From: the human T2T-CHM13v2.0 reference genome, Homo sapiens
Reading direction: 5' to 3' (one strand)
Length of the DNA: 64,000 nucleotides
Assembly (NCBI RefSeq): GCF_009914755.1
Contig: NC_060925.1
In this document: in pieces, positions 1-64,000 of the stretch
Position numbering within the stretch: the stretch's first letter is position 1
Layout of the letters: each line of letters begins with the position of its first letter
The notes under the pieces: generated by a model
What the model was told of the DNA's origin: nothing
The model's input: only the letters and a program-made list of their open reading frames with translations
Database searches by the model: none
Translations under genes and position numbers: made by a program

Positions 1-43
1 CTCACGCAGATGAGGCTGACCTGCCTGGTGTGGGGTGTTGCAG

Positions 44-180
44 TGCCTGCCCAGCCCGCGGACTTCCAGGCCGAGGTGGAGTCGGACACCAGGATCCAGC
101 TCTCGTGGCTGCTGCCCCCTCAGGAGCGGATCATCATGTATGAACTGGTGTACTGGGCGGCAGAGGACGAAGACCAACAG
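44..180 (+). CDS. PTPRF: PTPRF exon, FNIII-3 N-half (VPAQPADFQ...EDEDQQ)
   Basis: ttgcag| acceptor, CAG|gtgtgc donor; peptide matches LAR FNIII-3. Confidence 0.96.
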
Positions 181-688
181 GTGTGCAGCGGGCAGAGAAG
201 CACTGAGGGGGTCTCCTGGTCCCTGAGGGTCTGTGATGGGCTTAACCCAGGAGGGTATTTTCTGGATTCTGTGGCTTATGTGGGCACAGCCTCTAAGGTT
301 TCTGCTGGAGGCTTAGTGGTGCATGCGTGTCATGTGGCCCGCACAGCCTGTATGAATCTGGAGTCATTGTCACCCTGTGCTAGGGGCAAAGTCCCCAGGG
401 TCTGCCTTGGGTTTCCTAGGCTCTGTGGCTCATATGACTGGCAGAGCCCTGAAGTTTCCCCAGAAGCCATGCGTCCCAGATGGCTCCTGTGGTCCATGTG
501 GTCTGTGAGGCGTCTGTGGCATGGGCTAAGCCCTGAGTTCCTTTTGTGCTCCATGTGGCCTTATGGTGTGGAGCCAGTCCTGGAGCCGTGGTGGGTCCAG
601 AGGTGTCACATTGCAGCCCATGTTGGGGAACAACCTGTGAGTGACTTTGAGCTCAGAGCTGTCAGTGAGTGCTCCCTGCTCTTCCCAG

Positions 689-833
689 CACAAGGTGACC
701 TTCGACCCAACCTCCTCCTACACACTAGAGGACCTGAAGCCTGACACACTCTACCGCTTCCAGCTGGCTGCACGCTCGGATATGGGGGTGGGCGTCTTCA
801 CCCCCACCATTGAGGCCCGCACAGCCCAGTCCA
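689..833 (+). CDS. PTPRF: PTPRF exon, FNIII-3 C-half (HKVTFDPTSSY...ARTAQS)
   Basis: ttcccag| and |gtaagt; frame continues, ends phase 1. Confidence 0.96.
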
Positions 834-2066
834 GTAAGTGTCTCCCAAGTCCGCTGCCTGTTACACCTGGGCTGGGACACACACACACACATGCACACAC
901 ATCCTTCCCCCTCGACCAGGCAGGTGGGGTGGTCAGGTCTGCTGGCCAAACCGAACTCTGGCCTGGGCTCTGAGTCTGGGCCTCGGGAGAGGGCCAGGTA
1001 AGTGCCTCCCAGTCTGTCCAGTCCAGGTGGCTGCTGCCCTCCCTGCTCCCTGCCCAGCCTCCTGCCCCTCCTCCCGCCCATGCCCCACACACTGCCCAGG
1101 TAAGTTCTGTGTCTGTGCCTCATCTCCGCCCCCACTCTGTGCTGGTCACACTAGCTTAGCTGATGGGCCATCCTCGGTGGGTCTGCCATGTCCCAGACCT
1201 GCTTTGGCGGCTGTTTCTCCTCCCTATGGCCCCGCATCTCGTCTCCCCATCACCCACATTCCCTTCCTCATACTCCCCATGAAAGTTACCTGAGAGCCAT
1301 GTGATCACCCTGAGCTGACTGCACTCGGGGACAGGTCTGAGAATGCGGCCATGTGACCCAGCCTGCCCACGTGTGCCTTGAATTGTGACCACGTGGCCGT
1401 GCAGGGGACTGTCTGCAAGGCTGTCTGTGTGAGACTCTGGTGTTGTGTGTGAGAGACTCCGATGCTGCAGCTGTGGGAGTGGCACTGCCCATGAGTGTGA
1501 GTGTGTGACCACACCTGACCAGCTGGCTGTGCAGCACCTGTGTATGTGCATCAGTGGATCTTGGGCATGACCCTTGTCTTTGTGGGCGACTCTGGCCTGA
1601 TCCTGTAACCGTATTTGTGGGTCTCGGTAGCCCCCCAGACAGTAGACTGTGTGTGTGTGTGACTCTGTGGTTGCTGCTGGGCGTCCTGTGTGTGGTCACA
1701 CAGCCACAGTCAGCTGCTGCGTGAGACTCTGTGTGATAGGGTGTCATGGATGTGACTGGCTGGGTAGCATTGTGGGATTGAGATGGTGACCACATCTGAT
1801 GTAGCCATGTGATGACCAGAAACATGGCGGTGTCTGAAGTGGTCCTTATGAAGTGGGACCATGTGCATGTACCAGTGATGTCAAGAGGCTGTGTGTGACC
1901 TTGTATTCATGGATTCATTCCAGAAGCACCTGCTGTGCTGCAGCTGGGGGCCAGGCCCCATGCACGGTACAGGGCTGGCAGCATGACCAGACACATGGTG
2001 TCTGCCCATGGGGATCCTGCATTCCAGCAGGGCAGACAGACATTGCACCTGTAATTACCCAAATGA

Positions 2067-2373
<307 letters not shown>

Positions 2374-2417
2374 CCAAATGAGCTTTTAATGACATTTGTG
2401 TAAAGTAGGATGGAAGA

Positions 2418-2712
<295 letters not shown>

Positions 2713-3707
2713 GTAGGATGGAAGAGACAGGGTGGAGAGATGATGAGACCTCCTTTGATCTGAGGGGTCAAAGAGGGTTGCCTTGGGGAGGTGACACTTT
2801 CCCAAGGCCTGAAGGAAGGGTGGGAGCCAACTGGTAAATGAACAGGAGCAGGGAGCACACAGGCCTCCGGGAGAGTCTGCAGGCCTGAAGGCCTTCCAGC
2901 TGCAAGGCACATGGTTATGGTCACAAGGTAAGCAGCAGGCCAGTGTGGCTGCAGTAGCTGCCGGATCTATGGCAGTCAGGGCCTTGGGGACACAGGGTAG
3001 GCAGGAGAGCTGACTCTGGCTGCTCTGTGAGAATGGACAGGGCAGCCTGTGAGGAAGCAGAGACCGGTTAGGAGGCTTTGTAGCGGTCCAGGGAAAAGAT
3101 GGTGGCGCAGGTGAGGTGATGGCGGTGGATCTGAGAACTGTCAGGGATGCTGACTGGTCAGACTTGGTAATGGGTTATGAATAGGGGCCCAGGGGGAGGG
3201 AAGTGGAGGTGAATCTTGTTTCTGGTGTATTAACCTGGGAGGAGAGTGGTGCTGGCGTAGAATGGGAAATGGGGCAGAGGCAGGTGTGAAAACTACAGCT
3301 GGTCTCAGACACCCAAGTTCAAGATGCCATGTGCCATCTACATGGCAGTGCTCGGCAGGCTGTGGGAATCCAGGGCTGGGCTGGAGCTAAAGGACCCTGA
3401 GAAGAAAGACTGCAGATGAGAGGAAATCAGGGGAGGGGAGCGACTTGGAGGTTGGAAGGAGAGAAAGTTTCAAGAACTAGACGAGATGCTGCTGAGCGGT
3501 CAGGAGTACCTGTTGGACCGAGCAACATGGACGAGTGGCCCTGGAGATGAAGCTTGGTGCATGGTAGGACCAAAGCTGGTGGATGTTTCATGAGGCCTGT
3601 GTGGGTGCTGAGAATGTGGAGGCAGCAAGCCTAGACGTTGCCAGAAAGTGTAGCTCTGAACAAGGGGACCACTATGGCTAGAGAGGGCCGTGGAGCTGAG
3701 GGTGGGA

Positions 3708-4036
3708 TTTTGTTTTGTTTTGTTTTGTTTTGTTTTTGTTTTTTTGAGACAAAGTGTTGCTCTGTCTCCCAGGCTGGAGTGCAGTGGCATGATCTTGGCT
3801 CACTGCAACCTCCGTCCACCTCCTGGGTTCAGGTGATTCTCCTGCCTCAGCCTCCCGAGTAGCTGGGTTTATAGGCGTGCCCGCCACCACACCCAGCTAA
3901 TTTTTTTTTTGTAATTTTAGTAGAGACAGTGTTTCACCGTGTTAGCCAGGGTGGTCTGGATCTCCTGACCTCGTGATCCGCCCGCCTCGACCTCCCAAGG
4001 TGCTGGGATTACAGGCGTGAGCCACCGCGCCCGGCC
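3708..4036 (-). mobile_element. Alu with (TTTTG)n tail
   Basis: consensus match; TSD tgggatttt. Confidence 0.95.
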
Positions 4037-5269
4037 TGGGATTTTTCTTTTAAGATGGGAAAATTTCAAGCATATTTAAATGCTATTGGAAACAGTCAAT
4101 AGGAAAAAAAGAAACCGTGGAAAAGAGGGTAACTGGTGGAGCCTTGGGAGGTGGAGAGAAGGGGAACAGTATGGGTGGTGAGAGAGCTTAGCCTTGGACA
4201 GGGTGGCTCAACTCTCCATTCTCATGGGTGGAAAGGAGAGAATTGCTGCAGATGCAAGTACGGTGGGGGGGTTGTAGCAAGAGATGGAGGGAGCTGCTGT
4301 GAAAGCCTGGTCTTCTCTGCAGTGTGGGAGACATGGTCATGCGCCAAGAGGAGGCAGGCAAAGGGAGCTGGAGGTCTGGGGAGCATGGAGGAGGGGGACT
4401 GTTTCATGTGAGGTGGCAGAGCGAGCCAGGCAGGGGGCAGAAACAGGCAGCATGGAGAGTCCTGGAGGATGAGGCCTCTAGGGACGTGTGCATAGGACGC
4501 CAGCCTGCCTCAGTGCCGCTGTAGAGAAGGAGGGGGAGAGCTGGATTCATCTAGGGCTTGGCAGCGGCCAGGAAGGAGCATGGAAAGATCAGGAGGCGAG
4601 GGACCTTGCGATATTGGTGAGAGTGTGGTAGGTGGTAGACTGTGGAAGCTGAACATGGAGGGTGGGAAGGACAAGGTTGATGGACAGGCATCCTGAGGAG
4701 CTGGCGAGCAGGCTCAGTGCCCGGGGCCTGGAGTGACTGAGCAAGAACAAGGGGGTGGGGTCTGCAAGGGGATGTGAGAGCCCGTGATTCTGGAGGGAGG
4801 GCCATCCCCAGTACTGGCAGCCTCCAGGGCATGACCACAGCTGTGCAGGGGAGGAGAAAGTCCTGGAGATGAGGGGCTCTGGGGCCAGTGGGTCAAGGGG
4901 CTGCTGAAGTCCCCATGGCAGGGGGTGGTGACAGAACTTGAAGAGGAAACCTGTGCATTGCAGCAGAGTCCTCGGTGGGCGTGGAGTCTGGACACATCAT
5001 TGGATACAAGGAGACACGTGTCTGCCTCCTAATTCCCAAAGAAGCTGTTGAGTGAGGGCACCTCTGTTGGTGGGTACTTTTTCTCCACGCCAGGGGCTGT
5101 TGGCCTTCATGTTCGGCCTCCTGTTGGTGATTACCTGTGGCACTGGCAAAGAGACTGTTTCCAGGCAGGCACAGGTGAAGGCTGCCTTATGCCAAAAGGG
5201 CCACTGGGGCCACTCTTCCTCGGAAGAGCAGAACCGTGGGCACAGCAGATGTGAAGCAGTTCTCCATAT

Positions 5270-6060
5270 GTGGCTGTGTGTGCGGGTGGCAGTGGGATGG
5301 CCACGTGCTTGTGTGTATGTGATATCGTGTATGTTTTGTGTGAGACAGCATATGTGTGGGAGAGACCTCGTGTGAGAGATGCTGTGTCAGAACTCTAAGA
5401 CATTGTGTGTGAGAGTGTGTGTCAGATGCCATGTGTGAGACACCAAGACACGGGTATGTGATACTCTGTGTATATGTGAGTCTGTGTGAGAGACACTGAT
5501 ACTCCAAGACATTGTGTGTGTGTGACACTGTGAGACACCAAGACAGTATATGTGCGAGACAGCCTATGTATGTGACAGTGTGTGTGTGAGACACCATGAG
5601 AGACTGTGTATTTACTGTGAGAGACTGTGTGAGAGACACGTGTGAGACACTGTGTATATGACACTATGTATACGTGAGACTGTGAGACACTATGTGTATG
5701 TGACACTGTATATGTGTGAGACCGTATGAGACAGTGTATATGACACTGTATATGTGTGAGACTGTGTGTGTGAAACACTATATGACACTGTATATGTGTG
5801 ACACTGTATATGACACTATATGTGGAGACTATGTGTGAGACACTATGTATATGTGACACTATGTATGTGTGTGACACTGTGAGAGACACTGTGAGACACC
5901 AAGACAGTATATGTATGAGACACCCTGTGTGTGTGACACAGCGTGTGACTGTGTGAGACGTGTGTGAGGCACTGAGACTGACACTGTGTGTGAGGCTGTG
6001 TGAGAGTCAGTGTGTGTGATAACTGTGTGTGTATCACCGTGTGTGTGTGTGAGAGAGGGA
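5270..6060. repeat. Degenerate TG-rich tandem repeat (gtgtgagacact-like units)
   Basis: recurring TGTGAGACAC / TGACACTGT units. Confidence 0.9.
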
Positions 6061-6264
6061 AGGAGAGAGAGGGAGGCAGGTCAGAGGGAGTCAGGCGTCC
6101 TTGGCGAGAGTGGCAGCAGCCTGCCTGGAGGGACCCTGGGATGGCCATTTCAGCACCTAAGGGGTAGCCTGCCCGGGTGAGTCTCCAGTCCACTGTGACT
6201 CAGTCATTGTGCCTGTGATCCCCACCCTCCATCTGCTTGCTTCCCCCCCATTTGTCTTCCCCAG

Positions 6265-6570
6265 CCCCCTCCGCCCCTCCCCAGAAGGTGATGTGTGTGA
6301 GCATGGGCTCCACCACGGTCCGGGTAAGTTGGGTCCCGCCGCCTGCCGACAGCCGCAACGGCGTTATCACCCAGTACTCCGTGGCCTACGAGGCGGTGGA
6401 CGGCGAGGACCGCGGGCGGCATGTGGTGGATGGCATCAGCCGTGAGCACTCCAGCTGGGACCTGGTGGGCCTGGAGAAGTGGACGGAGTACCGGGTGTGG
6501 GTGCGGGCACACACAGACGTGGGCCCCGGCCCCGAGAGCAGCCCGGTGCTGGTGCGCACCGATGAGGACG
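6265..6570 (+). CDS. PTPRF: PTPRF exon, FNIII-4 (PSAPPQKV...VRTDED)
   Basis: 306 nt, phase 1-1, ccccag| and |gtaggc. Confidence 0.97.
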
Positions 6571-7236
6571 GTAGGCAGTGCCACCGGGGCGGGAGGGGAG
6601 GCGTTCTGCCTCAGACACCACCCACCAAGCTCCCCAGGGCCTTCCTTTCCTGAACACAGGCCCAGGTCAACTCATCTTTCTGGTTCAGGTGTAATGGCCT
6701 AAAGTGGGGGGATGTCACTTACGGGATAACTGAGGCCCAAATCCCAGCCTTTGGGGCTGTCTCCAAAGCAGCTGAAACCTTCACAGGCTAAGATGGGAGA
6801 AGCAGCCCTGTCTAAGATTTGAAAGGTCAAGATTGGGCAGATTGGTGTAAAAGATACTCAAAGTAGAATCAGCAAGACTCCACGTTGGCTGGACATTGGC
6901 ATGATTGGGGCCTAGGAGGAGTCAGGACAGGTTGTGCTGACTAGGGGTGGTCAAAGACCTGGTGCCCCACCTCCACCTGTTCCCCCATGTCGACCCTCCC
7001 CACCAAGTGAGAGGCCTGGGCCAGAGGGGTGGGCAGGGCCAGTCCTGGGCTCTTACCCGTGGCGGGCAGAGGGAGCCTTCCGTGTGCCTCACCAGGGACA
7101 GATGATCTAAGGAAACTGTATCAGGGCCTTTCCTGGGGGAGTGGGGTGCTGAGGCAGGACCCTCAAGTTTGCTGTGCCCACCTGAGCTAGGGTTGATACC
7201 TCCAGGCCTGACTTCCTTCTCTACCTGACCCCCCAG

Positions 7237-7430
7237 TGCCCAGCGGGCCTCCGCGGAAGGTGGAGGTGGAGCCACTGAACTCCACTGCTGTGCATGTCTA
7301 CTGGAAGCTGCCTGTCCCCAGCAAGCAGCATGGCCAGATCCGCGGCTACCAGGTCACCTACGTGCGGCTGGAGAATGGCGAGCCCCGTGGACTCCCCATC
7401 ATCCAAGACGTCATGCTAGCCGAGGCCCAG
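7237..7430 (+). CDS. PTPRF: PTPRF exon, FNIII-5 N-half (VPSGPPRKV...MLAEAQ)
   Basis: ccccag| and CAG|gtgcag; frame consistent. Confidence 0.96.
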
Positions 7431-7619
7431 GTGCAGCATTGGGTGGTGGTGGGGTGGCAGGGTGAGCACAGACCAGCATGCACAAGCTCCCTTTTGGGGC
7501 CCAGATATGTCCCTCTTCCCCTGCCTGCCCTCAGCAGTGCTGTGACTGCCTTTCCTTGGTTGTGAGACCCGAGATGCTTTGCAGCATCAGGGGTTAGGCT
7601 GGGGTTTTTTGGGTGTGGG

Positions 7620-7892
7620 TTTTTTGTTTGTTTGTTTGTTTTGAGATAGAGCTTCACTCTTGTCGCCTAGGCTGGAGTGCCTCCTGGGTTCAAGCAATTC
7701 TCCTTCCTCAGCCTCCCGAGTAGCTGGGATTACAGGCGTCTGCCACTGCGCCTAGCCAATTTTCGTATTTTTAGTAGAGACAGGGTTTCACCATATTGGC
7801 CAGGCTGGTCTCGAACTCCTGACCTCAGGTGATCCGCCTGCCTCAGTCTCCCAGAGTGCTGAGAATACAGGTGTTAGCCACTGTGCCCCACC
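7620..7892 (-). mobile_element. Alu with internal deletion
   Basis: consensus match; part of right arm missing near 7680. Confidence 0.9.
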
Positions 7893-10587
7893 AGGTCGGG
7901 GTTTTGAGATGTGCCTTTCCCCTAGACAGTGCTGGGCTGGCATCCACTCTTCCCACAGAAAGGGTAGAGAGAGTGCTCCAGGGCTGTCTTACCTCACTGG
8001 CGGCCATGGGTCCGTGGTTGCTGCAAAGCTCTGTGAGTAGCCAAGTAGAGTGTTGCCCTGCTCCTGGCCCTGCAGGGAACGATTCAGCCCCTGATGTTCA
8101 CCCTCAAGAGCTAGGCCTGCTGGCCAGCCTCACACCTCCCTCTGTGCACATCTGTCTTCCTGGGAGGATGGTCCTGCCCTTGAGCTTGGGGTGAGGTCCC
8201 TGGGGTATTCTGAACACTGGTTGCTATTCAGATGAAGAACTTGGAATGCTGGGGGGTTATGAGAGTGGTATGGAATTATTCAGCAAGTAGGTGGCTGCTG
8301 CGCTTGGATGAGAAGCCATGTCTGTGGACCCCTAGGAAAGGGCCACAGTTGCTGTCATGAGCCCCCTCCCAAAAGACCCTGCTGGAGAGTCACAACACCT
8401 GGTGTGGTGCTCTCAAGGTCTCCCTATCCAGGAGCAGGGCCTCCCCATTGAGCCTCTCACCTCTGCCTGGGTGGAGAGCAGGGGTGCGTGTACCACTCAA
8501 TGCTGTACACACTGTGCAGAGGGGTGGGGTCACCCACACAGACAGGAGCCTTATTCCTCCAGCTGGGCTCAGCCATCTGAAGCAAAATTCTTTCTGCCCA
8601 GAGGGTGCTCTCTTCCCCCTCTCAGCCTGCCCAGTGCTAAGGCATCCGGGGTGGAGGAGGCAGGCATGTGCACCCACCTGCATTCCTGGGGCAGGTTGAG
8701 GGCTCCTTGTGGAGCCTCAGTGAACACACCTACCCAGAAACATCCCAGGAATGGGTTCCCCTAGCCCCTCCTCTCTGAGGGGGCCAGTGGCCACAGCTGT
8801 GGCCAGTGGGGTTCCAGAGAAGCCACTTCAAGTGCCCCCTTCTGGTCCCAAGAGGTTCGGAAGGGAGCTGGGCCAGAGGCTCAGGGACGCTGCCCATTTA
8901 GTCTCAGACATCCCATCATGGGGGCGGTAACTCGAGTCTGGGCTCCCGGAGGACACTGAAGATGGAGGCCTGCTCCGTAGCCCTCTCAGGACTGGGTCAT
9001 TCTGTTCCTCGCCAGTGGGAGAGCAGTGGGGCCTGGTCCCGAGCGTGGCCACAGGGCCCAGCTGTCCCTGTGCTTCTGTCAAGGGCGGCACATTCTGTCC
9101 TTCACGCAACAGCACCATCCCCTCAGCTCATCCCCCATCATGCCTGAAGGAACTATGTGGTGCAGGTTCCCACCCCCAGCCTGGAAGTGTGGAGCCAGAC
9201 CTGTCTCCTTTTACGTCAGATTCCATCTCCCTGCCTCCCTTTTTCCCCTCTCGTGGCCTGCATTTCTCTATCCTTCTTGGAGTCTCTGTTTTTGTCTTGC
9301 TCTTTCTCTTCTCTCTCCTCCTTCCTTCCCTCCTCCCCCTGCCATTCCTCTGACCCCTTTCCTTCATCTCCATTTGGTTTCATCCTCCGTCCTTCCCTTC
9401 TTTCTTGCTCTGCCTCTAGCGCAGGACAGGGTCCATGTGATGTGAGAACCTCCACGCCAAGGCTTGGTTGGGACAGCCCAGGTCTCCCCGCAGGCAAGGA
9501 GACTGGAAGGGACGTGGGCCCAGCCACACCCTATAAAGTGGCCATGCACTAAGGACCTGTCCAGAGTCTCCTCTCATATTCTGTTCCATGCTTCTTGCAA
9601 GGACTTTCCAACAGAGTGTCCCAGGACAGGAGGAACTTAGGCCACCCAGCATGGAGGCCAGTGGACAGAGGCCAGACCGGCACTGTGGGGGTGCTTGGGC
9701 TGGAGGACCCCAGGTACTTCCGGCTTGGAGACATCCTGGACCATCTCCCTGTGATGTTTCATGGGGCCTCAGAATGGAGACCTCACAGTCCCTCCACCTG
9801 TCCATCTAGAATATCTACATGCACCAAAGGCCCGCAACACTGCCAGCCCCGAAACATTCCTTCCTACCTTAATCCTCAGACACCCCGAGGAAGGAACGGG
9901 TATAGGTGATTTCCCGTGCCTGTGGGCTACAGCCCAGGCTCTGAGCTTGGCACTCACAGCCTTCATAGTCTTGCTGACTGGCTTGCCCTTGGGCCCACCC
10001 TGGCCATGTGCCCTGTTCACCCCCAACTCTTACTGTTGTGGGACACTTCTCATGCCTGGGGTGATTGTGTAATGTATGATCACATCTGGGATGCTTTGGC
10101 GGGTGGAAGGAGACACTGAATAGTCAATTCCATGGCAACAAGCACAGGCCAGGACTGTCCGAGGCAAACCAGGGCATATGGGCACCCCATTCACCCCTCA
10201 GTGTCTTCCTTTCCCTTGGCCTGAGCTGTTGAACCCACCCTTCTTGTCTGGCAGCCTCTCCCTCCCAGCAAGCCCAAAATTGTCAGAGCATCTGTAGCTG
10301 CTTTGTGTTCTTAGGGCCTTCTGTCAGCGGGTCCTCTCCCTGCAGGCTGCCTGCCCTCCCTGTCTCCCTACCCTCCTCAGCCCTGGCACACCCAGTTGGT
10401 GCTCAGTGAGGCAGGGATTCAAATCTTTGAACCGGGAGTTGTTCTGGGGTGCTACCCCCATGGGTACTTTGAGGCCCAAAAGCCCTCCCTCTGTCCTCCC
10501 TGGGCAAGGTCCCTTCCAGGCCAGGCCCTCTCCAGGTCAGAGTCCTTCACCATCCTGTCTCCCTTTCTCTCCCTCTCCCGCGGTCAG

Positions 10588-10614
10588 TGGCGGCCAGAGG
10601 AGTCCGAGGACTAT
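10588..10614 (+). CDS. PTPRF: 27-nt alternative microexon meC/LASE-c (WRPEESEDY) inside FNIII-5
   Basis: pyrimidine tract + cag|, TAT|gtaagt donor, phase 0-0; known LAR insert. Confidence 0.93.
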
Positions 10615-11932
10615 GTAAGTAACAGGTGTGCGAACGCGGACAAGACATGGGTCAAGCTGGGCTCGTGGGACGCTCCTCCTCTCCCTCCTTTCCTGCTAGC
10701 CTGCACTGCCAAGATCCACAGGGCTCTAGCCACATCAGGAGAAAATTGGCGTTTAGACACAAGCACTGAGCTGAGCAGCGATTGGCATTTCCTCTAATCC
10801 TTACTTCTTGCCTGTCGAGCAGCAATTTGAGGCCAGTGTTCATGATCGACCAGGGCCTGGCCCCTGCCCCGGCCAGACAGGGATGGAGTTAAATCCAATC
10901 CTGATCGTTAGGCCTTATTGATCCCTGGAGTGAAAAATCACCTGCTTTAGGGCCCAGGCTGGGAGGGCTGTCTGGAGAGTCGGATTCTGGCATTGGTGCA
11001 TTCTGGAGCCCCAGCCCTGGGAGACCCTCCAGCTGTGGCAGGAGGGGTCCATGAGGGGGTGGTGGCAGCTGCAGGGGCCCCACTCAAGGCCAGAGCTGGA
11101 GGGATACCAGGGTTGATGACAGCTCTGTTCCCACTGCACGGTGGTCCCTGCCCTGCTTCCCACTCTTCTCTCTGTGTGGTGTGGCTTGACCTCCCATGGT
11201 GTTTCTCCGCATGTCCAGAGATGATGCCTTTGCTGCAGATGGGTATATGGGCAGGGTCTGCCAAGCGGGGAGGACATTGCCCTGGCTGCTGTCTCAGGCA
11301 TCACTGAGAACAGATGTGGAAGCCAGTTCCCCAGGTGTGGAGGTTTTCTTATTCTCCTAGCCCCTCCCCTGCCTTTCTCAAGAGGTATTGCAGGGTATAG
11401 ACATTCACAGAGTTAGTGGCCTATATGGGGGCAGCGGAGTCCTGACTGGGTCCTATAGGATGGCACCTTAGCCCATCCTGCCACCTTGCTCTGTCTGTGC
11501 ATGCATGCACTGGTGTCCACAGGCAGCCTTACGCCTGCTTATGCAGGAGCTGTAGGCTGTGTGCGTGTGGCTGCCAAGAGCCACGCAAGGTGCTGGGTGC
11601 GTGCGAGGCTGTGCCCTGTTGATATCCTCAGTCTCCGTTCACAGCACAGTGGAGTGAGGGAAACAGTCTGGCCCTTTGTTCTTGTCTGAAAAGAATAATG
11701 AGCTGTCTGCCCCAGGCGTGCGGCTCCTGGGATGGGCGGGGTCCTCCCAGGCCTGCATCCTACCTGCCTGCTTCCTCTCCAGCAGAGGCCACCATTGTAT
11801 AGCCCCACCTTCCACAACCCCTGGCCTTGTGTGCCCCGGGGCTCCCCTCAGGCTAGGGTCCTGAGGTCCCTGACAAGGTCTGGCCTCTCCCTGCATTCTT
11901 GTGATGGGAACGAACCCCTCCTCCTCCCTCAG

Positions 11933-12050
11933 GAAACCACTATCAGCGGCCTGACCCCGGAGACCACCTACTCCGTTACTGTTGCTGCCTATACCACCAA
12001 GGGGGATGGTGCCCGCAGCAAGCCCAAAATTGTCACTACAACAGGTGCAG
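11933..12050 (+). CDS. PTPRF: PTPRF exon, FNIII-5 C-half (ETTISGL...TTTGA)
   Basis: ctcag| and CAG|gtgagt. Confidence 0.96.
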
Positions 12051-12127
12051 GTGAGTGAGGGGTCAGGACGGACCTGAGGGTGGGGCAGCAGGAGGGCAGC
12101 GCCAGAGCCCAGCCCGTGGTCCTTCAG

Positions 12128-12706
12128 TCCCAGGCCGGCCCACCATGATGATCAGCACCACGGCCATGAACACTGCGCTGCTCCAGTGGCACCCACCCAA
12201 GGAACTGCCTGGCGAGCTGCTGGGCTACCGGCTGCAGTACTGCCGGGCCGACGAGGCGCGGCCCAACACCATAGATTTCGGCAAGGATGACCAGCACTTC
12301 ACAGTCACCGGCCTGCACAAGGGGACCACCTACATCTTCCGGCTTGCTGCCAAGAACCGGGCTGGCTTGGGTGAGGAGTTCGAGAAGGAGATCAGGACCC
12401 CCGAGGACCTGCCCAGCGGCTTCCCCCAAAACCTGCATGTGACAGGACTGACCACGTCTACCACAGAACTGGCCTGGGACCCGCCAGTGCTGGCGGAGAG
12501 GAACGGGCGCATCATCAGCTACACCGTGGTGTTCCGAGACATCAACAGCCAACAGGAGCTGCAGAACATCACGACAGACACCCGCTTTACCCTTACTGGC
12601 CTCAAGCCAGACACCACTTACGACATCAAGGTCCGCGCATGGACCAGCAAAGGCTCTGGCCCACTCAGCCCCAGCATCCAGTCCCGGACCATGCCGGTGG
12701 AGCAAG
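12128..12706 (+). CDS. PTPRF: PTPRF exon, FNIII-6 and -7 (VPGRPT...MPVEQ)
   Basis: 579 nt, phase 1-1; core of ORF 12055..12819. Confidence 0.97.
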
Positions 12707-12774
12707 GTGTGTGCTGTGGACATGGCATCCCTTCCCGAGTGTGGCTGCATCTGGGGGTCTCTGCTCTCCTTGAG

Positions 12775-13125
12775 CCACTGACCTCTGGCGACTGTGATCC
12801 ACCAGCCTCTGGTGTGTGACCTCCAATCTCTCATGACTGTGACCACTAACCTCTAGTGAATGGGCACCACATTCTTGGTGCCTGACCTCTGCTGTCCTTA
12901 ACCTACTGACCTCTGCTGTATGACCTTCTGATCTCTTGTGACCTTGACCCACTGATCTCTTTTGACTGTGTCACTATTCTTGGGTGTGCAACCTCCTGAT
13001 CTTTGGTGTGTGACACTAATCTCTTGGGGCCATGACCCACCGACCTCTAGTGAACATGCTCCACCACGCTCTGGTGTGTGGCCACATGCTTCTCATGACC
13101 GAAACCCACTGACCCTCTGATCACT
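12775..13125. repeat. Degenerate TGACC(T)-motif array
   Basis: about 11 TGACC and 5 TGATC copies in ~350 bp. Confidence 0.7.
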
Positions 13126-13419
13126 CTGGCCTGGTGTCCATCGGCTCAAGCTTTTACACTCGCGTTTCTGGAGATTCTGACCCTGGTTGCTGTGGCATCC
13201 CCCGCCCTGTTTGGTGCTCACTGTGGAAGAGCTTGGGCTGGGAGTTCAACTGTGCCGTTTGAAGCTGGCTGGGAGTGGGGCGCTTGGTACTCTGCAGCCA
13301 TCCTTCAACCCCCTGTTCCCCAACCAGTGTCTCATCCTGGCCATTCACCTTCCACCCTTCCAGCCCATTCACCCCACCTCATATACCCAGCAGAGCTGAC
13401 TCTCTCTATGCCTTTGCAG

Positions 13420-13517
13420 TGTTTGCCAAGAACTTCCGGGTGGCGGCTGCAATGAAGACGTCTGTGCTGCTCAGCTGGGAGGTTCCCGACTCCTATAAGT
13501 CAGCTGTGCCCTTTAAG
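13420..13517 (+). CDS. PTPRF: PTPRF exon, FNIII-8 N-half (VFAKNF...AVPFK)
   Basis: ttgcag| and AAG|gtgagt. Confidence 0.96.
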
Positions 13518-13706
13518 GTGAGTAAGGGCCACGGCCGGCTGAGCCTGGCACACACACAGGCCTGCTGGGTGCTGTCTTTCCAGTCCTAACCCATGTGCAT
13601 CCGGCTGTGGAGCAGGAATGTGGTTGTGTATCCGTGCACTGTGCCTTGCAGCCCGTGGTAGGGAACCTCACCCAAAGGCATTGATTGCCCCTCCCGTCCC
13701 CCACAG

Positions 13707-13960
13707 ATTCTGTACAATGGGCAGAGTGTGGAGGTGGACGGGCACTCGATGCGGAAGCTGATCGCAGACCTGCAGCCCAACACAGAGTACTCGTTTGTGC
13801 TGATGAACCGTGGCAGCAGCGCAGGGGGCCTGCAGCACCTGGTGTCCATCCGCACAGCCCCCGACCTCCTGCCTCACAAGCCGCTGCCTGCCTCTGCCTA
13901 CATAGAGGACGGCCGCTTCGATCTCTCCATGCCCCATGTGCAAGACCCCTCGCTTGTCAG
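13707..13960 (+). CDS. PTPRF: PTPRF exon (ILYNGQ...DPSLV)
   Basis: ccacag| and CAG|gtgtgc. Confidence 0.95.
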
Positions 13961-14045
13961 GTGTGCACACGAGGTATCGGGGGAGGCGGGGCAGGGCTGG
14001 AGGTAACCAGCAGTGACAGTCCTGATTCCTGCCCTGCCCACCCAG

Positions 14046-14139
14046 GTGGTTCTACATTGTTGTGGTACCCATTGACCGTGTGGGCGGGAGCATGCTGACG
14101 CCAAGGTGGAGCACACCCGAGGAACTGGAGCTGGACGAG
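14046..14139 (+). CDS. PTPRF: PTPRF exon (WFYIVVVP...ELELDE)
   Basis: cccag| and GAG|gtacct; frame consistent. Confidence 0.95.
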
Positions 14140-14756
14140 GTACCTGGGGAGGGGATGGGGACACTGACAGCCCCATTGCAGTGGTCAGCTGTGGCCTTCC
14201 TGCCCTGAGCACTGTCCCAGTGACTCTCAGATTCACTCCCCAAATTGAAATCTCTCTTCTGGCTGGCAGCCCGCCCCTCTCTGGAGAGAGGGACTCTGAG
14301 GAAACCATCTGGGAGTATTCACAGAACTCCCGGAGGGCTTACGAAGAATCCCTGGGGTGGGATGTCGTGGAGATGCCTCTGCAGGTCTAGAGAATGCCAA
14401 GCCCTGTAGACACTGCAGAGCCTCGCAGATCTAGAAGCTATGGAGGGCTTAGTGAGCCTTATAGCCAGGAGTCCCTGAATGTTTGAAATCCTTCAGTCCT
14501 TTCTCATAGCCAGTGTGGCAACAGCCTGGTTAGGGTGGGGCAGCTTACACACAGGGCTGCTTCTCATGGGCTGGTGGGGAGGAGTGGCTTCACGGTGTCT
14601 GTTACTCTGTAGGGGCAGTGGGTTGGGCAGGTGTGGGCTCTTACACGGAAGGTGAGCCTTGATCTCGGCCCAGGGAGCTGACATCCCAGGCCACAGCCCC
14701 AGGGCTGGCCGGCATGCTCCAAGGCCCCTCATGACCCCCATGCTCTGCTCTGCCAG

Positions 14757-14975
14757 CTTCTAGAAGCCATCGAGCAAGGCGGAGAGGAGCAGCGGCGGCG
14801 GCGGCGGCAGGCAGAACGTCTGAAGCCATATGTGGCTGCTCAACTGGATGTGCTCCCGGAGACTTTTACCTTGGGGGACAAGAAGAACTACCGGGGCTTC
14901 TACAACCGGCCTCTGTCTCCGGACTTGAGCTACCAGTGCTTTGTGCTTGCCTCCTTGAAGGAACCCATGGACCAG
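14757..14975 (+). CDS. PTPRF: PTPRF exon with penta-Arg proprotein-convertase site (LLEAIEQ...RRRRR...EPMDQ)
   Basis: 219 nt, phase 0-0. Confidence 0.96.
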
Positions 14976-15330
14976 GTCTGCCTGAGCCGGCTTGGCTGTC
15001 AGCACCCTGATTCCCTGGGCCTGGCCTGAGACGATGCCAGTCTCAAACACCACAAGACCCCAGGTCTTTATCAGTTTGGGGGCTTCGAGATCCTGGGGCA
15101 GCACTAAAGACCCAAGATCTGTCCCGGGGATCCTAAGACGCGGCCCTGGGACCCAGAGGCCAGACCTAATGTGGCTCCAGGGACCCAGTCCTGCCAGGTC
15201 CACCTTGTAGGGTCTGGGAGACCAGGCCCAGGGTAACCCAGACCCAGAGCCCTTTCTCCAGGATTGATAGGCAGAGGGTGGGGGGTTCTCACGCTGAGCT
15301 CACAGCCTGCTGTTCTCCACCGGGCCACAG

Positions 15331-15485
15331 AAGCGCTATGCCTCCAGCCCCTACTCGGATGAGATCGTGGTCCAGGTGACACCAGCCCAGCAGCAGGAGG
15401 AGCCGGAGATGCTGTGGGTGACGGGTCCCGTGCTGGCAGTCATCCTCATCATCCTCATTGTCATCGCCATCCTCTTGTTCAAAAG
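15331..15485 (+). CDS. PTPRF: PTPRF transmembrane exon (KRYASSPYSD...MLWVTGPVLAVILIILIVIAILLFK)
   Basis: hydrophobic 24-aa run at 15409-15480; AG|gtgagc donor. Confidence 0.97.
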
Positions 15486-16840
15486 GTGAGCACTGCCCTC
15501 AGAGCTCCGGGAACGGCCACCTGCCCCTCGCCTTTCAGGCCCTCTCCGGGTGTGGTGCCTGTGGAGAGCGTGCAGCCTTGCATCCTGGACCCTGAGCCTC
15601 AGGCTCAGCAGGAAGGCAGGAAGGGCAGGAGCAGTGTGTGTGCCTACCTGTGTCTGCAGGCCTGCATCTGTCAGGTGAGGGAGCCTCTGCAGCAGCCTGG
15701 GCGTGAGGAACTAAAGCCTCAGAGGGTTGTCTCATGTGCATCCCTGGCACGTCTGTCTGTCTCTGTGTTTCTGTGGATAAGAGTGCGTCTGTCTCCTCTT
15801 CAGTTTTAAGACACCGCCATCTCCTGAGCTCCTACCTCGAGTCCTTTCCTTCTGCCACCATTCCTGGATGATTCCCCAGCCCTACTCTCCTGCTTAGGCC
15901 TAGAGAGGTCGAGCTGGAGGCCCACAGGCCATGGATGCTCACTAACAGACATGACTGATGGCCTGCTGTGCCCGTGCCATCCGCAGCGGCCTCAGCCTCA
16001 GTGTGTCTTTCCCACTCAGTTCTCTATCGGCAGTGGCCACCACCTGCCCTAGGAGTCTCCCTTCCTATCCGTGCACCTTCCAGCCTGAAAGGGATTTCCA
16101 AAGATTTAACTTTGTCACTCTCAGTTTAAAACCTTTTGATGGCTGCCCACGTAAAGCCCACCCTCTTTAGCCTGACAGCCAAACACCTGGCTAATCTGAC
16201 CCCTGCCACACTCCTGACATTGCGACACTGAACTCATTCAGTGTTCAGGCCCACACAGGGTGTGCCCTCTGCGGATCTCCCTCCCCCTGCCCACTTGGCA
16301 ACAGCAATCTCATCGTTCAGGACTCAAGTCCATGCTCTGGTGCCTGCAAGGCCTTGCCTGGCCCCTACCCCTTCCTTGCACAGCTGTCCCCTGTGATGCT
16401 CCACTGCAAACGCAGCTGGGCCTGTGTGCCAAGCCTTCAGCCCCCAGCACTGGGCTGAGCCCACAGGCATGTCAGTGAGCACCTGGCAGATGAAGATATG
16501 CTAGTCTGTGTGTCTGAGCACATCTCTGCACCATGCAGGAGAGCCTGTATCCTGTGTGCCTACCCTGGACCCACTGTTCCTTCCTAAAGAGTCCACTCCT
16601 TCCTCCCAGGGTGGATGGACCTGTGGGCGGGTCCCTAAGGAGTGTCCCACAGATGCACTCATCCTTCCCACTTCCACCTGCATTCTGGGTCTGTCCAGAG
16701 AGGTAGACCCCCTCCCTGTGAATGTCATGTGGGTGCCATATAAGGGGCCTGCAGGGTCCCCATGTCATTAGAGGGCTGAGTGCTTGGTGGAAACTGTGAC
16801 CGTTCCTTTCTTCTGTCCTTGCTTGTCTTTCGGGACCTAG

Positions 16841-16852
16841 TAAACAAGAAAG
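16841..16852 (+). CDS. PTPRF: 12-nt juxtamembrane microexon (inserts SKQE)
   Basis: pyrimidine tract, cctag|TAAACAAGAAAG|gtagga, phase 2-2; paralogous to recalled 4-aa inserts in PTPRD/PTPRS. Confidence 0.8.
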
Positions 16853-17899
16853 GTAGGAGTTGTTCCTTCTCTCTTCACACACCTCCCCCTCTACTTCTAA
16901 TCCTTGGGCCAGCAGGGAGGGATGACGCTTTGACCAGAAGTCCCCTGGCCTATGGCTTTAAGCAGCAAACTGTCCAGTCAGCTCAGCAGGCTCCCTGGTT
17001 CAGGACTGAGTCCTCATTGGTGTGAGGAGGCAGTTTCTGTCTCACTCTTGCCAGTTCAACTCTGCAGAGGATGCTTCTTCTCTGGGGCACATACATAATA
17101 CAGACTGCATTGCTTTCCCTGAGCGTACAGAGCTCACCAGAACCATCACCCGGCTCCCAGTTCTCTGAGAAGTTGCCTAAGTGCTGCGAGAGACAGTCTC
17201 GCACAGAGCAAAGAGCAGTCACTGTGTGGAACAGCAGAGAGGCATGTCCTTGTACCCACCTGAGCACACTCACTCAAATTCTTCTTCCCGAAGCACATGC
17301 GTCTGCAGACCACAAGTAGCCTCTGGCTATTTGTTGGCAGCTGAATCCTATGGTCTGTCTCTGACCCTGTCCTTGTAGATGGGAAAACTGAGGCCAGTGA
17401 GAGAGGACTCTGCCCAGCTAGGGTGACGCCTTTCCCGTCCCTCCCCTGCTGCCCTGGGCATTTACCCTGATACTCTGAGGGCCAAAAAGCTGGGGCCCTG
17501 TCTCCTGTGCTGTTTGTGTATTTTATGTGTCATTTGCATGTTTGTTCCCGGTGGTTCCTGCTACTCAGCTGGGTGGCCTTGGAGATAGCAGTCACTGTCC
17601 TGCAGTGACCTGCCTTCTATCCAAAGGAGCTGCTCGCCCCTGCAACCCCTTCCTCCCTGCTGCACTGCCCCTCTGCTCACGCCACACTCCTGCTCTCCCT
17701 ACCCCCTCCCTGCCCTGTGTTCTCTCATGTCAAGGCTGTTCTGGCCCTGGCTCCTCCGCGCTCAGAGATCCTGGGAAGAGGTGGGGCAGTAGGAGGACAG
17801 AGCCGTGGACATGGGGGCTCCTTGGCAGCCAGCCATGCCATGTGTCACTGTCTCAGCCTGGACCTCAGGTTCTCACCAGCCTCCCTTCTGTCTCTCTAG

Positions 17900-18015
17900 G
17901 AAAAGGACCCACTCTCCGTCCTCTAAGGATGAGCAGTCGATCGGACTGAAGGACTCCTTGCTGGCCCACTCCTCTGACCCTGTGGAGATGCGGAGGCTCA
18001 ACTACCAGACCCCAG
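17900..18015 (+). CDS. PTPRF: PTPRF juxtamembrane exon (RKRTHSPSS...LNYQTP)
   Basis: ctctag| and CAG|gtaggg. Confidence 0.96.
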
Positions 18016-19044
18016 GTAGGGCACTCCTATGGCCTGTGTGCCCCCAGCCCAGACCTAGCAGGCCTGTGGGTCCGTTCTGCAGGTCTCAGGGTCGCCACTG
18101 AAGTTCCTGGGCCGCATGCACTTGTTCCTGCTCCTTTTCTTCCTTTCTGCCCTTCTCCCTGTGCTCATCCACTTTGGTTGGAATGACTGGGGAGCCCCCA
18201 TATCCTGCAGCTGGACAGGTGCCCCAGGCCAGGACCCTCTTAGGTGGCAAAGCCACTTAGCCACTGCCTTGTCTTCAGTCAAGGCCTCTGAATATGGGCT
18301 GAGGACCTCCCAGAGCCCACGTCTCTGCCACAGGGTGGCCAGTGTCTGGCCCACGCTCTGACGCCTCCACATGAAAGAGGGGCATGTTAGCAGTGGGAGA
18401 TGCCTCACCAGACATCTGTGGGGAGATGAAGTGCCTGCACCTGAGCCTTCCTGGAGGCCGACCCCAGGTTTACCATACCACGTACCTGCCCCTTCTCCTA
18501 GCCACTCTCATGGGGCTGTCCACCTCTTCCTTCTACCTGAAATGTTACTCCTCCCAACACCCAGCAGACACAGCTCAGACCTCTCCTCTTGCCCACACCC
18601 CCACAGGGTTAGGTGTCTCTTCTTGGCTCCAGGAACCTCCCTCCTTCTTCCTTTTGACGCCTCTCACAGTGAGCTGGGATTACCTCAGTGACAGTCTCTG
18701 AGCTCTGTGGTGCCAGGAACTGTGTCTTGTCATCCCCCATCCCTTGTATTCAGCGCACGATGGGTTCTTGTTGAATGCCTGTGAAATGAACACACAGACA
18801 AATGAAGGAATGAGTGAACTAATGCATACACACAGGGTTTGTGTATGTATGAGCTGGTTATTCTACATGTCAAATTACCCCAAAACTTAGTGGCTTAAAA
18901 CAACAATAATTATGTATTATCTGTCACAGTTTTTGTGAGGCAGGAATTCAGACAGGGGCACAGCAGGAACAGCTTGTCTTTATTCCAGAAAGTCTGGGCC
19001 CTCAGCCGGAAGACTTGAAGGCTGGGAGCTAGAGTCATTTAAAG

Positions 19045-19566
19045 CAGGGGTTGGCAGACTATGGCCCGTGGCCAAGTACAGCCCACCACCTGTTTTTGTA
19101 AATAAATTTTTACTGGCTGGGCGTGGTGGCTCATGCCTGTGATCCCAGCACTTTGGGAGGCTGAGCCGGGTGGATCACCTGAGGTCAGGAGTTCGAGACC
19201 AGCTAATGAAATCCCATCTCTACTAAAAGTACAAAAATTAGCCAGGTGTGTGGCCCCTGTCATCCCAGCTACTCAGGAGGCTGAGGCAGGAGAATCACTT
19301 GAACCCAGGAGGTAAAGGTTGCGTGAGCCAAGATCGTACCATCGCATTCCAGCCTGGGTGACAAGAGCAAAACCCCATCTCAAAAATAAACAAATAAATA
19401 AAATTCTACTGGAACAGACACACCCATTTATTTATATGCTACCTACCTATGGTTGCTTTTGCACTGTAAAGGCACCATTAAATAGATGCAGTAGATACCA
19501 GATGTCCACAAAGCCTAAACTATTTACGCTCTGGCCTGTTATGGATACCAAGTTTGCCAACCCCTG
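19045..19566 (+). mobile_element. MER58A-like hAT DNA transposon interrupted by an Alu
   Basis: TIRs CAGGGGTTGGCA / TGCCAACCCCTG; internal consensus match. Confidence 0.85.
19115..19400 (+). mobile_element. Alu within MER58A
   Basis: TSD aaatt(t/c)tactgg. Confidence 0.93.
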
Positions 19567-21284
19567 GACTCTAAAGCCTCTTTCATCCATGTGACTGGTG
19601 GTTGATGAGCCAGCTCTGAGCCTTGCTGTGGCTGTCAGCTGGGACACCCAACATGAGGCTTCTTCAGGTGGCCTGGGCTTCCTCACAACATGGTGACTGA
19701 GTTTCATGAGCATGTGTCTGGAGAGTGTGCCAGGCAGACCTAGCAGGCTGTTGCAACCCAGCATGATTAGATCTCTGAAGAATCAAGCACCAGGATGCTG
19801 GGACCTGGAGTGCAGAGAAGCCTCTTCGGGGATGGGATGCTGAGCCATGTGGTTATTGGTCTGGAAAAGAAGGATGGGAGAGAGCTCCTCAGTGGAAGCA
19901 TGTGCAGAAGCTTGGGCAGATTGCATGTGCGTCAAATTATGAGCACCTGAGGGTTTCTGCAGCATGAGAGTTAGGGGCTTGGGGAATACTGAGCCAAGAG
20001 AAGACTGGAGGGCTAGGCAGAGGTCCAGTCAAAAGGACCTTGAATGTCAGGCTAAGGGGCTTAGACTTCCTCTTCAGGATGCCAGGGAGGTAGGTATTAA
20101 AGGTTTTCAGCGGGGGAGCCAGGTGGTCAGAACCATGCTTTAGAAATGTCACTCTGGCTCCTTGAGGAGACTGGATTAGAGAGGAGAAATTGAGGCAGGG
20201 AGACCATTTAAAAGGCCAGCAACCAAGTGAAAGGTGGCAGTGGGAACAGAGGGGACAGACTTGGGAAACGTGAAGGAGGTGAGGACAGCAGAGTCCGGGC
20301 TTAAGCCCACTTGGGGAGAGGTAAGGGTGGCTCTGCAGTTGCTGGCTGAATGAGCAGGGGGTAGGGGTGTCCTGGGGCTGGTGGGTCTGTGGGTCTGAGG
20401 ACTTCTGAGCTGACATCAGGGCTGAAGCCCTGTGGGAGGGGCCAAGGAGCATGTGGTAGTCAAAGCCTGAGAATAGATGGGCTCTCCCAGGGTGAGGGCC
20501 AGAAGGAGACCGGGACCAAAAAGCCCAGGGCAGGGAAGGTGGTGCAGCATTAAGGAAAGATGGATGGAGAGCAGCTAGGGAGATTGAGAAGGAGCAGCCA
20601 CAGCCAGACGAGAGCAGGAGCGCAGTGTCCCTGATGCCAGGGTTGGGGGAGTTGTGCAAGGGACGAGAGGACTTAATGAGGTAGGGCAGTGGGGACACCC
20701 AGTGGGAGGACCGTTGGCTTTGGCAGATGGGGCCTTGAAGAGAGGGTGGTGGCCACGTCCTGTGGGCAGAAGTGTTGCAGTGAGCAGCGTGGCAAGTGGG
20801 GGCTGAGAAAGTGGAGAAACCCCTTTCAAAGATCCTGGGAAGATACCTGGGAAGGAGGCAATGAGCAGGGCACAGTGGGAGAGTAGAGGGTGTGGGATCT
20901 GAGAAGGAGGGCTCTTTTTTCCAACGTGGAAATCATCTGAAAATCGCCAAGGGCAAATTTTGGTATCAAAAGGGGCAGGGCTGGTTTGGACTTAAGTATT
21001 TAGTCATAGAGCCCCCCAAGGCTGCCGAGCCACCAGGGTTTAGAAGTGCTCGCCTCTGGGGGTGGGACACCCAGTCTGTATTAACTGGGAGACAGAAGGA
21101 GCCTTGACGGAACTTGTCCGCAGCCCCAGCCCCTCACCGCCCCCTCCTCTTCTCCGCCAGCCCCTCGCAAGCCCGCTCGGCACCTCCACTGTGTGTGATG
21201 GTGCTGTAAGCAGAAAAAGTTAACGGGCTCTCTTTTCTTGCCCCGTTGTTTTTTTCGTTTGTTTGTTTGTTTTTTTCTCTGCAG

Positions 21285-21317
21285 GTTCCAGTGTCCCCAG
21301 TTGCCCGAATACCTCAA
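21285..21317 (+). CDS. PTPRF: 33-nt juxtamembrane microexon (GSSVPSCPNTS-S), LASE-a-type
   Basis: long U-rich tract + tgcag|, CAA|gttagt donor, phase 1-1; resembles recalled 11-aa rodent LAR insert. Confidence 0.88.
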
Positions 21318-22134
21318 GTTAGTTTTCAAAGTTCCCGTGTTTGGGGGATACTTTGGCTTCTGTGTCTGTTTCCACTCCTTACTTTTGTTTACCCCATCGC
21401 CTCCATCCTTCCTTGAATTCTTCTCTCCCCTTCCCTTTCTTCTCCCCAAATCCCACTGTCTCCTAACCTTTTTCCTTCCCTACCCTCCCCTCTGCCCACC
21501 TTGCTTCCTCCAGGCCTGTTTTCTCTCCCACCGGCCCCGTCTCTGTTCTGCCTCTCTGGCCTCCAGTCCCGGCCTGACACCCTTCCTTCTGCGTGCCTCT
21601 ACCTCTCATCTCCTCTCCTCTGTCTCACACCCCCCTCCTGGTCTCTGCTTCTCTCTCTATTGTGTCTGTACTTCATGACCACTCCATCTACACACTTGGT
21701 GCCCGGGATGACGATGGCTGTGAGTCTCCCATGGTGACTGCCACCGGTGAGGGGCAGGAGGGCTGTCTGCAGGCAGATGCGATGGAGCCCAGCTCCTGTC
21801 ACGTCTGCTGCCACCGACCTGGGCGTCCCACCCCTCCTGGGAGGAAGGAAGCCTCTCTTCCATCTTGAGAGACCTGCCAGGCAGGGCCTAGTGCCCCCAC
21901 TCAGCACCCCGCCACCAAAACAGGCTCCACATGCTCATGGCACAACACCGCCCTCTGTCCTCTCCCACCCTCCGCCATCCCTGTCGCCGCATGTGCTGCT
22001 GTCTCCATGCCACCAGTTCCAAGTGCTCCATGGTCACACATGTTCACATGTGCACATACATGCGTTGGGGCTTTCTCTGCCACACTGCTCAAGCCTCACA
22101 CTAATGCTGCCTGTGTATGCCCTACCTCCCCTAG

Positions 22135-22232
22135 GTATGCGAGACCACCCACCCATCCCCATCACCGACCTGGCGGACAACATCGAGCGCCTCAAAGCCA
22201 ACGATGGCCTCAAGTTCTCCCAGGAGTATGAG
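22135..22232 (+). CDS. PTPRF: PTPRF exon, wedge region (GMRDHPPIP...FSQEYE)
   Basis: cctag| and GAG|gtgaga. Confidence 0.96.
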
Positions 22233-22599
22233 GTGAGATGTTCCCGCCCCCTACCACGTGCCTGGCCCAGGCCTACCCAAACCAGCTCCTGTCCTGTCCT
22301 AGGTCCCAGCTGTGGTGGGTGAGGAAGCAGGGGTCCAGCTTTTTCAGGAGCACAGAGAGGAGGGTTGGCAGTGGTAAGGGTCAGCTGGGAACCGGGTGCC
22401 TCAGATGCTGGGTCTGGCCATAGCCTGGCCCAGCACCTTCTTGGGGTCACCCTTAGGAGATGGTTTCAAAAGGCTGTGAGTGACACCAGGGTCTGGACAC
22501 TCAGACACGTGCTCAAGTGCTCACAGGCAGACACAAGGCCACAGGCATACAGACATAGATCAGTGATAACAGCCACAGTAGCTGGCATCTATCAAGAGC

Positions 22600-22790
22600 A
22601 TCCTGCAGGCCAGCACCGGTCTGGGCACTTGGCATGCATTATCTCTTTTGGTTCCCCCACAGTCTTCAGAAATGGGGACTGTTATTATCCCATCTTCCAG
22701 GTGAGGAAGCGGGGGCTCAGAGAGGGGAAGTGACTTGCCCAAGTCAAACAGCTGATGAGTAGTGGAGCCAGGATTCAAACCCAGGCCTGC
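22600..22790 (-). mobile_element. MIR
   Basis: core ...ggctcagagagg..aagtgacttgcccaag..cagct...ggattcaaacccagg. Confidence 0.8.
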
Positions 22791-23054
22791 CTGCTGCCCT
22801 GTGCTCTGCACATGCATGTGCTCACGTGTGTACTCCGATGCCACAGCTCACGGGAAGTCGGGGCCTCGAGACTGGCTGCTCAGGCTGTACAAGTCCCGCT
22901 TGGAGCCCTCCACACGTTCATCTTGTTCTGGACTTAACTCCTAGGAGCCTGCTGGGGGCTGAGCCTTCAAGAGTCTGAGGGTTTCCCACCCACAGATGGT
23001 GTCGGGGTGACTCTGAGCATCCCCAGGCTGCCCATCTAGGAAGGGGATTTGTTA

Positions 23055-23390
<336 letters not shown>

Positions 23391-23931
23391 ACTCTTAAAA
23401 AAGAGTATTTTTACTTAAAAAAGAGAGAGAGAGACCTCCTCCTCTTCCACCTCCTCCAAGCAGCAGCCTGTGCTTGTCGTTCTGCCTTGTCCACAGCTGT
23501 TTCCTCAGCACCTGGCACTGGCCTCAGTAGATGGTTGGTGGACAGGCAATTGAGGGGTTGGCTGAGCCTAACCTGTGAGTTTGCGCCCCTTCTGATGTCC
23601 ACCCTCAGCTGTGTTTGGGGGATGCATCCTAGGGCTCAAAGATTGCCTTTCCCAAGGGCTGTGGGCCAGGTTTCTGAAGAGAAAGCTGGGCTTGGCAGGC
23701 AAATGGATGAGTATGTCTGCGGCACAGCAACCGTGCTGCCTCTGCCTATAGGGCCCCCCTGGGGCCCTGCTCCACACAAGGCTGGGCTTTGGGTCACGGA
23801 GCCCGTAAGGTGGGCTCCCTGCCTCCCATGGCCTCCACCCACACTCATCTGTACCATGTCCTACACCTGCCCTTCCTTCCAGCGCAGCCCTGCTTCCCCA
23901 TCTGGGCTCGTGGGGCCTCTGTTCACAGTAG

Positions 23932-24369
<438 letters not shown>

Positions 24370-25498
24370 TGCTCTGTTGTCTTTAACGTTCAGTCAGTCA
24401 TTGATCACACATTTTCCATGTGCCAGTCCCCGTGCTGGGGATGTGGAGACACATGCCCTCAGGGAACCCAGTCGTGGGGAGCATGTGCAGACAGATAATC
24501 AGCATTGAATATGTGACTCTGACAGCATGCCCTGGTGTTGAATAGGACCGACAGGCGTGCAAAAGGTGGGCTGACAGCACCAGAGCAGCCTGAGGGGTGG
24601 GGTGTGCTGCGGGGTCTCACGGAAGCAGTGACGCGGTCCTGTGGAGAGTAATGAGGCTGGGGACAACATATGGAGGACATTGCGTGCTATGCTGAGAACT
24701 TCAGATCGTATCCATCTGGAAAATGTGAAGATAATAATGGAACCTATCTCGTATGAGAATTTGAGGAGGGAATACATGCAAAGTGCTCACAGCGGTGCCA
24801 GGCACACTGTGGGTCCTCACTAACGCTTCGCTATTATCATTATTGCTCTCCGAGGTGAAGAAGAGCCACAGAAGGCCTTTAAGCAGGAAATTGATATTCA
24901 CATCTGCATTTTGGAAGGATTATTCTGGCTGTGGGGCTGAGTGGGTCAGAGTGGGACAAGAGGAAAGAGGCAGGAAGAGGCTGAGCCTCAATTGGGGTGG
25001 CCTGGCCCAGGGCAGTGGCAGCAGGTTGGAGAGAGCTGAGGGGGTGGGGAAGCACCAGAACCTGGTGACTGGCAGGGCGGGGTTGGTGGAGGCCGGAGGA
25101 ATTTTGAGCTTGACTTCTAGGTTCTGGCCTGGCACTGAGGGGTGAGGGTGCCTTTCGCTAAGGTGTAGTCCCAGCAGCAGCGCCAGGTTTGGAGGGGAAG
25201 CTGATGAACTCAGCTTTGAAAGGACTGCGGTTGAAGGACCTCCCGGTGGAGGTGTCAGAGAGGCTGCTGGGTACTCGGGGAAGAGCTCTGTGCTGCTGCT
25301 GAGGTTATGGGCAGCTCCAGCATGTGGTGTAAGAATCAGGTGAGCAAATGAGGTCACCCAGGAAAGGTTGTAGAGAGAGAAGAGGGCCTAGAAGGAACCC
25401 TGGAGGAGCTCTGCGTCCTGCCCACGGGAAGGGCAGGGGAGAGAGAGGAAACAGAGAAGGAGCAGCTGAAAGGAAGAGAGCCGAGCAGGGAGGGATCC

Positions 25499-25674
25499 TG
25501 GACTACCTGAGAGGGGCCACCATCCCTTCCATCTGTCCTGGCTCATTTCATTAGGTGAATGCAGGGCTTCGGGAGGGACTCTGGGTGTTCAGAGCCCTCA
25601 GCAGTTTCGGGACTGCCTGAGAGGGGGCCACCACCTGTCCTAGCTCATTTCATTAGGTGAGTGCAGGGCTTCGA
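25499..25674. repeat. Local direct duplication of a ~65-bp unit
   Basis: cctgagagggg..ccacca..ctgtcct.gctcatttcattaggtga.tgcagggcttcg at ~25499 and ~25609. Confidence 0.85.
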
Positions 25675-25949
25675 GAGACCCTTCACCTGCCCCATCCCAG
25701 CTCAGACCACTCTACCAGGCAAGGGGATTTGGTACCATGGTCAGAGGAGTCCCCAGTCCATCACTTTTCTGATAGGTGATGTGGCAACCTGTGAGCTCCA
25801 TGGCTGGCACCACGAGATAGAGGGCCTGGCTGTGGCCTGTGGAGTGAAAGCAGGATGTGAGCATCACCGGGAAGGCTGGGTCCCCTGCAGGAGAAGCAGG
25901 TCAACCTTGGCTCTTACCCCACCCCACCCGCTTTCTCCATTCTTTGCAG

Positions 25950-26073
25950 TCCATCGACCCTGGACAGCAGTTCACGTGGGAGAATTCAAACCTGGAGGTG
26001 AACAAGCCCAAGAACCGCTATGCGAATGTCATCGCCTACGACCACTCTCGAGTCATCCTTACCTCTATCGATG
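25950..26073 (+). CDS. PTPRF: PTPRF D1 exon (SIDPGQQ...KNRYANV...TSID)
   Basis: KNRY pTyr loop; canonical splice sites. Confidence 0.97.
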
Positions 26074-26240
26074 GTGAGCCAAGGGGGTGCCCCTCCCATC
26101 CCCTTGCTCTCCCCCTTGCTAGCTAGGGCAACATGTCATTCTACAGAGGATGTCCACGAGTCTCAGGGGTGCACTGAGGCATGGTGGGCTGGGCTGGGGA
26201 CCCTGTAGTAATGCCCTCCCACCTCCTTTCTTATCCATAG

Positions 26241-26416
26241 GCGTCCCCGGGAGTGACTACATCAATGCCAACTACATCGATGGCTACCGCAAGCAGAATG
26301 CCTACATCGCCACGCAGGGCCCCCTGCCCGAGACCATGGGCGATTTCTGGAGAATGGTGTGGGAACAGCGCACGGCCACTGTGGTCATGATGACACGGCT
26401 GGAGGAGAAGTCCCGG
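26241..26416 (+). CDS. PTPRF: PTPRF D1 exon (GSDYINAN...YIATQGP...EEKSR)
   Basis: DYINA and IATQGP motifs. Confidence 0.97.
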
Positions 26417-26523
26417 GTGAGGCTGCAGGGCCCTGCCAGGAGGCGGGTGGGAAATGCCCAGCCACAAGGTGATACAGGGCACCTTCTTCTGTGCCGCTTT
26501 CTTCTGTGGAGGAAGTCGCTCAA

Positions 26524-26750
26524 GTGATCCCCAGATGCTATTGTTACTGGGGGTATTATGCTCCCCAAATACTGGGTGTTTCTGGGATACAGCATGTTCC
26601 CCACATGCTAGTGGGTTCCTTAAGATGTTAATATGTTTCACCAAATGCTGTCATTTTCGGAGAATGTTAATGTGTTCCCCAGTTGCTGGCGTGTTCCCGG
26701 GGTATTCGTGTGTTCCCCAGATGCTGGAGTGTTCCTGGGGCATTAACACA
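26524..26750. repeat. Degenerate ~38-bp minisatellite, ~6 copies
   Basis: consensus GTTCCCCAGATGCTGG.GTGTTCCTGGGGTATT..TGT. Confidence 0.75.
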
Positions 26751-27134
26751 TCTCCTAAGTTAATTAGTGGAAAGAGCTGCTGTTATCTGTTTTTGGACTG
26801 CAAAGCATTGACTGGAACGTAAAATTTACAGAGCTTGAAAATGGCACATAAACGTTATGGGTAAATTTGGCAGAAAATGTGCCTGGTGCGATCTGGCGTT
26901 GAATAAATAATTTTCAATTATGACCCTTATTCCACTAGCTAGGGCAGGGCGGTGACATAGCTTGAGGACCTGATGTGGCTTGTGGAGGACAGGGGGCAAT
27001 GGATCTGAGAGCTCAGGGCTGGGGGGCTTTGTAGCCAGAAAGGCTACAGCCAGGGAGTTGACCAGCCTCCACCCTGCTTCTGCCCGTCTGAGCCTGTGGG
27101 CTTCCTTCAGCCTGCCCTGCTCATCCTCCTGCAG

Positions 27135-27254
27135 GTAAAATGTGATCAGTACTGGCCAGCCCGTGGCACCGAGACCTGTGGCCTTATTCAGGTGACCCTG
27201 TTGGACACAGTGGAGCTGGCCACATACACTGTGCGCACCTTCGCACTCCACAAG
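27135..27254 (+). CDS. PTPRF: PTPRF D1 exon (VKCDQYWP...FALHK)
   Basis: KCxxYWP motif, 120 nt. Confidence 0.97.
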
Positions 27255-27552
27255 GTATAGCCTTTCCCCGGTGCATATCTCTTACCCAGACACTGTAAGG
27301 ACAGTGGCCTGGGTGTGGTGTGCTGGGTCGGGGGGAAGCTGGAGCCTGGGTGTTGGAGGGTCGGAGGCTCAGGTGTGTGAGTGATGTGATGATCCATGTT
27401 ATGGGAACAGTGCTAGGAGCTTCAGGCTACTCTGTGTGGCTTCTGAGTCCCATGGGGAAGTGGCGGGTATGGCCTCAGCATCAGGTCATTCAGTCCTGAG
27501 TCTATGGCAGGTAGGCTCCTAGTCGCCAGTATGTCCCCACTTTGTCCCCCAG

Positions 27553-27707
27553 AGTGGCTCCAGTGAGAAGCGTGAGCTGCGTCAGTTTCAGTTCATGGCC
27601 TGGCCAGACCATGGAGTTCCTGAGTACCCAACTCCCATCCTGGCCTTCCTACGACGGGTCAAGGCCTGCAACCCCCTAGACGCAGGGCCCATGGTGGTGC
27701 ACTGCAG
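27553..27707 (+). CDS. PTPRF: PTPRF D1 exon with WPD loop and catalytic Cys (…WPDHGVP…VVHC)
   Basis: 155 nt; motifs read directly. Confidence 0.97.
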
Positions 27708-27792
27708 GTGAGAGGGTACAGTGCCACCCAGAGGGGTGGGTGGGGTGGGAGGTGGGGGCGCCTGTGCCTCAAGCTGAGCCCGTGTCCTGCAG

Positions 27793-28078
27793 CGCGGGCG
27801 TGGGCCGCACCGGCTGCTTCATCGTGATTGATGCCATGTTGGAGCGGATGAAGCACGAGAAGACGGTGGACATCTATGGCCACGTGACCTGCATGCGATC
27901 ACAGAGGAACTACATGGTGCAGACGGAGGACCAGTACGTGTTCATCCATGAGGCGCTGCTGGAGGCTGCCACGTGCGGCCACACAGAGGTGCCTGCCCGC
28001 AACCTGTATGCCCACATCCAGAAGCTGGGCCAAGTGCCTCCAGGGGAGAGTGTGACCGCCATGGAGCTCGAGTTCAAG
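27793..28078 (+). CDS. PTPRF: PTPRF D1 C-terminus/linker (SAGVGRTG...MELEFK)
   Basis: P-loop and Q-loop motifs. Confidence 0.97.
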
Positions 28079-28184
28079 GTGGGGCTCGGGTGGGCCTGCT
28101 TGGCTCCAGGGCCTAGACTGGGTCATGCAGATGACCCCCACCCCCACAGGAAGCCTGGCCTGACCAATCCCTGCCTCTCAATAG

Positions 28185-28363
28185 TTGCTGGCCAGCTCCA
28201 AGGCCCACACGTCCCGCTTCATCAGCGCCAACCTGCCCTGCAACAAGTTCAAGAACCGGCTGGTGAACATCATGCCCTACGAATTGACCCGTGTGTGTCT
28301 GCAGCCCATCCGTGGTGTGGAGGGCTCTGACTACATCAATGCCAGCTTCCTGGATGGTTATAG
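28185..28363 (+). CDS. PTPRF: PTPRF D2 exon (LLASSKAH...KNRLVNI...LDGY)
   Basis: aatag| and TAG|gtcagc. Confidence 0.96.
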
Positions 28364-28599
28364 GTCAGCATGCATGTCACTGCCCCACCATGCCCTACAG
28401 GGGCCTAGGCCTGTGCCTGGCTGGTGGGGGTGGGCAGCAGAGTAGGGCCAGCCTAGAAGACCAGAGAGGGCTGGGTAGAGCAGTGAGGACTTCCTGGAGG
28501 AGGGGTGATCTGAGCAGGGCCCCAAGGGGCTAGGCAGCCTAAGGGGAGACTCTAGGGGCAGCAGCACCTCCAGCATGTCCAGTCTTATGTCCACCCCAG

Positions 28600-28726
28600 A
28601 CAGCAGAAGGCCTACATAGCTACACAGGGGCCTCTGGCAGAGAGCACCGAGGACTTCTGGCGCATGCTATGGGAGCACAATTCCACCATCATCGTCATGC
28701 TGACCAAGCTTCGGGAGATGGGCAGG
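28600..28726 (+). CDS. PTPRF: PTPRF D2 exon ([11 protein letters not shown]...REMGR)
   Basis: motifs and canonical splice sites. Confidence 0.96.
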
Positions 28727-28958
28727 GTGAGCCCACCCTTTCCCCCAGGGCCCCTGTCATACCTGGGAGAACACCAGCCACCCTTGGGGGAGCTGCCGCC
28801 TATGTTACTGTCTCCTTTGACACCCCAGCTGCTTGTCAGCATGGCCTCAGGCGCCCGTTATTACTACCTGAGGCATCTGTCCCAGAATCCTGTGAAGCCT
28901 GGCACCCCTCCCCCATTCCTTCTCACCTGATTATGGGGGCCCGACCCTCTGTCCACAG

Positions 28959-29084
28959 GAGAAATGCCACCAGTACTGGCCAGCAGAGCGCTCTGCTCGC
29001 TACCAGTACTTTGTTGTTGACCCGATGGCTGAGTACAACATGCCCCAGTATATCCTGCGTGAGTTCAAGGTCACGGATGCCCGG
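28959..29084 (+). CDS. PTPRF: PTPRF D2 exon (EKCHQYWP...VTDAR)
   Basis: 126 nt, phase 0-0. Confidence 0.96.
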
Positions 29085-29342
29085 GTGAGTGAGTGCATTG
29101 AGTGTGTCCATAACGCTGCCTGTCCACACGCTGGGTGGATGGCTGCCTGCATGGTACCTTAGCTCAAGCTTCAGAAATCTGAGGCGGTGGGTGGGTATTA
29201 GGGTGTGAGCACATCTCCCCCTGTGGCCTCGGGTGCAGTGACACAGATGCATGCCTGTATCATGGTACTACCCTGGTCTAGTCCAGAGGGGTGGCTGCCT
29301 AAGGCACGAATTCTAATCATGTACCCCACCCACCTTTCCCAG

Positions 29343-29497
29343 GATGGGCAGTCAAGGACAATCCGGCAGTTCCAGTTCACAGACTGGCCAGAGCAGGGCG
29401 TGCCCAAGACAGGCGAGGGATTCATTGACTTCATCGGGCAGGTGCATAAGACCAAGGAGCAGTTTGGACAGGATGGGCCTATCACGGTGCACTGCAG
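29343..29497 (+). CDS. PTPRF: PTPRF D2 exon (DGQSR...WPEQGVP...TVHC)
   Basis: 155 nt; WPE replaces WPD. Confidence 0.96.
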
Positions 29498-29601
29498 GTG
29501 GGACTGGCCCCCTGGAGGGCTGGGGTGGGTGGGCCTGAAGGCCTGGCAGACCCACTGCATGAGGCAAGCAGGACTCCTGACCCAACTGTGTTTCTGAGCA
29601 G

Positions 29602-29737
29602 TGCTGGCGTGGGCCGCACCGGGGTGTTCATCACTCTGAGCATCGTCCTGGAGCGCATGCGCTATGAGGGCGTGGTCGACATGTTTCAGACCGTGAAGAC
29701 CCTGCGTACACAGCGTCCTGCCATGGTGCAGACAGAG
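29602..29737 (+). CDS. PTPRF: PTPRF D2 exon (SAGVGRTGV...MVQTE)
   Basis: gagcag| and GAG|gtaacg. Confidence 0.96.
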
Positions 29738-29865
29738 GTAACGCAGACCAGGCTGCAGGGCCAGGGCCTTGGCAGCAGCGCTGCTGGGAACCCTAGGCTT
29801 TAGCAACAGTTTGATGCCCACAGGCATGTGCATTCATTCATGCTGCCAACCTTTCACGTGGCCTG

Positions 29866-30039
29866 CGATAGGCATGGTGGTGTGTGCTTATGGTCCTACC
29901 TACTTGGGAGGTTGATGTGGGAGAATCACTTGAGGTCAGAAGTTCGAGGCTGCAGTGAGCTATGATTATACCACGGCACTCCAGCCTGGGTGGCAGAGCA
30001 AGACCCTGTTGCTGAAAACAAAACAAAACAAAACAAAAA
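29866..30039 (+). mobile_element. Old Alu monomer (FRAM/AluJ-like)
   Basis: single arm with (AAAAC)n tail. Confidence 0.8.
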
Positions 30040-30439
30040 TGCTGCAACATTGCCTGTGCTGCCTGGGGGCTCAGGGGATTGATGAGTAAGATGTGTTCTT
30101 TCATTCGGCAGCTCTCTGCTGAGCCCCAGTGGTGTGCCTGGCTCTGGGCAAGGTTGCACAGAGCAATCCTTATGGGGTGCCCAGTCAGGAGCAGAGAAAC
30201 ATGATTGGGATGGCAGATGGAAGGCAGGTAGATGTGGGGGCCTGAGAGAATGACAGGAGAGAGATGAGCCTTCAGAGGCTCTTTCAGGCTCCCCCGCACA
30301 CTGCCTGATGTAGCTGCCAGGGTCCAGCATCTGCTCTTGGCCAGCAGAGGCTAACTCCATGGCTGCAGTGTGAGTGTCAGCTGTGTAGTGGGGGTGTCCA
30401 CTGGCGCGACCCACACTGACCAGCCCCCTATCCTGGCAG

Positions 30440-30508
30440 GACCAGTATCAGCTGTGCTACCGTGCGGCCCTGGAGTACCTCGGCAGCTTTGACCACTATG
30501 CAACGTAA
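30440..30508 (+). CDS. PTPRF: PTPRF last coding segment ([22 protein letters not shown])
   Basis: LAR-family C-terminus; TAA at 30506-30508. Confidence 0.97.
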
Positions 30509-31790
30509 CTACCGCTCCCCTCTCCTCCGCCACCCCCGCCGTGGGGCTCCGGAGGGGACCCAGCTCCTCTGAGCCATACCGACCATCGTCCAGCCCTCCT
30601 ACGCAGATGCTGTCACTGGCAGAGCACAGCCCACGGGGATCACAGCGTTTCAGGAACGTTGCCACACCAATCAGAGAGCCTAGAACATCCCTGGGCAAGT
30701 GGATGGCCCAGCAGGCAGGCACTGTGGCCCTTCTGTCCACCAGACCCACCTGGAGCCCGCTTCAAGCTCTCTGTTGCGCTCCCGCATTTCTCATGCTTCT
30801 TCTCATGGGGTGGGGTTGGGGCAAAGCCTCCTTTTTAATACATTAAGTGGGGTAGACTGAGGGATTTTAGCCTCTTCCCTCTGATTTTTCCTTTCGCGAA
30901 TCCGTATCTGCAGAATGGGCCACTGTAGGGGTTGGGGTTTATTTTGTTTTGTTTTTTTTTTTCTTGAGTTCACTTTGGATCCTTATTTTGTATGACTTCT
31001 GCTGAAGGACAGAACATTGCCTTCCTCGTGCAGAGCTGGGGCTGCCAGCCTGAGCGGAGGCTCGGCCGTGGGCCGGGAGGCAGTGCTGATCCGGCTGCTC
31101 CTCCAGCCCTTCAGACGAGATCCTGTTTCAGCTAAATGCAGGGAAACTCAATGTTTTTTTAAGTTTTGTTTTCCCTTTAAAGCCTTTTTTTAGGCCACAT
31201 TGACAGTGGTGGGCGGGGAGAAGATAGGGAACACTCATCCCTGGTCGTCTATCCCAGTGTGTGTTTAACATTCACAGCCCAGAACCACAGATGTGTCTGG
31301 GAGAGCCTGGCAAGGCATTCCTCATCACCATCGTGTTTGCAAAGGTTAAAACAAAAACAAAAAACCACAAAAATAAAAAACAAAAAAAACAAAAAACCCA
31401 AGAAAAAAAAAAAGAGTCAGCCCTTGGCTTCTGCTTCAAACCCTCAAGAGGGGAAGCAACTCCGTGTGCCTGGGGTTCCCGAGGGAGCTGCTGGCTGACC
31501 TGGGCCCACAGAGCCTGGCTTTGGTCCCCAGCATTGCAGTATGGTGTGGTGTTTGTAGGCTGTGGGGTCTGGCTGTGTGGCCAAGGTGAATAGCACAGGT
31601 TAGGGTGTGTGCCACACCCCATGCACCTCAGGGCCAAGCGGGGGCGTGGCTGGCCTTTCAGGTCCAGGCCAGTGGGCCTGGTAGCACATGTCTGTCCTCA
31701 GAGCAGGGGCCAGATGATTTTCCTCCCTGGTTTGCAGCTGTTTTCAAAGCCCCCGATAATCGCTCTTTTCCACTCCAAGATGCCCTCATA

Positions 31791-31813
31791 AACCAATGTG
31801 GCAAGACTACTGG
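31791..31813 (+). promoter_or_regulatory. Extensively complementary miR-199-3p site in PTPRF 3'UTR
   Basis: AACCAATGTGGCAAGACTACTGG vs reverse complement of miR-199a-3p TAACCAATGTGCAGACTACTGT. Confidence 0.75.
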
Positions 31814-32140
31814 ACTTCTATCAATGGTACTCTAATCAGTCCTTATTATCCCAGCTTGCTGAGGGGCAGGGAGAGCGCCTCTTCCTCTGGGCAGCGCTAT
31901 CTAGATAGGTAAGTGGGGGCGGGGAAGGGTGCATAGCTGTTTTAGCTGAGGGACGTGGTGCCGACGTCCCCAAACCTAGCTAGGCTAAGTCAAGATCAAC
32001 ATTCCAGGGTTGGTAATGTTGGATGATGAAACATTCATTTTTACCTTGTGGATGCTAGTGCTGTAGAGTTCACTGTTGTACACAGTCTGTTTTCTATTTG
32101 TTAAGAAAAACTACAGCATCATTGCATAATTCTTGATGGT

Positions 32141-32146
32141 AATAAA
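32141..32146 (+). terminator. PTPRF polyadenylation signal AATAAA
   Basis: AATAAA in AU-rich context, TGTA elements upstream, GT-rich sequence downstream. Confidence 0.85.
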
Positions 32147-32859
32147 TTTGAATAATCAGATTTCTTACAAACCAGGACTCTGTCTCAGCTGTTTCTGGAA
32201 CCAAAGAGTCTGGGCCAAATCAGTAGCTAGGATGGGTTCTGGAGATTCCCTGCTCCTGAGGAGACGGGGAGGGTACCCTAAGTATTTGTGCCAGTGTAGG
32301 CTCCTGGCATGGCTACCCACTTTCAGAAAGGAGTGGTTATAAACCCTGAAAACCAGGCCACCAAGAGCCAGCCAGGCCAGAGCCACCAGTGCATGTGAAG
32401 AGCACCCTAGGCCGGGGAGCATACCCTTTGCCTCTCTTTCCCTTTAAGATTCTGTGGGTTGCACTGTCGGGGCATTGGGACTGCCCCTCTCCCACTACCT
32501 TGGAGGAGAGGGATGGCCCTGTGGCAGTAGAGACTGAATGTATGGAAATTGGTTAGTGAGATCTCCTGTAATTATTGCAATGTGGATAATGGACACAAAA
32601 AACAGTGTGTCCATCTGGCCCCTGGACACACAGCTGCATCACCCACTGAGCTGTGCAGCTGCTCCACTGGTGAGCAGACAAGTCCTACCAGGTTGTCAAA
32701 TTGTGGAACTTCTAGGGATACAGATGAAGGAGACCCAGAACAAGCTGCGAAGAGAAATGCGTAAGTCAGCAACGACCACACCAAGGCAGCATCTGACCCA
32801 GGGAAGGCTTCCTGGAGGAGGTGGCATTCAGAGTGTTTCGTAGAATGAGTAGCAGTTAG

Positions 32860-40432
<7,573 letters not shown>

Positions 40433-41158
40433 TGAACTACTCATTTAACTTTTGTGGCTTTATTACCTGACACAACTAATTTTTATTTTTTCAAAATTAG
40501 TGCCATTCCCCTATTTTTCTTCCAAACGGACATTAGATTACTTTTTGAAAATTCCTCTTCCTCAATTTTTATTGCAGATATTTATTTTACTCAAGAAAGT
40601 TGACAATAACATTTCTGAAGCACGTATGTGTTAACATAAAACAAAGAAAAGCAGGTTGGAGTCTAAATGAAGCTTAAACTTTCTGATGAAAAGAAAGCTG
40701 TGTTCCTCCAGCCCTGCTGAAAGTGAGGAAGCGCTGTCTGACCTATGCAACCATCCCAGGTTCTAGAGTGAGAGCTGTGATGTAATTCAAGGATACTTGG
40801 GACCTGTCCATGGTCCCCCAGCAACGGCAGGCTGGCACTTTTGACACTTGATGCCCTTGTCCCTGCTGGTCTGTCTAACCTTCCATACATGGTCCATTTC
40901 TCTTTTTCACTCCAGCCTTATGTAAATACTTGTGGTTTCCTAAGCACACGATGTTAAACATTTATAACAATTGAAGGGTTAAATAACCCTAATAGATAAG
41001 CCTTCTTTCAAATCAGTAAGAACAAAAGTAAACACCCTAATAGAAAATGGACACAAATAGGCAATTTCAAAAGGAGATAGGCAAATTCCAGTAAAAATAC
41101 TGAAGCTATTATCCTCACTACTAATAAAAGAAGTATACATCAAAACAAGAATGAGGTA

Positions 41159-41512
41159 CCGTTGGCCCTCTGTATACATGGGTTCTGCATCCATGGATTC
41201 AACCAACCTCAGATCAAAATTATTCAGGAAAGGCTGGGCGCAGTGGCTCACACCTGTAATCCTAGCACTTTCGGAGGCCAAGGTGGGTGGATCACTTGAG
41301 GTCAGGAGTTCAAGACCAGCTTGGCTAACATGGTGAAACACCATCTCTACTAACAATACAAAAATTCGTTGGGTATGGTGGCACACGCCTGTAATCCCAG
41401 CTACTCGGCGGGGGCTGAGGCATGAGAATCACTTGAACCCAGCAGGTGGAGGTTGCAGTGAGCCAAGATCGCACCACTGCACTCCAGCCTGGGCCACAGA
41501 GCAAAAAAAAAA

Positions 41513-41558
<46 letters not shown>

Positions 41559-41990
41559 GTGCGCACGCATGTATGTATACATGTATGTATATATGTATGT
41601 ATAAATATGTGTGTATATGTGTATGTATACGTGTATGTGTATATATGTATGTATACATGCATGTGTATATATGTATACATGTACATGTATATATATGTAT
41701 GTGTATGTATATATGTGTATTAGAGAAAAAAACTTTCATCTGCAGTGAACATGCACAGACTTTTTTTCTTGTTAGTATTCCCTAAACAATACAGTATAAC
41801 TATTTACATAGCACTTACAATGTATTGGATATTGTAAGTAATCTAGAGATGATTTAAAGTATAAGAGAGGATATGCATAGGTTATATGCAAGTACTACAC
41901 CATTTTATGTTGGGGACTTGAGCATGGGCAAATGTTGGTATCTGTGGGAGGTCCTGGAAGCAATCCCCCATGGATACTGAGGGACAACTG
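41159..41990 (-). mobile_element. MER2 (TcMar-Tigger) interrupted by Alu 41232-41512(+) and a microsatellite
   Basis: ends ccgttggccctctgtat / atactgagggacaactg; internal MER2 motifs; flanks look like old L1. Confidence 0.8.
41513..41720. repeat. Compound (AT)n(GT)n/(GTAT)n microsatellite
   Basis: read directly; follows the Alu polyA. Confidence 0.95.
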
Positions 41991-42284
41991 TTTGACTGTT
42001 TGACTATAAAATTGGCAAGAGTTATGTGTCAATATTGATGCAGGGAATTAGGCACTTATAAATTGCTAGTGGGAATATAAACTGGTTCTACATTTTTGGA
42101 GGAGAATGTGCAGTATCTATCAAAACCCTTAAATTATGCTTTAATTTGACCCAGCAATACAAGTTTAGGAATTTACATTAAAAAATTGTACAAATAATTT
42201 AAAAATCTGTGGGGAAAGATTCACTACATCATCATTCATAATACTGAAAAATTGAACATATTATACACACACACATATAGGCTA

Positions 42285-42820
<536 letters not shown>

Positions 42821-43639
42821 AAGGATAGACACCAAAATGTTAGCACATTGCTGGGTGGTTATGTTCCCTATTTTAAATGCATTTTCTAATTTTCCTACCT
42901 CTGATACACACTTTTTTCATAAGCATGTGTCACATAGAAAAACAGCATGCTGTGGTTGCATGTTATCCCCTCTTCCTGGAGCCCTTCCTGGCACTTCTCA
43001 TCCAAGGTCAGTCTTCCAGGAGTCCCTCCTTAGCCCCTCCTCTTCCTTGCTCAATTAGTCTCACATCCAGCTGTGTTGCTGGTCCAGGAACCATAGCACT
43101 GTGCTGAAATTATTATTCGTGCTTCCTCAGCTGTTCAAATAGTAAAATAGGGGGAAAATACCAAGAAAATTATCCAGGCTGTCGTGCAGAAAGGAAATGA
43201 AAATTGGCATTATAATTATGGTTTGATTCATCTGTCTTCACTGGACTGTGAACTTCTTGAGGGCAAGAACTGTGTCTCACTTGCCTCCCAGCTTAAGAGC
43301 CTACCCAGAGTCGGGACTCCATCAATGTTTGCTGAGTGGATGCCGGCCCTGTAGTGGGAGGTCAGTCTGATTGTCAGAAGGAATGCCTGGCAGCTGCCAG
43401 CACCCAATCCTCAAGAATCTTCACTCCCAACTCCTCAGAGGCCCTTTTGCTCCCTCCCTGAGACACGCCCTAGTCTGCTCCAAGAGGGACTTCATATCTC
43501 ACAAGGGATCTCTGCATCCACCACACCAAACTTCACCCTTACCATGTAAGCTGCTTTTCTCCCAGTCCCCGACACCAACAGTAGAAATAGTTTACGTGGA
43601 GATTCACCAAGGAACATTACGTTTAAAATCAGTAAGGAG

Positions 43640-46620
<2,981 letters not shown>

Positions 46621-46728
46621 TGAAGTACCTGTAATTGTCCCAAGTAGAGGGATGGAGTTGTTATCTCTGTATTTCCAGAGTCAGCACAAAATAGATGCTT
46701 AGTAAAAAGTCTTTAAATAAAAGAATGC

Positions 46729-47460
46729 CATCTCACACCAGTTAGAATGGCAATCATTAAAAAGTCAGGAAACAACAGGTGCTGGAGAGGATGTGGAGAA
46801 ATAAGAACACTTTTACACTGTTGGTGGGACTGTAAACTAGTTCAACCATTGTGGAAGACAGTGCAGCGATTCCTCAGGGATCTAGAACTAGAAATACCAT
46901 TTGACCCAGCCATCCCATTACTGGGTATATACCCAAAGGATTATAAATCATGCTGCTATAAAGACATGCACACGTATGTTTATTGCGGCACTATTCACAA
47001 TAGCAAAGACTTGGAACCAACCCAAATGTCCATCAATGACAGACTGGATTAAGAAAATGTGGCACATATACACCATGGAATACTATGCAGCCATAAAAAA
47101 GGATGAGTTCATGTCCTTTGTAGGGACATGGATGAAGCTGGAAACCATCATTCTCAGCAAACTATTGCAAGGACAAAAAACCAAACACCACGTGTTCTCA
47201 CTCATAGGTGGGAATTGAACAATGAGAACACTTGGACACAGGATGGGGAACATCACACACCGGGGCCTGTTGTGGGGTGGGGGGAGGGGGTAGGGATAGC
47301 ATTAGGAGATATACCTAATGTAAATGACGAGTTAATGGGTGCAGCACACCAACATGGCACATGTACACATATGTAACAAACCTGCACGTTGTGCACATTT
47401 ACCCTAGGACTTAAAGTATAATAAAAATATATATATATATAAATAAGTAAATTTTTTAAA
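46729..47460 (+). mobile_element. 5'-truncated primate L1 (L1PA) 3' end with frameshifted ORF2 C-terminus
   Basis: [24 protein letters not shown] peptide, G-rich 3'UTR tract, TSD aaaagaatgc. Confidence 0.95.
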
Positions 47461-47599
47461 AAAAGAATGCAGGAATAGGTAAAATTTAAGCCAAGTCTTA
47501 AAGAATGGATGGCATTTGGCCTTGAGAAGAAGTTATTTTAGTGCCTGAGATTAAAAAGGCAAACAAACAAATAGAACACAGGGTGGAAGCAAAGGATAA

Positions 47600-50960
<3,361 letters not shown>

Positions 50961-51179
50961 GTAGAAAATAATTTTTTAAAAAATTAAAAAGAATCAGTCT
51001 GCTGTGTTGAGGAGACTGCAGGGGGCAAGGGCAGAGATACAGAGACATTAGCAGGCTGTGGCAATTATCCTATTCAGGCTAAGGATGGCTTGGAGCAGGG
51101 TGATGGAGTGGAGGTGAAGGGAAGTGTTGAATTCTGGACATATTTTAGGGGCAGAGCAGAACTATGTAAATGTTAATGT

Positions 51180-52190
51180 CAATGCACCAAAACCACAATT
51201 CATACAATAAACTGATAAATTGAACTTCATCAAAACGAAAACTCTTGTGCTTCAAAAGACACTAAAGAAAATGAAAAGGCAAGCCACAGAAGGAGAGAAA
51301 ATATTTTTAAAGCCTACATCTGATAAAGGATCTGTATCCAAATACATAAATAACTTTTACAACTCAATAATAAGAAGACAAACAACCCAATTAATACATT
51401 GACAAAAGGTTTGAATAGACATTTCACCAAAGAGGATATATGAATGGTTAATAAGCACATAAAAAGATGCCCAACATCATTAGTCATTAGGGAAATGCTA
51501 ATTAAAACCACAGTGAAATACTACTTGGCACCCACTAGAATGGTTATAATCAGAAAGATAGACAGTACCAAATGCTGGCAAGAATATGGAGAAATGGGAC
51601 TCCTCATGTATTGTTGATGGGAATGTAAAATGGTACAGCTACTTTAGAAAATAGTTTGGCAGTTTCTTAAAAAGATAAACACAAATTTACTATACAACCT
51701 AGCAATTATTCCACTCCTTGTTATCTACCCAAGAGAAATGTAAACAGACATTTACACAAAGGCTAGCATGTAAATGTTCATAGCAGCACTATTCCTAATA
51801 GCCAAAAAGTGGAAGCAACCCAAACATCAATCAACACTACAGTGGAATACTATTCAATAATAGAAAGGAGGGAAATACTGATGCATGCTACAACATGGGT
51901 GACTCTCAAAAAAATTATGCTCAGTGAAAGAAGCCAGACACAAAAGACCACATAGTCTATGGTTCTATTTATATGAAATGTCCAGAAAAGGCAAATCTAT
52001 ATAGACAGAAAATAGATTAATGATTGCCTGGGGCTGGGGGTGGGAATGGAGACTGATTATAACTGGGCACGGGTAATCTTTTTGAGGTGGTAGATTTTAT
52101 TGAGGTGATGGAAATGTTCCAAAACTGGATTGGGTGATAGTTGCATGCGTTTGTAAATTTATTTAAAAATCATTAAATTATATTATTAAA
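51180..52190 (+). mobile_element. Old mammalian L1 (L1M) 3' fragment
   Basis: aaaatgaaaaggcaagccacaga, gacatttcaccaaagaggatat, tcagtgaaagaagccagacacaaaag motifs. Confidence 0.88.
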
Positions 52191-52227
52191 AAGAACATTG
52201 TTAATGATAGCATATATCTAAATGTAA

Positions 52228-58045
<5,818 letters not shown>

Positions 58046-58379
58046 AGGAATTGCTTTTTAATGACCCTAAGGAGAGCCTCCCTCATGGTCTGTCCTAATG
58101 ACCCTCAGGGCAGCTTCCCTTCCCTGTTCAGGCTTGACAGCGAATGAGGGGTTTCCAAGGCCACGGGATTTTGTTTTGAAAACCGAGACACCCAGGACAA
58201 ACCGGGACAAGACGGTCATCTTTTCAGCACTCCCTGAGCTCGGAAGCTGCCCCTAAGGGCCCCGACACATTTCCACGTTAGGCAAAGAGGATACTCATCC
58301 CAAGAAAACTTTGGCCTATCCTTTCGTTAGCGACATCCTATAGTAACCTCACCGCCCTTACCCATCTACCGGACCGGCC

Positions 58380-59160
58380 CACTTCCAGGTACTAGCTTCT
58401 TTCAACCCTGATTAGTTATGGGTGACCAGGAGCCCGCCTATGATTGGCCAGCTTCGCGATCCAGCTAGAGGCTCACTGGCCGCGGTCCCTAGTGGTACAG
58501 CGTTTCCTCCCGGCAACAGCCCGAGCCGGCGCTCATAGGCTGAGCACACTGAGGTCGGGACTGGGAGGTGGCTGCGGCGCGTGCTCATTGGCTGGTGTAT
58601 GGCTTGCAGCCACCCTTGAATTGGTTGACTCTGTACGGCTGCGCAGATGCCGACTTTAGAGGAGGCGGAGTTTCGGCCTTCGCCTGCTGGAAAAGCAGTA
58701 GGATCGGCCAGTGGCGACAGCAGGAGCTGAGCCTAAGCCCTGGCGGGGCTTTGGGCTGTAGGTGAGAACTATAGGGTTTTGGAATTCTCGAGGATCATTG
58801 CCGCTGTAGCAGTGACCGTGAGTTTTGGTGGGGGAGGGGCGGTGGGGGTGGGTCTTCCAGCGGTGAGTGATCGGCATGTTTCTCGGCCAATAGGAGAAGG
58901 AGCTTCCAGAATGGGTTCTGAGATTGGTCCTTTCCAATCTTCAAGGCCAATGGACCTCGGGAGAGGGGGGCGGGTCATCTGGGCCTTATTTTCTTCTTCC
59001 TGCGGCCGAGCTTCACTCGCCAAGGCGGCGGGGCCGGGAGGGGCCGAACCTGTGCGCGGTGAGGTTCGGGGACGGTGGGGAGCAGGGTGCGCTGCCTTTG
59101 GAGTGATGCTCGCGGGAGCGGCTGCGAGGGAAGGGTGCGGGAGTCCGAGGGGGTTGTTAG
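58380..59160 (+). promoter_or_regulatory. KDM4A: KDM4A CpG-rich, TATA-less promoter with multiple CCAAT boxes and GC boxes
   Basis: CpG enrichment; ATTGG at 58443, 58587, 58620; CCAAT/ATTGG at 58887, 58923, 58934, 58947. Confidence 0.85.
58635..58761 (+). other. KDM4A: KDM4A non-coding exon 1 (start approximate)
   Basis: TAG|gtgaga donor immediately downstream of the CCAAT pair. Confidence 0.8.
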
Positions 59161-59189
59161 CAACAGCTAGCTTTATTGAGTGGGTAAGT

Positions 59190-59390
59190 ACCGGGCCTAG
59201 TGCTTAGTGCTTCGCTTGCATCATCTGAGCTAATCACAGCGACCCTGCAGGGCAGGGGGTTGGGATCCCCATTTTACAGGTGGAGAAACTGAGACTCAAG
59301 TCAACTCACACAGCCAAGGTCACATAGCTAATAAACGGCAGAGACCGGATCTGTATTCAGAGTTTTGACTTCGGAGCCGGTGTTCTTGAA
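59190..59390 (-). mobile_element. MIR in KDM4A intron 1
   Basis: ccccattttacaggtggagaaactgag...aaggtcacatagct. Confidence 0.8.
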
Positions 59391-61034
59391 TCTCTAGGCT
59401 TTGTTACTGATTGGGAGGGAAGGTGTCATGAAACGGGAGCTTTCCCCAGGGAACAGATTTGGGGGAAGGGAATCCTAGGGTTGAAGAAGGGATGAACAAT
59501 TGAGGTGAGGGTGAGGAAATCAGTTTTTCAACAGTTACCGATTGCCTACTCTGTGCCATGCATTGTTCTAGGCATACAAAGATGAATAGGGGCAGAGGCT
59601 GATGAAGCCCATTAGGGCCCCTTTGAAGGCCCGGGGAAGGGCCCCAACATTGTATTCACATGATTGTATGTTTTTATAAAATGTGCAAAAGTAAGATATT
59701 TTGGATTCATTTTTCTTTTTAAGAGGGTCTTCAAAATTAAATAAACTTCGGGTTTCTCCACACTTGGAGCTGCCCTTGCAGAGGACTTAGTCCAGGTGGA
59801 GATGAGTATGTAAGCAGTATAGAGCAGTGGAAGGTGCACTTAATAGTGGGCTGTGGGCAAATTTCCTGGTATGTAAAACAGGGAGAACAGTATACCTGCC
59901 ATGCAAAGTTTCTGCCAGGTTCATGAAAAGCGCCTGTTTAGAAACACGCCTTATTTTTGATAGGAAGCCTAGGAGATACGGGTAACTGGATTTGCCTTCT
60001 CTCCTACCTTACACAGTTGTGCTCCGTGTTCTGCTCCCAGGCCTGTAACTAGATTTCTGGTGGATTGGAGGCGCTTTTCTCCTTTCTGAGCTCTCCAACT
60101 CTCAAAGAGAGTCTTGGAGCTGAACCGCCATACCTTTGGGCCCCAGATAGGGGGTACGGAACTGCTGGACCCTCAGTGAGGAGGGTGGGTAAAGGAAAGG
60201 ACATACTGGTGTTCCTTCTAGAATGGCCTATTTTCATTGATATGCTTTGTCTTTTTTCAGTTGAGGTGGTCTATTGCGTTACCGAGCTGTGGGGATGCAC
60301 CCACTTAGCTGAAGTTCTCATCTAAAAACAAAGTATTTATTTTGCTTTCTCCAATCAGTTATGAAGTTTTCCGTGTATTGCCAGTTTAAATTTTGTCCTT
60401 TGAGTTCTGGGTACAGTGCAACTGAACTTGTCTGTAGCTTGATTTCATTAAGTACTGCTGAAACTGCATCTTAGTTTCAACAGAACAGTTTCACTTTAGG
60501 GTTTTAAAATTATGTTACTAATATCAAAGGGCTTTTAAATCATGTTACTAATATCAAAGTACTTTTGAACCCTTAAGTTTTGTTATCTTGTAGCCACGTA
60601 ACTTTTATTAGGTATCTGGTTTAGCTGTGCCCTAGGGAGGAGCCTTGGCCTCCCAAAGTGCTGGGATTACAAGGCGTAAGCCACCGCACCCAGCCATGGG
60701 TGGCTTTCAAGTTGTAGTGTATTCTGTTTAATACTCTGAAAAGTGATTAGCAAGGTGTTAATAAGGGAGTAGCTTGAAAGGATAAGGGTAAAATATGGGC
60801 ATTTTAGCTGTACTATTAGGACCAACAACTAAATAATTAGTTTCCTTTTTTTAGCTGAAACAATTTTCTTTTTTTTTTCTTTCAAGAACAATCCTATTGC
60901 AGTAACAATGTCTCTGTTGAAATAAGGTTTGAATCCATGCAGTTTTGATACATCAGGTTCTTTTTAAACAGAACCTTTTCGATCTGTATTTCTAGTTTAT
61001 TTAAATAACTTTTTGTTGTTTATTTAAAAAAAAT

Positions 61035-61492
61035 TTTTTTTGAGACAGGGTCTCACTATGTTGCCCAGGCTGGTCTCAAACTCCTTAACTCAAGCGATCT
61101 GCCCACCTCAGTCTCCCAAAGTGCTGGGATTACAGGCTTGAGCCACCACACCCCCACCCTAAATTACTTTTCTTTCTTTCTTTCTTTCTTTTTTTTTTTT
61201 TTTTTTGAGACGGAGTTTCGCTCTTGTTGCCCAGTCTGGAGTACGATGGCGCAATCTTGGCTCACTGCAACCTTTAGCCTCCCGGGTTCAAGTGATTCTC
61301 CTGCCTCAGCCTCCCGAGTAGCTAGGATTGCAGGTGCCCGCCACCACGCCCAGCTAATTTTTTGTATTTTTAGTAGAGACAGGGTTTCACTGTGTTGGCC
61401 AGGCTGGTCTCAAACTTATGACCTCAGGCGATGCACCCGCTTTGGCCTCCCAAAGTGCTGGGATTACAGGCGTGAGCCACCGTGCCCGGCCC
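61035..61492 (-). mobile_element. Alu monomer (61035-61155) plus full Alu (61168-61492)
   Basis: consensus matches. Confidence 0.9.
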
Positions 61493-61644
61493 CTAAATAA
61501 CTTTTCTAGAGGTAGATTCCAGGTGTGAAGTCTTAACTGTGTCTTTTGAATTTCTATATTATCTTTTACTGTTTTCAGAGTTGATGTTTCCAGCACTTAA
61601 TTTTAATTTTTATATTATTTTATACTCTTAATGTGTTTCTTCAG

Positions 61645-61683
61645 ATTCCTGTCTGACTAAAGGGACCTCAAAAAGGAGGGAAA
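61645..61683 (+). other. KDM4A: KDM4A exon 2, 5'UTR part
   Basis: tttcttcag| acceptor. Confidence 0.85.
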
Positions 61684-61821
61684 ATGGCTTCTGAGTCTGA
61701 AACTCTGAATCCCAGTGCTAGGATAATGACCTTTTATCCAACTATGGAAGAGTTCCGAAACTTCAGTAGATACATTGCCTACATTGAATCCCAAGGAGCT
61801 CATCGGGCAGGGCTAGCCAAG
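61684..61821 (+). CDS. KDM4A: KDM4A (JMJD2A) first coding exon, JmjN start ([46 protein letters not shown])
   Basis: aaaATGg Kozak, JmjN motif [11 protein letters not shown]|gtaagg donor; too short for the ORF track. Confidence 0.97.
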
Positions 61822-63205
61822 GTAAGGAGCTGGGATTGTTCAAATGGTTTTGTTACCTAGGGCAGAGCAGTAAGATTTTTTTCCTACATTTGGGCCGGAA
61901 CTGTGTTTTACTGAAAGTTGGGTGGGGTGATGACTTTAGTGAATGCGGTTCTATTTGCAAGTTAATTCCCGTTGTTAACATCAGAAGCATCTCTGCTTTT
62001 AGGTAGGAAGAGAGCTACTTGGAATCTTCAGAAAGGGGGAGGTAAAGAGCTAGTGTCTCCAGGCCTGGCTGCTGTTGTGCCTCAGCCCTCTTGGTGGAGC
62101 TGGGTGCTGTGGTGTTATTGAACTGCCAGTGAGTGCTTATGCCATCTGACTTCTCTTGCTCTCATTTCAGTCTCATCCAGCACTCTAGTAGCAATTTGGC
62201 TTCCCATGTGGACTTTCTTCAAGGGGAGAGAATGCACTGGCCAGCCAACATGAGTATTCTGGTCCTTGTAATTTGAAATTGGTTTCTGGTTTGTACTTCT
62301 TTCTCCTGTGAGTTGGATTCGTTATTTTTCCTGAGTCAAATCAGCTTTTCATATATTCTGTCACAATCAGGTTGAGTGCTGGAAGCTGAAAGAACTGCAT
62401 TTCTGGAGAGATCCTCAGGAAACTGAGAGGCAGGGACCTCAGTCTAAGCCAGGAGGAAATTTTTTACACCATTTTATGTTGTTTGAATTCCCTACCATAT
62501 GTGCTTGTTACATTTTCAATATGAAAAGAGAAAGCAAGAACATTGGCTACAAAGCTGAGGACCAGTCTTGGACCCTGGTGCCTCCAGAGACTTGAGACGA
62601 CCACATCCTCTTTCTTATCTGCAGATACGGCTACTGCTGGGTTAATAACAGCAGGCGGGAATAGCAGGGCCTGCAGTGCAGTTTTTCATAGCACATTGCT
62701 TTTTTTGGTTGTACTTTATTAGATTTAAAGTTACCAAAAAAATGTCGGTTATTACAAGTTAAATATTTCAAACGCAGATAAAGAAAAGGCTGATCTTCAT
62801 CCACCTTCTCCAGTGCCGTCTCCTTAAGTGGTAATAGCTCCCTCCACACCTTTTTCTCTGCTCATACAAACATACACACATATAAAATAGTGTTATTTGT
62901 TTTGTTTTTAAAAGAGAATGGCATCATGCCATATACATTCCTGTGTTGGTTCGTTCATTCTTTTTTCTTTTTTTTTTTCTTTTTTCCTTTTTAACAACAT
63001 ATATTCCTCCCTCTAGGTCAATTATGGATTCAACTCATTCTTCTTTTTTCTCATGTCGACTGTCTTGTTAATTTATTACTATTGGAATGGGTAATTTGAT
63101 TATGTGAGTAAAAACAGAATGCTATTGGAAGGTAGCTAATGTAGAGTCTTGCTCCCTTTCCGTATTTTCTTATATGTCCTTTCAGTGTTGCCTTATGCAG
63201 ATGCT

Positions 63206-63210
<5 letters not shown>

Positions 63211-63238
<28 letters not shown>
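63211..63238. repeat. (GT)14 microsatellite
   Basis: read directly. Confidence 0.95.
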
Positions 63239-63243
<5 letters not shown>

Positions 63244-63346
63244 CCCTTGTTACATAAAGTAAAACAATACTCTCTAATTAAAAAAAAAAAAGCTGTATAG
63301 TATTCCATAAAGCAGATCTATCTTACTTAACTATTCAAGATTAGAT

Positions 63347-63644
<298 letters not shown>

Positions 63645-64000
63645 TCAAGATTAGATTTTTAAGAATGTTATGCTTCTTTGTAATTAAACTGTAATCTAGT
63701 GTGTGAAAAAAGGAAATTCTGTACAAGTATAGAGTTGACCAAATCAAGTAAAGTTGTGTTTGTGATTTTTTTAAAGAGAGCCCTGGGCTAGGAGATTGAG
63801 AGAGAATCAAGTCTTTAATCTCCTTTCTTGGTGTCCAAATAAGATACTGAAGCTGGGAACAAGTATTACTTACCTTAGGTTGCTGCAATTAGGCAGCTGG
63901 TTGGTGGCAAAAGTGGATCAGGGTTAGCATGCCTGTGACTTACTGTGTTTTGGTGAATGTGGGTAAATCAAAGTAACTGTCTAGTAAAATTGACTGTTAG

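What the first reader, a model, noticed from the sequence alone, without database searches (positions are those of the whole stretch)
31791..31813. Candidate target-directed miRNA degradation (TDMD) trigger for miR-199-3p in the PTPRF 3'UTR
Seen: 5'-AACCAATGTG GCA AGACTACTG G-3'. Against miR-199a/b-3p (ACAGUAGUCUGCACAUUGGUUA, recalled), nt 2-10 pair contiguously (31804-31812), then a 1-nt target bulge, nt 11-12 pair, another 1-nt bulge, and nt 13-21 pair contiguously (31791-31799). That is 20 of 22 miRNA nt in Watson-Crick pairs. Established: seed + central distortion + long 3' pairing is the architecture of ZSWIM8-dependent TDMD triggers such as Cyrano/miR-7 and Nrep/miR-29b, and a bulge at nt 10/11 disfavours AGO2 slicing. 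Inference: PTPRF mRNA may moonlight as a non-coding regulator that degrades or sequesters the mesenchymal miR-199-3p (skewing the 3p/5p ratio), or is an unusually strongly repressed target. No 5p-like partner arm lies nearby, so it is not a miRNA gene copy. I cannot confirm whether this has already been published.
Basis: partly seen in the sequence, partly recalled or inferred. Interest (0 to 1): 0.85.

Follow-up and report, generated by a model that had tools for sequence, protein, structure and literature searches.

The report
Near-complete miR-199-3p match in PTPRF 3'UTR
The PTPRF messenger RNA carries one site that pairs with 20 of the 22 bases of microRNA miR-199a/b-3p; it most likely makes PTPRF an unusually tightly bound target of that microRNA, and whether it also destroys the microRNA is untested.

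Summary
Window 31791-31813 (+), in the last exon and 3'UTR of PTPRF, pairs with nt 2-21 of hsa-miR-199a-3p. I took the miRNA from the RefSeq annotation of MIR199A2. Only two single target bases are bulged. Duplex energy is -29.0 to -29.3 kcal/mol, against -37.3 for a perfect complement.

It is the only such site in a mature mRNA that I found in the genome for this miRNA. 0 of 4000 shuffled guides matched it in this window. Over all miRNAs and all 3'UTRs, my arithmetic expects about one such site by chance. Conservation would therefore decide, and no vertebrate genomes were available.

It is not a miR-199 gene copy, a repeat or a paralogue relic.

PTPRF is already a published miR-199a-3p target, with a reporter assay and protein changes in human cells, sheep and mouse (PMC10743674).

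The TDMD reading fits the seed and the 9-10 bp of 3' pairing. It fails the central internal loop that validated triggers have and that ZSWIM8 recognition depends on. I found no miR-199-3p among named ZSWIM8 substrates. TDMD remains possible, at about 0.2.

The parts
30509..32171 (+). PTPRF 3'UTR (1663 nt) that hosts the site. The site starts 1283 nt after the stop codon and ends 358 nt before the annotated transcript end.
   Evidence: RefSeq annotation given with the task. All 34 annotated PTPRF mRNAs end at 32171. There is no masked repeat of >=100 nt in the exon. The segment 31500-32171 matches only itself in the genome.
31791..31799 (+). 3' pairing block: 9 contiguous Watson-Crick pairs to miR-199a/b-3p nt 13-21. 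It extends to 10 pairs if G31800 pairs with nt 12.
   Evidence: Block energy is -9.7 kcal/mol (nt 13-21) and -13.7 (nt 12-21). The review gives -9.6 to -17.1 for validated triggers.
31800..31804 (+). Central segment of 5 target bases facing miRNA nt 10-12. Three of them pair. One G (31800 or 31801) and one A (31803 or 31804) are bulged.
   Evidence: bulge positions are degenerate at p about 0.5 each, and nt 10, 11 and 12 are paired at P = 0.99, 0.94 and 1.00. Forcing nt 10-12 open raises the energy from -29.0 to -22.7 kcal/mol.
31805..31812 (+). Seed region: pairs to miRNA nt 2-9. The 7mer-m8 seed match is 31806-31812.
   Evidence: This is the only 7mer-m8 or 6mer match to miR-199a-3p in the 3'UTR.
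31813..31813 (+). Base opposite miRNA nt 1. It is G and not A, so the site is not an 8mer.
31790..31790 (+). Base opposite miRNA nt 22. It is A facing A, so the last base of the 22-nt form is unpaired. For a 21-nt isoform the pairing would reach the 3' end.
   Evidence: A 21-nt form of the miRNA is the one listed in a table of PMC7995974.
31372..31377 (+). Context only: an upstream AATAAA. If it is used, the shorter 3'UTR would lack the site. The distal AATAAA at 32141 fits the annotated end.
   Evidence: motif scan. Usage was not tested.

Best explanation
The site is a real, very high-affinity response element for miR-199a/b-3p. AGO loaded with miR-199-3p docks on the 7mer-m8 seed match (31806-31812). 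It then zips up 9-10 further pairs to the miRNA 3' half (31791-31800), and possibly the centre as well. This gives much longer occupancy than a seed-only site. The main result is ordinary TNRC6-mediated repression of PTPRF mRNA and protein in cells that make miR-199, which are mesenchymal cells such as dermal papilla. PTPRF is thereby kept low there.

Shown: the pairing, its uniqueness for this miRNA, and (in print) repression of a PTPRF reporter and of PTPRF protein.

Inferred: that the published effect runs through this very site, that the extra pairing adds affinity in cells, and that repression rather than miRNA decay or slicing is the dominant outcome.
For: - Pairing of nt 2-21 at -29.3 kcal/mol.
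- It is the single miR-199-3p seed match in the 3'UTR. There is no 7mer-m8 in the 4238 nt of coding exons inside the window.
- All 34 annotated isoforms carry it.
- Local RNA is not strongly structured: fold z = +1.5. Predicted accessibility is at the 3'UTR median.
- PMC10743674 (passages read) reports that the wild-type but not the mutant PTPRF reporter is repressed by the mimic. PTPRF protein falls with mimic or agomir and rises with inhibitor or antagomir in HEK293T, lamb skin and mouse skin. miR-199a-3p is concentrated in dermal papilla cells where PTPRF protein is low.
- A horse study also lists PTPRF among predicted miR-199a-3p targets (table in PMC7995974).
- The centre is paired and has no internal loop, unlike validated TDMD triggers.
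Against: - Canonical repression needs only the seed, so it does not explain why 13 further bases pair. That excess is either chance or points to another function.
- The reporter fragment and its mutation in PMC10743674 are shown only in a figure and a supplement that I could not see. That it is the orthologue of 31791-31813 is my inference.
- That paper does not report PTPRF mRNA in the passages I read.
- Conservation of the seed and of the 3' block could not be tested here.
- The site is a 7mer-m8 without the A opposite nt 1.
Confidence: 0.5

Rival explanations
1. TDMD trigger. In AGO the short central pairs (nt 10-12) do not form, and the duplex adopts a seed helix, an internal loop of 3 miRNA nt by 5 target nt, and a 9-bp distal helix. 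The miRNA 3' end leaves the PAZ pocket. ZSWIM8-CUL3 then ubiquitylates AGO, and miR-199a/b-3p is destroyed while miR-199a-5p is spared.
For: - Seed pairing plus 9-10 contiguous 3' pairs starting at nt 12/13. This is the favoured register, and the 3' energy of -9.7 to -13.7 lies inside the range for validated triggers.
- The duplex is stronger than two validated triggers scored the same way: NREP:miR-29b-3p at -26.3 and SERPINE1:miR-30c-5p at -21.7.
- NREP also pairs nt 1-11 and has only a 3-nt miRNA bulge, so central pairing is not an absolute bar.
- With nt 10-12 open, the target loop would be 5 nt, close to the wild-type CYRANO loop length of 4.
- The review notes that centrally paired targets can sometimes induce TDMD.
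- A fully complementary target still gave intermediate polyubiquitylation.
- Long flanks are available on both sides, and the site is unique for this miRNA.
Against: - No miRNA base is unpaired between nt 2 and 21. Validated triggers have 3-11 unpaired nt.
- Central pairing is described as incompatible with the TDMD conformation.
- The 40-degree bend that ZSWIM8 recognises depends on the internal loop. Changed loop lengths and full complementarity reduced ZSWIM8 binding.
- Opening nt 10-12 costs about 6.3 kcal/mol in the free duplex.
- The site is a 7mer-m8 and not an 8mer, and nt 22 is unpaired.
- The site would probably miss the TDMDfinder filter of a bulge of 2-8 nt (criteria read; that it fails is my inference).
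- miR-199 occurs 0 times in the main text of each of Jones 2023, Shi 2023 (12 mouse tissues, 51 sensitive miRNAs), Li 2021 (AGO-CLASH) and the 2026 EMBO J study of 8 breast lines, 4 of them basal.
- 'TDMD' with 'PTPRF' finds 0 papers.
- The full substrate lists are in supplements that I could not open.
Confidence: 0.2
2. The extra pairing is fortuitous. The site works as an ordinary 7mer-m8 site, or barely at all, and the 13 additional pairs have no selected role.
For: - The bare '3' block + loop + seed block' architecture occurs genome-wide at the chance rate: 3 non-gene hits against 2 in the reversed control and 3.27 expected.
- Substitution variants of the 20-mer complement also occur about as expected: 175 hits with <=3 mismatches, of which 12 non-gene hits have <=2.
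- My arithmetic gives about one site of this quality across a few hundred miRNAs and the whole 3'UTR set.
- The paralogues PTPRD and PTPRS have no comparable site.
- The flanks show no similarity to the miR-199 loci.
Against: - For this miRNA alone the expectation is only about 0.005-0.03.
- 0 of 4000 shuffled guides matched it in the window.
- The two partners have published functional coupling in three species.
Confidence: 0.2
3. AGO2 slicing site. The two bulged bases flip out, the duplex stacks through the centre, and AGO2 cuts PTPRF mRNA between the bases facing nt 10 and 11. This would give catalytic destruction of the mRNA.
For: - All of nt 2-21 can pair.
- In about half of the free-duplex ensemble, the bases facing nt 10 and nt 11 (31803, 31802) are adjacent, with the bulges lying outside that step.
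Against: - Two bulges lie within the four central steps.
- The review states that disrupted central pairing prevents endonucleolytic cleavage.
- The high-throughput AGO2 cleavage study that I wanted for bulged targets is not held, so tolerance of 1-nt target bulges was not checked.
- I saw no degradome evidence.
Confidence: 0.07

Closest known systems
NREP (libra) 3'UTR site for miR-29b-3p, a validated ZSWIM8-dependent TDMD trigger in an mRNA
   Same: Both are protein-coding mRNAs with a single 3'UTR site. Both have seed pairing running on into the centre (NREP nt 1-11) and 9 contiguous 3' pairs. Both duplexes are very stable: -26.3 for NREP and -29.3 here.
   Different: - NREP leaves 3 miRNA bases (nt 12-14) unpaired, and its pairing reaches the last base, nt 23. 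The PTPRF site leaves no miRNA base unpaired between nt 2 and 21, bulges 2 target bases instead, and leaves nt 22 unpaired.
- NREP has knockout and ZSWIM8 evidence. The PTPRF site has none.
CYRANO (OIP5-AS1) site for miR-7, the reference TDMD trigger used for the ZSWIM8 structure
   Same: Seed pairing plus extensive 3' pairing, within a long flanking RNA.
   Different: CYRANO has an internal loop (loop length 4) that gives a 40-degree bend. Changing the loop length or removing the loop weakens ZSWIM8 binding (PMC13083262). It has an 8mer seed and 14 contiguous 3' pairs. I did not fetch the CYRANO site itself.
Ordinary conserved miRNA target site with 3'-supplementary pairing
   Same: A 7mer-m8 seed match in a 3'UTR. 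Published reporter and protein repression of PTPRF by miR-199a-3p.
   Different: Supplementary pairing is usually 3-5 bp. Here there are 9-10 contiguous pairs plus the centre, 20 of 22 bases in all.
ApoE mRNA proposed as a TDMD trigger for miR-199a-5p (PMC10909902)
   Same: An mRNA proposed to lower a miR-199 strand through 3'-end pairing. It is the only TDMD claim for the miR-199 hairpin that my searches found.
   Different: It concerns the other strand (5p). It involves several sites in the coding sequence. It rests on over-expression of untranslatable mRNA. miR-199a-3p occurs 0 times in that paper.
Mammalian miRNA slicing targets (fully or nearly fully paired sites)
   Same: Near-complete complementarity through the centre.
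   Different: Two 1-nt target bulges lie within the central four steps, and no cleavage data exist. Known examples were not examined here.

Membership tests
ZSWIM8-dependent TDMD trigger site | Seed pairing to the miRNA. It is universal in validated triggers and is typically an 8mer with A/U flanks. | tested here: met
   7mer-m8 at 31806-31812, with pairing continuing to nt 9-10. It is not an 8mer, because G faces nt 1. The 10 nt upstream are 50% A/U and the 10 nt downstream are 70% A/U.
ZSWIM8-dependent TDMD trigger site | [quoted passage not shown] | tested here: met
   9 pairs (nt 13-21) at -9.7 kcal/mol; 10 pairs (nt 12-21) at -13.7. Criteria are from the review. Nt 22 is unpaired.
ZSWIM8-dependent TDMD trigger site | Internal loop or bulge involving the miRNA central region (3-11 unpaired nt) that bends the duplex. 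| tested here: not met
   There are 0 unpaired miRNA bases between nt 2 and 21 and only 2 bulged target bases. Nt 9-12 are paired at P>=0.94 in the free duplex. A looped conformer (nt 10-12 open) costs about 6.3 kcal/mol. Behaviour inside AGO was not testable.
ZSWIM8-dependent TDMD trigger site | The miRNA rises on ZSWIM8 loss without its passenger strand. | not testable with these tools
   No expression data were available here. miR-199 occurs 0 times in the main texts of four ZSWIM8/TDMD data papers. Their full lists are in closed supplements, and Shi 2020 is not held.
ZSWIM8-dependent TDMD trigger site | Loss or mutation of the site raises the miRNA post-transcriptionally. | not testable with these tools
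   This needs an experiment. None is in print.
ZSWIM8-dependent TDMD trigger site | Conservation of the 3'-pairing block and of the surrounding sequence. | not testable with these tools
   No vertebrate genomes were in reach. The paralogues PTPRD and PTPRS lack the site. The segment has no other copy in the human genome.
Canonical miRNA response element | A 7-8mer seed match in the 3'UTR of a mature mRNA, on the sense strand. | tested here: met
Canonical miRNA response element | Repression of a reporter that is lost on site mutation, and response of the endogenous protein. | not tested
   Published in PMC10743674 (passages). The exact fragment is in a figure or supplement that I could not see.
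AGO2 slicing target | Uninterrupted pairing across the centre (about nt 9-13) around the scissile phosphate. | tested here: not met
   Two 1-nt target bulges lie between the bases facing nt 9 and nt 13. The step facing nt 10/11 is uninterrupted in only about half of the ensemble.
AGO2 slicing target | Cleavage products ending at the position facing nt 10/11. | not testable with these tools
   No degradome data were available here.
miR-199 precursor (Rfam mir-199) or a decayed copy | A hairpin with a partner arm, and similarity beyond the mature sequence. | tested here: not met
   None of the 5 weak Rfam matches (E up to 10) in 30400-32400 is mir-199 or overlaps the site. Both strands of 31720-31890 fold worse than shuffles, with z = +1.5 and +1.75. 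Alignment to the three loci gains only 0-1 score units outside the mature footprint.

The most novel reading that the evidence does not exclude
The PTPRF 3'UTR is an endogenous ZSWIM8-dependent trigger of an unusual build. It has two single-base target bulges instead of an internal loop. It catalytically destroys miR-199a/b-3p while sparing miR-199a-5p, and the same site lets miR-199-3p repress PTPRF. The result would be a mutual-antagonism switch between an epithelial phosphatase and a mesenchymal miRNA. It would also be the first trigger known for miR-199-3p and would widen the accepted trigger architecture.
Probability: 0.15. Interest if true: 0.7.

Novelty: new member of a known kind. Interest (0 to 1): 0.4.

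Why it matters
miR-199a-3p is an abundant miRNA of mesenchymal cells. PTPRF (LAR) is a receptor phosphatase that restrains beta-catenin signalling in the one study I read (PMC10743674).

A site that pairs 20 of 22 bases is far beyond what repression needs, so it is a clean test case for an open question: what decides whether a highly complementary site ends in target repression, target slicing or miRNA destruction?

The site sits exactly between a 'trigger' and a 'fully complementary target'. These are the two states that the 2026 ZSWIM8 structure paper contrasts. Testing it in the published in-vitro ubiquitylation and slicing assays would be informative whatever the result.

If it is only a strong target site, the finding is ordinary, and the target relation is already in print.

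Tried and rejected
- miRNA gene copy or antisense relic: rejected. No Rfam mir-199 hit at E<=10, no hairpin on either strand, and no flank similarity to MIR199A1, MIR199A2 or MIR199B.
- Repeat or paralogue origin: rejected. The segment 31500-32171 matches only itself, there is no masked repeat in the exon, and PTPRD and PTPRS 3' ends have only weak sites or none.
- A structured or unusually open local RNA: not seen. Accessibility is at the 3'UTR median.
- Co-targeting by the co-transcribed miR-214 and by miR-199a-5p: only weak matches, namely one 7mer-A1 and 6mers. Not pursued.
- Counting paired bases with RNAduplex as a statistic: dropped. With G:U pairs and small loops, 282 of 25,616 shuffled seed sites reach >=20 'paired' bases. 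I used energy and explicit patterns instead.
- Conservation: I found no route. No vertebrate genomes were available, a search of papers for an 18-base string of the site gave 0 papers, and four papers that co-mention PTPRF and miR-199 gave only target lists or unrelated mentions.
- Literature for priority. 'TDMD'+'PTPRF' gave 0 papers. 'PTPRF'+'ZSWIM8' gave 6 papers, none about miRNA decay judging by title and abstract start. 'TDMD'+'miR-199' gave 34 papers, 30 listed; the only primary TDMD claim concerns ApoE and the 5p strand. 'ZSWIM8'+'miR-199a-3p' gave 6 papers, all reviews by title.
- Unread lead: PMC4357785 holds PTPRF, miR-199a-3p and 'complementarity'. It may already remark on this pairing.
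- Supplements were closed. These may bear on the claims: Table S1 of Shi 2023, Datasets EV1-EV3 of the 2026 EMBO J paper, the TDMDfinder tables, and Figure S1/Table S3 of PMC10743674.

Full report
THE OBSERVATION. I did not rely on the recalled miRNA. The RefSeq table for chr1 places hsa-miR-199a-3p at chr1:171501273-171501294 (-) in MIR199A2. I fetched that locus and the MIR199B and MIR199A1 loci and cut out the 22-mer. RNAduplex pairs miRNA nt 2-21 with the site, which is 20 of 22 bases, all Watson-Crick. Two single target bases are bulged. The energy is -29.0 to -29.3 kcal/mol, against -37.3 for a perfect complement.

There are three refinements. First, the base facing nt 1 is G, so the seed site is a 7mer-m8. 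Second, nt 22 faces an A and is unpaired. Third, each bulge lies in a doublet of identical bases, so its position is degenerate at p about 0.5 each way.

CHANCE. In this window the site is far outside the null. 0 of 4000 shuffled guides reached -29 kcal/mol in both strands (128 kb). The best of 25,616 shuffled seed sites was -28.0. The real guide has 4 seed matches in the window, and the other three score -13.8 to -18.0.

Genome-wide, a pattern of the 9-base 3' block, 0-8 free bases and the 8-base seed block gave 6 hits. These are this site, the antisense strands of the three miR-199 genes, one hit inside the DMD gene span and one intergenic hit on chrX. The reversed control gave 2, and uniform base frequencies predict 3.27. 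So the bare architecture occurs at the chance rate.

The 20-base complement with up to 3 substitutions gave 175 hits, against 54 for the control. Of the 12 non-gene hits with <=2 mismatches, 3 are intergenic, 2 are antisense to the gene they lie in, 5 lie sense within a protein-coding gene span and 2 lie sense within a lncRNA span. Exon status was checked only for CAMK1G, which is intronic.

What sets the PTPRF hit apart is that it lies on the sense strand of a 3'UTR and that nt 10-12 pair as well. Annotated 3'UTRs are 0.93% of strand-specific chr1. From these numbers I estimate about 0.005-0.03 such sites per miRNA. That is unlikely for miR-199-3p alone, but it amounts to about one across a few hundred miRNAs. 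This last step is my arithmetic and not a tool result. Sequence statistics therefore cannot separate selection from luck at the scale of a whole-genome scan.

WHAT IT IS NOT. It is not a miR-199 gene copy. A permissive Rfam scan of 30400-32400 gave 5 weak matches, none to mir-199 and none at the site. Both strands of 31720-31890 fold worse than their shuffles, with z = +1.5 and +1.75. Alignment to the three miR-199 loci gains only 0-1 score units beyond the mature footprint. It is not a repeat or a duplicated segment. The paralogues do not share it: PTPRD has two weak 6mer sites and PTPRS has none.

CONTEXT.
- The site lies 1283 nt into a 1663-nt 3'UTR and 358 nt from its end. All 34 annotated PTPRF transcripts carry it.
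- It is the only miR-199-3p seed match in the 3'UTR. The coding exons inside the window have no 7mer-m8.
- Predicted accessibility is at the median of the 3'UTR.
- An AATAAA at 31372 could give a shorter 3'UTR without the site. This was not followed up.

WHAT IS IN PRINT. PTPRF is already a published target of miR-199a-3p in PMC10743674 (passages read).
- A wild-type PTPRF reporter was repressed by the mimic and a mutant was not.
- PTPRF protein fell with mimic or agomir and rose with inhibitor or antagomir in HEK293T cells, lamb skin and mouse skin.
- The miRNA was concentrated in dermal papilla cells.
- The figure and supplement that show the tested site were not available to me. That it is this site is inferred from there being only one seed match.

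I found no paper that links PTPRF to miRNA decay. 'TDMD'+'PTPRF' gave 0 papers. 'PTPRF'+'ZSWIM8' gave 6 papers, unrelated by title and abstract start. A search for an 18-base string of the site gave 0 papers. The only TDMD claim for the miR-199 hairpin concerns ApoE coding sequence and the 5p strand (PMC10909902, passages). One unread lead remains: PMC4357785 holds PTPRF, miR-199a-3p and 'complementarity' (listing only).

ANATOMY AGAINST VALIDATED TRIGGERS. The 2024 review (PMC10899785, section 11 read) gives the common features of validated triggers:
- seed pairing, usually an 8mer;
- at least 6 contiguous 3' pairs in 12 of 13 triggers, often from nt 12/13, at -9.6 to -17.1 kcal/mol;
- 3-11 unpaired bases forming a central loop.

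The 2026 structure paper (PMC13083262, passages) shows several things. The internal loop permits a 40-degree bend that sets the trajectory ZSWIM8 reads. Changing the CYRANO loop length (wild type 4) substantially reduces ZSWIM8 binding and ubiquitylation. A fully complementary target binds ZSWIM8 weakly and gives intermediate ubiquitylation.

The PTPRF site meets the seed and 3'-pairing features: 9-10 pairs at -9.7 to -13.7 kcal/mol. It has no unpaired miRNA base, and nt 9-12 are paired at P>=0.94 in the free duplex. Opening nt 10-12 would give a 3-by-5 loop at a cost of about 6.3 kcal/mol.

Two validated triggers scored the same way:
- NREP:miR-29b-3p is -26.3, with nt 1-11 paired, nt 12-14 bulged and nt 15-23 paired.
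- SERPINE1:miR-30c-5p is -21.7, with a 5-base target loop.
The PTPRF duplex is therefore at least as strong. It is built differently, and it sits between a trigger and a fully complementary target.

IS miR-199-3p A KNOWN ZSWIM8 SUBSTRATE? miR-199 occurs 0 times in the main text of each of these papers:
- Jones 2023;
- Shi 2023, with 12 embryonic tissues and 51 sensitive miRNAs;
- Li 2021, AGO-CLASH;
- the 2026 EMBO J study of 8 breast lines, 4 of them basal, with 63 candidates and 19 high-confidence substrates.
The full lists are in supplements that were closed, and Shi 2020 is not held. This is a weak negative.

MECHANISM. My best reading (0.5) is a very high-affinity canonical response element. 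The seed docks, the 3' half zips up, occupancy is long, and PTPRF is repressed in miR-199-rich mesenchymal cells. Shown: the pairing and the published repression. Inferred: that this site mediates the repression and that repression is the dominant outcome.

The rivals are:
- TDMD trigger (0.2). It is possible if the centre stays open inside AGO.
- Fortuitous extra pairing on an ordinary seed site (0.2).
- AGO2 slicing (0.07). It is disfavoured by two central bulges, and I could not read the study that would show how well 1-nt target bulges are tolerated.
Simple sequestration of the miRNA by one site per mRNA is unlikely to matter for so abundant a miRNA. This is an inference and was not tested.

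LIMITS. Conservation, the decisive test, could not be run. No expression, CLIP or degradome data were in reach. Supplements were closed. One possibly relevant paper went unread.

VERDICT. The target relation is already known. The near-complete pairing appears not to have been discussed in the papers I could search. The TDMD label is a hypothesis that passes two anatomical criteria and fails the third. I rate interest at 0.4. The site is worth a conservation check and a look-up in existing ZSWIM8 data sets before any bench work.

Noticed in passing
window 31372-31377 and 32141-32146: There are two AATAAA signals in the PTPRF 3'UTR. The upstream one lies 419 nt before the miR-199-3p site, so a short 3'UTR isoform would escape the site.
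   Followed up: no
window 30999 and 31488: miR-214-3p is co-transcribed with MIR199A2 from DNM3OS. It has a 7mer-A1 and a 6mer match in the same 3'UTR. miR-199a-5p has one 6mer at 30614.
   Followed up: partly
L008, G000 chrX:31992602-31992622 (-): Inside the DMD gene span, on the sense strand, lies the 9-base 3' block, a 4-base loop and the 8-base seed block for miR-199-3p. This has a more trigger-like loop than the PTPRF site. Its exon or intron status was not checked.
   Followed up: no
G000 chr7:33336834-33336853 (-): A 20-base complement of miR-199-3p nt 2-21 with a single mismatch. It lies antisense to BBS9, so it is not in that mRNA.
   Followed up: partly
G000 chr1:208852899 (+) and chrX:68228999 (+): Two identical 20-mers with 2 mismatches to the complement. 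One is in a CAMK1G intron and one is in the EDA gene span. They may be copies of one repeat.
   Followed up: no
window 46316-46463 (-): An Rfam Metazoa_SRP match at 71 bits, just above the gathering score of 70, in the PTPRF-KDM4A intergenic region. It is probably a 7SL-derived (Alu-type) repeat rather than an SRP RNA gene.
   Followed up: no
literature: PMC4357785 (2013, liver-cancer miRNA meta-analysis) contains PTPRF, miR-199a-3p and 'complementarity'. It may already note this pairing.
   Followed up: no
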